This document shows, piece after piece, positions 1 to 64,000 of a stretch of 64,000 nucleotides of DNA (position 1 is the stretch's first letter; each line of letters starts with the position of its first letter). The notes under the pieces were generated by a model, which was not told the origin of the DNA, did no database searches, and saw only the letters and a program-made list of their open reading frames with translations. The stretch lies in the IMG/VR virus record IMGVR_UViG_3300048854_000081, positions 256,001 through 320,000 of that record; one strand, 5' to 3'. Origin of the DNA: a virus (lineage: Duplodnaviria > Caudoviricetes). Made by a program: the position numbers and the translations under genes.

Positions 1-1
1 T

Positions 2-952
2 GCGATTGGTGGACCATCGGGTTCGGGTAAGTCATTCCTAATCGGTAACGGTATCAAGGCTGCACAGGATCAAGGTTGTGCCATTCTAATTCTCGACTCC
101 GAGAATGCGATGGATGATGATTACCTACAGGCTATTGGTGTCGATACTGATGCAGATAACTTCTTCTACAGAAGCGTGACCACCATTGAGCAGGCTGTCA
201 ATGAAATGTCTACATTCACTAAGATGTACCGTGAATACAAGATGACCGATAAGGTTTTCATTGCAGTTGACTCCATTGACATGTTAATGACCAATTCGCA
301 GGTAGAAAACTACGCCAAGGGTGAAACCAAGGGTGATCAGGGTCAGGCAGTCAAGCAGATGAAGGACATGTTGAAGTCTTGGACACAGGACTTGAAGACA
401 CTTCCATTCGTAATGGTATGTGCTAAGCAGGTTTACTCCGAGCAGGACCGTATTGCTAAGTTGGTTGAACCATACGTCTTCACTGAAGGTTTGAAGTTCG
501 CTTTCTCGCAAATCCTAATGATCACCAAGCTAATGCTTAAGGCTGATGATGTGGACGGTGAAGGTAAGGGTAAGGGTGGCGATAAGTATGCTGGTATCTG
601 GTTGAAGGCTCGTGGTTTCAAGACACGTTTCACCAAGCCATTCCAGCAGGCCAAAATTCAGGTTCCTTATGAAACTGGTATGGATCGCTATTCGGGTATC
701 TATGACGTAGCAGTAGCCACGGGTCTCGTTACGAAGGGTGGCGCATACAGTTACTACAAAGACAAGCAATTCTATAAGAAGGATTTCGGCAAGTATGCTG
801 AAGAAGTTCTTGCTGAAATGATTGCCAAGGGTGACAGTGCTATTAACCTAACCATTACCGAAGATGAAGCTCCGGCTGATGGTCCATCGAAGGCAGAGCG
901 TCTTCTTGCTAAGAACGGCTTAGTCTTAGCAGAAGTCGAAGACGAGGAATAA
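2..952 (+). CDS. uvsX: RecA/UvsX-like recombinase (5' truncated by the window edge)
   Basis: Frame is open from nt 2: Walker A GGPSGSGKS, Walker B IAVDS, and RecA-like KTRFTKPF/IPYETGMDRYSG motifs. Confidence 0.9.
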   Translation, partial: AIGGPSGSGKSFLIGNGIKAAQDQGCAILILDSENAMDDDYLQAIGVDTDADNFFYRSVTTIEQAVNEMSTFTKMYREYKMTDKVFIAVDSIDMLMTNSQVENYAKGETKGDQGQAVKQMKDMLKSWTQDLKTLPFVMVCAKQVYSEQDRIAKLVEPYVFTEGLKFAFSQILMITKLMLKADDVDGEGKGKGGDKYAGIWLKARGFKTRFTKPFQQAKIQVPYETGMDRYSGIYDVAVATGLVTKGGAYSYYKDKQFYKKDFGKYAEEVLAEMIAKGDSAINLTITEDEAPADGPSKAERLLAKNGLVLAEVEDEE

Positions 953-954
953 TC

Positions 955-1518
955 ATGATTCGCGAACTTCTTGAAAAAAGAATAAGCGATTATGAATCTA
1001 CGACAAGTCAAATCCTAGAGCTTTTTGGAGATAAACTCCTTAAAGCTCTTAGGTATTATACCAAGACGGAAAAAGAGATTCATATCGCTACCGTTAGACT
1101 TTACAAAAACAACAGAAATTTCATCATTAGCGAAGTTGTTATGAAGCTTGCCATTGGCGACAAGATAACAACCAATACTAATGAAACCCATATTGTGACG
1201 GCTGAGAACATCCATATGTTTGAATCCGAATCCTTGAAGATTTTACTTCCGGCTTCGGTGCTTGAGAAGTGTGGTCCATCTGAAATCCATCAAAAGCTCA
1301 AAGAAATGGATGATTTTATCAAAGCTCACGGTATGGATAAATTACACAAATGTATCGGGTCAGGCATTCTTGATCTAGATGAACTCCTTAATCCTGAGAA
1401 TGAAACATTGCTTGATCAGCTTACCGATCCTATTGAAACCATTATTGATGGGTTTGATGATTTACAAAAAGCACAGTATATGTTATTCTCAAGCAGTATG
1501 AGTAAGGTTGTTCATTAA
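955..1518 (+). CDS. hypothetical protein
   Basis: 187-aa ORF tightly packed in the operon. Confidence 0.7.
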   Translation: MIRELLEKRISDYESTTSQILELFGDKLLKALRYYTKTEKEIHIATVRLYKNNRNFIISEVVMKLAIGDKITTNTNETHIVTAENIHMFESESLKILLPASVLEKCGPSEIHQKLKEMDDFIKAHGMDKLHKCIGSGILDLDELLNPENETLLDQLTDPIETIIDGFDDLQKAQYMLFSSSMSKVVH

Positions 1519-1997
1519 TGATATTGAGAGAATTAAAAGACGAAAACGTTGACGATTACGTGTATGATATTCTGAAAGAGTTCGATGAGAAGATCAAAAC
1601 ATGGAAATTGGATGTTTCCCTAAAAGGTAAAAACATTACCATAGCTAATATCGAGCAGGCTGCATATCTTGCTCGATATGACCAGATCAAAGTAGACCTA
1701 AAATCCCTTCTTAGTTATTACGATATGCAGGTCAAGAAATCTCGTGGAGAGATTTTACAGACCATCTATCAGCATTCGACCATTGACTACTCGGCTTCCG
1801 AGAAGAACATGCTAATAGATTCAAACCCCGCATATCTTAAGTATAAGCAGATTCATTTGGACATCGAAGCAATGTATAGTTTGCTTGCTTCTATTTCAGA
1901 GCAGTTTAAGAATCGTGCTTACACCTTGAATAACTTGGTTAAGATTTACACGGCAAGTCTTCAGGATATTACTTTGGATGTCGATAATGAAGACTGA
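1518..1997 (+). CDS. UvsY-like recombination mediator
   Basis: Helical 159-aa protein between uvsX and uvsW; C-terminal QFKNRAYTLNNLVK resembles UvsY. Confidence 0.6.
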   Translation: MILRELKDENVDDYVYDILKEFDEKIKTWKLDVSLKGKNITIANIEQAAYLARYDQIKVDLKSLLSYYDMQVKKSRGEILQTIYQHSTIDYSASEKNMLIDSNPAYLKYKQIHLDIEAMYSLLASISEQFKNRAYTLNNLVKIYTASLQDITLDVDNED

Positions 1998-3489
1998 AAA
2001 AGTAGCAATCATTAAGATATTGGATGAAGTTAACTGTGTTGTAATGGGATTGGACGAAAAGGATAATAATTACTTTAAGAAGCTTTATTCTCCTTTTGCT
2101 GACAATTACTTCTTCAGCCCCAAGTACAAGCTAGGTCAGTGGGATGGTAGGATATCGTTCTACTCAAAGGGTGGTAAGACTTACGTCAACCTACTCGATG
2201 AAATCGTAGCTGAACTTAAGGCACGTAAGTACAAGCTAAAACTTATCGACAATAGAGAAATCTTTGAATTAAGAGTTCCTATGATTGATAAGAATTACTT
2301 TGCTTCAACTGACATCGAACTAGGTGATCACCAAGTAGAAGCGGTCAACTCCATTCTTAAAAATAATGGTGGTATCGTACTGGCAGCAACCGGTGCAGGT
2401 AAATCGATCATCAATGCTGCCCTTGCAGATGCTTATAATAAAGCCTATGGCTTTCGTGTGATCATTATCGTTCCTAACTCCGACCTTGTATCCCAAGGTG
2501 TAGAGGATTTCAGGGAGCGTGACTTAGATGTTGGCGAGTACAGTGGTGATAACAAAGATTTGAATCATGAAATCGTTATCAGTACATGGCAGGCTCTACA
2601 GAACAATCCTCAATTGATGGGTATGTTTAAGGTTGCCATCGTTGACGAATGCCATGGTGTAAAGGGTCAGGTTCTAAAAGACATCCTTAATAACTATGGT
2701 GCTCACATCTTTGTAAGAATTGGTGTGACGGGTACATTACCGGAGAAAGAAGTAGATGCATTATCAGTTAAGATTACTCTTGGTATACCACAATATACGA
2801 TCACTGCTAAGCAGCTTATCGATTCAGGATGGCTTGCAGAGCTTGATATTCATATCATTGAAATGATTGAAGAGAAGAAGGATGAATACGCAGCATGGTG
2901 TGAGAAGTTCCCTGAAGATGCCGAAAAGGTTTCGTACAAGGAATTCATGTCCACTGTCCTATTCCCCGACTATGATTCTGAGAAGCGTTATCTAAACACT
3001 AACCTAGAACGAGTAGAATATGTAACTCGTATCGTGGAATTGAATAGATTGCGAGACAAGGGCAATAGCCTCATTCTTGTGAACTCTGTTCCATCTGGTA
3101 AGCGTTTGGCCGAACTGATTCCGGGTTCCCACTTCGTTTACGGTATGGACAAGAAAGAGTTTAGAAAGAGAGTCTACAATCTGTTTAAGGATAACGATGA
3201 TGTTGTGGTAATCGCAACTTCCCAGTTAGCTTCTACAGGTTTGAACATTCCTAGAATCTTCTATCTGTATCTGTTGGACATCGGTAAGAGTTACATTCGT
3301 GTTATTCAGTCGATTGGTCGTGGCCTACGTAAGGCTCATGATAAGAATTATGTTAGTGTATTTGACATTTCCAGTAATTTACGCTATAGTAAGGATCATC
3401 AAAATAAGCGTGTTGTGCACTATAAAAAGGCAGAATACCCTTTCACGAAAGAAAAAGTAGAATATAACAAGAAGAAAAAGGTTAAGTAG
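1987..3489 (+). CDS. uvsW: UvsW-like SF2 DNA helicase
   Basis: ATGAGKS, DECH, GVTGT and QSIGRGLR motifs; N-terminal PKYKLGQWDGRI. Confidence 0.92.
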   Translation: MKTEKVAIIKILDEVNCVVMGLDEKDNNYFKKLYSPFADNYFFSPKYKLGQWDGRISFYSKGGKTYVNLLDEIVAELKARKYKLKLIDNREIFELRVPMIDKNYFASTDIELGDHQVEAVNSILKNNGGIVLAATGAGKSIINAALADAYNKAYGFRVIIIVPNSDLVSQGVEDFRERDLDVGEYSGDNKDLNHEIVISTWQALQNNPQLMGMFKVAIVDECHGVKGQVLKDILNNYGAHIFVRIGVTGTLPEKEVDALSVKITLGIPQYTITAKQLIDSGWLAELDIHIIEMIEEKKDEYAAWCEKFPEDAEKVSYKEFMSTVLFPDYDSEKRYLNTNLERVEYVTRIVELNRLRDKGNSLILVNSVPSGKRLAELIPGSHFVYGMDKKEFRKRVYNLFKDNDDVVVIATSQLASTGLNIPRIFYLYLLDIGKSYIRVIQSIGRGLRKAHDKNYVSVFDISSNLRYSKDHQNKRVVHYKKAEYPFTKEKVEYNKKKKVK

Positions 3490-3495
3490 AATCTT

Positions 3496-3984
3496 ATGGT
3501 AATTTCGGACGAAAATTCGTTTCCAATCCTAATCGATAACATATCGACCCCATTGAAGATGGACTATTTTTGGGTGTTGGATTTAGACAGAAGAGATTTC
3601 GTTCTATCCAAGATCGAGGTGCTAGAGGAACATGTAGGCCCGATCTTGGTCCTTGAGATATTCAAGTACGCTATTGAGGTTCCAGCTAACTGGAACATCC
3701 TAGTATATTCCAATGAAACCTCTCAGCTAGACATAGCTGAGATTTCAGAGGTATCGAGAGGTAATTTTACGGCGTTCGTATTGGATCACGAGAAGAGTGT
3801 CAATCTGCCGGGATACATTAAAGTTATCGACTACAAACCAAGGGGAGCCATTCAGACTCCATCCTTGAATAAGTATCAGATGGTATGTCATCATCTAGGT
3901 CCGAAACACTGGGTCTGCGTTTCACCGTTCGATGGCTATAATAAGTATTTAAAGGACGCCACCATTGGCGATATCCTTACGTAA
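3496..3984 (+). CDS. hypothetical beta-rich protein (possible degenerate Hint-like fold)
   Basis: 162-aa ORF; weak pattern similarity only. Confidence 0.6.
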   Translation: MVISDENSFPILIDNISTPLKMDYFWVLDLDRRDFVLSKIEVLEEHVGPILVLEIFKYAIEVPANWNILVYSNETSQLDIAEISEVSRGNFTAFVLDHEKSVNLPGYIKVIDYKPRGAIQTPSLNKYQMVCHHLGPKHWVCVSPFDGYNKYLKDATIGDILT

Positions 3985-4002
3985 AATATAGAGAGAATAA
4001 TA

Positions 4003-4410
4003 ATGTCAACCCCAAAAAAGAAGAGTAAGACTGTCATCGTTGAAAAGATGACAGTTCCAGAGTTTAAAACATGGATCAAAGGTCTATGCGCGTTCCAAGA
4101 TGATAACTGGTTGCCTAACAAAAACCAGTGGGAACACATCCGCCAGCTAATCGATAGTCTTGATGAGACCAAAGTTCAGCAGATGAATACTTTCACGCCG
4201 GGTCAAAACGGTCAGAATACTTCAGTATCATTGCCATCAAATCCTTCACAGGGGGAAGCTGTCGGTCAGGTGGGTGCGCCCATCAACCAACCAGCCCAAG
4301 ACCCCTTTCGAACCCTTGCCGCAATTAACGCCGGAGCAACAACAAGAAGCCCAACGGGAGAGCAATTACTTCCCCCAATCACTAACTCCGGCCAATCTGA
4401 GTTTATTTAA
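4003..4410 (+). CDS. hypothetical protein
   Basis: 135-aa ORF with upstream GAGAG RBS-like sequence. Confidence 0.7.
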   Translation: MSTPKKKSKTVIVEKMTVPEFKTWIKGLCAFQDDNWLPNKNQWEHIRQLIDSLDETKVQQMNTFTPGQNGQNTSVSLPSNPSQGEAVGQVGAPINQPAQDPFRTLAAINAGATTRSPTGEQLLPPITNSGQSEFI

Positions 4411-4417
4411 AAATATT

Positions 4418-4972
4418 ATGAAGACGATTCTCAAGGATCGAATACTTTGGTTCGATGGCGAGATTACCTTTACACCAGATCAGTTAATGGATTACATTTT
4501 GAATGGTGGAGAGATTACTAATGGAATTCACGTCTCAGCCTTGACTGAAGATATTAAGAGTTACAATAAGCTTTACCCAAATCTTACTGTCAATGTGAAG
4601 CGTGACCTAGAACATTTAGATCATACATGGAAAATACCGGAAGCCTTTAAGAGTATAAATATTACAAAGTTTGTAGGTGAAAAGATGATGCAGGAGATTA
4701 CCCGTAGGGAAAATCTTGGCAAGTCACTTACAGATGATGAAGTCAATGCCCGTGTAGATCGCATTGAAACTGAATTGGCATTGTTTAAACAAAACGACAT
4801 GTCAATCATCCTAAAAGCGATCATATATATCATTGATGTATTTAAACGTAACGGTGTGGTTTGGGGTACAGGTCGTGGAAGCTCGTGTTGCTCCTACATC
4901 CTATATCTGATTGGTTTGCACAGCGTGGATAGCGTGAAGTACGAACTTGATCTAAAAGAATTTTTCAAATAA
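4418..4972 (+). CDS. DNA polymerase III alpha (DnaE)-like, N-terminal palm fragment
   Basis: RIETELALF...VWGTGRGSSCCSYILYLIGLHSVDSVKYELDLKEFF matches DnaE GxGRGS...LGIT.DP.KY.L.FERF; start taken at ATG 4418. Confidence 0.85.
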   Translation: MKTILKDRILWFDGEITFTPDQLMDYILNGGEITNGIHVSALTEDIKSYNKLYPNLTVNVKRDLEHLDHTWKIPEAFKSINITKFVGEKMMQEITRRENLGKSLTDDEVNARVDRIETELALFKQNDMSIILKAIIYIIDVFKRNGVVWGTGRGSSCCSYILYLIGLHSVDSVKYELDLKEFFK

Positions 4973-4983
4973 GGTAATTAATA

Positions 4984-5334
4984 ATGGCTAAAGTAAAGAG
5001 TATGCGTGGTGACGATGTTGATGTTGATTTGATTAAGATGAAAAGTCAGATCATGAGCAGCAAGAAGACTGAAGCTACCATAAAGCGCGAAGATTTCATT
5101 AGTGATCGTAGACGTAGATCGTCCTCAAAGCGCGTCAGCGAACTACTAGCTAGTGAACAGGCTGTCCGTCAGAAGCTTGCAGAACAGAAAGAAACTGTAA
5201 AGGCTGACCCAAAGCTAGATGTAAAGGTTGAAGATCAGTCCTACATCGCTCCCGAAGAAGATTTTATTGAAGATACTTCGGTAGAAACCACAACCCCCGC
5301 CAAGAGCGGTCGAGTCATTAAAAAGCAAGGATAA
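4984..5334 (+). CDS. hypothetical protein
   Basis: 116-aa ORF with AAGG RBS. Confidence 0.7.
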   Translation: MAKVKSMRGDDVDVDLIKMKSQIMSSKKTEATIKREDFISDRRRRSSSKRVSELLASEQAVRQKLAEQKETVKADPKLDVKVEDQSYIAPEEDFIEDTSVETTTPAKSGRVIKKQG

Positions 5335-5336
5335 TT

Positions 5337-5672
5337 ATGTCACGAGTACAAGATAATATCGCTAACTACAACCCACCCCGTAAAGGCATTATCTTTAAGT
5401 TTATTCAGGATATCTCTTCAGGAACATTCACCAATCAAACCGATTGGGGTCTAGAAGTAAGAAATCAGGTTGAAGATATTAAAACCCCACGTTGGGGTAT
5501 CGTCGAACGTCTAGGACCGGACGTTCCCTCCCATATCAAAGTAGGAAGCTACATTTTGATCAAGCATCTACAGTGGACTGAAAACTTCAAGGTAGATGAA
5601 GTCAAGTGGTGGGGTACCAATTACGAGCAGCTATTGGCTACGTCTGAGGTAGAACCTAAGGGCTTATTCTAA
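5337..5672 (+). CDS. GroES-like co-chaperonin
   Basis: PRWGIVERLGPDV..IKVGSYIL pattern; 111 aa. Confidence 0.7.
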   Translation: MSRVQDNIANYNPPRKGIIFKFIQDISSGTFTNQTDWGLEVRNQVEDIKTPRWGIVERLGPDVPSHIKVGSYILIKHLQWTENFKVDEVKWWGTNYEQLLATSEVEPKGLF

Positions 5673-5680
5673 GGAAGAAT

Positions 5681-6601
5681 ATGTTTATAATTCTGATGAT
5701 TTTATCAGCGGCAGCACTAGCTAGTGCTGCCGGTTTTTTCTCCGTATATGGACTTACTCAAATCTATGCAGCGGCAGCAGTCTCAGTAATCATTATGGGA
5801 ACAGCCCTAGAATTTGCTAAGCTTGTCGTAGCTTCATTCCTTCATAGATATTGGAACAAGATAGGGATTTTCCTCAAGTTCTACATGATAGTCGCTGTAG
5901 CCAGTCTAATGTTAATCACCTCGATTGGTGTCTTTGGTTATCTAACTGCCGCCTATCAGCAAGATAACATTCCACTGACTGAAATCTCTCAGCGATTGGA
6001 ATCTGACAAGACTGAGCTTCAACGTAATATTGATCGTAAGAGTCAGATTGATCAGCAGATAGCCAAGCTTCCTAATAGTTACGTCAAGCAAAGGAAGCAA
6101 TTGATGCAATCGTTTGCAGCGGAATACAACTCGCTTCAACCGAGCATTGACCGTCTGACTAAGGAAATCAATGAGCTTCAAACTAGACAGGTAAGTGTTG
6201 AAGCTAAGATAGGACCAATTGTGTACGTGGCTTCAGCCTTGAACCAAGACCCTAAACAGGCTATCATTGATCTAACCTTGCTGATCGTTTGTGTATTCGA
6301 TCCACTGGCCGTAGCTATGGTCATTGGTATTAACATTGCCTTGGAAGAGAGACGTAAGGCCAAGCAAGAAAGTAAGATTATAGAAATGTTCAATCATCCT
6401 GTTGAGGTTGATGAACCTGTCGATTCTCATGAAGAGAGTCATGATGAAGATGTTGATCCACCTGTGGAACCAGAAGTAGAAGAGGATTACGGTGTAATTC
6501 TCCCTACAGAACCCGAGGTTACATCGACACCATTGCTTTCTAAGAAAGACGTTCTTGTAGAAAGATTACGAAAATCCATCGCAGACGAAGGCTCGGTTTA
6601 A
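5681..6601 (+). CDS. membrane protein with coiled-coil domain
   Basis: Three N-terminal TM segments, coiled coil, C-terminal TM (FDPLAV), acidic tail. Confidence 0.75.
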   Translation: MFIILMILSAAALASAAGFFSVYGLTQIYAAAAVSVIIMGTALEFAKLVVASFLHRYWNKIGIFLKFYMIVAVASLMLITSIGVFGYLTAAYQQDNIPLTEISQRLESDKTELQRNIDRKSQIDQQIAKLPNSYVKQRKQLMQSFAAEYNSLQPSIDRLTKEINELQTRQVSVEAKIGPIVYVASALNQDPKQAIIDLTLLIVCVFDPLAVAMVIGINIALEERRKAKQESKIIEMFNHPVEVDEPVDSHEESHDEDVDPPVEPEVEEDYGVILPTEPEVTSTPLLSKKDVLVERLRKSIADEGSV

Positions 6602-6630
6602 TTGACCGAGCTTTCTTTTTATGCCATAAT
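6602..6630 (+). promoter_or_regulatory. sigma70-type promoter
   Basis: TTGACC-N17-CATAAT upstream of the clamp loader. Confidence 0.6.
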
Positions 6631-6656
6631 AAAGAACATTAACTTGGAATTTTTAT

Positions 6657-7592
6657 ATGGCCGTAGATATCTGGAACCTAAAGCATTTCCCCACCAAACT
6701 CGATGAATACATTTTCCAAAATGATCATCATCGCGATGTCGTTACAAAGATCATTGAAGATAAATCCTTTGATTCCCTACTCCTAACAGGCGTTCCCGGT
6801 ACTGGCAAGACCAGCTTGGCTTACCTTCTTAAGAATGAATTGGGTCTTGATGACTCAGATTTCCTTCATATTAATGCTTCCAAGGATACAGGCAAGTCGC
6901 TTATTGAAGAGAAGATTTCAGCATTCGCTAGCTCGATGGCAATGTCTGGTGATTTCAAGATCATTCTCCTAGACGAAGCTGACCGTCTCTCAGCACAGGC
7001 TCAGGACTCACTCAAAGCAATCATCGACCAGTATGCTTTGAATGCTCGCTTCATCATCACATCCAACCATCCACGCAAGATCATTGATGCTCTTCATTCG
7101 CGTTGTTTCGAAATCAAATACGAAGCAATCGATAAGGACGAAATGTTGATGCGTTTCGCAACCATCCTTAAGAAGGAAAAGGTTAAGGTTCCTAGCGTTG
7201 AGCTATTGGATGAGTATGTGGAGAATGAGTACCCTGACTTCCGTCACCTCCTAAAAGTCGCTCAGATGAGCATCAAGGATGGCGTACTACAGCCATACCC
7301 GGATACGTCGTCGGACGTTACAGAGGTAATGGTAGGCGTTCTTGACCTATTTGAAGCTGATGACTGGGCAGGTATGCGTACCTTCCTAGCTGCCAATATC
7401 TCGGATGATAAGTGGGAAGACTGTTACAGATTTTTATATGAATACCTCCACGACATCGGTAAGTTCAAGGGTAATACCAAGAACTGGAAGGCCGGTATCG
7501 TCATCCTATCCGATCATCTTTACCGTCACTCTATGGTAGCCGACCCGGAACTAAACTTTGCTTCATGCCTAATCAGATTGTCGGATATTTAA
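6657..7592 (+). CDS. clamp loader AAA+ ATPase (T4 gp44/RFC-like)
   Basis: GVPGTGKT, INAS, ILLDEAD and SRC motifs. Confidence 0.92.
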   Translation: MAVDIWNLKHFPTKLDEYIFQNDHHRDVVTKIIEDKSFDSLLLTGVPGTGKTSLAYLLKNELGLDDSDFLHINASKDTGKSLIEEKISAFASSMAMSGDFKIILLDEADRLSAQAQDSLKAIIDQYALNARFIITSNHPRKIIDALHSRCFEIKYEAIDKDEMLMRFATILKKEKVKVPSVELLDEYVENEYPDFRHLLKVAQMSIKDGVLQPYPDTSSDVTEVMVGVLDLFEADDWAGMRTFLAANISDDKWEDCYRFLYEYLHDIGKFKGNTKNWKAGIVILSDHLYRHSMVADPELNFASCLIRLSDI

Positions 7593-7595
7593 GAA

Positions 7596-7904
7596 ATGCA
7601 CATAACAGAAGAAAAAATCAATAAAGATTTACAGAAAATCTCCACCTTCAGAGATAAGAATGAGCGTCTTTCCTTCAAGAGAAAGATGACCAAGATGGAA
7701 GACCTAGTTAAGAAGCTCACCCCAATCGAAGATGAAATTCTTCAACTGTTGGAAAAGAAGCAGCCTATTCTTGACGATATCCGTGAACTACGATATGAAA
7801 TGGTTAAGGAATGTGTTCACCCAAGAGATATGCTGGTACATTATGGTACCCATATTGAATGTAAGTTCTGCGAAGCCAAACTGGCTGTGGTGGATGATCG
7901 CTAA
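7596..7904 (+). CDS. hypothetical coiled-coil protein with C-terminal CxH...CxxC
   Basis: ECVHP...ECKFC. Confidence 0.65.
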   Translation: MHITEEKINKDLQKISTFRDKNERLSFKRKMTKMEDLVKKLTPIEDEILQLLEKKQPILDDIRELRYEMVKECVHPRDMLVHYGTHIECKFCEAKLAVVDDR

Positions 7905-8365
7905 TGGCTACAGAACGTAAATTTGACATATTCAAAATCATTGAAGACAAAATCAATAAACTTGATATAGCGTTCTTCGACAAGCTTGAACCATACGAAA
8001 TTCGTCAGATTTACCCTTTGATCATTATGAAATGGGTTTCGGGTGGCAAGAATGCCACCCAAATCAAACTAACGAATGATCTGGTGAACACAGTATGCTT
8101 CCAGCTTTACAATCACCCTAAGCTTCTGTACAAGCTATTGATGGCAACCTCAACGGGCAAGTCTCGCCCAGTTTGGGTCAAGCGTCCATCGAAAGCTAAA
8201 GAATCTTCAACTATCAATATCATCAAGGAATTCCATAACTGTTCCACGGAGCAGGCTTCAGACTATTTGAAATTATTCAGTAATGATGATATTCTAGAAA
8301 TGGCTGAACGATTGGGTTCGGACAAAGAGACAGTTACTAAATTGAAGAAAGAATTAAATGGATAA
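7904..8365 (+). CDS. clamp loader small subunit (gp62-like)
   Basis: YPLIIMKWVS...IIKEFHNCSTEQASDYLKLFS pattern; near the gp44-like gene. Confidence 0.6.
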   Translation: MATERKFDIFKIIEDKINKLDIAFFDKLEPYEIRQIYPLIIMKWVSGGKNATQIKLTNDLVNTVCFQLYNHPKLLYKLLMATSTGKSRPVWVKRPSKAKESSTINIIKEFHNCSTEQASDYLKLFSNDDILEMAERLGSDKETVTKLKKELNG

Positions 8366-9035
8366 GATTTTAAAGTGTGATTTTTGCGATAAGGTTTTCA
8401 AAAGGGAAAACAATTATTTAAAGCATAAGTGTGAGAAGATGAAGCGATACGATATCTTCAAAACACCAGTAGGTCACCTTGCTTATCTAACCTTCAATCA
8501 ATGGAGAAAGATTTCAGGCCATCCACCAATTACCGTTGAAGTATTCACGAAATCACGATACTTCAATGCCTTTGTGAAGTTTGCAGAATTTGCTAGAAGT
8601 CGAGCTATCCCTGATAAGATTGGCTACATTGCACTGATGGTGGAGAAGCAGTTACTACCATTCAACTGGTGTGACTATGAGGTTTACGACTATTTTATTA
8701 AGACATTCGATACCGAATACAGCATTGATCAGAAAGTAGACCTCTCTGTTGAGACTATCGTAGATATAGCAAGAAAGTACGAGTGTGAGACGGCTCAGAT
8801 ATTTGAGAATATCCAACCACTTCAAGTGCTGAAATACATTACATCACGAAAGCTTTCTCCGTGGTTATTGCTTGCAAGCAATAAATTCATCGAATTCATG
8901 ATGTATAAGACTGACAAGGAACAGCGAATGCTATTCAATCAGTTTGTCAATGTCAGCGAATGGAAGAAGTATTTTATGGAGAATCCGGATAAAGTCACAG
9001 AAATTAAGAACATCAATCAACAATTAGGAATCTGA
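8358..9035 (+). CDS. hypothetical protein with N-terminal zinc-finger-like motif
   Basis: CDFC...KHKC. Confidence 0.65.
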   Translation: MDKILKCDFCDKVFKRENNYLKHKCEKMKRYDIFKTPVGHLAYLTFNQWRKISGHPPITVEVFTKSRYFNAFVKFAEFARSRAIPDKIGYIALMVEKQLLPFNWCDYEVYDYFIKTFDTEYSIDQKVDLSVETIVDIARKYECETAQIFENIQPLQVLKYITSRKLSPWLLLASNKFIEFMMYKTDKEQRMLFNQFVNVSEWKKYFMENPDKVTEIKNINQQLGI

Positions 9036-9036
9036 T

Positions 9037-9044
9037 TATAAATA
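9037..9044 (+). promoter_or_regulatory. T4-type late promoter
   Basis: TATAAATA directly upstream of the structural gene cluster. Confidence 0.7.
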
Positions 9045-9071
9045 CTGAATAATTAGGTTCTTGAGGATTGG

Positions 9072-10919
9072 ATGGCAAATAATTGTGCTGACGGCGTATA
9101 TAATATACATTATACGGATATATCTAAAAATCCCATCGTAGTAAACAAAAAGACATTGATCCAAGACGCCTTGGACATTACGTTGTTGGGTAAATCACGT
9201 AAGGAATATGGAGAATCGTTTGATGAGAATATTCTCCATATTCTTGAAAACTTCGCGTCTCCTGAAGATGCCAACAATCCGGGTACTCCGGATTTTTCGG
9301 CTGTCTATGCAAACCTACTAGAACACCCTACACAGGGTCAGTTATGGTATAATACTACTAAGCTAAGATTGTACGTTTATGATGGTCAACGTTGGATTGC
9401 GCATAGCACGTCCTCTGACATCGGCGGTAACAGCGGCATCATTGCCCACGGTCAACAGCTTCCACGACCAATCTCCCAAATTACAGGCTATCAGTTCACC
9501 TACGAAGAATGTAGCTGGATTGTAAGTCCATTCAACTTCCCCGATGAAGTTGACTATATGGTTTGCTATACTGATAGTAATGCTCTCGTAACCTCACAAT
9601 ACCGTATGGGCGATTTCCAGACGGAAACCAACGGTTATGCGTTCTATCAGATTCTTGGTATTAAGAACAATAATAGTGAAGGTACCGATGTTCCAGTGGT
9701 TCCACCATTGCCATCGCCTACACCACTACCAAACGTCTCTCCAACGCCTCAGCCGTCTCCGGGTAGTTCACCTAACCCAACCCCTACGGTAACGCCAACA
9801 ACGTCTCTATCGCCTTCTGTGACACGTACAGGAACCCCGGTTCCTTCCGTATCCGTAACGCCTACTCGTACTCCACCAGCGTCCCCAACTCCGACGCCAT
9901 CGACTACGCCAAGCGTACAAGCCCTTAGAGCTACATTGTACATTACCCCATCGAAGGGTTACCCAAGTGGTACGAACACACAGTTCCCATCGCCATGTAC
10001 CACGACGAACGCCAATGATTCGGCTTGCCTGTACAGCTTAGGATTAGTTGTACAGGAATTGTCTGGCGGTGTGGCTCCATATACTATCGATTTTAGTAAC
10101 GTTGGATTTAGCTCGTCTATCATTAATACATCAGGTGGATCGAACCCAGCTTCGGCAGTGGTCTATTCATTCGCTGGTGCCGCAGGTAGTGGAACCGCTC
10201 CGGTAAGAACAGGTGCAACCTCGACCAGCGTTCTAACCATGTCTGCCAAGATTACAGAAATTGGTGTTCTAGGATGCGATAACGGTCGCTGGACAATGGG
10301 TATCAATGCGAACAGCTTCGTCACGATCACAGATTCGCGTGGCGTTTCCCTAGTTCTATACACCCCATCTGGTTTGAGCGGTAACGTTTACGGTACTTCG
10401 TACACCACACCACAGGCAGCTTACTCCGACTCGTGGCTATCCGTACCAAACTGCCCAGCAGCGGCAGCAGCACCAACGAGTGGCGACGGTTGTGTAGCCG
10501 TTGAATCCATATTCCCAAGTGGTGAATTGGCCGGAAGCATGAATGTTGGTGATGTCATGGTAACCAATGATCCTTATGATTTCTTTGAATCGAATAATGA
10601 TCTTGTATCCTACGCCAAGACGAAGATACAGCAGTGCGTAAGAATCAAGACAGAATCGGGTGCATCACTAGTCTGTTCGGTAACCGCACCAATTCCTACA
10701 TTAGATAATGGCTATATGTTATCGCCAACTATATTAAATAGATCGGTTCCTGTAATGAGAAATAACATTACAAACTGGGAACTAGTAAATAACATTGAAT
10801 TCGTTGGTGAGAGAGAAGTCCGTCACATTACAGTAAGTGATAAGTGTTTTTGGGCTGGCGAAACTGAAGATGCTTTCATTCTCCACCACAACAAACTAGC
10901 AGATGATCAAGGGGCTTAA
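9072..10919 (+). CDS. virion (baseplate/tail-associated) protein with Pro/Thr linker and C-terminal Hint domain
   Basis: N-terminal LLGK..YGE...EN.LHILENFA...GQLWYN domain shared with two paralogs; PT linker; Hint C474-N607 (CVAVES...LHHN). Confidence 0.8.
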   Translation: MANNCADGVYNIHYTDISKNPIVVNKKTLIQDALDITLLGKSRKEYGESFDENILHILENFASPEDANNPGTPDFSAVYANLLEHPTQGQLWYNTTKLRLYVYDGQRWIAHSTSSDIGGNSGIIAHGQQLPRPISQITGYQFTYEECSWIVSPFNFPDEVDYMVCYTDSNALVTSQYRMGDFQTETNGYAFYQILGIKNNNSEGTDVPVVPPLPSPTPLPNVSPTPQPSPGSSPNPTPTVTPTTSLSPSVTRTGTPVPSVSVTPTRTPPASPTPTPSTTPSVQALRATLYITPSKGYPSGTNTQFPSPCTTTNANDSACLYSLGLVVQELSGGVAPYTIDFSNVGFSSSIINTSGGSNPASAVVYSFAGAAGSGTAPVRTGATSTSVLTMSAKITEIGVLGCDNGRWTMGINANSFVTITDSRGVSLVLYTPSGLSGNVYGTSYTTPQAAYSDSWLSVPNCPAAAAAPTSGDGCVAVESIFPSGELAGSMNVGDVMVTNDPYDFFESNNDLVSYAKTKIQQCVRIKTESGASLVCSVTAPIPTLDNGYMLSPTILNRSVPVMRNNITNWELVNNIEFVGEREVRHITVSDKCFWAGETEDAFILHHNKLADDQGA

Positions 10920-10924
10920 GGTAA

Positions 10925-12286
10925 ATGGATTATAATGTAAGATACACTGATACGTCGAAGAATCCTATTGTAATAGGAGAGGGTACCAAAGATGATTCTA
11001 CCCTTGACGTTACCTTATTCGGTCGTATCGATTTAGAATATGGTGAAGAATTAAACGAAGACATGCTTCATGTCTTGGAAAGATTCGCTTGTCCACAAGA
11101 TTCAGCCTCAACCCCAACCAATACTTTCCCTGATTATGTCATCAATGGTAACACATTACTACATCCGACTCCGGGTCAGTTGTGGTTCAATAGTACGGTT
11201 AAGAAAGTATTCGTATGGAATGGTGTTACTTGGGAAACTCTAAGAACTCAGGGCAGCGTTGCCGCTAACTGGGGTCAGATTCTTGACGGTGAATTGATGC
11301 CAAGACCGGTTAATCCGGCCAATGGCTATGTTTATGGTTACAATGAATGTATTTGGGCAGTCTCCCCAGCAACGTACCCATCAGCATTCACTTATATGGC
11401 TTGTACTACTGATAATAACGGTAGAGTAAGCATGCGCTATAGATCGTATGGTGATAATGTCATGACCTCTGGTCTGGCTAACTATTTAATTATCGCTATT
11501 GCCGGTAACGTGAACACAGGTTTGATTAACGTAACACCAGCTACACCTTACGTTTCACAGACTCCTACACCAACACCAACGGCATCTGTGACCCCAACCC
11601 CATCGATTACGCCTACACATACAGCAACACCAACCGCCACGATTACACCTACGAGAACTCCGGTTCCGTCACCAACACCAGCACCATCTAACACGCCAGT
11701 TCCATCCAATACGCCTGCGGCATCTAATACACCACAGCCAACACCGCCACAATCACCAACGCCTACACCATCACCATTCGTGAACTCATGTCAGCGTTGT
11801 CTTGCTATTCAAACTCGTTGTTGTGTATCGATTGACTCGCATTTACCTGATGGTAAGTTGGCTGGTGAAATCAAGGTCGGTGACGTTATGCATTTGGCCG
11901 ACGAAGAAACATTGGCACCATTTACTGGTGTCGTAAGCTACTCCGAACCTAGCCTACAGGATTCTGTAAGAATCACAACAGCTTCGGCTGCTGTTCTAGA
12001 TTGTTCCAAGACTGCTCCAATTCCAACCAAGCGTGGCATCACTCTATCACCAGATGTTCTAGGTGAATATGTTGCCGTTCAAAAGGATGGAAAGTCATTT
12101 TGGGATGAGGTTGTTTCGTTGGATGAACTTGGTGACATTTGGGTTCAGCATATTACCGTAGGCGATAAGAGTTTTTGGGCCGGTAAGAATGATAGTGCTT
12201 TCATTCTTCACCACAATATTAAATGTTGCTATTGCGGAGATAATCCGAATAGCGTCTGGACTCCACCTAACTGCTGCATAGATTAA
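10925..12286 (+). CDS. paralogous virion protein with Pro/Thr linker, Hint domain and Cys-rich tail
   Basis: Same N-terminal domain; Hint C300-N431 (CVSIDS...LHHN); 22-aa tail with 5 Cys. Confidence 0.8.
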
Positions 12287-12291
12287 TAATT

Positions 12292-12498
12292 ATGGCTAAG
12301 AAAAAGAAAACTAACAAAACTGTTGATTATAAAGATATTATAACGACAAAAAACGAAGTAATCATCAATTTCTTCAAGGAACATTACCCATGTGAAACCT
12401 GCACGGACCAGTGTGCAGGACATGGCGGCGGTTGCGCTGCGATGGGTGGTGGTTGTTTGTGTAATGATGGTGTCTTCCTAGAGTGCCTAATAGGATAA
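12292..12498 (+). CDS. small basic/Cys-rich protein
   Basis: 68 aa; 7 Cys in the C-terminal half. Confidence 0.6.
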   Translation: MAKKKKTNKTVDYKDIITTKNEVIINFFKEHYPCETCTDQCAGHGGGCAAMGGGCLCNDGVFLECLIG

Positions 12499-12502
12499 TC
12501 AT

Positions 12503-12676
12503 ATGTTTTTAATAGTAAAGCAAGACACGAGCGTTATCATAGGTAGTGCTATCAAACCAATAAATATTGAAGAAGCCTCTTCTAAAGGATACATTATCTG
12601 CGAAATTCCAGATAATGAATTCGACCCTTCTATGCTAGGCAAGAAGATAGAAGAATTTGATAACTGGGAAAATTAA
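12503..12676 (+). CDS. small hypothetical protein (57 aa, not in the ORF track)
   Basis: AGGA RBS, MFLIVKQDTSVIIGSA...; TAATG overlap with the next gene. Confidence 0.6.
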   Translation: MFLIVKQDTSVIIGSAIKPINIEEASSKGYIICEIPDNEFDPSMLGKKIEEFDNWEN

Positions 12677-13863
12677 TGGCCTACACGATTGACTTTACGG
12701 ATAAGACCAAACAACCAATTGTTTTGGATGAAATGCAGACGGATAACACTACCGACATTACCTTGTTCGGTAGAAAGCGTTTGGCTTATGGTCAGGAATT
12801 GCAAGAGAACCTTTTGCATATTCTTGAGAACTTTGCTTGTCCTGAAGATAGCACCAATCCGGGTAATCCAGATTTAAACAAATCTTATGACGGTATCTTC
12901 CAGCATGTTGTGGAAGGTCAGTTTTGGTACAATTCTACCAAGAACGTTCTTAACTATTGGGATGGTACGCATTGGATTCCGTTAGCACGTCAGGATAGCG
13001 TTGCCGCTAACTGGGGTATTATCTCGGATGGTCAGTTCCTACCAAATCCAGTAAGTGAAATTACAGGTAAGGTATTCAATTATTCTGAATGCGTTTGGAT
13101 TGTAAGTCCATTTACCTTCCCACAAAAGATTGACTTCTTCCAGTGCTCGACAGATGCTAATGCACAGGTTACATCCAAGTATCGTATTGTTGGTAACAAT
13201 GATATTCTTCCGGGTATGGCTAACTATTTGATCGTTGGTATTGCTGGTAATGTTAATCAGCTACAGCCTACGATTCAGCCAAGTCATACACCAACACCTA
13301 CACCAACCTCTTCAACGGGTCAGTCGCCTACACCTACACCAACGCTTACCGCTTCGCATACTCCAACGGCATCGACCACACCAAGCCCAACGCCAGCCGT
13401 TTCAACGTCACCAAGCCCAACGCCATCCAGAACTCCGTTCCCATCAGGAACGCCTCAGGTAACGCCACAGCCTTCACCAACGCCATCGGTATCCTTGGCA
13501 CCATTGGTATTGACGATTCCAGCCAACAGCTTCGTAGCGGCATGTACGGGTCTTTCCACACAGAGTTGTGCACCAACCAAGTTGAGCACGTTGACAGCCA
13601 CAGGTGGTACGGCTCCATATACGTACACTTACCAGTTGGTCAGCGGCGACAACTTGAACGCCTTCGGTGCGTTTGGTACTCCAACCTCTGCACCTCTAAC
13701 GGTGAACTGGACAGGTCCAAATGCTAACATTGGTACGACCGATGACGGTACAGGCACACCACGTTATACTTCAGTATTCCAGTTCAAGGTCACGGATGCT
13801 ACAGGACAGGTTGCATTTACCAATTCTGTTACTGTACAATACAGATATATCCATACTGACTAA
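12676..13863 (+). CDS. third paralogous virion protein with Pro/Thr linker and Ig-like C-terminus (no Hint)
   Basis: Same N-terminal domain; ATGGTAPYTY...FKVTDATG Ig-like motif. Confidence 0.75.
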   Translation: MAYTIDFTDKTKQPIVLDEMQTDNTTDITLFGRKRLAYGQELQENLLHILENFACPEDSTNPGNPDLNKSYDGIFQHVVEGQFWYNSTKNVLNYWDGTHWIPLARQDSVAANWGIISDGQFLPNPVSEITGKVFNYSECVWIVSPFTFPQKIDFFQCSTDANAQVTSKYRIVGNNDILPGMANYLIVGIAGNVNQLQPTIQPSHTPTPTPTSSTGQSPTPTPTLTASHTPTASTTPSPTPAVSTSPSPTPSRTPFPSGTPQVTPQPSPTPSVSLAPLVLTIPANSFVAACTGLSTQSCAPTKLSTLTATGGTAPYTYTYQLVSGDNLNAFGAFGTPTSAPLTVNWTGPNANIGTTDDGTGTPRYTSVFQFKVTDATGQVAFTNSVTVQYRYIHTD

Positions 13864-14516
13864 TGATTAAGAAGATTAAAAATCTTAAGCTATCTGTAAC
13901 TGATGAGAAACTTAAGAATGATTGGAACGAGGTAAAATCTTATCGCAATCGCTTGTTGCAAAACAGCGATTGGATAAACATGGCTGATAACAATCTGGAA
14001 GAATCGATTGTGGAGGCATGGAAAGATTGGCGAGCCCGCGTTCGCCGTGTAGAAGAGTTCAAGGACTTACAGAAAGCTTATGCATATCTTGGTGACCTAC
14101 AGAACAATGTACCACCAGTAAAATATAAGAATTCTGATTATGCCTCAGTCGAGGCGTACAAGGTTGACTTGCACAAGCTTTTAAAGACTGCCATCAAGAA
14201 AGCAACCGATTCCACTTACGAAACCATGGATACCCGTGAATTGTTAATGGAACGATTTGAGGAAGCTCTTCGTTACATTGATGGGAAGACCGATCATAAT
14301 TTCCTAATAGAATTGGAAGTTGAGCGCACTGGTCTTCCCGTCGATGACGTGGTAGAACGCTTCCTTGAAGATAGAAAGAATTACCTAATTAAACTCATAA
14401 CCATTGAAAAGGTCAAGAATAAGTTTTTGAAACGTATTGAAACAGTTGAAAATAAAGATGACTGTGATAGTATACGTGATGATTTACTTATTCTAGGCTC
14501 TAAGAAATGGATATAG
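13863..14516 (+). CDS. tail-fibre assembly chaperone-like protein
   Basis: RNRLLQNSDW...AWKDWRARVR motif. Confidence 0.6.
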   Translation: MIKKIKNLKLSVTDEKLKNDWNEVKSYRNRLLQNSDWINMADNNLEESIVEAWKDWRARVRRVEEFKDLQKAYAYLGDLQNNVPPVKYKNSDYASVEAYKVDLHKLLKTAIKKATDSTYETMDTRELLMERFEEALRYIDGKTDHNFLIELEVERTGLPVDDVVERFLEDRKNYLIKLITIEKVKNKFLKRIETVENKDDCDSIRDDLLILGSKKWI

Positions 14517-15076
14517 ACATTGACCTCCGTCCCGACTTCATCCCCACTAAACTATTCAATACTGTAACCCAAGCATCTATGATCCAGAATAATATTCTGG
14601 TCAAGCATCCTGTGGGGGCATATTTTCAGAATATCCCAGTCGATCCAATCACTAAGCTTGCTGCGATTCCTTACAAGGAAGCAGAGGGCGAAGATTACTT
14701 TAAGATAGACTTCCTTAACAATACTGCACTCAACCCATTCACCTCAAAAGAGGAAATGAACCGTCTTCTGGATATTGATCCGGATTGGACGCTTCTGCTT
14801 GACCGTGATCATGTGGACAAGCTGTGGCATTTAGCGGGTCATTTTGATATTGTATATGACATCAAACCCAAGTCTGTATTGGAGATTGCTGACGCTATTG
14901 CATTCATTCGTCCGGGTAAAAGTAAGTTGATGGATAAATATCTAAAGAATAAGAAGCTGACTCGACCGGAATTGTATAAGACTTATGATAAGTCTCACAT
15001 GAAAAAGTCACACGCCGTGGCCTATGCGCTACTGGTCGTATTGCAGCTTCATTTGATAGATATGGGTAAATTATAA
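14507..15076 (+). CDS. DNA polymerase III alpha (DnaE)-like, catalytic C-terminal fragment
   Basis: Starts MDIDID; contains KHPVG, YFKIDFL, AFIRPG and KKSHAVAYAL. Confidence 0.87.
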   Translation: MDIDIDLRPDFIPTKLFNTVTQASMIQNNILVKHPVGAYFQNIPVDPITKLAAIPYKEAEGEDYFKIDFLNNTALNPFTSKEEMNRLLDIDPDWTLLLDRDHVDKLWHLAGHFDIVYDIKPKSVLEIADAIAFIRPGKSKLMDKYLKNKKLTRPELYKTYDKSHMKKSHAVAYALLVVLQLHLIDMGKL

Positions 15077-15435
15077 TGAATTTGATGAAAGACTTGATGG
15101 AAGCCAATTTACCTAACCTTACTGATAATCAGAAGGGTATGTTGATTTCTATTAAAACTTCGGCTACACCACAGCAAGCGATGGCTACGGCCAATGGTTC
15201 TCAAGTCTCTGTGGCTGCAAAGAACGATCTTACAAAGATGGGATTGGTTGCCCAGCAGGGCAATTATCTACAATTGACTCAGCAAGGTCAGAATGCCCTT
15301 CTATCGAATAATCTAATTGATGAAACTGGTGCAATAACTGAGGAAGGGCAAACTCAGTTAGATAACTTCGGTCGTAACAAGCAAGAGTACGTGAATCTTG
15401 AATCGTTCGACTTGATTAAATCGTTCTATCCGTAA
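15076..15435 (+). CDS. hypothetical protein, possible head-internal protein
   Basis: N-terminus MNLMKDLMEA; GATAAATA at 14933-14940. Confidence 0.6.
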   Translation: MNLMKDLMEANLPNLTDNQKGMLISIKTSATPQQAMATANGSQVSVAAKNDLTKMGLVAQQGNYLQLTQQGQNALLSNNLIDETGAITEEGQTQLDNFGRNKQEYVNLESFDLIKSFYP

Positions 15436-15850
15436 ATTCAATTCCCTTAGGGATCGATTTCTTCTTCCTACGCTTGACCTTAACTGGTCCCTGCATGTCA
15501 TACTTGTAGATAGGACCGATGACTCTTACGATGAAGTCAATCGAGAAGCATCGAATAATCTTTGACATATCCCTAGCAACATCATTCTTAAAGAATTCAA
15601 TTGAGATTGGATAAAGGTGTCTATTGTGTTCATACCAATGGTTCGCTATTTTAATGATCTTTTCTTCATCAATTTTCGCGTGCTGGCAAAAGTCTAGAAC
15701 GTAAGCGATTACTTGGTCATCATTAATATTGTCAACTATCGTGAGATAATTCTGGTCATTGTATTTGATTAGAGTGATGAACTCGTACCCATGATAATCC
15801 TTGGGATGTTCTTCTACAATAAGTGGTTGATAGTTTAAGTGTTTTTTCAT
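15416..15850 (-). CDS. hypothetical protein
   Basis: 144-aa ORF; AATAAATA late-type motif upstream (15869-15876). Confidence 0.7.
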   Translation of the reverse strand: MKKHLNYQPLIVEEHPKDYHGYEFITLIKYNDQNYLTIVDNINDDQVIAYVLDFCQHAKIDEEKIIKIANHWYEHNRHLYPISIEFFKNDVARDMSKIIRCFSIDFIVRVIGPIYKYDMQGPVKVKRRKKKSIPKGIEFTDRTI

Positions 15851-15897
15851 AGTTGTGATGTTTAATATTATTTATTCTTCAATTTTTCTTCATGTAA

Positions 15898-18800
15898 TTA
15901 CGTAGGGGTGGGAGTTAGCGTTGGTGTAACTGTGACACTTGGTGTTGGTGTAGGAGCAGCGGCAAATCCAGATGCTTGAGCATGGCCCAAGATTCTAGCG
16001 GATGACAATACTGAGCGATACATGGATACCATATCGATGTTACCGGTATAGTTTGGTGAGACACCAGCACCAATGAACTGACCGATTGAGAACTGTTGGG
16101 CTGCTCCACCACCAACATCAGGAGCACCGCCAGCATCAGTTGTAGCTATCAGTGAACCATTTTTATAGAATTTAATCTGGTTATTAATTACATCCAAGGT
16201 AATGGTTAATATTGCGGTTTCTGTTGCTGAAATAACACCCGATGATGTCTGTCTTACTATATAACCGAGTGTATTGGTTAAAAACTGTATACCCAAAGTT
16301 CCATCGGATAGTAGATACATAGCAATACCTTGACCGCTACCAACTGTAAAGTTACCCAAGTGCATGATACACATACCGTTGGATACTGCTGTAGCGATGC
16401 CGGTAGGATTGATAATTGCTTCAAACGTTACACCATCCTGTCCGGAGAATGATGTACCATAACTATTATTAATGGCAAAGCCATTATTCATCGTATAGCT
16501 ATGTCCACCATCGGGAGTTAATGGTGGCTGTAATACGGTCACATTCGTAGTGCTTGTAATATTTCTACCATTACCTGATGAGTCGGCAACTGAATTGACC
16601 ACCGAATCATCTAGCTTATAGAACGCAATTGGATTATCTGCCAATACTTGTGATGTATAAGATGCAGCATTAAAGTTTGAAACAGTTACAGAGATTGTTG
16701 GAGTGGTCGATGGGCTTGGGGTACGGGTCTTGGTTATTGATGGTGTAACCGTAATCGTCTTCGTCACCGAAGGAGTAACAGAAATTGTTTTCGTTATGGT
16801 CGGTGTCAATGATGGTGTGACGGAAAGCGTTGGCGTTAACGATACGGTTGGTGTAGGCGTAGACGTAGTGTATGGCGAGTTAATTGGAGCAAAGATCAAA
16901 GAGATATTGCTTGAATTGACTGTACCACCCGAGTACGTAGCATTGAGTGCAGTAGTGTCACCAGTATTGAGAACCTTGGTAGCCACGATGATGTTATTTG
17001 GATCGACATTTTGTGGACTTCTTAAGGTCCATGTACCATCACTCAAAGTAATAATATTTGGATTTACAGTACCAGTAGAAACACAGAAATCGACACCCAT
17101 TCTGCCATTACCCGATGATGTTACAGATGGGAATATAGACATGCTGGTTGGTGTGGTTGTGGTGTTAGCTGAAACATCAGAATGTTCAAGAATGATATCA
17201 CCAGTATTGGTCGTCATCGACAGCATGACAATACCCACACGCTGATTAAGCGATGGAGTACCCTGCCATTTAGCCGTCACGCTAAAGTTCGTACTCAAGT
17301 CAGCAGACGTAGCTTTCTTTCTGAAGACGGTTGCATATGATTTCATACCTTGATAAGCATCTGCAACGTTGTATACTGAGTATGATTCAGCAGTTGGTTC
17401 CCAGCCAGCAGTTACGGCAGCAAAGTCAGATGTAGTACCTGTATCGGTTGGTGCAGAACGCGATATCACACATGCAACCATGTAGTCACCAACCTGTGTA
17501 CCCGCTGGTACAGCACACGCTACAGTGGGTATGGTTCCATTAAATGTCTGCGTTGTTGCGAAACTGGTACCATTGAACGAAATCGCTCCTACTGGCGTTA
17601 CTGATGGAGTTATGGAAGGTGTAACAGAAATCGTTGGTGTGATCGATAAGGATGCGGTCACTGATGGAGTTTGCGACACTACCGGCGTGTGCGATGGCGT
17701 AATCGAAATGCTTGGTGTTACCGTGGCTGTAGTGGTTGGTGTGACGTTCGGTGTAACCGTTATCGATGTGGTAATGGTTGGGGTAACCGAAGGCGTCAAT
17801 GAATGCGTTGGAGTTACCGAAGCAGTTGGTGTCGGGGATGGAGTGGTTGAAATTGTTGGGGTGATTGTCACGGCTGGTGTTTCAATTACAAATTCACCAA
17901 CATTGCTGGTAAGGTCGAAGTTCAACAATGCAGTATCATCGCCATCAGCATTATTCTGCGTTACAGTAGTTGAGTTAACCCAAATGCTCTTTGAGCCAGT
18001 AGACTGACCTCCGACATTAACGAAGTCGGTACCAGATGATTGCATGGTACCGCCCTTGTAGGTTTCAAAGGTCCAAAGAATATTACCGTCAACACGAGTG
18101 GAGAACCACAAGTTACGTAATCTAATTACGATATTGTTGGTATCTGGATAGTCGGTCTTGAGGTTAGCAAAATTGATTAACACGGCTTCTGTACCGGTTG
18201 GGGTAATATTATCGCCACCCCATGTTAGATAAGTGCCATCGGTATTGCTTCGTCTCCAACCCACGTCAATATTTCTAGGTGGTGTGGTAATCGCGACACG
18301 CATGTCAGCGTCGGTACCATTATTCACACCCCACGACATTCTTAGTACAGCGTAATCAAAATCTGTCGGGAATGCGTTCTGTGAGGTTGAAACTGTAATT
18401 GAAGGGGTTGGTGTTGGGGTAGCCGTATTCGTAGCCGTAATGGACGGCGTAGTGGAAATAGTTGGAGTTGGGGTTGCGGTTGAGCCTGAAGTACTGGTGA
18501 CGGACGGCGTTAGCGTTAGACTGGGAGACACCGTATTGGTTGGTGTCACAGTAGGCATTGCAGTCATCGTTACTGAAGCCGTGGCAGTAACCGTAGGAGT
18601 AACTGAGCTTGTCGCTGTAACCGTTGGTGTAACTGTTGAGGTAGTTGTAGCAGTTGGTGTAGGTGATGCTGTGACTGATGCTGTCAAGGTTGGAGTAACA
18701 GTCGGAGTTGCAGTATTCGATGTTGTAACGGTCGGTGTAGGAGTCGGTGAAGGATTAGGGCTTTGATCAAAGACTACAATCAAGGCTTCACCAACGATAG

Positions 18801-19053
18801 GTGTAGTGAAGGTAATCGTTATTGTATTCAGGTCAGTGATTTGTAGCTTATCTGGTACAATCTTCCCACCGTGTATATCCTTAACTTCAACCACCAGCCT
18901 ATCAGAATGAGTATTGTGTGGAATTATCCACGTGGAAGAGGCTACATTTTGAACATATTTGAATTGTGCGTAAGCACTGTTAACAGCTTTCTCTAAGATA
19001 AGCTTATTACCAGTCTTCAAATCTAGATATACTACGCTATGTGTTTGACTCAT
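15898..19053 (-). CDS. large Thr/Pro-rich virion appendage protein with C-terminal LamG/ConA-like lectin domain
   Basis: Four TP/TS tracts separating beta domains; DNPIAFYKLDD...ADSSGNG...FYKNGSL...GNIDMVSMYRSVLS LamG pattern. Confidence 0.75.
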   Translation of the reverse strand: MSQTHSVVYLDLKTGNKLILEKAVNSAYAQFKYVQNVASSTWIIPHNTHSDRLVVEVKDIHGGKIVPDKLQITDLNTITITFTTPIVGEALIVVFDQSPNPSPTPTPTVTTSNTATPTVTPTLTASVTASPTPTATTTSTVTPTVTATSSVTPTVTATASVTMTAMPTVTPTNTVSPSLTLTPSVTSTSGSTATPTPTISTTPSITATNTATPTPTPSITVSTSQNAFPTDFDYAVLRMSWGVNNGTDADMRVAITTPPRNIDVGWRRSNTDGTYLTWGGDNITPTGTEAVLINFANLKTDYPDTNNIVIRLRNLWFSTRVDGNILWTFETYKGGTMQSSGTDFVNVGGQSTGSKSIWVNSTTVTQNNADGDDTALLNFDLTSNVGEFVIETPAVTITPTISTTPSPTPTASVTPTHSLTPSVTPTITTSITVTPNVTPTTTATVTPSISITPSHTPVVSQTPSVTASLSITPTISVTPSITPSVTPVGAISFNGTSFATTQTFNGTIPTVACAVPAGTQVGDYMVACVISRSAPTDTGTTSDFAAVTAGWEPTAESYSVYNVADAYQGMKSYATVFRKKATSADLSTNFSVTAKWQGTPSLNQRVGIVMLSMTTNTGDIILEHSDVSANTTTTPTSMSIFPSVTSSGNGRMGVDFCVSTGTVNPNIITLSDGTWTLRSPQNVDPNNIIVATKVLNTGDTTALNATYSGGTVNSSNISLIFAPINSPYTTSTPTPTVSLTPTLSVTPSLTPTITKTISVTPSVTKTITVTPSITKTRTPSPSTTPTISVTVSNFNAASYTSQVLADNPIAFYKLDDSVVNSVADSSGNGRNITSTTNVTVLQPPLTPDGGHSYTMNNGFAINNSYGTSFSGQDGVTFEAIINPTGIATAVSNGMCIMHLGNFTVGSGQGIAMYLLSDGTLGIQFLTNTLGYIVRQTSSGVISATETAILTITLDVINNQIKFYKNGSLIATTDAGGAPDVGGGAAQQFSIGQFIGAGVSPNYTGNIDMVSMYRSVLSSARILGHAQASGFAAAPTPTPSVTVTPTLTPTPT

Positions 19054-19074
19054 TAGGCTCTTCCGTAACTCTAA

Positions 19075-19107
19075 TATTTATCTATATGAAAGACCTAAAG
19101 ATAAATA
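19075..19107. promoter_or_regulatory. back-to-back late promoters
   Basis: GATAAATA on the minus strand (19075-19082) and the plus strand (19100-19107) between divergent genes. Confidence 0.55.
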
Positions 19108-19133
19108 TAGATTATAATGTTTTGGAATATTTC

Positions 19134-19925
19134 ATGAGTATCAGAATAGTCAACAAAAATAGTGGTAGAACCATTATTATCAAGAATCAGGACGATATGA
19201 ATAACTTGGATACTAGTGTATCCTCGGTAAACGATAACGACCGTGAATTTACGTTGACCGCCAAAGACACTGACTTTGACAGCGCATACCAGAATGATAC
19301 CAACCTTGGTAACCTACCGGGTAATGTTTTCTCCGACTTGAAGAACAGAAGAGCCTATAAGCGTAATAACGTAAATAGTGACATGTTCGACTTTGACTCA
19401 TTTCAGGACGATGATGCAAACCATTACATTGCTGTCAGCCAGTATCCCCTATCCGATGAAATAAAGAGCGGTGAAGACCCAACTAACGTCGATGCTCCAA
19501 TCATGAAGTTTAAGGATTTGGATGATCAGGTTCCTAATACAATTGCACCTGAAGATTCCGAATTTTCATTAGATGATTATGATGGTCAAGGTAATGATGA
19601 AGACGATCAGGGTCAAAGCGATGCCAATCCATTTGCTTCTGAAGAGGATGGTGAGGGAGAACCTTCAGAATTCGAAGGTTTGATTCGTACTGTACGTGGT
19701 GCATGTCTTGTTTATAAGAGAAAGAGTCAGGATGGCACGTATGAAGAGCTATGGATTTACAATGTCGGTGACGATCTAAAGAAAGAAACTGCTATTCGTA
19801 AGTCAATCCTTTCTGGTACTGACATCGATCCAAATACACAGATGTCCGATGATGGTCAGCAGAGAGCTAAGACAATTAGCATGGGTAACATCCAATATTT
19901 GCAAATTTCAGGTATGGTCCAGTAA
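19134..19925 (+). CDS. acidic hypothetical late protein
   Basis: Asp/Glu-rich middle, globular C-terminus; start taken at ATG 19134. Confidence 0.65.
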   Translation: MSIRIVNKNSGRTIIIKNQDDMNNLDTSVSSVNDNDREFTLTAKDTDFDSAYQNDTNLGNLPGNVFSDLKNRRAYKRNNVNSDMFDFDSFQDDDANHYIAVSQYPLSDEIKSGEDPTNVDAPIMKFKDLDDQVPNTIAPEDSEFSLDDYDGQGNDEDDQGQSDANPFASEEDGEGEPSEFEGLIRTVRGACLVYKRKSQDGTYEELWIYNVGDDLKKETAIRKSILSGTDIDPNTQMSDDGQQRAKTISMGNIQYLQISGMVQ

Positions 19926-19927
19926 AC

Positions 19928-19956
19928 TTGACGATCCGGTTACCGGGTGATATAAT
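19928..19956 (+). promoter_or_regulatory. sigma70-type promoter
   Basis: TTGACG-N17-TATAAT. Confidence 0.7.
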
Positions 19957-19975
19957 TTAAAAAATTGGATAAATT

Positions 19976-20293
19976 ATGTCACTCGATGCAACTACGCAAG
20001 CTCTGGCCCAACAGTTTCAGGACTTTTCCTTGAAGGCTGTTGAATATAAGAATAAGATTGACGAAGCTAAGACTGCTCTCAAGAAGAAGTATTACGAGGA
20101 CAAGTTAGCTAAGATTAATAAGAAAGTGTACAATATTTTGGCTCAGATGAACATGGCGACTGCCGTGAAGAAAGCTTCCAAGAAAGAGCCCAAGTGGGTA
20201 ATGGCTGACTCTCCGGGTAAAACTAATCTGGAACACGTGACTTCTGGTTACATGCAGGTTGGTGATGAGGTTAAGACTGATGAGCAGGTATGA
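19976..20293 (+). CDS. hypothetical coiled-coil protein
   Basis: 105-aa ORF following the promoter. Confidence 0.65.
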   Translation: MSLDATTQALAQQFQDFSLKAVEYKNKIDEAKTALKKKYYEDKLAKINKKVYNILAQMNMATAVKKASKKEPKWVMADSPGKTNLEHVTSGYMQVGDEVKTDEQV

Positions 20294-20858
20294 TAAATTC
20301 CTGCTGGTTCACTGTCACACGACCGGCATTAACTTCGATAGTGAAGATATCACCCTAAACAAGCAACCCTTATCTGTCGCCTTAGGTGTAGTGGATAACG
20401 AAACGTTGAAGATGATTTCTTCCGTTAATGTACGTATTGCCTTTGATAAGGCAAAGTACACATGGGATGACAAGCTATCTAGCATCCATGGCATTACCCG
20501 TGAAGATCGTGATGAAGGTGAATCCTTTGCCGATGCTGCTGCTATCTTAGGTGAATTCATCTATGAGAACTTTGGAGCTAAGGATACCATTACGGTTATG
20601 GGTTATAATCCTCTTACCTTCCACGTTCCCTTCCTAAATAAAATCCTTCTCACTGAAGAATTGGCATTCAAGTTTGATAGAAGAGATATCGACCTGTTCC
20701 CTATCATGGCTCTTCTCGGTAAGTATTCTGCCAAGGAAGTTTTTGAAACATTCGATGTCGATACTAGTGAACCTTTGTCCTCCCTTGAGAACATTAAGAC
20801 CTATCTTAAGATATATAAGACTATAAGAAGTATAGTTAAGGAACAGATAGATGGATAA
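20280..20858 (+). CDS. DEDDh 3'-5' exonuclease (DnaQ)-fold protein with degenerate active site
   Basis: VHCHTTG, IHGIT, GYNPLTFHVPFL and DID align with DxETTG, HGIT, GHN..FD..FL and IDT. Confidence 0.7.
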   Translation: MSRYDKFLLVHCHTTGINFDSEDITLNKQPLSVALGVVDNETLKMISSVNVRIAFDKAKYTWDDKLSSIHGITREDRDEGESFADAAAILGEFIYENFGAKDTITVMGYNPLTFHVPFLNKILLTEELAFKFDRRDIDLFPIMALLGKYSAKEVFETFDVDTSEPLSSLENIKTYLKIYKTIRSIVKEQIDG

Positions 20859-21201
20859 AGATGAGATTGTAACTAAGTTTGATAAAGTAAAAGACAAACT
20901 TAAGAAAATCATCGAAGAGATTGTGCAGATTAAGAAGGATTTTTCTGCACATATCAATGGCATTAAAGCTGAGGCCAAGCGCCTTAAGGGTGAGGTTAAT
21001 ATCCTTAAGGAAGAAAACGTTAAGCTGAAAAAGCAGAATGAGATTATCAATCGAGATAATCAAATGTTTGCAAAAACCTATGGCAAACTGAATGCTGATT
21101 TGAATGATTTGAGAAACCATAAGATAAATAGTGAGGAAAGGCTCCGTCGTATCGAAAGGTCGGTTGACGGATTGGAATCCAAACTTAAAATCAGATCATA
21201 A
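20851..21201 (+). CDS. coiled-coil hypothetical protein
   Basis: Heptad-rich 116 aa. Confidence 0.65.
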   Translation: MDKDEIVTKFDKVKDKLKKIIEEIVQIKKDFSAHINGIKAEAKRLKGEVNILKEENVKLKKQNEIINRDNQMFAKTYGKLNADLNDLRNHKINSEERLRRIERSVDGLESKLKIRS

Positions 21202-21620
21202 TGGCCGCACAAATAGCTGAATCAACCCTAGGTAGTCTAGCGACTCCAATCATTTCTAAGGTTATTACCTACATTCTACTAGCTCTGCTTGTAGTCTCTG
21301 TAGGTTTTAACGTGTATTACTATTTTCATAGTAAGAGTTTGACCACTGATCTTACAGCTAGTACCACTCAAGTAGGTGCCCTGAAGCAACAGGTAGCTGA
21401 TAGAGACGCAACCATTGCTGATCAGAATAAGCAAATTATCACTGCTGCTGATAAGTCTAAAGACTTCCAGAAACAAATGGACGATCTTGGTAAGACTATC
21501 GACCAGCAAAATAAGGATAATCAATCACTTATTGATAAGTTGAAGGCTCAGCCTGCACCTAAAACATGTGATGCATCCACAAAGTATATGCAAGACAATT
21601 TGGACCTATACAAATGGTAA
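21201..21620 (+). CDS. i-spanin (Rz-like)
   Basis: Single N-terminal TM, coiled coil, C-terminal Cys; overlaps a lipoprotein gene. Confidence 0.7.
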   Translation: MAAQIAESTLGSLATPIISKVITYILLALLVVSVGFNVYYYFHSKSLTTDLTASTTQVGALKQQVADRDATIADQNKQIITAADKSKDFQKQMDDLGKTIDQQNKDNQSLIDKLKAQPAPKTCDASTKYMQDNLDLYKW

Positions 21621-21994
21621 AGTATTTTCTAATGGCCTTGAGCCTATCCCTATTGGTTGGTTGTGCTTCTCAAACTCCATCTGTTATCTATAAAGATAAG
21701 GATGTTCCAGTTTATGTCGTTCCTGACTCCGTAAAGATTGAACGCCCAACATTGGCTATCGAAACTCTAACAGATGCACAGAAGAAGGATCAGGGTGAAT
21801 TGACCCAAGCTTATGCTATCTCTCTTAAGCAGGTAATGCAGTATGCATGCAAGCTTGAGAATGTAGTTAACAAGTATCACGAGCTTGCTGCTAAGTCACC
21901 ACTTCCAGTGCTACCAGCCTCCATTGTTACTGCCCCAACTATATTCTCTAACACATTGAATATGGATGTATCCAAGGATTGCACTGCACCATGA
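21614..21994 (+). CDS. o-spanin (Rz1-like lipoprotein)
   Basis: Lipobox LLVGC, Pro-rich mature region. Confidence 0.7.
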   Translation: MVKYFLMALSLSLLVGCASQTPSVIYKDKDVPVYVVPDSVKIERPTLAIETLTDAQKKDQGELTQAYAISLKQVMQYACKLENVVNKYHELAAKSPLPVLPASIVTAPTIFSNTLNMDVSKDCTAP

Positions 21995-22320
21995 AGTTAT
22001 CCGATATTCTGATAGAACAGAAGAAAGAAAAAGAAGAAAAGAAGAAACTTAAGTTTGTTGAAACTGATCCACAAGAACCGTTTCCAAATGATACTATTAC
22101 TTATCTTCAGAAGGAAATTGGTAAGCTAGCTAGAGACTTGACCATTGATTGGAAGAGTCCTATTGAGCTTACCAATGCTGCTTTCTACAATCTTGAAGTC
22201 CCGATTCCTAAGGCTAACCTGAAGGCACGTTGGGAGCAATACAGTAAGCTATTCGGCTATGCCATCAAAAACCTATTTGATTCTCGTGGTTTTGGTGGAG
22301 ATTGGTCTAATAGTAGATAA
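21991..22320 (+). CDS. hypothetical protein, possible head-internal protein
   Basis: Starts MKLSDILIE. Confidence 0.6.
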   Translation: MKLSDILIEQKKEKEEKKKLKFVETDPQEPFPNDTITYLQKEIGKLARDLTIDWKSPIELTNAAFYNLEVPIPKANLKARWEQYSKLFGYAIKNLFDSRGFGGDWSNSR

Positions 22321-22345
22321 ATATAAAATATATTGGGAACAAGTC

Positions 22346-23017
22346 ATGGATTTAAATCGTTTACGTAAATTGGCTGGTCTTGATGAAGTTTTGATTGAAA
22401 ATGAACTTCCGCAGATCGATGAAGCCGAGAAAATCAAGAAAGGTGCCTTCCATAAATGGTTGGGCAAACCTGAAGATGAAAAAATTACTCAAGCCGACAT
22501 TGACCGTGGTTTGAAGTCTGATGATGAGCACGTTAGAAAGATGGCACAGTTTGCCGCTAACGTAACCGAATCTGAAAAGCCACATGACTCTGAATTCCCA
22601 GTAGTTAAGGTAATGGACGAATTCGAACCAGACAATAAGCTAAATCTTGTTAACGTTGAATTCAACGATGACAAGTGTGCTGTTAACACTGTTATGACTG
22701 GCCGTGACGTTGAAGAAGATACTTCTGTCAAAGTCCCTGCTAATGTCAAGAAACATGTGGATAAGCGCATTGCTGAATTGAAGCATGCTATTGAAAAGTA
22801 TGATGAAAAGGGCTACGACGACAAGAGTGTAAAGTCTACTGCTCTAGACGTTCTTGAAAAGATGAAGGAACATCTAAACGCTGGTAATAGAGAAGAGTTC
22901 AGAATGGCTCAGGTTCTTTACGGAACTTTGATGAGCCCAATCCTTGATATGCTTCCAAGTCAGTTAATCAACTTCCTTCACACCGGTAAGGAAAAGGTCG
23001 TACATAAGCCGTCATGA
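22346..23017 (+). CDS. hypothetical late protein
   Basis: MDLNRLRKLAGL N-terminus; GATAAATA at 22316-22323. Confidence 0.65.
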   Translation: MDLNRLRKLAGLDEVLIENELPQIDEAEKIKKGAFHKWLGKPEDEKITQADIDRGLKSDDEHVRKMAQFAANVTESEKPHDSEFPVVKVMDEFEPDNKLNLVNVEFNDDKCAVNTVMTGRDVEEDTSVKVPANVKKHVDKRIAELKHAIEKYDEKGYDDKSVKSTALDVLEKMKEHLNAGNREEFRMAQVLYGTLMSPILDMLPSQLINFLHTGKEKVVHKPS

Positions 23018-23712
23018 TCACAGCCTCGACCATTAAGCGTCTCATAGCGCAAATGTCCGATCCGAACGACACAGACAAAGACCTAACGCACGCGTTAGGT
23101 CTTTCTGCATTGGTGTACTTTTCGAACGACTTTATTATTAAAACTCTAGAGAAGGTTGGTTTGCCATACAAGATTCTAGAGTACGATGACATGAAATGTC
23201 TCATCGCGGAGAATGACACGAGTGTGTTCATTTCTTTCAGAGGTACGAACTTTTCCAAGTGGTCTAACTGGAAGCGTATCCTCAACATCTTTCCAAGAAA
23301 CTTCATGTATGGTTTGAAGGTTCATGGTGGTTTTGAACTATATTGGAAGAAATATTTCAATTACGTTGATGAATACATCAAGTCGATCAAGCGTGACAAG
23401 AAAATTGTATTCACTGGTCATAGCTTAGGTGCAGCCATCGCCTCACTTTATAACATTAGTTATACTAAGACTTCTTATTGTAAGGTTTTTGCCTGTCCGA
23501 AATATCTTTACAATACATCATTCAAATCGTTAAATTCTGATTCTTACAGAATTCGAAAAGATATCGTAACATGGATTCCATTTACCTTACCTTTATTTAC
23601 ATGGTCACGTTCTGTAACAACTAAAGCGGTATTATCCTACCGTAATTATTGGAACATCATTGGCTATCATAGCTTGGAAAACTACATCAAGTCAATTCTT
23701 AAAACCAATTGA
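23014..23712 (+). CDS. class 3 lipase (alpha/beta hydrolase)
   Basis: ISFRGT, VHGGF, TGHSLG nucleophile elbow, DIVT, terminal H (YHSLENY). Confidence 0.85.
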   Translation: MITASTIKRLIAQMSDPNDTDKDLTHALGLSALVYFSNDFIIKTLEKVGLPYKILEYDDMKCLIAENDTSVFISFRGTNFSKWSNWKRILNIFPRNFMYGLKVHGGFELYWKKYFNYVDEYIKSIKRDKKIVFTGHSLGAAIASLYNISYTKTSYCKVFACPKYLYNTSFKSLNSDSYRIRKDIVTWIPFTLPLFTWSRSVTTKAVLSYRNYWNIIGYHSLENYIKSILKTN

Positions 23713-23769
23713 TAGTCACTCTCATCTGCTATATACTTTATACATCATATAGCAGTTGAGGTGATGACA

Positions 23770-23970
23770 ATGTACATTTGTCTTTGTAACGGCGTCACAG
23801 ATGTAATGATCTTGTGCGAAATTACTAAAGGAAACAATACCTTGGAAGGTATTACTGAAGCGTTGAACGTAGCAAACATATGTGGCTCCTGTCAAGACGA
23901 AGTTCAAGAACTCCTTGATAAGCATGGAAAGCCCAAACATCCATTTCTAAACATAGTCAAAATTGACTAA
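23770..23970 (+). CDS. Bfd-like [2Fe-2S] ferredoxin
   Basis: MYICLCNGVTD...ICGSC. Confidence 0.8.
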   Translation: MYICLCNGVTDVMILCEITKGNNTLEGITEALNVANICGSCQDEVQELLDKHGKPKHPFLNIVKID

Positions 23971-23991
23971 TTCCCTTTAAACCGGTATCAT
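23963..23991 (+). promoter_or_regulatory. sigma70-type promoter
   Basis: TTGACT-N17-TATCAT. Confidence 0.6.
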
Positions 23992-24015
23992 CACTTCTTC
24001 AATGAAGGATGATCC

Positions 24016-24576
24016 ATGGGTACTGTCAATCATAAAGCCATACTAAATGCCAAGAACATCACCGTAAAGAATGGCTTTGCCTTCTTTTGGGGAAGCCCGT
24101 TCTCCCAGTGGTATAAGTCACCATTTACCATGGCTGGCGCTACCTTTGAGACTGCCGAGCATTACATGATGTACGGCAAGGCCACGATCTTCGGTGACGC
24201 TAAGATTGCCAAGGACATCCTCAGGACTAAAGACCCCAAGAAGGTCAAAGCATTGGGTAAGCAAGTCGGTGGGTTCCTTGAGAACACGTGGAACCTACAC
24301 AAGTACAATGTTGTGTACTCAGGTAACATTGAAAAATTTAAACAGAATAAAGAGTTGGCCTATTTGCTAATTTTGTCTGGTGATTTAGAGCTTGTTGAAG
24401 CCAGTCCCTACGACAAGATTTGGGGTATTGGTATGGGTGTAGATAATCCTAACATTACCGACAAGAGTAAGTGGCAAGGCGAAAATTTACTTGGTAAGGT
24501 ACTGATGGATGTTCGCAAGTACCTTATTGAACATTGGGATGGTGGAGTATCAGATTATGGATTCAGTAAAGACTAA
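24016..24576 (+). CDS. NADAR/YbiA family N-glycosidase
   Basis: FSQWY, TAEHYMM, KFKQN, LVEASPYDKIWGIG and GENLLGKVLM motifs. Confidence 0.92.
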   Translation: MGTVNHKAILNAKNITVKNGFAFFWGSPFSQWYKSPFTMAGATFETAEHYMMYGKATIFGDAKIAKDILRTKDPKKVKALGKQVGGFLENTWNLHKYNVVYSGNIEKFKQNKELAYLLILSGDLELVEASPYDKIWGIGMGVDNPNITDKSKWQGENLLGKVLMDVRKYLIEHWDGGVSDYGFSKD

Positions 24577-25114
24577 ACTTATGAAAGCCCAAATCTTGGC
24601 TCAGTCCAAGTTTATACCGACTAAGAAATATGACGGTAGGGTAATTCTCTTTCTGGATTTTGATGGTGTACTTCACGCGTTCAAGGCTGGCTTTATTGAG
24701 GAAGACCTTTGGTTACAGAATCATTTCCTTGAGTCCATTCTAAAAGAATTGGATAACGTGGATGTGGTGGTCTCTTCCATGTGGGCTAAGAAGCGGACAC
24801 TGGCTGAATTGAAAGCATACTTCTCTGAAGATGTTCGCCATCGGTTCGTAGGGCATGTCACTCGACACACCGAAGAGCGTTACAATGACGTGAGAGGTTA
24901 CCTTGCTTCGCGTGGTCAGTCTGATGCGGTATGGATCGCTGTAGATGATCTTGCCACCTTCCATGTCAATGATCCTGTTGTTCGCACCGATCACCTTATT
25001 GGTCTCACCAAAGAGACTGCACAAACATTACGTAATGCTCTTATTTCACCATTAGAATATTACACATTCGTCGGTTTCGATCCAAAAATATCAATCGAAT
25101 CGATCCAAGCCTAA
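24557..25114 (+). CDS. HAD-family phosphatase (Swiss-Army-knife RNA-repair type)
   Basis: FLDFDGVL, VVSSMW, WIAVDD. Confidence 0.75.
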   Translation: MDSVKTKLMKAQILAQSKFIPTKKYDGRVILFLDFDGVLHAFKAGFIEEDLWLQNHFLESILKELDNVDVVVSSMWAKKRTLAELKAYFSEDVRHRFVGHVTRHTEERYNDVRGYLASRGQSDAVWIAVDDLATFHVNDPVVRTDHLIGLTKETAQTLRNALISPLEYYTFVGFDPKISIESIQA

Positions 25115-25137
25115 ATAGAAGTGTCAGGTTTATCAAC

Positions 25138-25194
25138 TTGACACACAATTGAAACCAGCTACAATTAGCGCACACTATCACATAGGAGTTATGG
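25138..25194 (+). promoter_or_regulatory. sigma70-type promoter plus conserved leader CACATAGGAGTTATGG
   Basis: TTGACA-N16-TACAAT; the 16-mer is repeated exactly at 27113-27128. Confidence 0.65.
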
Positions 25195-26393
25195 ATATGA
25201 GCAAGAAAAATGATACATCACTGGCAATCACGTCAGACAGTTCCCTTACCATTAGCGGTAATGTAAATATTACTGTTAATAAAAAGTATACACACGGTGT
25301 GTACATCGGAAGGTTTCAGCCCTTCCACCTCGGCCACCTCCACCTCGTGGAGCATGCGCTCAATCTAGCTGAGAAGCTTATTATTGTTGTCGGCTCACAC
25401 AACAAACCCCGCGACTGGAAGAACCCTTGGACATCGGCTGAACGCATTGACATGATCAAGGCGTCGTTGACTGATGAACAGCGCGAACGTGTCTACTTCC
25501 AGACCGTTGAAGATCGTCTTTATACTAATAAAGAATGGCAGGCTTCGATCTATGAAGCCGTCGATGCCGTGCTCCTTCAGTATTCTAAGTATAGAATTAA
25601 GAGCAACGCTGAAGGTGGCACCGCAAAGATTTGTCTTGTAGGTTTTAATAAGGATGATTCTAGCTCGTATCAGAAGTGGTTCCCTGAGTTTGCACTTGAG
25701 GAAGCACCCATGTACAATATGGAAGAAGGCGATGACGTGTTGAGCGCTACCATGCTCCGTGAAATGGTTTACGAAAACCATGTCGGATCAATGCGTTCCC
25801 ACGTTCCCGCTGGTGCCTTTGCTTTTATTAAGGAATGGCTGAAGACCGAAAATGCCCAGTATGTGAAGGACTGGTATGTGCATGAGGGTGAGTATCAGAA
25901 ACCTTATGAAACTCTTCCATACGGTACCAACTTTTACACGGCAGATTCAGTAGTCTTTCAGGGTAACCATGTCCTGATGGGTAAGCGTAAGTTTCATCCG
26001 GGTAAGGGTCTATGGGCACTTCCGGGTGGTCACGTCAACAAGAATGAACTTGCACTGGAAGCCTCTGTTCGCGAACTTTACGAAGAGACCAAGCTTAAGG
26101 TTCCTGAAAAGGTTCTGCTGGGTAGCTTCATCGGTGAAAAGCTTTTTGATCATCCAGACCGTTCGCTCCGTGGACGTTTGGGTAAGAAGGTCGGTCGCAC
26201 TGTATCGATTTCACATTGCTTCGAACTGAGTGATGAAGCGGGCATTCCACGCACTACACCGGCTGACGATCTTGAGGAAACGTGGTTCTTCACGATTTCT
26301 GAAATCCGTGCCATGCGTAACGAAATTTTCGAAGACCATGCTGACCAGATCGAATACTGGATTCCGCGCCTTAATGATAAGAAATACCGCTGA
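25191..26393 (+). CDS. nadM: bifunctional NMN adenylyltransferase / ADP-ribose Nudix hydrolase (NadM-Nudix)
   Basis: GRFQPFHLGH, LSATMLR, Nudix box GGHV...RELYEET, FEDH. Confidence 0.93.
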   Translation: MDMSKKNDTSLAITSDSSLTISGNVNITVNKKYTHGVYIGRFQPFHLGHLHLVEHALNLAEKLIIVVGSHNKPRDWKNPWTSAERIDMIKASLTDEQRERVYFQTVEDRLYTNKEWQASIYEAVDAVLLQYSKYRIKSNAEGGTAKICLVGFNKDDSSSYQKWFPEFALEEAPMYNMEEGDDVLSATMLREMVYENHVGSMRSHVPAGAFAFIKEWLKTENAQYVKDWYVHEGEYQKPYETLPYGTNFYTADSVVFQGNHVLMGKRKFHPGKGLWALPGGHVNKNELALEASVRELYEETKLKVPEKVLLGSFIGEKLFDHPDRSLRGRLGKKVGRTVSISHCFELSDEAGIPRTTPADDLEETWFFTISEIRAMRNEIFEDHADQIEYWIPRLNDKKYR

Positions 26394-26403
26394 GGAAGTA
26401 CTA

Positions 26404-26649
26404 ATGAAGTCCAATCTGTCTCCACAGGACACCCTCCGCATTGTCGGAAAAGCCTTAGAGTCATTCATGCGAGACATTAGTCCGAATGGCTTCGTTGTAA
26501 AGGATACAGAGAGTAAAAAGGATTATATAGTTCTAATTAACCCCATGGGTGAAATGATCATTGATGAAGCCATTGAGATTCCGGACGAAGATGACTGCAC
26601 AATTAAAGAAGTCTTCTGCCTGAGTCCAATGTGCTCCACGGTACACTAA
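26404..26649 (+). CDS. hypothetical protein
   Basis: GAGG RBS then ATG 26404; 81 aa. Confidence 0.6.
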   Translation: MKSNLSPQDTLRIVGKALESFMRDISPNGFVVKDTESKKDYIVLINPMGEMIIDEAIEIPDEDDCTIKEVFCLSPMCSTVH

Positions 26650-26650
26650 T

Positions 26651-27061
26651 ATGTTTCATATAGATTATAAACTTGACAAGGATAGCCATAATGGAATTGG
26701 ACTTTTTGTAACTCAAAATGTCCTTGAAGGTGACATCGTAGTTGACTATGATGAAGAATGGGTAAGAGTCATTTACCTTGAAACGCTTGAACAGATGTCG
26801 TCTATAACCAGAAAGAGCATTTTGAAACATGCTTATGATGGTGCAGCCCATGCTAAGTATGGTCTACCGGAAGGTTACATATACTTTGATCTTGACGATT
26901 GTAGGTTTCTGAATCATTCGGATAATCCATCGATTGCTTTTGATTATGAAGATGAGAAGTATAAGGCCACAAGAGATTTGATCATCGGCGATGAACTAAC
27001 GATGGATTATCGAGAGTTCTGCACAGTAGGAAAGTATTGCGCGGACTTTCTTTCGGATTGA
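26651..27061 (+). CDS. SET-domain protein (putative lysine methyltransferase)
   Basis: GIGLF, RFLNHSDNP and ATRDL..GDELTMDY signature motifs. Confidence 0.88.
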   Translation: MFHIDYKLDKDSHNGIGLFVTQNVLEGDIVVDYDEEWVRVIYLETLEQMSSITRKSILKHAYDGAAHAKYGLPEGYIYFDLDDCRFLNHSDNPSIAFDYEDEKYKATRDLIIGDELTMDYREFCTVGKYCADFLSD

Positions 27062-27128
27062 CAAAACAGATTTAACACGTATAATACAAAACTTAATCAA
27101 CAAATTGACTGACACATAGGAGTTATGG
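27058..27128 (+). promoter_or_regulatory. sigma70-type promoter plus conserved leader
   Basis: TTGACA-N16-TATAAT; CACATAGGAGTTATGG. Confidence 0.65.
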
Positions 27129-28543
27129 TCATGAATAACAAAATTAAACTAAACCCGATTCTCACCGCCGACAGTTACAAGATGTCGCATTGGCTTCAGT
27201 ATCCCGCCAAGACCACTGATGTATTCAGTTACATCGAATCACGCGGTTGTGGCTTCACCAATGAACTGATGTTCTTTGGTCTACAGGCTTATCTTCGTGA
27301 ATACCTGAGCCAGCGCATCACCATGGAAGACGTGGAGTTTGCTAAGACTCTCGCGGAGGCTCATGGCGAGCCGTTCAACTATGACGGCTGGAAGTACATC
27401 GTTGATCGTTACGATGGTCTCCTTCCCCTTACTATCAAGGCCGCAAAGGAAGGTGCAGTGATTCCCCTGCACAATGCTATCCTTACTGTTCACACCAGCG
27501 ACGCCAAGCTATTCTGGCTTCCGTCGTATGTCGAAACTGCCCTGCTTCGTGCCATTTGGTATCCTTCGACGGTTGCCACCCTTTCGTATACCTGCAAGAA
27601 GATTATGCACAAGTATCTTCTTGAAACCTCGGATCAGACCGATAGCCTGAACTTCATGCTTCATGACTTCGGCGCTCGTGGTGTAAGCAGTTCGGAAAGC
27701 GCAACGCTTGGCGGCATGGCTCACATCGTCAACTTCATGGGTACCGATACGGTCGAAGCTATCGTTGGTACGATGAATTATTACGATGCTCCTACGGTTT
27801 GTGCCTTCTCGATTCCTGCGGCTGAGCATTCGACCATTACTAGCTGGGAACGTGCAAACGAATTCGAAGCTTATTCGAATATGGTTGACCAGTACGCCAA
27901 GAAGGATAAGATTTTCGCGGTCGTATCGGACAGTTACGATATCTACAACGCAGTCGAGAACATGTGGAGCAAGGGTGGCTTGTTTGCCCGCGTCAAGGCT
28001 GCTGGATCGCGCGTGGTGATCCGTCCGGATTCAGGTGATGCTACGCAGGTACCAGTGAAGCTCGTTGAGCTTATCGCTGAACTGGAAGGCTTTACGATCA
28101 ATAGTAAGGGTTACAAGGTTCTTCCGGATTACGTTCGTGTCATTCAGGGTGATGGCATCACAATTGATACGATTCCGGTTATTCTGGAAAACCTCAAGGC
28201 TGCTGGCTTCAGCGCTGAAAACCTGAACTTCGGTATGGGTGGTGGTTTGCTACAGCACGTTAACCGTGATACCTTCAAGTTCGCGCAGAAGTGCTCGGCT
28301 GCTCTGGTTGATGGTAAGTGGCGTGAAGTATTCAAAGACCCTATTGATGACAAGGGTAAGGTATCGAAAAGGGGGCGTATCAGTTTGATCAAGGATGATC
28401 AGGGTAATTATCAGACTATTCGTTTGGAAGACCCACTTGAACGCAAGGAAGAACTTGATATTGTTTTCAAGAACGGACAGATCATCAAAGAGACCACATT
28501 CGATGAAGTCCGTAAGCGTGCAAACGAATATTTTGTAAAGTAA
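27125..28543 (+). CDS. nadV: nicotinamide phosphoribosyltransferase (Nampt/NadV)
   Basis: DSYKMSH, LHDFGARG, PAAEHS, VSDSYD, IRPDSGD, IQGDG, GMGGGLLQ. Confidence 0.93.
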   Translation: MVMNNKIKLNPILTADSYKMSHWLQYPAKTTDVFSYIESRGCGFTNELMFFGLQAYLREYLSQRITMEDVEFAKTLAEAHGEPFNYDGWKYIVDRYDGLLPLTIKAAKEGAVIPLHNAILTVHTSDAKLFWLPSYVETALLRAIWYPSTVATLSYTCKKIMHKYLLETSDQTDSLNFMLHDFGARGVSSSESATLGGMAHIVNFMGTDTVEAIVGTMNYYDAPTVCAFSIPAAEHSTITSWERANEFEAYSNMVDQYAKKDKIFAVVSDSYDIYNAVENMWSKGGLFARVKAAGSRVVIRPDSGDATQVPVKLVELIAELEGFTINSKGYKVLPDYVRVIQGDGITIDTIPVILENLKAAGFSAENLNFGMGGGLLQHVNRDTFKFAQKCSAALVDGKWREVFKDPIDDKGKVSKRGRISLIKDDQGNYQTIRLEDPLERKEELDIVFKNGQIIKETTFDEVRKRANEYFVK

Positions 28544-28554
28544 GGAAACCCTCT

Positions 28555-29151
28555 ATGGTCATGGAAGAGTTTATTTTGAGAGCGCATACCGATAAAGGTA
28601 TGCGCTTAATCGAAAAGATCGAAGACTTGATTACCAAAGAACTGAAGGTTGATGTAAGTATCATCGATCACAGAACCTATAATCCTTCAGAATTTGGGGT
28701 TACAGAATGGAGAAAGAAGTTCAAGACGATTATATCTCTTGACAAACATCTTGCTGAGTTCTTTGGTGTCGATTACTTTCAGATTTCAAGAATCTTCAAA
28801 GATAATGGTGATGTTCACTCACGGAGATTGGGTGGATACGATGGCTATAGAACGTATCCGTACAATGGATATCACATCATCGATACCGATATGGTTCATG
28901 GTGACTCAATCAATTTAGCTTGTAAGATTTTTGCTACGCATTCGTTTAACGTTCCTATCCTAGTCGAGGAAGGTCAAGACCTGATCGATATGGAAGATTT
29001 GTTTATGGATAACTCACTTCTGAAGACAGATAGTGGAATTATTGGTTGCAACTATCTTTTAAATCGTGAGTTCTTTACTAAGAGAACTTCCCTTCCAGAA
29101 TTTATGTACGACCCCATCAGAGAGATTATCATCCATGCAAACTCTAATTGA
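28555..29151 (+). CDS. divergent phosphoribosyltransferase-like protein
   Basis: YHIIDTDMVHGDSI resembles the type I PRTase PRPP-binding loop (hhhhDDhhxTGxT). Confidence 0.5.
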   Translation: MVMEEFILRAHTDKGMRLIEKIEDLITKELKVDVSIIDHRTYNPSEFGVTEWRKKFKTIISLDKHLAEFFGVDYFQISRIFKDNGDVHSRRLGGYDGYRTYPYNGYHIIDTDMVHGDSINLACKIFATHSFNVPILVEEGQDLIDMEDLFMDNSLLKTDSGIIGCNYLLNREFFTKRTSLPEFMYDPIREIIIHANSN

Positions 29152-29995
29152 ACAGATTCGTAAATGGTTTGATGAAAACAATCTCGATCATGCAGTGATT
29201 GGTTATTCTGGTGGTATCGACTCGGCCACGACTGCCGCTCTGATCCATCGTGCTGAAATTCCTATCACTCTTGTGCAGGTATGCCTAGAGAATCATACAC
29301 TATCATCCAGAACCATTATGATGGATTTCTTAGGTGATATTGAATACGCATACCGTGAAGGCATAGACAGTCCGTATACCCGCTGGGAATTCATTAGAAT
29401 GCCGGACATTTCCTATCTACGGGATGCTGGTAAGGAAGCTGCCCTTCCGATCATTCGCAATGCCTATTTTTACGGCGTAGCCGCAGACCTTCGTGATGAC
29501 AACAAGCGTCCGGTCGTAGTTGGTACTATCAACTTTGATGAGGCTGCTTATCTAGGATTTTGGGGAAAGGCATCCGATGGTGCTCAGGATTTCTATCCTA
29601 TCAGTCATCTTCACAAGTCAGAAGTCTATGCACTTGCTAAGGAGCTTGGTGTTCCTCAAGAGATTATCGATGCCGTACCATCAGGTGATCTACAATACTC
29701 AGGTGACCTAAACGATTATAAAATGATCGGTGCGACTTACGATCAGATTGAAGGACTCGCTAAGTTTGTTGATTCGCCTAAGGTAAAGACTGTAATCCAA
29801 ATTATGGAATTTATTGAGAACAACATTGATGATCCACTCAAGTTTGTAAAAAATATCAATAGAAATTCATTCAAGTATAATCAGCCATTCCCTAACGTTC
29901 ATGTTAATGGTAAACTTGAATTATTTCGTAAGAGAGCATATCCCACCATCATGATTGCTGCCTCAAATTATGAATTCTTGTCCAATTTATTGTAA
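29135..29995 (+). CDS. nadE: NH3-dependent NAD synthetase (NadE-like)
   Basis: GYSGGIDS PP-loop, VVGTINFDE, GFWGKASDG, PISHLHKSEV, GATYD. Confidence 0.85.
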   Translation: MQTLIEQIRKWFDENNLDHAVIGYSGGIDSATTAALIHRAEIPITLVQVCLENHTLSSRTIMMDFLGDIEYAYREGIDSPYTRWEFIRMPDISYLRDAGKEAALPIIRNAYFYGVAADLRDDNKRPVVVGTINFDEAAYLGFWGKASDGAQDFYPISHLHKSEVYALAKELGVPQEIIDAVPSGDLQYSGDLNDYKMIGATYDQIEGLAKFVDSPKVKTVIQIMEFIENNIDDPLKFVKNINRNSFKYNQPFPNVHVNGKLELFRKRAYPTIMIAASNYEFLSNLL

Positions 29996-30306
29996 AAGGC
30001 AACAATCTTCAACATTTCATCTAATGTTGCGTCAGATTTAAGTCGATTAGCTCTGTAGGATATGACAATCATATTGTCGAGAGAATATCCCTTGGATGAA
30101 TCAATTCGATCAAAGCTGATCGAATCATCCTCTACTTTGGTACGATGGAAGTGTAATGGTATCCCAAGGATGGGACAGGTGATAGGAATACCAATCTCAT
30201 CGATGTCCGATGGCAGTAACGTAAATGGAATACCACGCTTTGTTGCAGACGCCTTTAGCTGATTCCATATATCTTTGAAATCTCTTTGGGTAAGATGTAA
30301 ATTCAT
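29968..30306 (-). mobile_element. free-standing HNH-type homing endonuclease, antisense
   Basis: CPILGIPL...SFDRIDSSKGY..DN.IVIS..AN..K. Confidence 0.75.
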
Positions 30307-30340
30307 AACTATGGTCGTTTATCATAGTTATATATGCCAC

Positions 30341-30368
30341 TTGACTTTCAATGAAAATGGTGGATAAT
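30341..30368 (+). promoter_or_regulatory. sigma70-type promoter
   Basis: TTGACT-N16-GATAAT. Confidence 0.55.
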
Positions 30369-30397
30369 GATGCAATACATTTCACCTGAGACAAATC

Positions 30398-31189
30398 ATG
30401 CATGACGTAAATCTTTACACTGGAAGCAACCCGAAGCCGGAATGGAATCCGAATATTGATTATGTGAAGAAGACCTTCATGTTCGATACGAGGCACGTCA
30501 TTTCGCATTTCTCTGAGTATCCGGTTTACACACTGGACAATGCGTTTCCTGAAGATATCTGTAATCACTTGATTGCCGAGTTCGAAAAGCAGGATCACTA
30601 TGCTGTCGGTGTGGATGGTTACGCTAATGCAGCCGAGCATACCGGCTCTTATAGAGCGATGGCATGGAGTGAATCCGTCGCCAATCAGGTCTCTGAAAGA
30701 CTTCATAAGATTATTGATGAGAACTCATTTGACGGTGGTCTTGATGGGTTGGTTCATCTTAGCGATCTTTCAATTCTCTACACACCATTCAGACCCGTGT
30801 TAGAGGCTGAGTACGATATGATTGGTTCTACACCATGGCTTCGCTTTATGAAGTATGGTCAGGGTGGTAAGCACACTCCACATTATGATGCCCCATTCCA
30901 TAATGAAGATGAACGATACATTACGTTGTACTCATGGGTTCTCTATCTAAACACACCAGAAGGTGAAGGTGGAAATTTCCAGTTTGTGGCTGATGGTCAG
31001 GAAGATGTACACCCACTAGATCAAAATCTTAATGATTGGGATCACATGAGTGAGACATCCGTTCTAGATATCAAGCCGGAGCGTGGGAAGCTTCTTGTGT
31101 TCCCACATTGGCTATGCCATCAGGTGCAAGAGTATCTTGGTAACGATCATCGTTATATCATCCGTGGAGACGTAGCTTTTGGATACTGA
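30398..31189 (+). CDS. 2OG-Fe(II) dioxygenase (prolyl-hydroxylase-like)
   Basis: RFMKY...PHYD, LYLN..EGG, VFPH..CHQV, terminal RYIIRGD. Confidence 0.85.
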   Translation: MHDVNLYTGSNPKPEWNPNIDYVKKTFMFDTRHVISHFSEYPVYTLDNAFPEDICNHLIAEFEKQDHYAVGVDGYANAAEHTGSYRAMAWSESVANQVSERLHKIIDENSFDGGLDGLVHLSDLSILYTPFRPVLEAEYDMIGSTPWLRFMKYGQGGKHTPHYDAPFHNEDERYITLYSWVLYLNTPEGEGGNFQFVADGQEDVHPLDQNLNDWDHMSETSVLDIKPERGKLLVFPHWLCHQVQEYLGNDHRYIIRGDVAFGY

Positions 31190-31865
31190 ATTGATGTGTG
31201 ACGAGCCGTGGTATCAAGAACTTGAGCGTAAGTACGGATATGAATTCTGTGCTACGGCTGGATACTTCATGGAATTCAAGCCATGGGCTCACTCATATCG
31301 TAAACATTTTAAGCTTGACGAATTGGAGCCTGTCGATGCAGTCATACAGTACTCAGGTGCATTTCATCCGATCCATTATGGGCATGTTGAATGTTTTCAT
31401 AATGCCATCAATCAGGTAGTTGTTTGGACGAATGCACAGAGTGGCTACGTATTTTTACACATTGATCATAGTGACTATCGTGATTCTAAGGGATACTGTT
31501 CCGATGAAGTGTTCAAGGAACGCATAGCTGACGTGGTAGAGAACTTCGAATATAAGAATTTTAAGATTATTCCTATCTTCGACGATGCTATGCCTGACAA
31601 TTGTTCACGTAACTTCACTAGACTGTATACTGAGTTATCTAAAGTTTTTAGACACGTATATTTCGTGTGTGGTGGTGATCGTGCAAACTATGCATTAACC
31701 TTTATGGATAAAGGTAAAGTTATTGTATCTGGAAGACAGTCATCACCAACATATGAAAGTTACAAACATTTAATGAATGATAGAATCTGGTTTATCGGTG
31801 GTAACAATTCATCATCTTCTACGGATATCCGTTCACAACTTAACAAAGAGCAATCACATGACTGA
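31179..31865 (+). CDS. HIGH-family nucleotidyltransferase (NadD/cytidylyltransferase-like)
   Basis: SGAFHPIHYGH, FVCGGD, SSTDIR; start may be ATG 31194. Confidence 0.8.
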   Translation: MDTELMCDEPWYQELERKYGYEFCATAGYFMEFKPWAHSYRKHFKLDELEPVDAVIQYSGAFHPIHYGHVECFHNAINQVVVWTNAQSGYVFLHIDHSDYRDSKGYCSDEVFKERIADVVENFEYKNFKIIPIFDDAMPDNCSRNFTRLYTELSKVFRHVYFVCGGDRANYALTFMDKGKVIVSGRQSSPTYESYKHLMNDRIWFIGGNNSSSSTDIRSQLNKEQSHD

Positions 31866-32649
31866 CATTATTACTGCAAACGACATCGAAGTTGAAATTA
31901 ATACCTCGGCTGTCGAGCCTGCACAGTACTTCAAGATTCTGAAGGGCAAGACTCAGGATGCAACCAGCGAACGTCTTAGCGACCAGCTTAAGACGGTTTC
32001 CGCACAGATCATTGCTGCGAATCGCGTCGGCCAGAAATCATTTTTAGAGAAGCTTGCATTTACTCATAGCGTGATCGTCAAGGAACAGATGCTTCTTGCT
32101 AACGGTATTTCCAAGTTTGTTTACAAGGATGACATCAAGCAATTCTTGGATAAGGTCCAACCTGTAAATTCGATCAAGATTATTGAACTGGAACGCTATC
32201 CGCGTGCCATCCCTCTTGATGTTCTCAATAAGCTGGATGCAGTCAAGCAACTAGGTATCTTCGATGAATTTTGTGTGGTCTTCACTGACCTTACCGATTC
32301 TACTTACGAAACTGCGGATGAAAAGGAATTCGTAAAGCGCAACCGCGATCCTATCGTGTTCGGGTTCTTTAAGGAAGAAAAGACTTCATTGAAGCATGAC
32401 CGTTTCTACTTCGTTGTGGATTGGGAAGATGAACATTGTGATCTTACCTTTACCAAAATGATTGAGAAGATGGCCGAACTGGATATGAAGAATGTAGAGA
32501 AGGAGATTGGAGTCGATCCAGCCTACCTACAGGAAATCGTAGATAACACTCTTGCTTCGATGGGTAAGCGTCACATGTCAAGTTTACAGCAGTCGGAAGG
32601 CAGTGTGGAGAAGCCTAAGTCTTGGTTTAAGCGTATCTTCGGAAAATGA
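31858..32649 (+). CDS. hypothetical protein
   Basis: Long ORF with phage-like codon use; start taken at ATG 31858. Confidence 0.7.
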   Translation: MTDIITANDIEVEINTSAVEPAQYFKILKGKTQDATSERLSDQLKTVSAQIIAANRVGQKSFLEKLAFTHSVIVKEQMLLANGISKFVYKDDIKQFLDKVQPVNSIKIIELERYPRAIPLDVLNKLDAVKQLGIFDEFCVVFTDLTDSTYETADEKEFVKRNRDPIVFGFFKEEKTSLKHDRFYFVVDWEDEHCDLTFTKMIEKMAELDMKNVEKEIGVDPAYLQEIVDNTLASMGKRHMSSLQQSEGSVEKPKSWFKRIFGK

Positions 32650-33095
32650 TTACGAAGGATGCGGACCTAACCTTGGAGTCTTGGTTTGCAGGGGATACGG
32701 ACCATCGTCTCCTGTTAAACCGGGAAGATGCTTATGTTAGAAATAATCATATAAAATACCATCATGGTAGTGTCTTAGAAGATAAACCTAAAAATAGGGT
32801 TCAGCTTGTTGACCTTATGTTTTTGGTATTGAGTAAGCATTCACATCCAAATGTACAGCGTATTCTAGGTGAGGACGAAAATAGGGAATACGATTGGGTT
32901 GAAAAGCATGTCGATATTTTGGACTCTGCACCAGAGAGCCTACCCAACTACGGATATGGTTACGTTCTACATAATGTAATATATTCTGAATGTGAATGTT
33001 GTGGTGGTGAAATGCATCTACTCAACAATAGTACTGGTTATTCGATCTGTGATCGATGTAACGTTAGACTCCACTTGAAACCACTTGAGCTATAA
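32646..33095 (+). CDS. hypothetical protein with C-terminal zinc ribbon
   Basis: CECC...CDRC. Confidence 0.6.
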   Translation: MITKDADLTLESWFAGDTDHRLLLNREDAYVRNNHIKYHHGSVLEDKPKNRVQLVDLMFLVLSKHSHPNVQRILGEDENREYDWVEKHVDILDSAPESLPNYGYGYVLHNVIYSECECCGGEMHLLNNSTGYSICDRCNVRLHLKPLEL

Positions 33096-33099
33096 AGAG

Positions 33100-33120
33100 A
33101 AGCCACCTTTCGGTGGCTTT
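33100..33120. terminator. bidirectional intrinsic terminator
   Basis: AAGCCACC-TTTC-GGTGGCTT between convergent genes. Confidence 0.75.
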
Positions 33121-33123
33121 GTC

Positions 33124-33483
33124 TTATTCTGTCGGCTTGTTCATCGGCTTGTCGTTGCCTAGATAGTCCATGCCATCCTGTAGCAATCGCTTAAGCAATT
33201 CGTCACGATGCTGATCAATGAATCCCTTCACTAGCTGGGCATCGGTGGCATCACCATCATGGATAGTTCCATTGTCGTTCACATCGATGTCTTTGATCAT
33301 GTAACCCTTGGACTTAGGATCGAATTCGACGGAGACAGCGTAAACCACGCCATTGTTTCTGTCCTTGATAGCGATATCACCATCAACCTTGTCACCGTCC
33401 ATGTCAAACGTGTTTACGTTTACTAGAGCAAACTGTGGAGCATCATTGTCCATGATTGCTTCTAGTAGATTTTGAATTTTCAT
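33124..33483 (-). CDS. late protein, possible head-internal protein
   Basis: MKIQNLLEA N-terminus; TATAAATA at 33504-33511 (minus). Confidence 0.65.
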   Translation of the reverse strand: MKIQNLLEAIMDNDAPQFALVNVNTFDMDGDKVDGDIAIKDRNNGVVYAVSVEFDPKSKGYMIKDIDVNDNGTIHDGDATDAQLVKGFIDQHRDELLKRLLQDGMDYLGNDKPMNKPTE

Positions 33484-33569
33484 AATAATTCCGAATTTGT
33501 TAATATTTATAGAACGTTGACATATCGCTTACCTAAACCCTATACTACCTGAAAGTTAGGTATAATACA

Positions 33570-34016
33570 ATGCAAGACAAATGGAATAACCGATTCATGG
33601 ATTTAGCTTTCCATGTTGCATCATGGTCACGCGATCCAAGTACTAAAGTTGGCGCACTGATTGTAGATTATGAACACAACGTCAGAGCCATGGGTTACAA
33701 TGGATTCCCAAGAGGAATCGCTGATACCGATGAGCGTTTGAATAACCGTGAACTCAAATATCCTTTAACCGTACATGCAGAACGAAACGCACTGGCATCC
33801 TGTGCGAAGCTCGGTATCCGTACCGATGGATGTTACCTAGTATGCACACACTATCCGTGTTCGGTATGTGCAGGTATCATCATCCAGTCAGGTATCATGA
33901 GGGTTATCGTAAAGAAGCCTGATGAGGCTTTCTTGGGTCGCTGGGAAGATACACAGCTTGCGTTAGATATGTTTGCAGAAGCCAATGTGGCTATCGAGAT
34001 AGTGAACCAAGAGTAA
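33570..34016 (+). CDS. dCMP deaminase
   Basis: SRDPSTKVGA, GYNGFPRG, HAE, PCSVC. Confidence 0.92.
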   Translation: MQDKWNNRFMDLAFHVASWSRDPSTKVGALIVDYEHNVRAMGYNGFPRGIADTDERLNNRELKYPLTVHAERNALASCAKLGIRTDGCYLVCTHYPCSVCAGIIIQSGIMRVIVKKPDEAFLGRWEDTQLALDMFAEANVAIEIVNQE

Positions 34017-34096
34017 ATGAAATACATTTCAATATTGATTGAATCGTCACATGCTGATATGATGTGTAAAGAATAACAATTTAAATGGAACCTAAT

Positions 34097-34582
34097 ATGA
34101 AGCATCTGACCCTACCCACTTTTATCATGCTCGTCGGCTTGCCGGGGAGCGGCAAGAGCACTTGGCGTAACAGTGTTGAAAACCTGTCTGAGTATGAAAT
34201 CGTGTCGTCGGATGACTACATTGACAAGATTGCTTTGCGCGAAGGAAAGACTTATACTGAGGTGTTTGACTCTGCCGTGAAGGAAGCTTCACGTGAAATG
34301 CAGATCACTTTCGATAAGGCTATTGCCGACAAGAAGCACATCATTTGGGATCAGACCAACCTCTCGGCTAAGAAGCGCAAGGGTGTTCTGTCCCGTCTTC
34401 CGAAGGGTTATCTGTCTATTGCGGTCGTCTTCGAAGTGGAACTGGATGTCATCAAGGCCAGAATCAAGAAGCGTGCCGAAGAGACCGGTAAGAACATTCC
34501 GGAATTCGTCATCATAAATATGTTGAAGACCTACGAAAAGCCTACTGTTGGCGAAGGTTTCAATAAGATTATTACTGTATAA
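34097..34582 (+). CDS. P-loop polynucleotide-kinase-like protein (AAA_33 type)
   Basis: GLPGSGKST, SSDD, IWDQTN. Confidence 0.8.
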   Translation: MKHLTLPTFIMLVGLPGSGKSTWRNSVENLSEYEIVSSDDYIDKIALREGKTYTEVFDSAVKEASREMQITFDKAIADKKHIIWDQTNLSAKKRKGVLSRLPKGYLSIAVVFEVELDVIKARIKKRAEETGKNIPEFVIINMLKTYEKPTVGEGFNKIITV

Positions 34583-34592
34583 GGAATCAGTC

Positions 34593-35225
34593 ATGATAGA
34601 AGAGCAGACTCACCACAATATAGGACTACCACAGATTCTTTTACTAGACGCTGGTGGTAACGCCATTGACTGGATTAGCTACGCAGATTTTGCAACACTG
34701 AAGGCCAAGGATCGTATCCTTTGGACTACGGGTACGTATGCTTGTACGATTCGTGGTGGTACCAATGCAATTTCTGGTAAGCGTACTGAGTTGGTCTTGG
34801 ATACTATCGTGGCTATCAAGCACGAGAAGAAAGAAAAGACCAAGAAGAAGCATGCAGACGGTTTCAACCCAACCCTTACGAATAAGATGTTGTTCGCAAG
34901 AGACAAGAACCTGTGTGCATACTGCGGTCACGTCTACGCTGCTAAGAAGCTTACCCGCGACCATGTAATTCCTCAGTCGAAGGGTGGTCCAGACGTATGG
35001 GAAAATGTAGTGACTGCGTGCAGCACTTGTAACCTATGGAAGGACGACAAGATGCTGGACGATGCTGACTTGAAGTTGCTATATGTTCCTTACAAGCCAT
35101 CGTTCCACGAGCACCTAATTCTTAAGAACAGAAACCTACTGGGCGACCAGCTAGAATTCTTGCTTAAGGGTGTATCGGAGCACAGCCCAGTGTTTAAGGA
35201 ATTCTCCGAAAGGTTAGTTGCTTAG
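34593..35225 (+). CDS. HNH endonuclease (McrA-like)
   Basis: RDKNLCAYCG...TRDHVIPQSKGG..WENVVTACSTCN. Confidence 0.88.
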   Translation: MIEEQTHHNIGLPQILLLDAGGNAIDWISYADFATLKAKDRILWTTGTYACTIRGGTNAISGKRTELVLDTIVAIKHEKKEKTKKKHADGFNPTLTNKMLFARDKNLCAYCGHVYAAKKLTRDHVIPQSKGGPDVWENVVTACSTCNLWKDDKMLDDADLKLLYVPYKPSFHEHLILKNRNLLGDQLEFLLKGVSEHSPVFKEFSERLVA

Positions 35226-35232
35226 GAAGAAG

Positions 35233-35260
35233 AAAAGCCCGTCGAATGACGGGCTTTTTT
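35233..35260. terminator. bidirectional intrinsic terminator
   Basis: AAAAGCCCGTC-GAAT-GACGGGCTTTTTT. Confidence 0.8.
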
Positions 35261-35261
35261 A

Positions 35262-36134
35262 TTACATCACCAAAATACCGTTGGCAACTGATCCTAGTAG
35301 ATCGTCGAGATAATAAGTTATATCTCTAGCGAACATTTGAACCATATCATTGACTTCCTCGTAATCGTCACGAATACTGAAGTGCTGTTTTGAAGCACCC
35401 GCACCGCCGCCAAATTGCTTAGGTGCTGGATTGAACTTAATCTTACCTGTAGTTAGATACTGTGCAATCAATTCATTTAGAATTTCAAACCAATCTCTAA
35501 CTGTACGTTCTCTAGCAGAACGGAATGTGCTGATTTCATAAAAGAAATACAACATAGCAAGCTGATTCTTTCTTACACTATTATCTCGCATTCCACGATT
35601 GAACATTTCACGTTCACTACCGGGAAAGTTTTGGTTACCATAGTAAGCCATTATTTCCTTAACGGTGTTCAATAAGTAATCGGATACTTGACGATATTGA
35701 CTGTGTGAGTCTCTAATACTATTCTCTCTAGCTAGTGCATGGCCGATGCGATGGGCCATGATCCAAGCAGTCATATTCTTACGTTCAGAACCCTTATTGT
35801 TAGTGAAGACCACTTGGATATGATCTTGATCCATGTTGGGTTGAATGGCAGCATATACTTCATCGCCAAGATTTTGTTTAACCCAATCAGGGGTGACTAG
35901 ACCGACTTCGGTATGTTTATTAGCCTGTGGAGAGTTTACGAAATAGAAATCGAAATCGTGTGGGGATGCGCCAAATTTCTTACGGGTACGTTCGATAGCC
36001 TTGGGATGGCGGATAAGGTTACGGTCGCGCTGATCACGAAAGGATGAGTTCTTATCGAAGTTACCAATGGTTTTGTAATCACGCAAAGCCATTTCATTAA
36101 TAAGGAAATTTTTGAAGGAAAGATTTTTAGACAT
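35262..36134 (-). CDS. late protein, possible head-internal protein
   Basis: N-terminus MSKNLSFKNFLINEM; AATAAATA at 36158-36165; HRIGH motif. Confidence 0.7.
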   Translation of the reverse strand: MSKNLSFKNFLINEMALRDYKTIGNFDKNSSFRDQRDRNLIRHPKAIERTRKKFGASPHDFDFYFVNSPQANKHTEVGLVTPDWVKQNLGDEVYAAIQPNMDQDHIQVVFTNNKGSERKNMTAWIMAHRIGHALARENSIRDSHSQYRQVSDYLLNTVKEIMAYYGNQNFPGSEREMFNRGMRDNSVRKNQLAMLYFFYEISTFRSARERTVRDWFEILNELIAQYLTTGKIKFNPAPKQFGGGAGASKQHFSIRDDYEEVNDMVQMFARDITYYLDDLLGSVANGILVM

Positions 36135-36225
36135 TGTTTCTATTCAATTATTACCCATATTTATTCGATATACCTTGCTGAATGACAAATTAACTGGTAC
36201 AATTTGCGGAAATTGGAAACCGTAA

Positions 36226-36789
36226 ATGAACTTAGTTGAATATCAAGAGAAAGCCCTTCGTACCGAATCTATCGTTACCGAAGTAGTTGCAGATAAGAAT
36301 GAGTTGCTACACGTACTATCGATCTTCGTCACCGCTGGTGAAATGCTCGATTGTCTTAAGAAGAAGATTTACTACAAGAACCCTAAGAAGTATAACGAAA
36401 AGTTCCAAGAGCTTTCCGATAGCCTGAAGTTCTTTGATACATGTGCTGACCGTCATCATGGCGAACAGCAGGAAGAGCCGCTAATCGGTATCGATCCTCG
36501 TGTATTCCACGGCATCGTTGGAGCCAGCACAGAATCCGCAGAGCTTGCCGCCGCCCTTATGAAGTACATCACGACCGGTCAGCTTGACGGCGTTAACGTA
36601 CAAGAAGAAATGGCTGACACTAGCTGGTACTTCGCTATCCTAAATGATTCTCTAGATTTGTCATGGGAAGAAGGTCTGGTGCGTAATATTGCTAAGCTTA
36701 AGGCTCGTTATCCTGAGAAGTATTCGGATGAGAGCGCAGAAGTCCGCGACCTAGATACGGAACGTAAGATTCTTGAAGGTAAGGCTTGA
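36226..36789 (+). CDS. MazG-like NTP pyrophosphohydrolase
   Basis: YQEKALRT, ESAEL, EEMADTSWY, NIAKLKARYP. Confidence 0.85.
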   Translation: MNLVEYQEKALRTESIVTEVVADKNELLHVLSIFVTAGEMLDCLKKKIYYKNPKKYNEKFQELSDSLKFFDTCADRHHGEQQEEPLIGIDPRVFHGIVGASTESAELAAALMKYITTGQLDGVNVQEEMADTSWYFAILNDSLDLSWEEGLVRNIAKLKARYPEKYSDESAEVRDLDTERKILEGKA

Positions 36790-36824
36790 GCGATCAAGCC
36801 CCTTTAATTGGACAATGGAATAAC

Positions 36825-37388
36825 ATGACACAGCAAACCATAATTCTGGATGCAGACGATACGCTCCTAGATTTGAAATACCCAATGTGCGAAAAGCTCA
36901 ATAAATACACAGGAAGATCAATTTCATGCGATCAATGGAATTCGTTTAATATCACTGATATTTACGGCGGACTCGACATTGAAGACTTCTATTCGCTTAT
37001 CATTAACGAAAAGCTCTTGGTCAATGCTGTCCCTTACGAGGGATCAAAGGCTACCTTGGAAACACTCAAGGAAAAGGGTTACAAAATCGTTATTATAAGC
37101 TCTAGAGCTTATCATCCAGAAGCTTACGAAGTTACGAAGCAATGGTTTGATGAACATGAACTTCCTTACGATAGAATTCATATTTCGGGTAATGGCATCA
37201 AGAAATCCATTTACTCAAATATCTATGACAACATCGTACTAACAGTGGATGATAACTTGGAAAATTGCGAAGACTTTAATAACAATTGTAAGGTAGAAAA
37301 CGTATTGTTAATGAATCAACCTTGGAACGCACAGAATCAGTCGTTCCAGAGGGTAAGCACTATTCAAGAGATTTTGAATTACCTCTAA
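36825..37388 (+). CDS. HAD 5'(3')-nucleotidase-like
   Basis: LDADDTL, ISSR, VDDN, QPWN. Confidence 0.75.
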   Translation: MTQQTIILDADDTLLDLKYPMCEKLNKYTGRSISCDQWNSFNITDIYGGLDIEDFYSLIINEKLLVNAVPYEGSKATLETLKEKGYKIVIISSRAYHPEAYEVTKQWFDEHELPYDRIHISGNGIKKSIYSNIYDNIVLTVDDNLENCEDFNNNCKVENVLLMNQPWNAQNQSFQRVSTIQEILNYL

Positions 37389-37431
37389 GGGAAAATCATA
37401 AGATTCCCTAGAGCTAACCTAGGAGAATCTT

Positions 37432-37725
37432 ATGAAATTTGCAAATAAAACAAAAGTAAAGACATTGATTGAAGATAAGGGTGGAGTTCTGATCGATTTG
37501 AGAACACCCGTCGATTACAGAAATGGCAGCATCGATGGTGCCAAGAATCTTCCTCTTACAAATTTCATTAACAGCTTCTTGAAGTTCGACAAGGCTAAGC
37601 CTATAGTATTGATCGTCAACTTTGTAGATGATGCCGACCTGAAGACCATCGACACGTACGCTATGCAGTTAGGTTATGAGAAGATTTGGGCTGCTGAATA
37701 TAACCAGTTACGTGACGCAACCTGA
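37432..37725 (+). CDS. rhodanese-like domain protein
   Basis: LIDLRTPVDYRNGSIDGAKNLPL; no catalytic Cys. Confidence 0.7.
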   Translation: MKFANKTKVKTLIEDKGGVLIDLRTPVDYRNGSIDGAKNLPLTNFINSFLKFDKAKPIVLIVNFVDDADLKTIDTYAMQLGYEKIWAAEYNQLRDAT

Positions 37726-37728
37726 TAC

Positions 37729-37757
37729 TTGACAATCAAATGCTTTACACCTAGAAT
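37729..37757 (+). promoter_or_regulatory. sigma70-type promoter
   Basis: TTGACA-N17-TAGAAT. Confidence 0.7.
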
Positions 37758-37786
37758 GGCTCCTATCACAAGTAGGGGCCATTTTT

Positions 37787-38923
37787 ATGCTCGGTATCTT
37801 TCTAGCCATCATCGTTCTTTCGATCATCGTCGCAGTAGCATTGCGTTTCATTTTTCCTCAAAGATTCACGAACACTGAAACCTTTCTCACGATGGGTGGC
37901 GCAATCCTTGCTGGTGGATTGATGCTGCTTATCGTCAGCTATGGTAACACTCATGACTTCGATGTCCTCAACGGTCAGGTGACCGGAAAGGAAATGGAGC
38001 GTGTCTCTTGCTCTCATAGCTATTCATGCCACTGCCATATGGTATCGAGTGGTTCCGGTAAGAATCGTACCAGTCATGAAGAGTGCGATACCTGCTACCG
38101 TCATTCGTTTGATCAGGATTGGGTCGTTCATAGTTCCGTTGGCGACTTTGATATCGAACGTATCGACGATCAGGGTCTTGGTCAACCAAAGCGTTGGACT
38201 GAAGTTCTCAAGGGCGATCCTACCTCACGTACCGAATGGGTAACGAATTACGTTCTAGCTTCACCTGACAGCCTGTTTAACACCAAGGAACAGACGGCGG
38301 ATGCTGCAACCTACGGAAAGTGGCTACCTAACTACAATAAAATTTACGATTACTATAAGTTTGACCATGTTATGAACATGGGTACGAAGGCGGACACGGA
38401 TGCATACAACAAGTCACTGGCTAGCATTCTCCGTATTCTAGGTCCGGCCAAGCAAGCTAACGTAATTGTAGTATTCGTTCCTACTGCTGACCGTGGCTAT
38501 AAGGATGCTCTTGAGCGTCATTGGCTGGGTGGTAAGAAGAATGACATCATTGTAACGATTGGTATCACCGACTATCCAAAAATTGCATGGGCAGATGCGT
38601 TCACCTTTGGCAAAACCTCAGGCAATGAATTGCTCGCAATCAAGATTCGTCAGGATATTGAAACCGTAGGTGATGTGAGCAAGGTTGGCGATGTAGTTGG
38701 AAGCATTAATCTCAATTCCGCCAAGTACTTCACTCGTGAACATATGAAGAAGTATGAATACCTTGAGAACGATTATGTTCCCAGTGGTTGGGCTCTACTT
38801 GCATGTTTCATCGTTTATGGTATCATTCTCATCGGTTTGGTGATCTTCTTCTGGATCAACGATGTCAGAACAGGTATCGATAGCTTCAACGGTTCACCCT
38901 CAGTTCGTCCATATCGTCGCTAA
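37787..38923 (+). CDS. inner-membrane protein with periplasmic Cys/His-rich domain
   Basis: Two N-terminal TMs, CSHSYSCHC...CDTC, one C-terminal TM. Confidence 0.75.
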   Translation: MLGIFLAIIVLSIIVAVALRFIFPQRFTNTETFLTMGGAILAGGLMLLIVSYGNTHDFDVLNGQVTGKEMERVSCSHSYSCHCHMVSSGSGKNRTSHEECDTCYRHSFDQDWVVHSSVGDFDIERIDDQGLGQPKRWTEVLKGDPTSRTEWVTNYVLASPDSLFNTKEQTADAATYGKWLPNYNKIYDYYKFDHVMNMGTKADTDAYNKSLASILRILGPAKQANVIVVFVPTADRGYKDALERHWLGGKKNDIIVTIGITDYPKIAWADAFTFGKTSGNELLAIKIRQDIETVGDVSKVGDVVGSINLNSAKYFTREHMKKYEYLENDYVPSGWALLACFIVYGIILIGLVIFFWINDVRTGIDSFNGSPSVRPYRR

Positions 38924-38942
38924 TCTTAATTAAGGAAAACAT

Positions 38943-39497
38943 ATGAAAGTTGCAGCAATTATTCTCGGTATTGTTCTTGGTTTCGCTCTACTGATCGGTG
39001 GCATCTGTTTCGCCTCCTACGTCAGTGCATCGAACTACGGTAATTCGTCCGAGCAGGCACTAAGTGCCCAGTATCAGGACAATCAGAACGTCCTCGCACA
39101 GTACACGACCAAGATTGCCGAAATCGCACAGGTTCCGAGCATGTACAAGAAGGACTTGCAGGATGTTATCGATTCGACCTTTAAGGGTCGTTATGGTAGC
39201 GATGGTTCGAAGGCTGTGGTTCAGTTCATCAAGGAACAGAATCTAAACCTTGATCCAAGCATGTATAAGGAAATTCAGACGCAGATGATCGCTGGTCGTA
39301 ACAAGTTCGAAAATTCGCAGACGCGTCTTATCGATCTACGTCGCAGTTATCAGACCGCACTAGGTTCTTTCTGGCAGGGTATGTGGTTGAAGTTTGCCGG
39401 GTATCCTAAGACTGATCTGTCGAAGTATGATCCGGTAATCAACGCTCATACTGAAGAAGCATTCAAGACAAAGCGTGACGAAGGCGTCAAGCTGTAA
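38943..39497 (+). CDS. LemA-like membrane-anchored protein
   Basis: N-terminal TM, helical bundle, GRNKFENSQ..LID...Y. Confidence 0.6.
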   Translation: MKVAAIILGIVLGFALLIGGICFASYVSASNYGNSSEQALSAQYQDNQNVLAQYTTKIAEIAQVPSMYKKDLQDVIDSTFKGRYGSDGSKAVVQFIKEQNLNLDPSMYKEIQTQMIAGRNKFENSQTRLIDLRRSYQTALGSFWQGMWLKFAGYPKTDLSKYDPVINAHTEEAFKTKRDEGVKL

Positions 39498-39503
39498 TAA
39501 TAG

Positions 39504-39530
39504 AAAGGCCGGGATTACCCGGCCTTTTTT
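39504..39530 (+). terminator. intrinsic terminator
   Basis: AAAGGCCGGG-ATTA-CCCGGCCTTTTTT. Confidence 0.8.
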
Positions 39531-39557
39531 ATTGTGAACAGTTTATAAATGTGATGC

Positions 39558-39586
39558 TTGACACACTTTCATTTAAACGTTAACCT
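39558..39586 (+). promoter_or_regulatory. sigma70-type promoter
   Basis: TTGACA-N17-TAACCT. Confidence 0.55.
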
Positions 39587-39668
39587 GCGTTCACAAATTT
39601 GGATTGGTAAACAGTGGGGCCATCCAAATTTTCTCCATCCCACATCATAAATCTTTCGGAGTTTCATC

Positions 39669-40160
39669 ATGAATAAGTTCAATAAGTCCATCCTTGCTAT
39701 CGCTCTTACCTTCGGCCTTGCCGGTGCTGCTGTCGCCCATGACGGTCAGTCTTCGTCACAGTCGGGTACTGTCGCTGGCGGTATCGGTGGTCAGGTTTCC
39801 GTTTACAACGGTGCCATCCTCGGTTCTTCGACCTCGGTTACCCATTCGGGTGCTCAGGCTACCACGAGCAATCAGGGTTCCGGTTCGACCGTTCAGGCTT
39901 CGCAGAACGTGACTGCTGGTGGCGCAACCGCTTCGGGTCAGGTTACTTCGGGCGGCGTGACCACGGGTACTTCGGGCTGGACCAGCACTACCGGTCAGTC
40001 GTCGGGTACGCAGTCTGGTAATGGCGTGGGTAACACCTCATCGGGTGCTGACACCAACAGCACTGCTCAGTCGGCTGGCGTTTTCCAGAGTGGCACCATC
40101 GGTGCGACGGCTGGTTTCGAAGCTTTCGAAGCTGTGACTGGTGCCAAGAGCGGTCGCTAA
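39669..40160 (+). CDS. secreted Gly/Ser/Thr/Gln-rich low-complexity protein
   Basis: Sec signal peptide ending AVA; mature part almost entirely G/S/T/A/Q/V. Confidence 0.75.
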   Translation: MNKFNKSILAIALTFGLAGAAVAHDGQSSSQSGTVAGGIGGQVSVYNGAILGSSTSVTHSGAQATTSNQGSGSTVQASQNVTAGGATASGQVTSGGVTTGTSGWTSTTGQSSGTQSGNGVGNTSSGADTNSTAQSAGVFQSGTIGATAGFEAFEAVTGAKSGR

Positions 40161-40239
40161 TCTTAGCGATTGACAATGATGGTGGGGTCACCTGACCCCA
40201 CCATGTTCTAAACTCACACCAAACCACAGGGGTTTCACA

Positions 40240-40848
40240 ATGAATCTTAAGAATTTTCTCATTAGCATGGTCCTCATGTTCCTAGTTAGCATGACTGCAC
40301 ACGCTGGTGATACAAACGTAAACAGTTCCGTTGACAGCAAGTCCTCGTCGCAGGTCGAAACCAACTCGCAGTCCGGTTCGTACAATGGTGGTAACAACAT
40401 CATCACCAACAATCCCGGCACTGTTGATTATAAGGGTGGCTTTACGCAGCGTAACGTTCCATCCATGTCGATGGGTTCGTTCGGTAATAGCTTCTCAAGC
40501 AACTACTGTAGCGGTACCGCACAGGCTACGGTTGGCGTTGCAGGCTTCGGTGGCGGCGTTGGTTATCAGAAGCTTGACGAAGGCTGTCAGCTACTACAGG
40601 CTTCCGATATGCTGATGCGTATGGCTTCCACCTACCGTGCACAGGCCAACTCCCAGTGGGAATTCGCTAAGCAGTTCAATGGTACGGATGCGGCCAAGAC
40701 GGTTGCTCAGGTTTCCCGCGATGCTTCATTCGCAAGTGCACTGAAGGCTGATCGCCTAGAGAGTGCCGCAGTCAACAACGTATGTTCGATCAGCGATAAG
40801 ATTCTGAAGAACATGGTTGCGGCTGGCCTTGATTGCCCCAAGCAATAA
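40240..40848 (+). CDS. secreted protein with Cys pairs
   Basis: Signal peptide ending AHA; N/S-rich N-terminus; 4 Cys. Confidence 0.75.
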   Translation: MNLKNFLISMVLMFLVSMTAHAGDTNVNSSVDSKSSSQVETNSQSGSYNGGNNIITNNPGTVDYKGGFTQRNVPSMSMGSFGNSFSSNYCSGTAQATVGVAGFGGGVGYQKLDEGCQLLQASDMLMRMASTYRAQANSQWEFAKQFNGTDAAKTVAQVSRDASFASALKADRLESAAVNNVCSISDKILKNMVAAGLDCPKQ

Positions 40849-40869
40849 AAACCAAGTTGTGATACACTA

Positions 40870-40895
40870 ATGCGGTCCTTCGGGGCCGCATTTTT
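40870..40895 (+). terminator. intrinsic terminator
   Basis: ATGCGGTCC-TTCG-GGGCCGCATTTTT. Confidence 0.75.
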
Positions 40896-40910
40896 ATTTG
40901 AGAGGATCAC

Positions 40911-41102
40911 ATGAACATTTGCACACTTAGCGGAAAGAATGCTTACGAAACTGAGGACGATGCCATCCGAGCTAGCCAATGGAGTAGAACGCTACAGGAA
41001 TCCGACATCTTTGATGTTAAACCACCACTCCGAGTTTATAACTGTAATTGGTGCTATAAATGGCATCTGACTTCCAAGGCCAAGCCAAAGGTCAAGGGAT
41101 GA
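40911..41102 (+). CDS. small zinc-finger-like protein
   Basis: C..SGK..Y...A...RVYNCNWCYKWHLTS. Confidence 0.65.
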   Translation: MNICTLSGKNAYETEDDAIRASQWSRTLQESDIFDVKPPLRVYNCNWCYKWHLTSKAKPKVKG

Positions 41103-41434
41103 CTAAAGTAGTTCACTGTAACAAAGAACGCTACGACGTAATGATTGATCGCACAACTAAGTGGGGCAATCCCTACCATGCTGAGTATCGATTGACTAAG
41201 GATGATGCAGAATATTTGGGTTCTGTTCAACGTGAAGGTGGTACACTCACGCGATCTGAAAGAATTGCATTATACGAGAACTATCTTCGTAACAATACTG
41301 AGTTGTTTAGTCAGATTGAAGAACTCCGTGGCAAGACACTTGGGTGTTGGTGTAAACCTGAAAAGAAATGTCATGGTGATATCATCGTCAAGCTTCTCAA
41401 GGAAAAAGAATTTAACGAATTGTTTGGAAACTAA
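41099..41434 (+). CDS. DUF4326-like protein
   Basis: VVHC...DVMIDRTTKWGNPY...LRGKTLGCWCKP..CHGD. Confidence 0.8.
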   Translation: MTKVVHCNKERYDVMIDRTTKWGNPYHAEYRLTKDDAEYLGSVQREGGTLTRSERIALYENYLRNNTELFSQIEELRGKTLGCWCKPEKKCHGDIIVKLLKEKEFNELFGN

Positions 41435-41449
41435 TATAAGGATAATGAC

Positions 41450-42484
41450 ATGTTTACTGACAAACTACTAACACGAGACGAATTCCGCGAAAAAGTTTTT
41501 GCGCGGGATGGTCATAAGTGTGTCTTTTGCGGTAAGCCTGCCGTAGATGCACACCACATTCTAGAACGTCGCCTGTGGGGAGAATCCCAAGGATATTACC
41601 TGTCCAATGGCGCTTCAGTCTGTGAAGAGCACCATATCATGTGCGAGACCACGGAACTATCTGTCGAAGATGTTCGTCAGGCTTGCAAGATCGAGAAGTT
41701 CGTTATCCCTGATCATCTGTACGATGGTCATATCTATGATAAGTGGGGTAACTTGATTCTAGACAATGGTCAACGAATGAAGGGTGAACTTTTTAATGAT
41801 GAAAGCGTACAGAAGATTCTCAAGAAAGGTGGCAAGCTTGGTCTGTTCACTGATTACGTAAAGTATCCTCGTTCGTATCACCTCCCATGGAGTGAAGGTA
41901 TGACCGATGATGATCGTATGCATAAGGATATGTCCTTCTTTGAAGGAAAGCGTGTCATCGTTACTAAAAAGATGGATGGTGAGAATACCTCAATGTATCG
42001 TGACTATTATCATGCACGTAGCATAGATGGTCGAACTCATCCAAGTCGTTCGTGGGCTAAGCAGTTCCACTCACAAATTTGTGGAGAAATCCCCGAAGGA
42101 TGGAGAGTGTGTGCAGAGAATCTTTACGCTAAACATTCGATTGCTTACACTGATCTGAAATCTTTCGTCTATGGCTTCTCGATTTGGGACAATACTAACT
42201 TTTGTCTAGATTGGGACACCACCATGGAATGGTTCGAACTCCTTGGCGTGGTTCCGGTTGAGGTTATTTACGATGGCATCTATGATGAAAAGCTTATCAA
42301 AGCCCTATGGGATAAGAGTAAGTATGATCATATGGAAGGCTACGTGATGCGTACAGCGGAAGGATTCTCTTACAAAGATTTTAAGAAGTGCTTAGGTAAG
42401 TTTGTACGTCCCAACCATGTCGCCACGGCAAAACATTGGATGTACGGTCAAGCAGTTGAACCAAACAAATTGGAAAGTAAATGA
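41450..42484 (+). CDS. HNH-like domain fused to ATP-dependent RNA ligase
   Basis: N-terminal RDGHKCVFC..DAHHI...VCEEHH; ligase motifs KYPRSYHLPWS, KMDGEN, EGYVMR, KFVR. Confidence 0.85.
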   Translation: MFTDKLLTRDEFREKVFARDGHKCVFCGKPAVDAHHILERRLWGESQGYYLSNGASVCEEHHIMCETTELSVEDVRQACKIEKFVIPDHLYDGHIYDKWGNLILDNGQRMKGELFNDESVQKILKKGGKLGLFTDYVKYPRSYHLPWSEGMTDDDRMHKDMSFFEGKRVIVTKKMDGENTSMYRDYYHARSIDGRTHPSRSWAKQFHSQICGEIPEGWRVCAENLYAKHSIAYTDLKSFVYGFSIWDNTNFCLDWDTTMEWFELLGVVPVEVIYDGIYDEKLIKALWDKSKYDHMEGYVMRTAEGFSYKDFKKCLGKFVRPNHVATAKHWMYGQAVEPNKLESK

Positions 42485-43095
42485 TTCATATAAGTAACGA
42501 TATCTATCTTGGTACGCTCTTGGAAGGGATTCCATACAAGTTGCGTTACCTTGTTAATCGACCAAAGAATTTCTATAGAGTAATGGAAGACTCTATAGTT
42601 CTTCATAATTATGAAGGTTGGCATGAGCTTAGCCCTAACCTGACCACATTTGCATTACAAAACCTTTTCCTACATGATATAAGTCATGCGGTTCTGTACC
42701 ATTTGCGTGATGAGAACAAGAAATTGTTCAAGAATGACTTTGGTTTGTCATGGAAACATGTTAAAAAGATTGAAGGCGATCACTCTCATTTCAAGCATGA
42801 ACAAGAACGATTGGATGAATATACCATCATCACGATTCATGATGTGTTGGCACGGTCGATCAAGAAGAAAGCGCCATTGACACGTGATCGAGCGCAGCGC
42901 AGTAACTATATCGTTTCTGGTTATGTTTGGCATACTGCGGATACTCATACTCAAAAGGGTGAGCATCGCAAGAATGTCTTAAAGCATAAGAAAAACGAAG
43001 TGTATTCAGCAGTTGATTTTGTTTATGATCATGGCCTAGACACTATTCGCGATACGGCTAGATCACTGGTTAAGTATCTGAAGGATAATATGTAA
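42481..43095 (+). CDS. hypothetical protein
   Basis: 204-aa ORF; HDISH motif. Confidence 0.6.
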   Translation: MIHISNDIYLGTLLEGIPYKLRYLVNRPKNFYRVMEDSIVLHNYEGWHELSPNLTTFALQNLFLHDISHAVLYHLRDENKKLFKNDFGLSWKHVKKIEGDHSHFKHEQERLDEYTIITIHDVLARSIKKKAPLTRDRAQRSNYIVSGYVWHTADTHTQKGEHRKNVLKHKKNEVYSAVDFVYDHGLDTIRDTARSLVKYLKDNM

Positions 43096-43433
43096 TGAAT
43101 TTCAGAGCAATTACGCCAGAGCTTATAGAACAGCTACAATCGATCAAGAAATGTGAAGACGATTGGGATGGTGATGGTGCAGTCAAACCCAAGCATGATC
43201 ATGTTGATAAGATTATCGAAGTAATCACTACGGTTCCTTTTGATGTGGATAAGTTTCACGTCATGCTTGCAAGAGACGGTGAGGTCGGTGTTTATCATTC
43301 AAGTAATGATAACTATTTAGAAATCGCTATTGATCACAATGATGATCGTGTCGTTGTCTATAGCCGAAACTTCAATAATGAACATGGTCAAATGTATCAT
43401 TTAATACCATATACAGATTTACCAACGGCTTGA
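43095..43433 (+). CDS. hypothetical protein
   Basis: 112 aa; DWDGDGA motif. Confidence 0.6.
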   Translation: MNFRAITPELIEQLQSIKKCEDDWDGDGAVKPKHDHVDKIIEVITTVPFDVDKFHVMLARDGEVGVYHSSNDNYLEIAIDHNDDRVVVYSRNFNNEHGQMYHLIPYTDLPTA

Positions 43434-43458
43434 CGTTGAAATCAATTTCAAGTATGAT
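43430..43458 (+). promoter_or_regulatory. sigma70-type promoter with palindromic spacer
   Basis: TTGACG-N17-TATGAT; spacer contains TTGAAAT-CA-ATTTCAA. Confidence 0.65.
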
Positions 43459-43485
43459 GTAATCCTACATCGGGGAGGGAACATC

Positions 43486-43722
43486 ATGGCGTACAGAGAA
43501 ATCACAGTTAACAACAAGACTTATCAGTACGTTGTCGGTCGTGATGTCACCAAGATCAAAGGATTTGGTATCTTCCGTAACTATGAATGGGCCTTCACCC
43601 GAAACAAAGATCGCAGTGACTACACAGTCACACCATGGCATGTTGAGGGAATGATCCTAGGAATTCAGCGTCAGGATCGATCCCCGAATCCATGCATAAC
43701 AGAATGTATCAATACTTGGTAA
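43486..43722 (+). CDS. hypothetical protein
   Basis: 78 aa, strong GGAGG RBS. Confidence 0.65.
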   Translation: MAYREITVNNKTYQYVVGRDVTKIKGFGIFRNYEWAFTRNKDRSDYTVTPWHVEGMILGIQRQDRSPNPCITECINTW

Positions 43723-43734
43723 TAAGGAGGGAGT

Positions 43735-44910
43735 ATGCAAATTTTTTCAGTAGGCGGCTCCGTCCGCGATGCGTTGATGGGTCTGGTTCCTCATGACCAT
43801 GACTACCTTGTAGTCGGTTCTACGCCAGCAGAAATGGAAGCACAAGGCTTCACACAGGTCGGTAAGGACTTCCCGGTCTACCTGCACCCTGTCACAGGCG
43901 AAGAGTACGCGTTGGCCCGTGTGGAGCGTAAGGCGGGTCTGAAGCACACTGATTTTGAGACTCTGTTCGACTCTTCGGTAACCATTGAGGAAGACTTGCG
44001 TCGTCGTGACTTGACGATCAACGCTATCGCCATCCCGCATAGCTTTGAAGGCGAGCCAGTAGACCCGTATGGTGGTCTGGACGACATCAAGAACAAGGTT
44101 CTGCGTCATGTATCGGAAGCGTTCTCGGAAGACCCGCTGCGCGTTCTGAGGCTGGCTCGATTCACCTGTAAGTTTCCTGATTTTACTGTGTCTCCGGAAA
44201 CGGCTGAACTGTGCCGGAAGATGGCTTACGCTGGTGAACTGGATCATCTGACACGTGAGCGTGTGTTCGAAGAAACGAAGAAGGCTTTCATTTCTAAGAA
44301 TTCGTCGCGTTACTTGTCGAGTCTGTTAGAATTCGGTGCCAGCATGGTTCTGTGGGAAGACATTTCGGTAAATGATTCGGAATACCTTGAGAGTTTTGAT
44401 TTAGTTGAAGAATTCGGCGATGATTTCACTGAGGAAGAATTGGTGATGATCAAGTTTGCTGTGATGTTCTTTCCATCCCATCAATCGAAGGTTGAATCTG
44501 AAGACGGTATGAAGAGGCTGAAGTTGCCTGTCGATTACGCACAGTTTGCATCGGATTGCATTATGTTTGCTGAGTTAGAGCAAGCCTTGTTCGATATGGA
44601 TGCCGAATGTGTTATGAAATTGATGAGCAAGTTCAACATCGATAGTCGTCTAATGAAGAATCCTAACTGGCTGAACCTGTTGTACTTCACGTACAATATC
44701 ATTACCCGTAAAGATAATGGTCTGCCAACTCATTTGATTCGCGAATTCATGGAACATTTCAGAACCTTTAACGATGATGTCAAGGCGATGGACAAAGAGA
44801 CAATGACCGGTAAGGAAATCGGTGAAAAGGTTAGCGAAATCAAACGTAAGAAGATCAATGAATTCTTGCACATAATCAAGACATTTTTTCATGGAAGTGA
44901 TTATGACTAA
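43735..44910 (+). CDS. cca: CCA-adding tRNA nucleotidyltransferase
   Basis: VGGSVRD, DHD, EYALAR, DLRRRDLTINAIA, FSEDPLRVLRLARF. Confidence 0.92.
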   Translation: MQIFSVGGSVRDALMGLVPHDHDYLVVGSTPAEMEAQGFTQVGKDFPVYLHPVTGEEYALARVERKAGLKHTDFETLFDSSVTIEEDLRRRDLTINAIAIPHSFEGEPVDPYGGLDDIKNKVLRHVSEAFSEDPLRVLRLARFTCKFPDFTVSPETAELCRKMAYAGELDHLTRERVFEETKKAFISKNSSRYLSSLLEFGASMVLWEDISVNDSEYLESFDLVEEFGDDFTEEELVMIKFAVMFFPSHQSKVESEDGMKRLKLPVDYAQFASDCIMFAELEQALFDMDAECVMKLMSKFNIDSRLMKNPNWLNLLYFTYNIITRKDNGLPTHLIREFMEHFRTFNDDVKAMDKETMTGKEIGEKVSEIKRKKINEFLHIIKTFFHGSDYD

Positions 44911-45487
44911 GGCTGTTGTTTTTGATGCTTACGGTACTATCGTTAAGATTGCTAAGAGAACTCATCCTTACAAGCAATTGAAGAGCTTGGCCGGAGTGAG
45001 TGGATTTGATATTAATCCACTGACTTCTTCCATTACCTTTGAAGAATGTGCTGAACTGTTGGGTGTCCATCTACTCTCTACCAAACTGCTTAAGGATTTG
45101 GAAAAGGAAATCAAGGCTGTCAAGGAATTCCCTGAAGTCATGGGTGTCCTTGATATCCTAAGATCACGTGGTAAGAAGCTAGTTGTATGTTCTAACCTTG
45201 CCCAGCCTTACGCTCAACCTATCATTGATATTTTTGGTGACAAGTTTGATCATTACGTTTGGAGTTTTGAGGTTGGGTACAGCAAACCGCAGAAGGAAAT
45301 CTACGAAGCAGTAGAAGCACGACTTGGTATGAGTGGCAAGGACATTCATATGGTTGGAGACACATACAAAGCCGATGTTGAAGGTCCACGAGAGTTAGGT
45401 TGGACCTCAACTTTGCTTGACAGAACAGGTAAAAGCCCGTACTATTCTATTTCAAGACTAAACTCTCTTTTTCTGGATATCAAATAA
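44903..45487 (+). CDS. HAD-superfamily hydrolase
   Basis: FDAYGT, CSN, SKP, MVGDT..ADVEG. Confidence 0.85.
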   Translation: MTKAVVFDAYGTIVKIAKRTHPYKQLKSLAGVSGFDINPLTSSITFEECAELLGVHLLSTKLLKDLEKEIKAVKEFPEVMGVLDILRSRGKKLVVCSNLAQPYAQPIIDIFGDKFDHYVWSFEVGYSKPQKEIYEAVEARLGMSGKDIHMVGDTYKADVEGPRELGWTSTLLDRTGKSPYYSISRLNSLFLDIK

Positions 45488-45488
45488 T

Positions 45489-45716
45489 ATGTCACTCACT
45501 ACATTTTTAGAACTGGTAATTGGACTTTATGTGGTGGGTATGTTAGGTATTCTCATTATTCTCTTTACTGCCGCCATTATCGGAAGAGCAGCGCGTAAAT
45601 GCTTTCCACTGTTTCATAAGTGGAAAAGTTATGCAACCCACGAAGAGGGTGATGAGTGTATGATTATGTACAAAGTATGTGAGAAGTGCAAAGCCACCAG
45701 ATCACACATGTGTTAA
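45489..45716 (+). CDS. small membrane protein
   Basis: N-terminal TM; C-terminal C..FHKW...CEKC. Confidence 0.6.
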   Translation: MSLTTFLELVIGLYVVGMLGILIILFTAAIIGRAARKCFPLFHKWKSYATHEEGDECMIMYKVCEKCKATRSHMC

Positions 45717-45725
45717 GGAATTAAT

Positions 45726-46145
45726 ATGTCAAAGACTATTTCAGCGGGAATCATTGTTAAAGTTGGAAACCGCTATGTGGTAGGTCATGCCACAGGACAG
45801 TCCCATTTTGATATTTTTAAGGGTCGTCAGGAAGTAGGTGAAACCTATATCGAGACTGCCCTACGTGAATGTTTCGAAGAATCGAATCTACAATTCAAGG
45901 CGGAAGACCTTACCTTTCTTGGTAAGCATATCTACACCAAGAAGAAAGATTTGGCATTGTTCATCATCGAAGTTAACGAGGTTGCCATGAGCGATCTACG
46001 TTGCTGGACGCATCTGGATAATGGTAGTTTTGAAATGGATTATTATGCAACCTTTGAATTTGATGAAATGATTCAGAAGGTTGGTTCTAGCATGGGTAAG
46101 CTACTTGCTAGCCTGAGGGCAGAAATCGAGGGGACAGTAGTATGA
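45726..46145 (+). CDS. Nudix hydrolase
   Basis: KGRQEVGETYIETALRECFEES. Confidence 0.85.
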   Translation: MSKTISAGIIVKVGNRYVVGHATGQSHFDIFKGRQEVGETYIETALRECFEESNLQFKAEDLTFLGKHIYTKKKDLALFIIEVNEVAMSDLRCWTHLDNGSFEMDYYATFEFDEMIQKVGSSMGKLLASLRAEIEGTVV

Positions 46146-46360
46146 TCTTCACAGTCAATGCTATTTTAGCTAGTATCGTAACACTGCTCAGCATTGTTGT
46201 TACATGTCTCAGTGCTGTGCGCTTTGTTCGCACTAGTTGGGCTAAAGATCGCTGGGGAGTTCCGCTCTCCCTTTGCCTGTTCATGGGATGCTTATTCGTA
46301 AGCATGTTCTTCGTGACGCTACTACCATACATGTATGAAATCGCCAGAACGCACGCATGA
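46142..46360 (+). CDS. small two-TM membrane protein
   Basis: Two hydrophobic segments. Confidence 0.6.
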   Translation: MIFTVNAILASIVTLLSIVVTCLSAVRFVRTSWAKDRWGVPLSLCLFMGCLFVSMFFVTLLPYMYEIARTHA

Positions 46361-46818
46361 AGACCATTTACCTATTTTTAGATTTTGATGGTGTCCTTCA
46401 GGTGTTCTTTCCTTCAGATGATTACACTGATGAAGAAAATGACTACTTCGCATTCGCAAAGAATGTGGAGAAGGTTATCGTAGAATATGAAGACAAGTTG
46501 GATATCAAAATTGTACTTTCCACCTCGTGGAGATACAGTCATACACTTGACCGACTCAAAGCGTATCTTCCTAAGGGATTAGCGGATAAGGTCATTGGTG
46601 TGACACCTATGGAAGATGATAAGAAACCTCGTTATACATTTCCTCGTGAGGATGAGTGTCGTCAGTTCATGGTAGAGAATAATTTCACAGGTCCGTGGTT
46701 GGCCTTGGATGACTGTCCGGATATGTTCTATACAATGGAAAATGTATTTTATTGTCCTAACCATTTCAGGGAACCAGAAGCAGATAGGCTTCGGAAATCC
46801 CTAGACAAATTTATTTAA
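46357..46818 (+). CDS. HAD-family phosphatase (Swiss-Army-knife RNA-repair type)
   Basis: FLDFDGVL, VLSTSWR, WLALDD; same family as 24557-25114. Confidence 0.8.
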   Translation: MKTIYLFLDFDGVLQVFFPSDDYTDEENDYFAFAKNVEKVIVEYEDKLDIKIVLSTSWRYSHTLDRLKAYLPKGLADKVIGVTPMEDDKKPRYTFPREDECRQFMVENNFTGPWLALDDCPDMFYTMENVFYCPNHFREPEADRLRKSLDKFI

Positions 46819-46831
46819 TTTAAGGTGTGTA

Positions 46832-47719
46832 ATGGGTATTGTTAAAGAAGCTTTTGTCGAGGGTAGAGAGACTACCGTCGATTGGGATGCCAGCAAGGCA
46901 AAGAAAGATCAGACACGTCTAGACGTATTTTCTCATAACGTTGATAACTTTAACGGTCGCAAGTATGGTGAGAAAATTGCACTGGAACGGATTGATCCAC
47001 AAACTGGTAAGGCCGTAGATTATTTTTCTTCTAGACTAGAAGCGGCTAAGTGGGTCGTCACGAATGTCTTGAAGATGACCAGCGATCCAGATAACAAGAA
47101 AGCTTTAATGATTACCGGTAACATGCATATGTGTATGATTAGTGGTTTCAAAGCTTATGGATCATATTGGAAATACGTTAATAAGAAAGCGTTTTTGGAT
47201 AACGTAGTTAAGAAGTCTGCTAAATTAAAGAGTAAATTGGTTTGGGTGTTGGATGAATCTAAATCCAATACCAGTGGAGTGGCAGAAAACGTTCATGCTT
47301 CCATTGCTGAAGCATCCAAAGCGATTGGCGTACCGTCATCCACCATTCGTGATTCACTCAAGTCACCACGTAAGTATGGAAAGTACATCGTTATGGAATA
47401 CAATCCAACTGTCAAAGTAATGACATTCAAAAGTGCAGCAGAAGCAGCAAGAACTTTTGGAATGATTCAGAGAAAGATGGACAGAATCATTGATACTGGT
47501 AAACTTATCAATAACATTAAGATTAAAACTCTCCTAGCGAAAACTAAGACAGTTTATCAGGTGCTTGGTGATCGTGGTAAGATCATTGGTGAGTTTGATA
47601 CTAAGAGTGCTGTAGCAGCAGCTTACAAAGTAAGCAAATATAAGATTGATCGGGCATTAGCTGGTGAAGTAAAAATCTATGGCGTCCACCGCGTTATTTC
47701 TAAACAAAAGCGAGTATGA
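46832..47719 (+). CDS. NUMOD1-like repeat DNA-binding protein
   Basis: Repeated F.S..EAA motifs (FSSRLEAAK, SIAEASKAIG, FKSAAEAAR, FDTKSAVA). Confidence 0.6.
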   Translation: MGIVKEAFVEGRETTVDWDASKAKKDQTRLDVFSHNVDNFNGRKYGEKIALERIDPQTGKAVDYFSSRLEAAKWVVTNVLKMTSDPDNKKALMITGNMHMCMISGFKAYGSYWKYVNKKAFLDNVVKKSAKLKSKLVWVLDESKSNTSGVAENVHASIAEASKAIGVPSSTIRDSLKSPRKYGKYIVMEYNPTVKVMTFKSAAEAARTFGMIQRKMDRIIDTGKLINNIKIKTLLAKTKTVYQVLGDRGKIIGEFDTKSAVAAAYKVSKYKIDRALAGEVKIYGVHRVISKQKRV

Positions 47720-47749
47720 AAAAAGCCCCTTTCGGGGGCTTTCTTTTTT
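47719..47749. terminator. bidirectional intrinsic terminator
   Basis: AAAGCCCC-TTTCG-GGGGCTTT with A and T tails. Confidence 0.75.
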
Positions 47750-47752
47750 AGG

Positions 47753-48520
47753 TCATAGACCAGCTTCTTCCATGGCACAAATCCAAGATTTAACAAATGG
47801 ACTTCTTACAATGTCGTTCTTGGTAAATGTAATAACATCAAATTCCTTCATAAAACTTACAACTCTTAGGAAGTCTTTGAAACCACTGGATTCGCCACGC
47901 TTACCAATCAAGTCATTTTGGTTATAATCACCGCAGACGATGATTCTTGAATTGGTGCCTAGACGGGTGATTACCGAATTGATTTCGTGTAACGTTAAGT
48001 TCTGTGCCTCATCGATGATGATAACAGCGTTGTCCCAAGTCGAGCCACGGACGAACGAGGTTGGCATAAACTTAACCTTACCAGCTTCTTTCAAATCATC
48101 ATACGAACTAGATTTACCTAGCAAATCATGCATGATGTCCTTATATGGGGTTTCGAATGGTTCCAACTTCTCTTCAGCGGTACCCGGCAAGAAACCAATA
48201 TCACGAGAAGCAACCGCGCTTCTAACTAGAATGATGTGGTCTTCTTGGAAGTCCTTAGAGAGAATGGTATTAAGGCCGAGCCACAAAGCAAGGAAAGTCT
48301 TGCCTGTACCAGCCGACCCATCGGCTACAATATGATTGTCCATATGATACGATTCGATCAATGAACGTTGCGCTTCGGTGAGAGGTTTAATGGTCTTGAT
48401 ATCCAAGACGGACCATGTTTTCTTTCGTGGGCCTTGAGTGATAGCGACAACGTTGTTTGTGTTGACTGCTAATTCGTATCTTTCTGCTCTGGTCTTTCTC
48501 TTTGAAGCTTTCTTAGCCAT
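47753..48520 (-). CDS. phoH: PhoH-like ATPase
   Basis: GSAGTGKT, IGFLPG, RGSTW, IDEAQN, TRLG, GDYNQND, DIVRS; TATAAATA at 48707-48714 (minus). Confidence 0.92.
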   Translation of the reverse strand: MAKKASKRKTRAERYELAVNTNNVVAITQGPRKKTWSVLDIKTIKPLTEAQRSLIESYHMDNHIVADGSAGTGKTFLALWLGLNTILSKDFQEDHIILVRSAVASRDIGFLPGTAEEKLEPFETPYKDIMHDLLGKSSSYDDLKEAGKVKFMPTSFVRGSTWDNAVIIIDEAQNLTLHEINSVITRLGTNSRIIVCGDYNQNDLIGKRGESSGFKDFLRVVSFMKEFDVITFTKNDIVRSPFVKSWICAMEEAGL

Positions 48521-48612
48521 ATAATGTTAACTCCTAAAATTCATTGTATTTGTTATGGTCTTTGGTTTATAACGAAGGAATTTTTAGATTACATAACCCA
48601 CCCCCAAGTCGA

Positions 48613-48641
48613 TTGACTTATCCTGAGTGGACATATATAAT
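48613..48641 (+). promoter_or_regulatory. sigma70-type promoter
   Basis: TTGACT-N17-TATAAT. Confidence 0.65.
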
Positions 48642-48737
48642 CTTGTAGTTAAATTATATTGTTTAAAAAGAACTGTTAGCAAAAGATAACCTTTCGGATT
48701 CAATATTATTTATATAACGAATTATGGAAAACTAGAA

Positions 48738-48932
48738 ATGTCAGTAAAAACCTATGTTTACGAAGGAAAGGAAGTTGTGATGACAGGAAGAACCGCATCA
48801 AAAACTCTCCGTTCTGGTAAGATAAGTATCATCTACGAGATTCGCCCAGCCAACGTTCCAGCAGACCAGACCATGTATAATCAATGGGTTGCAAAGGATG
48901 AAGTATTTGAAGTGGATGCTGTACCTCTATGA
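48738..48932 (+). CDS. small hypothetical protein
   Basis: 64 aa. Confidence 0.6.
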   Translation: MSVKTYVYEGKEVVMTGRTASKTLRSGKISIIYEIRPANVPADQTMYNQWVAKDEVFEVDAVPL

Positions 48933-49441
48933 AAAAATACTATGGTGGTTTCTTCATCGTAGCTGTCGATGAAAAGTGGGGTATTGCTAAGGATAATACT
49001 ATACCTTGGCATTATAAGGAAGATTTTAAGTTCTTTAAGAAAATGACGGAAGGCTTTGCTTGTGTGCTGGGTTACAATACCTATGCAGAAATCGCGAAGA
49101 TGAGAGGTTATCCTGAGAAAACGGACCAACTGCTTCCGAATCGTATCTGTAAGGTGATCACTTCCCGTGACATCCCTACCTCACAGTTTGTTAAACGAAC
49201 CACCATAGATGGCGTGGTTAGTTCAGAAAACATCCATGCATTCATTGGTGGTGTCCTCATTTACAATTATGCTATGGAAGATTTTTGGGGTGCATGTGAG
49301 TACGGTTACATAACTCGTATTAAGCACGACCATGACTGTGATACATTCTTTAACAATGAATTGCTTGAGGAAGGATTCAAGCTCGGTGAAGTCATTGAAG
49401 AGACGGAAGACCTAAGATTTGAAAAATGGATAAGAAAATGA
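48929..49441 (+). CDS. frd: dihydrofolate reductase
   Basis: IVAVD..WGIAKDNTIPW..EDFKFFK, LLPNR, IGG, CDTFF. Confidence 0.88.
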   Translation: MKKYYGGFFIVAVDEKWGIAKDNTIPWHYKEDFKFFKKMTEGFACVLGYNTYAEIAKMRGYPEKTDQLLPNRICKVITSRDIPTSQFVKRTTIDGVVSSENIHAFIGGVLIYNYAMEDFWGACEYGYITRIKHDHDCDTFFNNELLEEGFKLGEVIEETEDLRFEKWIRK

Positions 49442-49947
49442 ATCTAATAGAATTAACTGAAGCACTCAAACAGAAGACCAAGGGAACTTACATGGCAGTG
49501 GATTTTTCTGCTGATACGGTCAAGCGTCTACGCAAGTTTATGAAAGACCACGATATCCCTAACCGTGTTCCTAAGGAAAAGTATCACACCACAGTGATCT
49601 ATTCTCGTAAGTATCTACCTGACGTAAAGGCTCTTGGTAAGATTGATCCACCTTGGATTGGTAAGCCTGTCAAGCTTGACATCTTCACCAGCAAGGAAGG
49701 TAACAATTGTCTTGTTTTACTTTTCTCTTGTAAGGAATTGGTGAAGCGTCATGAACAGATCATGGATGAGCACAAGGCTACCTATGATTTCCCTGAGTAC
49801 CATGCTCATATTACAATGTCTTACAATTGTGGTGACTTCGATCCTAAGTCGATTAAGGACTTTAGCTCGATTGGTGACATTGAAATCGTAAACGAATATG
49901 CCGAAGATTTAAATCTGGATTGGGCGAAGACTGAAGGCTCCGAGTAA
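49438..49947 (+). CDS. acb1: Acb1-like 2H phosphoesterase (anti-CBASS nuclease family)
   Basis: GTYMA, HTTVIYSR and ATYDFPEYHAHITMSY (two HxT motifs). Confidence 0.8.
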   Translation: MNLIELTEALKQKTKGTYMAVDFSADTVKRLRKFMKDHDIPNRVPKEKYHTTVIYSRKYLPDVKALGKIDPPWIGKPVKLDIFTSKEGNNCLVLLFSCKELVKRHEQIMDEHKATYDFPEYHAHITMSYNCGDFDPKSIKDFSSIGDIEIVNEYAEDLNLDWAKTEGSE

Positions 49948-50015
49948 CGGGCCAGCGGTTCACGACATTTTTCGTCACATAAATATTTTTACATATAGAA
50001 ATTGGAAATATATTT

Positions 50016-51305
50016 ATGTTTGATAACAAACACTTAGAAACACTTGAGAAGTTATTTAGAATTAAAAATCTACACCCGACCATTAGTAATGGTCGTTATG
50101 CTACTATGCGCGACCCAAAGTATGGTACTGCTACTCTTACTTCGTACAATCCACAATTGGTGACAGAGACGGAGACAGTCATAAAGTCATTCCTCAATAC
50201 TGTCAACACAATTGTGAAAGTTCCTTTCATGGGTAAGGAAATGGATGTTCATTACGGATATGAATTGACCACTCGTAATGAAGAGGGTGAATATGGGGCG
50301 TCAGTATTGGGCAATCAGTTAGACAGAATTCTGAAGATGGCTGGTGTCGCACCCGAATTCAGAATCGTAAAATATGTTGAAGGTAAGCCTTACCTAAAGA
50401 TTAATCCTGTTGTCCGTTCCGTGGAATTACCAACATTTGATGACAACATTTACGGTAACTTCGTCAATTCATTGATGCAGACTGGTCAGAAAGAGTTGTC
50501 GTTGATTGATCCATCTGGATTTCTAACCGAACACAATAGAATCGAACTTCATGATATCGAAAATGTCTTTCTAGCTGCCAATACTCTTGTAGAAAAATAT
50601 TTGTTGGATATTCATACGAATGAACTTGAAGCTATTGCGCAAGAACCAAAGAAAGACCCTATGTGGGAAAAATCTGAGGATGAAATCTACGATACCCTCG
50701 TAACTACGTTCAAGAAATTAGAAATTCCAGCTTTCTATGATTTGGCGGCTGAAGATAGAGCCAAGCGTGCTACAAAGCACGAGCATGAGAAATCTACCGT
50801 AGAATTTTTCAAGAAATGTACTTATTCAAACTACTATGAACCAGCCGAGTATGAAATCAAGCGTTGGGCATGGGAAGTAGATGTTACCTTACCTAACGGT
50901 TTTAATTTTGAAGATAAACGTAATGCCCGTCATACAAAGCAATTTCTAAGACTGGTCAACTTGACTATTGATTGGGTAACGAATTACTTTACTCCGATTG
51001 AAGATTTACAGATTGGTTTCTTGTTTGAAGATGGTTCTTTTGAGGACAGTCCAATCATCAAAAACATTTTATCTAATGTTATTGATGCAAAGGCTGTCTC
51101 TGCTTCTGATCTTGAACTGGTTATTGACCTTTATGACAGTAAGGAGTACGTTATTGGTATGAAGCCACCTGTGGCTGTTCCCGTAGAAAATGAAGGTGAA
51201 TTCAGGTTGGAAGATATAGCTACTCCAATTTCCGGAGTAGAATCAGAAGAGGAAGATACCCCCTACTTAACCACCTCATTAGGGTTTGGTAGCGAGTTCA
51301 TCTAA
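50016..51305 (+). CDS. hypothetical late protein
   Basis: 429-aa ORF; CATAAATA at 49978-49985. Confidence 0.7.
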   Translation: MFDNKHLETLEKLFRIKNLHPTISNGRYATMRDPKYGTATLTSYNPQLVTETETVIKSFLNTVNTIVKVPFMGKEMDVHYGYELTTRNEEGEYGASVLGNQLDRILKMAGVAPEFRIVKYVEGKPYLKINPVVRSVELPTFDDNIYGNFVNSLMQTGQKELSLIDPSGFLTEHNRIELHDIENVFLAANTLVEKYLLDIHTNELEAIAQEPKKDPMWEKSEDEIYDTLVTTFKKLEIPAFYDLAAEDRAKRATKHEHEKSTVEFFKKCTYSNYYEPAEYEIKRWAWEVDVTLPNGFNFEDKRNARHTKQFLRLVNLTIDWVTNYFTPIEDLQIGFLFEDGSFEDSPIIKNILSNVIDAKAVSASDLELVIDLYDSKEYVIGMKPPVAVPVENEGEFRLEDIATPISGVESEEEDTPYLTTSLGFGSEFI

Positions 51306-51368
51306 GCCGTATTGATTTACAACGTGATCCCATGTAGAATGCCGCTTAGCCTCTACATGGGATTTTTT

Positions 51369-53258
51369 ATGTCTAACATCGATGAACTTATTGCACAGCT
51401 TGAACTCTATGACGATGCCTACCATAACGGTGACGCGCTAGTTCCTGACGTTCAGTATGATCTACTGAAGGAAGAAGCACTTAAGCTCAAGCCGAACCAC
51501 CCTTATTTCATGCAGGTAGGTTCAGACGTTCGTGGAGGTAAGGTAAAGCTGCCTCATTCCATGGGTTCGTTGGATCAGATTTACCTCGATTCTGCCAAAT
51601 TTACCTTCTCCAAGTGGAGCGGTAAGTACAAGCTTGCCAAGGAAGACATTATTATCAGCCATAAGCTTGATGGTATCTCCTGTCTTGTCCAGTACAAGAA
51701 TGGTGAACTACAGATTGCTTATAGTCGCGGTAAGGGTCTTATGGGTGCAGATATCACTCGCCATGTTAAGAAGATTTCGAATCTCCCTAAGCAAATTGAT
51801 GGTAAGGGTCATCTGACCATTCGCGGTGAGCTAATCATGGCTGACCAGACGTTTGCTGATAACTGGGCATCCGAATTTGCCAATCCTCGTAACATGGTCG
51901 CCGGTATGTTCAACCGTAGCCAGAGCGACGATGCCGCCATTGCTGACGTAGTGTTTATTGCCTACCAGACAGTTGCAGCCAGTGATGAATACATTACAGA
52001 TACTCAGAGCGGCGATATGCTGCGACTCCACGAACTTGGATTCACGGTGGTTAACTGTGAAGCAGTTGTGGGTGGTGACCTCAATAACGATATCCTTACC
52101 GCGAAGCTTGCCAAGGCACGCTCTAGATCGCCGTATGCGCTCGACGGTATTGTTCTGACCATCGACGCCAAGGGTAGTCAAAAGAATCTCTCTAACAGTG
52201 ATAGCCTCAATCCTGAGCACTCTGTCAAGTACAAGGTGCAGGATAAGGATGCAGAAAAAGATGCGGTTGTGGTTGACGTTCTTTATGAAATCAGTAAGTG
52301 GGGTTCGTATAAGCCTCGTGTACAAATTCTTCCTATTCAGATTGGTGGCGTAACGGTTACGTATGCCACAGGTTTCAACGGTAAGTTCATCGTTGACAAC
52401 AAGATTGGTCCGGGGAAGAAAATCAAGCTGGTTCGTTCCGGTGATGTTATCCCCTACATCGTATCCGTTGAGAAAGACGATAAGATTGAGCCTAAGTATC
52501 CTGATGGTGCTTGGGATTGGAATGACAATAAGGTTGAATTCATTGATAAGAATTTTGCCACAAACCCTGACGTTATCTTTAAGCAGGTATTGGATTTCTT
52601 CAAGACACTTGATGTCGATCTTCTTAAGGAAGCCAGTCTTGAAAAGGTATTCGACAAACTGAGCCTGAGTGGTCAGTCTTACGAAACCATTCTGGAAACC
52701 ATTCTTAGCTTGATTGAAATGGAATGGGTGAGCATCATCGGTTCCAATGGCTCCAAGATTTTCGCCAGCCTTGAGCGTCGTCTGAGTGCGCTTACGATGG
52801 CTACCTACCTTGGCTCCGTGAACTACTTCGGTGCAGGCTTCGGTGTCCGTAAGGCTAAGCTCCTTCTCAAGAATGTATCCAATGAGGATGACGTATGGAA
52901 CCTCACGGTCAAGGACGTTGTTGACTTTGAAGGCTTCGATGTCAAGACCGCACAGAACTTCGTTAATGGTTTGAAGAAGGCGGAAGTCTTCGCCAGTGAG
53001 AACAAGCTGACGTTTGTCAAGGAAGTCAAGACGGACACGTTGAGCCATCTTAACGTTGTGTTCACTGGTTTCCGTGATAAGGATTTGCAGGATAAGTTGG
53101 AGAAGTCTGGTGCCAAGGTTGGTTCGTCGGTCTCTAAGAAGACCACACACCTTGTGACGGCTGAACCTAACTCAACCTCTTCCAAGGCTAAGAAAGCCCG
53201 TGAAATGGGTGTAGAGACCCTTTCTGTGGACGAATTCAAGGATAAGTTTAATCTGTGA
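51369..53258 (+). CDS. ligA: NAD-dependent DNA ligase
   Basis: YHNG..DVQYD, MGSL, KLDG, RGE, NPRN, DGIV, RSGDVIP; C-terminal BRCT (VFTG...SVSKKT). Confidence 0.93.
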   Translation: MSNIDELIAQLELYDDAYHNGDALVPDVQYDLLKEEALKLKPNHPYFMQVGSDVRGGKVKLPHSMGSLDQIYLDSAKFTFSKWSGKYKLAKEDIIISHKLDGISCLVQYKNGELQIAYSRGKGLMGADITRHVKKISNLPKQIDGKGHLTIRGELIMADQTFADNWASEFANPRNMVAGMFNRSQSDDAAIADVVFIAYQTVAASDEYITDTQSGDMLRLHELGFTVVNCEAVVGGDLNNDILTAKLAKARSRSPYALDGIVLTIDAKGSQKNLSNSDSLNPEHSVKYKVQDKDAEKDAVVVDVLYEISKWGSYKPRVQILPIQIGGVTVTYATGFNGKFIVDNKIGPGKKIKLVRSGDVIPYIVSVEKDDKIEPKYPDGAWDWNDNKVEFIDKNFATNPDVIFKQVLDFFKTLDVDLLKEASLEKVFDKLSLSGQSYETILETILSLIEMEWVSIIGSNGSKIFASLERRLSALTMATYLGSVNYFGAGFGVRKAKLLLKNVSNEDDVWNLTVKDVVDFEGFDVKTAQNFVNGLKKAEVFASENKLTFVKEVKTDTLSHLNVVFTGFRDKDLQDKLEKSGAKVGSSVSKKTTHLVTAEPNSTSSKAKKAREMGVETLSVDEFKDKFNL

Positions 53259-53833
53259 GATATGTTGTCAGATGTAAAATAGAAGACCACATCATAGAGT
53301 TAGCAAAAGAACATATGCTGGGTAAGACATTGAATAGATCGATCACCAATGGTGAAAGAGATTTGATGTCTACCATAGCAGAGATTTATTTTATCCATAT
53401 GATGGATATTCTTAAATTTGAAAACATCGATTATGTAAGATCAATGGACTATGATGTACTAATTGATAATTTAAAGATCGATATTAAAGCTAAACAGAGA
53501 ACCGTTGACCCTAAACCTGATTACATGGCAAGCATAGTTGCTTATAGTAAGACTAAGCAAAAATGTGATTATTATGCTTTTTGTCAGATCACAGTAGATC
53601 GTTCTGGTACGTTCAAAGATTTTTATTACATTGGTGGAATATCCAAAGAACTGTACTTTAAAAAATCTGAGTTTAAACGAAAGGGTGAACTTGATGGAAG
53701 CAACATGGTTAATGGATCGAGATTCAGGATCAGAGAAGATTGCTACAATTTAGCGTATGAAAATCTGAAATCTCTTTCGAAAGAAGATTCAGAGATTTTA
53801 TCTGATAAAAAATTTGAAATAATAGAGTGGTAA
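53255..53833 (+). CDS. PD-(D/E)xK-like nuclease domain protein
   Basis: E...YD...IDIK motif; AT-rich. Confidence 0.5.
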   Translation: MRYVVRCKIEDHIIELAKEHMLGKTLNRSITNGERDLMSTIAEIYFIHMMDILKFENIDYVRSMDYDVLIDNLKIDIKAKQRTVDPKPDYMASIVAYSKTKQKCDYYAFCQITVDRSGTFKDFYYIGGISKELYFKKSEFKRKGELDGSNMVNGSRFRIREDCYNLAYENLKSLSKEDSEILSDKKFEIIEW

Positions 53834-53836
53834 TTT

Positions 53837-54136
53837 ATGAAGACTCAAATAGTAAAATTTGAAGATGACACCTTTGGTATACGTAAAGGTGGGAAACTGT
53901 TCGGTTACCATTACCTCGTAAGATCAAGAGGTATCGGTAGATACGAATGGAAGTGGATTCCACATAGTGATATCGATCATAAGGTAAAGCTTCCTTATTA
54001 CGAGAAAGCAGTAAGGTTGCTCAGACTTTACGATGACGAAATTGCGAAGCCTAAGAAGGTATTACCAGATTACGGTACACCGTATGAGCGGTTTGATGCT
54101 AGAATGATTTACAATCGATTAGAGAATGAAGACTAA
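53837..54136 (+). CDS. hypothetical protein (paralog of the next gene)
   Basis: IVKF...GIRK...FG..YL...DYG. Confidence 0.65.
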   Translation: MKTQIVKFEDDTFGIRKGGKLFGYHYLVRSRGIGRYEWKWIPHSDIDHKVKLPYYEKAVRLLRLYDDEIAKPKKVLPDYGTPYERFDARMIYNRLENED

Positions 54137-54435
54137 TGTACGATCTTGATATTGTGAAATTTCGTAATAATAAATGGGCTGTCAGAAGAACCACTTTCTT
54201 CGGCAGATTTCGTTATCTTAGTATGTTCAAAACTGTACTCGGTGAAACAGGTATGAATGGTGGTAAGCGCATCGTTTGGTCTTGGCATAAGGTAGATCAA
54301 GCTGAGCGGTTTCAACTTGATTCAATTACAGAAGCAGAACATCTTGTTCTTGATTATATTAACGATCATACTGAGATTAGTGTAGATTATGGCTCTTCTC
54401 GGTCTCGTGCTACTGCACATGTTCCAGTACCATAA
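54136..54435 (+). CDS. hypothetical protein (paralog of the previous gene)
   Basis: IVKF...AVRR..FFG..RYL...DYG. Confidence 0.65.
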   Translation: MYDLDIVKFRNNKWAVRRTTFFGRFRYLSMFKTVLGETGMNGGKRIVWSWHKVDQAERFQLDSITEAEHLVLDYINDHTEISVDYGSSRSRATAHVPVP

Positions 54436-54451
54436 TATAATGTAAAATGGA

Positions 54452-55249
54452 TCATAGTTTTACTATGATCCATCCATTTATAGGTTTCCCATCTTTAAGG
54501 CGTCGGGCAAATGTGGATATATTCGTATTCAAAAACTCTAATACTGGTGGTCTTCCTATGAAAATAATTTGCTCAGAATCTTTGGATAACTGATATTCAA
54601 CTCGCAACACTGAATGATATTCAGATGATTTTCTTTTGATTTCTTCAGCTTTATCCTTACCATGAAGTTCTTCAAGCGTTTTCCCAATCATCTGTTCTCC
54701 ACGCTTAATTGAGCCCTTTATAAAATTTTCCTTACATTTTATTTTATGCTCGTTCGATTTTGGTTTCTGAAGCTTAACGCTACGGTCTTCCTTTAATCTC
54801 TTGGCTTCAGATTCACCATAAATTTCTTCATAGGTTTTACCAAGCTGTAAACCGGTTAAGGCTTGCGACATTTTAGCTTTGGATTCATCAGTGTGTTTTT
54901 TACCAAACATACCGTTATTAGGTCCAAAGTTTGTGGCACCCCTTCTACCACCGTAATCACAGTTGGTTAAAATACCGCCATTACTTTCTATACCATAGAA
55001 TGTTATAACCTTCGTCTCCAATAGATATGCGGTCTCTTCATCTAAATCTTTGTGTAATATTTTAGTGATAGGCTTAAGGTCAAGGGATATCAATTTTTTG
55101 ATGATATTATCCTTGTGAAAATTATGAGTCGTACCACCATTTTTTACTTTTGAATAGTGGTGATTAACTCTATAATACTTGCCTTTACCGACATAAAATG
55201 GTAGGTTAGTACGTGGATCAACCAACATATAAACATAGTAATTATTCAT
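54452..55249 (-). mobile_element. GIY-YIG homing endonuclease with NUMOD3 motifs
   Basis: YYVYMLVDPR...FYVGKG..R, E..I, LTN; MFGKKHTDESKAKMS; GKT.EE..G repeats. Confidence 0.85.
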
Positions 55250-56021
55250 GAATTCTCCAAATAAAATCAACTACAATGCTATATTTATCTCAGACACACA
55301 TCTTGGACGTGAGGAATGTCAATATCTTAAACTGTTGGTTTTCCTGAAGTCTCTTGAGACTGACGATGGTCACGGCTATCGTGTAAAGACGTTGTATTTG
55401 AATGGCGATATCATTGACATTACTAATTTTCAAAAGAAACCATTCTTCTCGCTACATCTGACCGTCATCAAGAAGTTACTTCGTATGAAGGACAAGGGTG
55501 TAGAAATCATCTACATCCTTGGAAATCATGAGGCACCTATCCATTCCTTGTTTGCGGATGAAAACGGTAACTATGAAGGAATCACCTTCAAGAAACACGT
55601 AATCCATGAAGCTTTGAATGGTAAGAAATATCTTGTCATCCATGGTGACCAGTTTGATGGTATAGTAAGAACTCACCCGATCATTTACAAGTTGGGTGAT
55701 GCGGCATATAACGTCATGAATGTTATTAACAACATTCAGAATAAGATTAGACGATTACTTGGTAAACCCGAGTGGAGCTTTGCCCATTGGATCAAAACAA
55801 AAGCTAAGAGTGCTGTGAAGATGGTTGGTGACTTTGAAACCATCATTGCAGATTACGCCAAGCGATTTGACGTAGATGGTGTCATGGCTGGTCATATTCA
55901 TATGCCGGAAGATCGTATGATTGATGGCATTCATTACCTTAACAGTGGAACGTGGGTTGAAATATGCTCTGCGATTATTGAAGATGAAAGTGGTACGATT
56001 ACAGTACAGAGGTTTGACTAA
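55248..56021 (+). CDS. LpxH-like calcineurin-family metallophosphoesterase
   Basis: ISDTHLG, GDIID, GNHE, HGD, GHIH, YLNSG. Confidence 0.85.
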   Translation: MNSPNKINYNAIFISDTHLGREECQYLKLLVFLKSLETDDGHGYRVKTLYLNGDIIDITNFQKKPFFSLHLTVIKKLLRMKDKGVEIIYILGNHEAPIHSLFADENGNYEGITFKKHVIHEALNGKKYLVIHGDQFDGIVRTHPIIYKLGDAAYNVMNVINNIQNKIRRLLGKPEWSFAHWIKTKAKSAVKMVGDFETIIADYAKRFDVDGVMAGHIHMPEDRMIDGIHYLNSGTWVEICSAIIEDESGTITVQRFD

Positions 56022-56350
56022 TGTCTAAAGTTATGGGTTTTGAAGAACTGATGAAACATATTGAAAATCTTCCACCACCGACTGAAGATCAAATTAAAGA
56101 ATTGCGGAGAAATCTTCATATTTCTGATTATGAAGATTTCATTGGAAAGCCGTATGATACGTTTGTTAAGTTCATGTTCCAAGAGAGACTTGAATATAAC
56201 CTTGTCAGTGTAGACGGTAGGGCGATTAAAGAACACACACCGCGAGGCTTACAGGTTCATGTAGTCTTCGACAAGATTGAATCGTTTGATTACAATCTTG
56301 ATTGGTATGAAGAATACAACGAAGTATTTTATGGTAAGGATCAAGAATAA
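56021..56350 (+). CDS. hypothetical protein
   Basis: 109 aa, translationally coupled. Confidence 0.6.
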   Translation: MSKVMGFEELMKHIENLPPPTEDQIKELRRNLHISDYEDFIGKPYDTFVKFMFQERLEYNLVSVDGRAIKEHTPRGLQVHVVFDKIESFDYNLDWYEEYNEVFYGKDQE

Positions 56351-56544
56351 TGACACAACAGTTTAATGAATTTATCGGCCAGCCTTTGGAAGTCCTTGAG
56401 GAAGCCGCAAAGAAAGACGGGTTTACGGTTCGCATCACGCATAAGGATGGTCGGCCTATGGTGGTGACTCGGGATGTCCAGAACAAACGTCTTAACGTGG
56501 CTACTGTATCTGGATTGGTTACTCTTATCCTTGGAGTAGGCTGA
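56350..56544 (+). CDS. small protein, I78 peptidase-inhibitor-like pattern
   Basis: FIGQ...VRI...VVTRD...RLNV...GLVT...G. Confidence 0.5.
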   Translation: MTQQFNEFIGQPLEVLEEAAKKDGFTVRITHKDGRPMVVTRDVQNKRLNVATVSGLVTLILGVG

Positions 56545-56969
56545 TGATTTTTTATGTCTTGGGATTTGCCTTCTATGGTGATGAGGTTCTTTTAATTAGG
56601 AAGAATCGTCCATTGTGGCAGCAGGGTAAGCTTAATGGTATTGGTGGTAAGATTGAAGAAATCGACGCCAATCCATGGGCAGCTATGCAACGTGAATTCA
56701 AGGAAGAATGTGGGCTAACCGTTTCGGATTGGAAACATTATGTTACCTTGGGTGATGTAGATGGTTCTGCATGGAAAATGGTTGTGTTTACCACTGAACT
56801 GAATGATATTCATAGTTTGCACTCTGCAACTGATGAAGTGGTCGGACTTTATTCAGTTGAAGACATCATTACTTCCAAAGAAGAAATCATGTCAAATCTT
56901 CCATGGCTTATTACCTTAGCCAAGGATTGCCATGGGATACATCCTCCGTTTATTGGATATGATCAATGA
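56544..56969 (+). CDS. Nudix hydrolase
   Basis: GGKIE...AAMQREFKEECGL. Confidence 0.85.
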   Translation: MIFYVLGFAFYGDEVLLIRKNRPLWQQGKLNGIGGKIEEIDANPWAAMQREFKEECGLTVSDWKHYVTLGDVDGSAWKMVVFTTELNDIHSLHSATDEVVGLYSVEDIITSKEEIMSNLPWLITLAKDCHGIHPPFIGYDQ

Positions 56970-57244
56970 AAACTAATATTATTGAAGTTGGAACATTGGT
57001 AGTCTTTAGTCCAAAGGTATTCAATCCATTGAGACCATGGTATCCTTATTATGAAAATTATAAGGGTCAGGTCTTTAAGGTTGTTGGCTATCTGGAAGAT
57101 AAAGAAGAGGGAACAGTTTATGACCATATATTTTTAGAATGTGTCAGTGATCCTACTGTTACAGTTGACGGATGTGTTCATGACTATGATGTAATACCAA
57201 TTCCTAAGATGAACATTGATGGACATAAACATGGTCAGCATTGA
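56966..57244 (+). CDS. hypothetical protein
   Basis: 92 aa. Confidence 0.55.
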   Translation: MKTNIIEVGTLVVFSPKVFNPLRPWYPYYENYKGQVFKVVGYLEDKEEGTVYDHIFLECVSDPTVTVDGCVHDYDVIPIPKMNIDGHKHGQH

Positions 57245-57262
57245 CATTTAAAAATAGTTGAG

Positions 57263-57799
57263 TCAGGCTTCCCTTATCAGTTTGATTAATTTTATGGCAT
57301 CATCGTTACTCATGTTATTTTTTGCATAATTGATACAACATGAAACGAATTGAATGTTGCCAATTATATAACCAAGAGTCGAATCTATTCTATCTATAGA
57401 AGGTTGATCGATGTATGACGTTGAATATAAATCTAACTTGATATTGGACAATGCACATTTGCCTTGCTGTTTATCCCATAGCACACCAAGATAATCTAAT
57501 GTAATGGTCACTTCTTTGTTTCTACCTTTACATTTTCTGATCAGTGCACTGAATGGCAAATCTCTACCAAAATATTTCCTATTTTTGGCGGCAGCTTGAG
57601 TGCTAGCTTTCTTTTGTAACTCTGGATTATCAGAAAAGCTATTTTTTCCTTTTAGCTGTATAAAATTTCTTTTTCCATGACAAGAACGAGTACAGAAGAA
57701 TTTACAATCAGGATTTATTCTACGTTGTTTGTTATAATCAGCAGTTCGTTTTTCAAAAATATTACCACATTGGGAACATTGAGTAGTTGTTGTTTTCAT
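57263..57799 (-). mobile_element. HNH-type homing endonuclease with N-terminal zinc finger
   Basis: CSQCG...FCTRSC; CALS...SIDRIDS..GY..GNIQFV...N.AK; AT-rich, antisense. Confidence 0.8.
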
Positions 57800-57868
57800 A
57801 CATCTATTTAGTGGAGGTAACTGGTTAATATTATTAATAACAATTCCTGTTATCTCCACCAAGATCAC

Positions 57869-57893
57869 AAAAAGGAGCTTCGGCTCCTTTTTT
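57869..57893 (+). terminator. intrinsic terminator
   Basis: AAAAAGGAGC-TTCG-GCTCCTTTTTT. Confidence 0.8.
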
Positions 57894-58069
57894 GCTTTGC
57901 TTTAAACGAAAAATGTGGTATAAATGTCTGAAATGAAAGAAGTTTTCTTATGTTGAATAAATCTTCACAAATGTGAAGGCCAAATTTATATCGATACGAT
58001 TGTAAAGCAAATAAATAAAAATGGATCACAAAGTGTGATCTAATTCATAATTTACAGGGAGAATCCAAA

Positions 58070-58258
58070 ATGTTTATTCTAGGTGTCGCGGTTGGTGGTG
58101 TGGTTGGCATTTATCTTGGTAGAAAGTCTCCTGTCCTACAGGCATGGATTGTGACCAAGGTTGATGAGTTGGTTGCTAAGTTTAAGAAAGAAAAAGAGAA
58201 GATTCAGGTAACCACTCCTGCTTCTGTGACTGCTACAACTGAAACGAAAGCTGAATAA
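58070..58258 (+). CDS. small membrane-anchored protein
   Basis: N-terminal Gly-rich TM, GGAG RBS. Confidence 0.65.
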   Translation: MFILGVAVGGVVGIYLGRKSPVLQAWIVTKVDELVAKFKKEKEKIQVTTPASVTATTETKAE

Positions 58259-58272
58259 GAAATTAATATAAT

Positions 58273-58309
58273 TAATCGACTTGACATAATAGTCGGTCGA
58301 TTATATTAT
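58273..58309 (+). promoter_or_regulatory. sigma70-type promoter within an inverted repeat
   Basis: TTGACA-N17-TATTAT flanked by TAATCGAC...GTCGATTA. Confidence 0.6.
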
Positions 58310-58356
58310 AGGCCCACGCAACAGAAAAACAATAAGAAAACAAGGTATTATAATAA

Positions 58357-59133
58357 ATGAATCATAAGCGTAGCGTCGCAGTAGCAATGGATCGTCTATC
58401 ACATGAAGTTCTTAGTGGTAACGTTCGGGCTCAAGCAGGTTTGGATGAGTTGTTCACATTTGACATGCCACAGCCAGAAAGAAAAGTTAAGCATTACAAG
58501 CAAGTGATTCCAGTTAGTATCCATCATTTCTACGTTATCGAAGAAATTAAGGGCGTTGATTATTATCTCAATATGATCAACACGATTCGTACTGCTGAAC
58601 AGCATGACACCATTTTCATGTATTTAAACACACCGGGTGGTAGCCTACACACCGCCGTCCAGATTATCTCTGCAATTAGACAGTCTGCTGCAACGGTCGT
58701 TACATGTTTGGAAGGTGAAGTATGTTCCGCTGGTACCATGTTGTTCCTAGCAGGTCACAAGCACGTTGTAAGCCCAAACTGTACCTTCATGATTCATAAC
58801 TACTCACAGGGTGCATACGGTAAAGGTAATGATCTAACCAATCAGGTTAACTTTACTGCTGCCAACTTTGCTGAGCTTGCTCAAGACATCTATGGCGATT
58901 TCCTAACTGCTGAAGAAATTCAACTGGTTCTAGGTGGAAAAGACTATTGGATGGGTAGCAAGGAAGTTGCACGTCGAGTTGGCGACAAGCTAATCGTTCA
59001 GGATAACGGTCACAATGACGAAGTTGCTGAATTGATTAAGAGTTTGGTTCCTGCCGATAGTGCTGCCGATCCGGCTGCTGCACCTCCGGGTAAGGAAGTT
59101 AAACCTAAAAAGGTTGCCAAGTCTAAGAAGTGA
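58357..59133 (+). CDS. clpP: ClpP-like serine protease
   Basis: LNTPGG, CSAG (catalytic Ser), FMIHN (His), KDYWM. Confidence 0.85.
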   Translation: MNHKRSVAVAMDRLSHEVLSGNVRAQAGLDELFTFDMPQPERKVKHYKQVIPVSIHHFYVIEEIKGVDYYLNMINTIRTAEQHDTIFMYLNTPGGSLHTAVQIISAIRQSAATVVTCLEGEVCSAGTMLFLAGHKHVVSPNCTFMIHNYSQGAYGKGNDLTNQVNFTAANFAELAQDIYGDFLTAEEIQLVLGGKDYWMGSKEVARRVGDKLIVQDNGHNDEVAELIKSLVPADSAADPAAAPPGKEVKPKKVAKSKK

Positions 59134-59140
59134 TGATAAG

Positions 59141-59169
59141 ATGGGCCTTCGTGAGAAGGCCCATTTTTT
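59141..59169 (+). terminator. hairpin/terminator upstream of primase
   Basis: ATGGGCCTTC-GTGA-GAAGGCCCATTTTTT. Confidence 0.65.
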
Positions 59170-60213
59170 ATGTTCGATAAAAATATTGAAGATTTAGTTC
59201 GTGAATACGTCACTTTCAATCATGGGTTGAATTCTAAAGGTTGGAATCGTACCTTTTGTGAAGTATGTGGTGACGGCAGTCGCACCAAGGGTCCACGCGG
59301 TGGCTGGCTCTTCAGTGGTGAAATGTGTTTCTATCACTGCTTCAACTGTGGTATCGATGGCAACTTTGATTCAGACCGTGAGCATCCTTTCAGTAAGGAA
59401 ATGGTCAAGATTTTCGATGGCTTCAATATTCCATCTAAGGAATATTTTGCTATTGCCTATTCTAAGAAAGTACTCGAAGAGAATGGTAAAAAAGAAAAGA
59501 AGCCAGAACGCAAGAAGACCGTTGTCGAGTCATTCGACATCCCCGATTTCTTCGTCAATTTGGAAGATGTCAGTAAAGAAAACATCTATGCCAAGCTTGC
59601 CTATGAAGAGCTAAAGCGTCGTAACATCGATCCGCAATCGTATCCTTTTTACATGAGTTCCGGTAAGTCCAAGGCTGGTCCTCGTGATGAGGCAATTGCT
59701 AAGGCATTTATGGGAAGGCTCATCATCCCTTTCTTCGATGCTGACGCCAACCTGATCTACTATCAAGGTCTAGACTTAAGTAAGCAATCCAAGAAGAAGT
59801 ACCTGAATGCTGACGTTCCACGTACCAATGTCATTTCAGGCATGGAACGTTTAACCATGAATACCCAAAGTCCACTCTATGTAACGGAAGGCTTCTTTGA
59901 TGCTTACCATCTGAAGGGTGTGAGTATTCAAGAAAACAGTTTGACCCAAGGTCAGATCGATTTACTCAAGAGAAGTCCACGTAGAAAGGTGTTTGTTCCT
60001 GATAAGAAATCGGACTCTTCAAAGGTCGTTGACCAGTTTATTAAGTTAGGTTGGGAGGTCACAGTACCCGATATTGGATCATCTTGTAAGGATATTGATG
60101 ATGCTGTTCGTAAGTACGGAAAGCTCTATACATTACAGCAAGTTTCATCTAACATTCACAGGGCTGATGATGCAAAAATCCTACTCAAATTAAGTGGTTA
60201 CCTAATAAAGTGA
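59170..60213 (+). CDS. DNA primase (T4 gp61-like)
   Basis: CEVCGD...YHCFNC zinc finger, RLIIPF, TOPRIM TEGFFDA, KDIDD. Confidence 0.88.
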   Translation: MFDKNIEDLVREYVTFNHGLNSKGWNRTFCEVCGDGSRTKGPRGGWLFSGEMCFYHCFNCGIDGNFDSDREHPFSKEMVKIFDGFNIPSKEYFAIAYSKKVLEENGKKEKKPERKKTVVESFDIPDFFVNLEDVSKENIYAKLAYEELKRRNIDPQSYPFYMSSGKSKAGPRDEAIAKAFMGRLIIPFFDADANLIYYQGLDLSKQSKKKYLNADVPRTNVISGMERLTMNTQSPLYVTEGFFDAYHLKGVSIQENSLTQGQIDLLKRSPRRKVFVPDKKSDSSKVVDQFIKLGWEVTVPDIGSSCKDIDDAVRKYGKLYTLQQVSSNIHRADDAKILLKLSGYLIK

Positions 60214-60277
60214 CAATTTACGTCGGTTTTGTGAAATAACTGCATAAATAGTTGTATCATAAACTGAGATTGGTTAA

Positions 60278-60448
60278 ATGAAGAAAAAATCTTTAGACAC
60301 ATCTACCGTCAAGTCGAAGGCCGATAAGGTCAATGAGGACATTCTATATTTAACTTTCCTAGCTGAAGCTCAGAGAAAGTTTCCAGAGAATTTTGTCAAG
60401 GAAGATATCCTTCGCGCTCTCGGTAAAAAGCTAGGTTCAGATGTCTAA
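60278..60448 (+). CDS. small hypothetical protein (56 aa, not in the ORF track)
   Basis: Open frame after CATAAATA (60243-60250). Confidence 0.5.
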   Translation: MKKKSLDTSTVKSKADKVNEDILYLTFLAEAQRKFPENFVKEDILRALGKKLGSDV

Positions 60449-60605
60449 GATAACGGTTGAAGATTTGGCCCGTTACGTTGAATCCCATCCCATAGAGGCA
60501 GTGGTTGCCTTAATTGATATTGAAGAGGTCGAAGACCCCATTATCCGAACCATCCTACATACCCTCGATCATTCTATATCAAGGCTTCGCGAAGAGTTGA
60601 ATTAA
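60441..60605 (+). CDS. small hypothetical protein (54 aa, not in the ORF track)
   Basis: MSKITVEDLARYVESHP...; overlaps the previous stop. Confidence 0.5.
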   Translation: MSKITVEDLARYVESHPIEAVVALIDIEEVEDPIIRTILHTLDHSISRLREELN

Positions 60606-60622
60606 AAAGCTTTAGGTAAACA

Positions 60623-60630
60623 TATAAATA
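60623..60630 (+). promoter_or_regulatory. T4-type late promoter
   Basis: TATAAATA. Confidence 0.7.
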
Positions 60631-60654
60631 GTTCGAATGTGAAAACTATTGAAT

Positions 60655-62700
60655 ATGGCCGATACACTTGTTAAAAAACGACCCGTAGATGCTTTCAAAG
60701 ACTACTTCATGGAGGTTAAACCCTACCATGCCAAGATTCTTGAAATAGTCGAGAAATACAATTTCTATGATAGCGTCAATGTTGATTTTGACGAAAGAAT
60801 CACCTATGAATATACTCTCGCTAATGACCCTCTATGCAATGGCGTAGGCTTTGGTTATGAATGGGACGAAGAGTGTGGCTTTGACGCCAAGGAATGTTGC
60901 CATCTAGGCACGTGCCCACCTTCATCAGACACCTTCCTAAACTTATCTGAAACAGTAAGCTCGGCTGTCCACAGCGTGCTTGCTGTAAATGCTGATATTC
61001 TTATCGATGGTAATCATACTTTCGATAACACATTTGCTATTAAGAAAATCCTAGGACAGAATACATTTACCATTGCTGGTGATGTATCGACCTATTTCTT
61101 CGTTCAGCCAACCTTTGCACTTATTCCATTCAATACCATTAAGTACAGCATTAATAATGCTAACTCGATTACTATCTTCGGTAACTTTGCTCAACAGTTT
61201 ACCGATAAAAAGACATTCGATATCTACGGTACGAAGCAGAGTGATAAGAAGTATAACGTAATTTCTGCGGCTTATTCTGCGTCAACCAATATGACGACTA
61301 TTGTTGTGGCTGAAACCATGACACCGAATGATCCCGGTTCTATCCTAATTCATACCGTGAGTAGAAACAATGGCGTCTATACGATGCTTAATGTTACCTA
61401 TAATGGTGTGGACACAGTTGTTACCATTGATGCCAGCACTCGCCAGCTAGTTACAGAAAATGCAACGTCCGTTTTGTTCAAGACTGGCTACATTGAAGGT
61501 CGTGTAGTTTCTCTTCAAAACAACAATGTTCAGAATGATGGTGAGTTTATCGTTGTGGATAGTACCTATGATCCATCGATAGACGCCACCACGGTTTCTG
61601 TAACGAATTCCTTGGGCATAGATACGGGTGCAGTAGGCCAGTTGATCTTGGAAGTAAAATTAGGCGTTAATGACTTTCTAGCTGATCTTCAGTGTCAGCC
61701 ACCAAATGAAAATAACATCGCAGTTAACTTTGGTGAGAGATTAGTCATTCGCGGTGGTTTTAGACCATCACCAACACCAAGCCCAACACCGACGATGACT
61801 CCAACAGTCACGCCAACCATGACCATTACCCCAACGTTGACTATTACTCCGACGTTGACTATCACACCTACTCTAACAATTACACCAACGTTGACGATCA
61901 CGCCAACCAATACCGCCACAATTACCCCAACAGTAACACGCACCATCACTCCAACGGCAACGGCTGCACCAACCCGCACTCCGTTCCCTACACAGACGCC
62001 GGTACCTACGATCACCCCTACACCTAGCCCGTTCCCAGCAATTGGCTATACAATCGTTGACGGCGATACACGCTCGACAACGTTTGGTAGAAATTATGGT
62101 CAGATTGGTCTAATTCAGATTGCTTGTACTTCTGGTCGATTTGATGACTTGTATCGTGGTGCTCCGTTCGCACTCGATCCATTCAGTGGTAACGTTGTGA
62201 ATTGTACCTATAACACACATAACTCATATTCACCAACATCGCGTCCACAGCAAATTGAGCATGATGCTTTCACAAGCATGCCTATCATATTCCCTAATGG
62301 TGGTTCTGGTAACTTTACCGTTACAGTAAGCAATATTGTTATTCAGTGTCAGAAGCAGGCTCAGGCTGCTAGCCCATCATGCGTTGGTATAGCTCAGCCT
62401 ACGGCATCCGCACCAACGACTATCTCAACGAACGTGGGTAATGCCATTCTTTGTAACAATAATGGTATCTCATGGACACCGGGTGGTGCCAAGAATATCC
62501 TATTCAATGGTTATTATGGCGGCTTTGGTCCACTTGTCGGCATGGTAGGCTGTAGTGGTATTTTCGATTACCAGATGTTGTTCAACTTCACTGTAACAAT
62601 TACCGATAACGTTACAGGACATCAGGTATTCATTCCCGGTCAGATGGCCGTGGATAGAGCATCGACGAATGCTCAGGGTGCTTATAACCCTTGCGGATAA
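60655..62700 (+). CDS. virion structural protein with Thr/Pro repeat linker
   Basis: Late promoter, beta-rich domains, TPTLTI repeats, Cys-containing distal domain. Confidence 0.7.
   Translation: MADTLVKKRPVDAFKDYFMEVKPYHAKILEIVEKYNFYDSVNVDFDERITYEYTLANDPLCNGVGFGYEWDEECGFDAKECCHLGTCPPSSDTFLNLSETVSSAVHSVLAVNADILIDGNHTFDNTFAIKKILGQNTFTIAGDVSTYFFVQPTFALIPFNTIKYSINNANSITIFGNFAQQFTDKKTFDIYGTKQSDKKYNVISAAYSASTNMTTIVVAETMTPNDPGSILIHTVSRNNGVYTMLNVTYNGVDTVVTIDASTRQLVTENATSVLFKTGYIEGRVVSLQNNNVQNDGEFIVVDSTYDPSIDATTVSVTNSLGIDTGAVGQLILEVKLGVNDFLADLQCQPPNENNIAVNFGERLVIRGGFRPSPTPSPTPTMTPTVTPTMTITPTLTITPTLTITPTLTITPTLTITPTNTATITPTVTRTITPTATAAPTRTPFPTQTPVPTITPTPSPFPAIGYTIVDGDTRSTTFGRNYGQIGLIQIACTSGRFDDLYRGAPFALDPFSGNVVNCTYNTHNSYSPTSRPQQIEHDAFTSMPIIFPNGGSGNFTVTVSNIVIQCQKQAQAASPSCVGIAQPTASAPTTISTNVGNAILCNNNGISWTPGGAKNILFNGYYGGFGPLVGMVGCSGIFDYQMLFNFTVTITDNVTGHQVFIPGQMAVDRASTNAQGAYNPCG
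61810..61899 (+). repeat. 18-bp coding tandem repeat (TPT[M/L]TI x5)
   Basis: Near-identical peptide units with synonymous divergence. Confidence 0.8.
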
Positions 62701-62704
62701 AAGA

Positions 62705-62727
62705 AAAGGGCGCTTAAGCGCCCTTTT
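62705..62727. terminator. bidirectional terminator
   Basis: AAAAGGGCGC-TTAA-GCGCCCTTTT between convergent genes. Confidence 0.7.
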
Positions 62728-63253
62728 CGATAATGTCCTTGATCTTTTGGATCGTGGACTTTGCGTCAGTATGTAGAATACCGATACCGCCAGCTTCAAC
62801 CCAAGGATCAATCGACTTGGAACGGTCATCGACCAGAATAACCTTAGGTCCGGCAAACGCTGCCTTCTCTAGGCTCTTGGTAACCACTTCGGTATGATAC
62901 TTACCATAATGCTTTCTGATCCACCGCTTCTTCTGGTGCGGTGCATCCTGTGGACTGTGGCCCGAAGCAGTTAGGAATCCAATATCCCCGGCTGCAAAGG
63001 TTTCCTTTACGAAATCGAAAAGAATGTCCGCATCATGCATCTTTTCCAGCGAATAGAAGAACGGCGTGTGAGCATCATAGCTGTTGATAGCCTTCCACAT
63101 CTTGCGCTTGTCAATGGTAGCTTCGTCAACCTTCTCCATCAGGTCCAGTGCTTCCTTCGGGAAGATTCCCATGAGTTCGGCAACCTTGCGGGCGAAGTCA
63201 CTGATAACCCCATCCATATCTAAAAATATTGTGTAACCATGTGTCTTAGTCAT
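62714..63253 (-). CDS. 5'(3')-deoxyribonucleotidase (HAD)
   Basis: FLDMDGVISDF, FLTA, KKRW, LVDDR, GGIGILH. Confidence 0.82.
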   Translation of the reverse strand: MTKTHGYTIFLDMDGVISDFARKVAELMGIFPKEALDLMEKVDEATIDKRKMWKAINSYDAHTPFFYSLEKMHDADILFDFVKETFAAGDIGFLTASGHSPQDAPHQKKRWIRKHYGKYHTEVVTKSLEKAAFAGPKVILVDDRSKSIDPWVEAGGIGILHTDAKSTIQKIKDIIEKGA

Positions 63254-63374
63254 CGTCTTATTCTCTTGTCTTTAATGAGAAAAGTATAACATGAAACCTA
63301 AGTTAGTCAAGATGAAAAAATTTAACTTCCGTTCATGGATGGTGTTGTAATATGTGAACATAGGAGGATTATCT

Positions 63375-63632
63375 ATGACTACGACTACTTGGCTCCAACG
63401 CTTAAGAAAGCTTTCAGCAGATTACGATGCCAACCCTACCCCCAGCTACTTCGTCATTGAAGCCAGCATGGCGTTGAAGCATGAAATCGATAAGGAACTG
63501 AATAAGAATAATCCATCCAGTTTTGATCACGTCATCCATGAGCAGACGCCATTGGAAGATAAGATTGACAATATCATCGACAAGGCCGACACGGCAGCGA
63601 TCATCGGATTAGGGTTGTTTGGTAGGAATTAA
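63375..63632 (+). CDS. hypothetical protein
   Basis: GGAGG RBS then ATG 63375. Confidence 0.6.
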   Translation: MTTTTWLQRLRKLSADYDANPTPSYFVIEASMALKHEIDKELNKNNPSSFDHVIHEQTPLEDKIDNIIDKADTAAIIGLGLFGRN

Positions 63633-63659
63633 AAAGGCCGGGAATTCCCGGCCTTTTTT
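63632..63659. terminator. bidirectional terminator
   Basis: AAAAGGCCGGG-AATT-CCCGGCCTTTTT; nearly identical to 39504-39530. Confidence 0.8.
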
Positions 63660-63855
63660 ATATATTTCTTTCGATTACATCATGAGCATCTTTAAGAATC
63701 TCTACGATTCTCTTAATTTCTTCATCTTCAATCTCATCATCTTCGGGACTGTAGGTTTCGAAATTAGGAACATCGTGTTCCAAACAAAGTTCACTGATTT
63801 CTGTAAAACGTTCTTTTAGTGACTCAAAGAAACTCTCACGGTTTAAATTACGCAT
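63658..63855 (-). CDS. small acidic hypothetical protein
   Basis: GGAG RBS, 65 aa. Confidence 0.6.
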   Translation of the reverse strand: MRNLNRESFFESLKERFTEISELCLEHDVPNFETYSPEDDEIEDEEIKRIVEILKDAHDVIERNI

Positions 63856-63874
63856 TTTAAATTAAAGCTCCTAA

Positions 63875-64000
63875 TTATCCTAATAAAAATTGCTGTCCAC
63901 CTTTTGTCACTGGGACGATGGTGGCTTTCTGCTTTGTGCTTTCGTCAAGATAGGCAATAGAGGCTTCAGCCATGGAACGATTACCATGCTTGCTCACTAC
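63875..64000 (-). CDS. hypothetical protein (5' part outside the window)
   Basis: Open frame VVSKHGNRSMAEAS...QFLLG*. Confidence 0.5.
   Translation of the reverse strand, partial: VVSKHGNRSMAEASIAYLDESTKQKATIVPVTKGGQQFLLG

Follow-up and report, generated by a model that had tools for sequence, protein, structure and literature searches.

A giant (jumbo) phage carries, beside a known two-gene NAD salvage pair, four further enzyme genes encoding a phosphoribosyltransferase (PRTase)-like protein, a NadE-like synthetase, a 2-oxoglutarate (2OG)-Fe(II) oxygenase and a nucleotidyltransferase (NTase). As judged from sequence, fusions that tie all four together elsewhere make them one pathway that is separate from NARP2, the pathway formed by the salvage pair. 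We regard it as an evenly balanced possibility that this cassette is a self-contained assembly line for a pyridine dinucleotide, similar to the Preiss-Handler pathway but with an obligatory oxidative step. Its product is most likely NAD or a near relative of it. The analysis established gene content, co-occurrence, fusions and folds, whereas all of the substrates and products and the counter-defence role discussed below are inferred.

The NAD island of the phage

The window, which is the entire 64,000-nucleotide stretch of phage DNA that was analysed, contains the features listed in Table 1. A preliminary description reported four co-oriented enzyme genes after nadV with an antisense HNH gene between them, and the open reading frames are located as it proposed. 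It also recognized a pair formed by Nampt and NadM-Nudix. The NadV protein indeed matches NF006629 with 619 bits (cut-off 405) and phrog_448 (E 3e-159), and contains PF04095 and PF18127. The NadM-Nudix protein scores 271 bits with the bifunctional NMNAT/Nudix model NF003786, under its equivalog cut-off of 397. NARP2 is composed of Nampt/NadV and NMNAT-Nudix/NatV (Osterman et al., bioRxiv 10.1101/2024.02.11.579819), a combination that is supplied by these two upstream genes and not by the cassette. No PncB-type (NAPRTase family) gene was found in the island, whose sole PF04095 gene is the Nampt-type nadV. The NADAR-family protein is 50-52% identical to the products of NADAR genes located 5' of nadM in loci L003, L007 and L010.

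Table 1. Features of the NAD island, in window coordinates
Feature	Position	Strand	Remarks
NADAR-family gene	24016..24576	+	TIGR02464, 167 bits; context only, outside the cassette
Promoter-like site before nadM-Nudix	25138-25165		11/12 positions match consensus
nadM-Nudix	25191..26393	+	PF01467 and PF00293
Sigma-70 promoter 5' of nadV	27058..27085	+	Perfect consensus TTGACA-16 nt-TATAAT; 12/12 positions
nadV (nicotinamide phosphoribosyltransferase, Nampt)	27125..28543	+	First half of NARP2
Cassette gene 1	28555..29151	+	198-aa type-I-PRTase-like protein; unnamed, mostly viral family
Cassette gene 2	29135..29995	+	Single-domain NadE-family (NH3-type) PP-loop synthetase
HNH gene between cassette genes 2 and 3	29968..30306	-	Free-standing HNH-type homing endonuclease; phrog_3322 endonuclease, E 7e-31
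Sigma-70-like promoter, 3' of HNH and 5' of oxygenase gene	30341..30368	+	TTGACT-16 nt-GATAAT; 10/12; consensus match only
Cassette gene 3	30398..31189	+	P4H-like 2OG-Fe(II) oxygenase; PF13640, PF13759
Cassette gene 4	31194..31865	+	223-aa HIGH nucleotidyltransferase with NadD/NMNAT-type motifs

Gene 1 starts 11 nt past the nadV stop codon, and no terminator-like sites were found from the perfect-consensus promoter through the end of the NadE-like gene. The nadV gene is probably co-transcribed with cassette genes 1 and 2. The antisense HNH gene is a mobile insertion. Its product shares 77-82% identity with the HNH proteins that L003, L007 and L010 encode at this position, against 45-62% for the flanking genes, and in L005 there is no HNH gene and the NadE and 2OG genes are 8 nt apart. 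Other mobile or non-conserved genes of the region are a SET-domain gene and a phrog_10081 gene.

The four cassette enzymes

The 198-aa protein encoded by gene 1 had been described as PRTase-like on the basis of a loop, and model comparison points to a type-I PRTase-like fold. Its AlphaFold model (pLDDT 93) retrieves PRTases or PRPP synthetases as 11 of the 13 best Foldseek matches (best E 1.7e-3) and as the top 18 matches in VIA (Z 5.8-7.2, 78-141 residues aligned), although these scores are middling and similarity of this size may reflect merely a shared arrangement. The model aligns with a xanthine PRTase cluster of the Atlas with TM values of 0.46/0.57. Sequence searches detected no Pfam, NCBIfam or PHROG family and no PRTase model at E <= 0.01, which includes the type I PRTase model (PF00156), and a search of solved structures with the family profile yielded no PRTase at E <= 10. 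The protein is also unrelated to PF04095. Its family has 39 representatives in 1.84 billion proteins, nearly all of 180-236 aa, with invariant residues that include S78, R79, F81, D110, D112, E147, D148, T178 and S179. The conserved loop I-I-D110-T-D112-x-x-x-G116-x-T/S, with its invariant D-x-D...G-x-T/S, resembles the phosphoribosyl-binding type.

The open reading frame of the NadE-like protein opens at GTG 29066, and the likely start, ATG 29135, yields 286 aa and overlaps the end of gene 1 (its stop codon) by 17 nt. The protein has the PP-loop motif SGGIDS and matches PF02540 over model positions 3-242 of 242 (86.3 bits, cut-off 21) and TIGR00552 above its cut-off (81 versus 63.65 bits), and thus belongs to the NAD synthetase family. 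It scores below the equivalog cut-offs for NaAD-amidating NAD+ synthases (91 versus 255 bits for NF010587; 59 versus 250 for NF001979), and its sequence does not discriminate between NaAD and NaMN as the substrate. Domain-model searches found no glutaminase domain, in agreement with its earlier designation as NH3-dependent. Among solved structures, the Francisella NMN synthetase 3FIU is its best-scoring relative (E 8e-16), ahead of NadE proteins from archaea and bacteria; the difference between 3FIU (61.8 bits) and an ordinary short NadE (57.7 bits) is a small margin that carries no information on substrate preference. Matches to QueC, LarE and GuaA are weak and confined to the PP-loop.

The product of gene 3 is confirmed as a P4H-like 2OG-Fe(II) oxygenase by its matches to PF13640 (43.9 bits, cut-off 27) and PF13759 (34 bits), and by the presence of the HxD...H iron triad, a 2OG-binding basic residue and a double-stranded beta-helix. 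Residues H162-x-D164, H237, H241 and R252 are invariant, as are R86, R149 and R256. The nearest solved folds to its model (pLDDT 94) are prolyl 4-hydroxylases (E 1.6e-8, TM 0.45-0.49).

The transferase reading frame spans 31179-31865, and its likely start, ATG 31194, gives a protein of 223 aa (P0001) that begins 4 nt past the oxygenase stop codon. Its assignment as a second HIGH adenylyltransferase holds at the level of motifs: GAFHPIHYGH and SSTDIR correspond to the NadD/NMNAT signatures GxFxPxHxGH and ISSTxIR. Model scores do not extend it to NadD, since its sole family-level signal, TIGR00482, reaches 23.6 bits, far under the cut-off of 112.45. Among 35 family members, G60, F62, P64, H66, G68, H69, S213, S214 and R218 are invariant, and the invariant motifs are G-A-F-x-P-x-H-x-G-H, SRNFTR, GGDRAN and SS-x-x-x-R. 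PF01467 is reported for the relatives P0010 and P0035 and unreported for the window protein. The family profile matches NadR, NMNAT, NadD and PPAT structures only near HxGH (best E 0.004).

Co-occurrence and fusion of the cassette genes

Eight further loci contain all four genes; one lies on a contig of Burkholderia stagnalis, the other seven on viral or metagenomic contigs. Every unfused locus recovered with the 198-aa, transferase or oxygenase families has the complete set (L003/L004, L005/L006, L007-L011, L012 and L013; L007-L011 are phage contigs of 57-517 kb). Two arrangements exist, 198-NadE-2OG-NTase and NadE-2OG-NTase-198, and the gene borders often overlap or nearly abut. Because the encoded proteins are only 32-62% identical to those of the window, the cassette is old and conserved. 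Phage ME3 has oxygenase, 198-like and NadE-like genes, with no transferase detected and no NAPRTase-family gene in its complete genome.

Two recovered loci, one of phage X1 and one of an alphaproteobacterial metagenome-assembled genome (MAG), have the fused form only. In Xanthomonas phage X1, CDS L001:4713-5828 joins a transferase (E 7e-15) to a 198-like domain (E 2e-4, motifs kept). L014 holds two fusions in one genome, a 590-aa protein (NadE + 2OG) and a 580-aa protein (NTase + 198-like). The earlier suggestion that the PRTase-like and HIGH proteins may be fused elsewhere is therefore correct, and the second-nearest structural match of the 198-aa model (TM 0.53) is a 755-member ESM Atlas cluster with PF01467 in 78% of its members. 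Fusions of NadE and oxygenase form at least 11 protein clusters; because of this, the oxygenase is a pathway member and not a passenger. Two of these clusters, P0151 and P0155, unite all four domains in the order NadE-2OG-NTase-198. Chains with all four domains are 1142 and 1212 aa long, and a fusion of this kind is found in some bacteria.

The cassette adjoins nadV, nadM and NADAR genes in the window, L003, L007 and L010, nadV and nadM in X1, and a macro-domain gene in ME3. Neighbours of these kinds occur in five distinct phage lineages. No nadV or nadM was found within 8-10 kb of the cassette in L005, L008, L009, L011, L012, L013 or L014. The preliminary description had proposed a separate pathway, and these loci, together with the co-occurrence, the PRTase-like fold and the fusions, support that proposal. 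The 517-kb phage G001 encodes, in addition to the cassette, a PncB-like protein (NF003704, 372 bits) and a PncA-like protein. In the MAG that contains L012, a canonical NadD (175 bits) and a long NadE are encoded as well. The cassette is therefore accessory, a status equally compatible with distinct substrates and with simple boosting.

A proposed pathway and its relation to known systems

In the proposed pathway, the 198-aa protein would form a mononucleotide from PRPP and a carboxyl-bearing pyridine base, for which the simplest candidate is nicotinate. A host nicotinamidase could supply nicotinate from NADase-released nicotinamide. The NadD-like transferase would use ATP to adenylylate the mononucleotide, and the NadE-family enzyme would amidate the carboxylate with ATP and NH3. 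Its substrate would be the dinucleotide, as for classical NadE, or the mononucleotide, as for Francisella NMN synthetase. The 2OG oxygenase would act beside the NadE step, perhaps by preparing the substrate, tailoring the product or supplying nitrogen. Because nadV and the PRTase-like and NadE-like genes stand behind one consensus early promoter, NAD+ would be rebuilt during infection through both amidated and deamidated routes, for example once Thoeris, SIR2 or TIR-type defences have depleted it. A link to NAD is supported by the TIGR00552 score of the NadE-like protein and its nearest solved relatives, which are NAD and NMN synthetases, by the NadD/NMNAT motifs of the transferase, by the gene neighbours, and by the fold and loop of the 198-aa protein.

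Classical conversion of nicotinate to NAD requires no oxidation, and so a Preiss-Handler-like scheme leaves the invariably linked oxygenase unexplained. In G001, which already has a PncB-like gene, another nicotinate PRTase would be superfluous. The missing PRTase sequence match and the middling fold scores of the 198-aa protein, the low NadD score of the transferase and the lack of a detectable transferase in ME3 also count against such a scheme. We tentatively suggest, with somewhat less than even confidence, a new pyridine-dinucleotide route in which the oxidative step, here by the 2OG oxygenase, is chemically required. It would lead from a previously unnoticed precursor to NAD+ or yield an oxidised NAD analogue with which phages and mobile elements survive or weaken NAD+-targeting immunity, and the 198-aa protein would represent a new class of pyridine-base phosphoribosyltransferase.

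It is extremely improbable that the four genes have nothing to do with one another and just lie side by side in a variable jumbo-phage region. The HNH, SET-domain and phrog_10081 genes suit this reading, but it is refuted by the fusions, and the genes co-occur in all recovered loci, in two orders and fused in pairs or all together. A product that is a modified NAD analogue instead of NAD+ is rather unlikely. In this reading, the oxygenase would hydroxylate or otherwise oxidise the base, mononucleotide or dinucleotide. The analogue might be an NADase-resistant cofactor, an inhibitor or decoy of NADase effectors, or a substrate of a phage ADP-ribosyltransferase. The oxygenase is obligatory and fused to NadE, and its extra invariant arginines (R86, R149 and R256) would suit an anionic small-molecule substrate. 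Moreover, the cassette retains its own transferase and amidating enzyme where canonical NadD and NadE, or PncB and NadM, are present, as expected if standard enzymes reject the intermediates. However, phages frequently duplicate host enzymes merely to raise flux, the oxygenase is closest in fold to protein prolyl hydroxylases and not to nucleotide oxygenases, and the literature searched revealed no such analogue from phages.

If the product is ordinary NAD+, the oxygenase could serve as a nitrogen supply, converting an amino compound through an imine to NH3 at the synthetase in place of a glutaminase domain. The absence of that domain and the constant, directly fused partnership with NadE agree with this purely inferential idea. 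Nevertheless, it is improbable: free ammonia is the normal nitrogen source of single-domain NadE enzymes, the placement of NadE at the N-terminus and of the oxygenase at the C-terminus is unlike the order in glutamine-dependent NadE, and we know of no ammonia-releasing P4H-like oxygenase that partners an amidotransferase. Equally doubtful is a pathway outside pyridine metabolism, toward another carboxylated base nucleotide (deazapurine-, imidazole- or pyrimidine-type), a compound resembling nucleoside antibiotics or a precursor for RNA modification. PP-loop enzymes amidate many substrates, the weak QueC, LarE and GuaA matches fit this range, the 198-aa and transferase families are far from characterised enzymes, and around several cassette loci there is no further NAD gene. 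Yet the NadE-family match is full length and exceeds the NCBIfam cut-off for the NadE domain, whereas QueC, LarE and GuaA match at the PP-loop only, the transferase motifs are of NadD/NMNAT type, and nadV, nadM, NADAR or macro genes recur as neighbours.

The proposed pyridine-dinucleotide pathway shares with the Preiss-Handler pathway (PncB, NadD, NadE) the logic of base plus PRPP, adenylylation and ATP-dependent amidation, and both contain a NadE-family enzyme and a HIGH transferase with NadD-type motifs. In contrast, the cassette has no PncB, which is a type-II PRTase, but an unrelated type-I-like domain in its place; its transferase is under the NadD cut-off, and the 2OG oxygenase, absent from the classical pathway, is an integral fourth component. 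Clusters of pncB, nadD and nadE have been reported in jumbo phages (PMC11662467). Like NARP2, the cassette would be a phage-encoded NAD+ synthesis module, and the two share one island in the window phage, but NARP2 is a two-gene amidated route that does not need NadE. The cassette occurs without NARP2 in L005, L009, L011, L012, L013 and L014 and, in the form with no detectable transferase, in ME3. In Francisella, NaMN is converted to NMN by NMN synthetase (NadE*, PDB 3FIU) and then processed by NadM (Sorci et al. 2009, as cited in PMC3376133). The phage NadE-like protein has 3FIU as its best solved sequence relative, and a NadM-type enzyme is encoded nearby, but the Francisella route has neither an oxygenase nor a PRTase-like partner. 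NARP1 consists of Adps, a PRPP-synthetase-like enzyme, and Namat, and NARP3 of PnuC and NadR (PMC13464706). Both reconstitute NAD+ for phages, as the cassette would; NARP1 makes use of a PRPP-synthetase/PRTase-type fold, as the cassette probably does, and NadR resembles the X1 fusion in coupling NMNAT to a mononucleotide-supplying enzyme. However, the cassette has no homologue of Adps, Namat, PnuC or NadR, and NARP1 and NARP3 have no NadE enzyme and no oxygenase. The four-gene cassette is not described in the literature searched on NARP1-3 and on the jumbo-phage pncB-nadD-nadE clusters.

Depletion of NAD+ is a major bacterial strategy against phages, and NARP1-3, three phage pathways for NAD+ reconstitution, were described within the past few years. 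The cassette genes are few, small and soluble-looking, and therefore direct reconstitution is feasible. The cassette would be a fourth, differently built NAD+ module, distributed across jumbo phages, sporadic in bacteria and sometimes contained in one four-domain protein. The chemistry of its minimal PRTase-like domain and NadE-locked oxygenase could reveal a new entry to NAD+ synthesis or a new NAD analogue.

Setting of the cassette and its neighboring genes

The window spans bases 256001-320000 of one virus record, 350,036 bp long, from a phage with ~42% G+C. The major capsid protein of this phage is of the T4 Gp23 type and shares 66-68% identity with its counterparts in Xanthomonas phages XacN1 and Xoo-sp13 and Stenotrophomonas phages CM1 and RAS14. 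On the basis of this capsid, the virus is a distant T4-like jumbo phage.

An ORF map and three HMM libraries bore out the gene list of the preliminary description. Four co-oriented genes, termed here the cassette, directly follow nadV (see table). The most likely start codon of the NadE-like gene overlaps the preceding stop codon by 17 nt. Transcription of the NAD genes looks early and dependent on host RNA polymerase. The layout in which a NADAR-family gene precedes nadM is also kept in three comparison loci (L003, L007, and L010). None of the related loci examined contains a counterpart of the SET-domain gene. The same is true of the gene that follows the transferase gene and matches a "transposase" family, which was therefore left out of the cassette.

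Features of the NAD gene island in the window
Feature	Position	Strand	Remarks
NADAR-family gene	24016-24576		Upstream of nadM; TIGR02464, 167 bits
Predicted promoter before nadM	25138-25165		11/12 consensus positions
nadM-Nudix	25191-26393		
Stand-alone SET-domain gene	26651-27061		Between nadM and nadV; PF00856, E 4e-8
Predicted promoter before nadV	27058-27085		Perfect sigma-70 consensus: TTGACA, 16 nt, TATAAT
nadV	27125-28543		619 bits
198-aa PRTase-like gene (cassette gene 1)	28555-29151		Starts 11 nt past nadV; in no named family
NadE-like gene (cassette gene 2)	Likely start ATG 29135		286 aa; SGGIDS loop
Antisense HNH-type endonuclease gene	29968-30306	minus	Between genes 2 and 3; phrog_3322
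Promoter-like site	30341-30368		Downstream of endonuclease gene
2OG-Fe(II) oxygenase gene (cassette gene 3)	30398-31189		PF13640 and PF13759
HIGH nucleotidyltransferase gene (cassette gene 4)	31194-31865		223 aa; GAFHPIHYGH and SSTDIR motifs
"Transposase" match	31858-32649		Overlaps transferase stop codon; phrog_10081, E 7e-46

Recurrence and fusion of the four genes

Comparison loci were fetched via different cassette members. The transferase led to L003/L004 and L005/L006. The 198-aa family led to five IMG/VR contigs of 76-517 kb (L007-L011) and to L012, a contig from a Pseudobdellovibrionaceae MAG that was the sole match among 185,579 prokaryotic species genomes. The oxygenase led to L013, a Burkholderia stagnalis contig with ordinary bacterial genes on its flanks, and to L014, from an alphaproteobacterial MAG. 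All four cassette genes are present in every fetched locus except L014, where they occur only as fused domains. Thus, the co-occurrence that the preliminary description had named as a check on its proposal of a separate pathway is present across loci from three search routes. The encoded proteins are 32-62% identical to those of the window, and 4-nt overlaps between cassette genes are frequent. Two gene orders were observed: 198-aa, NadE, (HNH), oxygenase, transferase (order A), and NadE, oxygenase, transferase, 198-aa (order B).

The nadV and nadM genes adjoin the cassette in L003, L007, L010, and a Xanthomonas phage (X1), and neither lies within 8-10 kb of it in L005, L008, L009, L011, L012, L013, or L014. 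In Acinetobacter phage ME3, the oxygenase gene, a 198-like gene (profile E 3e-11), and a NadE-like gene reside beside a macro-domain gene; the transferase was undetected, and the complete ME3 genome carries no NAPRTase-family gene anywhere. A Pfam scan of ten flanking proteins from X1, ME3, L008, L009, and L011 revealed no fifth conserved component.

Neither megablast with the whole region nor tblastn with the 198-aa and 228-aa proteins yielded a match among 50,697 phage records; it was the oxygenase and NadE that led to X1 and ME3. Apart from these two, the cassette in the window's form is therefore absent from cultured phages or too diverged in them. NadE-like genes of cyanophages and pelagiphages share 25-31% identity and have methyltransferase or carbamoyltransferase genes as neighbors; they were left out of the cassette counts.

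HNH genes occupy the same NadE/oxygenase junction in L003, L007, and L010 and are 77-82% identical to the window's copy, whereas the NadE-like and oxygenase genes flanking them are only 45-62% identical. In L005, these two genes are 8 nt apart, with no HNH gene. On this comparison, the HNH gene between cassette genes 2 and 3 is an insertion, and it behaves as a putative free-standing, site-specific homing element that targets the cassette.

The preliminary description had also suggested that the PRTase-like and HIGH proteins may be fused elsewhere, and two such two-domain proteins were found. One is a 371-aa CDS of X1, in which a transferase domain (residues 9-179, E 7e-15) is joined to a 198-like domain (E 2e-4) that begins at residue 198 with the N-terminal motif of the family and retains S-R-x-F and D-S-D-I-x-T-G-T-T. 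It is followed by the oxygenase and NadE genes; two unknown genes then precede nadM, and another separates nadM from nadV. The other is a 580-aa protein of L014, comprising transferase (20-265) and a 198-like core (381-437), whose 590-aa neighbor comprises NadE (36-289) and oxygenase (413-584). A search for longer NadE-like relatives produced 11 clusters in which the cassette oxygenase domain follows NadE (profile E 1e-43 to 8e-17). In two of them, P0151 (1142 aa) and P0155 (1212 aa), a single protein carries all four: NadE and oxygenase domains followed by transferase and 198-like domains, as in gene order B. Another locus, L017, carries a two-gene bacterial form surrounded by housekeeping genes. 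The fusions pair the PRTase-like domain with the transferase and NadE with the oxygenase, and they settle that the four activities act together.

Predicted properties of the four proteins

Searched exhaustively with HMMER, 1.84 billion representatives yielded only 39 relatives of the 198-aa protein, the clear ones nearly all stand-alone and 180-236 aa long. One hit, P0070 (687 aa), proved to be a protein of Calx-beta repeats and was set aside as spurious. Invariant in the family alignment are S78, R79, F81, G85, E147-D148, and R-T-S at 177-179, and the family loop reads I-I-D-T-D-x-V-x-G-x-T. The family profile gave only noise against solved structures by sequence. An AlphaFold2 model built from the family alignment (pLDDT 93) has type-I PRTases and PRPP synthetases as 11 of its 13 best Foldseek matches, with weak scores (best E 1.7e-3, TM 0.28-0.48), and the same enzymes fill the top 18 rows of a second, independent all-against-all structural search (Z 5.8-7.2). 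In the ESM Atlas, a xanthine PRTase cluster matches at TM 0.46/0.57. Closer than this is a 755-member cluster (488 aa) in which 78% of the proteins have a cytidylyltransferase-like domain and about half are viral. The closest match to the model (md068005d14ad) lies within a cluster of 611-aa proteins from CPR bacteria (TM 0.79 over 191 residues) that also carry a HAD Hydrolase_3 domain, and this additional fusion partner may point to a phosphatase step. These comparisons agree with the PRTase-like fold first proposed for this protein, though scores this size could also stem from a shared arrangement alone. We conclude that it is a divergent phosphoribosyl-binding domain of the PRT type, with putative PRTase activity on a presumed base substrate.

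The NadE-like protein covers PF02540 end to end and scores above the TIGR00552 cut-off; the HMM libraries detected no glutaminase domain in it. Its closest solved relatives are short NadE enzymes and 3FIU, the Francisella NMN synthetase (PMC10607449, PMC12143786).

The oxygenase has 69 relatives, almost all from phage-like contigs, in which the iron triad, the 2OG-binding arginine, and three more arginines are invariant. Searches by sequence against solved structures gave only noise. The folds nearest to its model (pLDDT 94) are prolyl 4-hydroxylases (E 1.6e-8, TM ~0.45-0.49), with the small-molecule oxygenases PolD, HygX, and MysH ranked below them, and the fold gives no substrate assignment. 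L014 has a second, stand-alone oxygenase of the cassette type (8001-8840; 42% identical to the window's), divergently transcribed from its two fusion genes.

The transferase has 34 metagenomic relatives of 205-326 aa, some on contigs of 187-295 kb, with HxGH, SSxxxR, SRNFTR, and GGDRAN invariant. The family profile matches structures of NadR, archaeal NMNAT, NadD, and PPAT only around HxGH (best E 0.004), and TIGR00482 (NadD) scores 23.6 bits on the transferase versus a cut-off of 112. With its motifs present and this score below the cut-off, the protein is classed as NadD/NMNAT-like by motif but outside NadD by the curated test. Complex prediction for the transferase and the 198-aa protein returned a score of 0.00 and gave no answer.

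Possible functions of the cassette

The cassette is not described in accounts of the phage NAD+ reconstitution pathways NARP1 and NARP2 (bioRxiv 10.1101/2024.02.11.579819) or NARP3 (PMC13464706), or in a survey of jumbo phages in which pncB-nadD-nadE clusters are reported (PMC11662467). None of the words NadD, nicotinic acid, deamid-, and oxygenase occurs in the text by Osterman (10.1101/2024.02.11.579819). NARP3 was rejected as the identity of the cassette because it consists of PnuC and NadR. The cassette therefore appears to be undescribed in this literature.

The link to NAD is drawn from the NadE-family assignment, the NadD/NMNAT motifs, and the recurrence of nadV, nadM, NADAR, or macro genes as neighbors of the cassette in separate phage lineages; a substrate other than a pyridine seems improbable. 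The simplest chemistry would be a Preiss-Handler-like line with NAD+ as its product, optionally in the Francisella order, with NaMN amidated first and adenylylated second. An assembly line that produces NAD+ is our best reading, and we give it only about an even chance because three observations speak against a plain Preiss-Handler duplicate. The oxygenase is obligatory in the cassette, and nicotinate-to-NAD chemistry needs no oxidation. Also, a complete 517-kb phage genome (G001) has adjacent genes (L018; G001:C1:308500-312000) for a nicotinamidase resembling PncA, a nicotinate PRTase resembling PncB (NF003704, 372 bits), and NadM-Nudix, ~20-40 kb from its own cassette copy. Finally, the MAG that contains L012 also has a canonical NadD and a long NadE. 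That the cassette product is instead an NAD analogue is a less likely alternative, and a role for the oxygenase in supplying ammonia would be a rather remote prospect.

The cassette is real and conserved, and its architecture is established. By analogy with NARP1-3, its biologic role may be in counter-defence.
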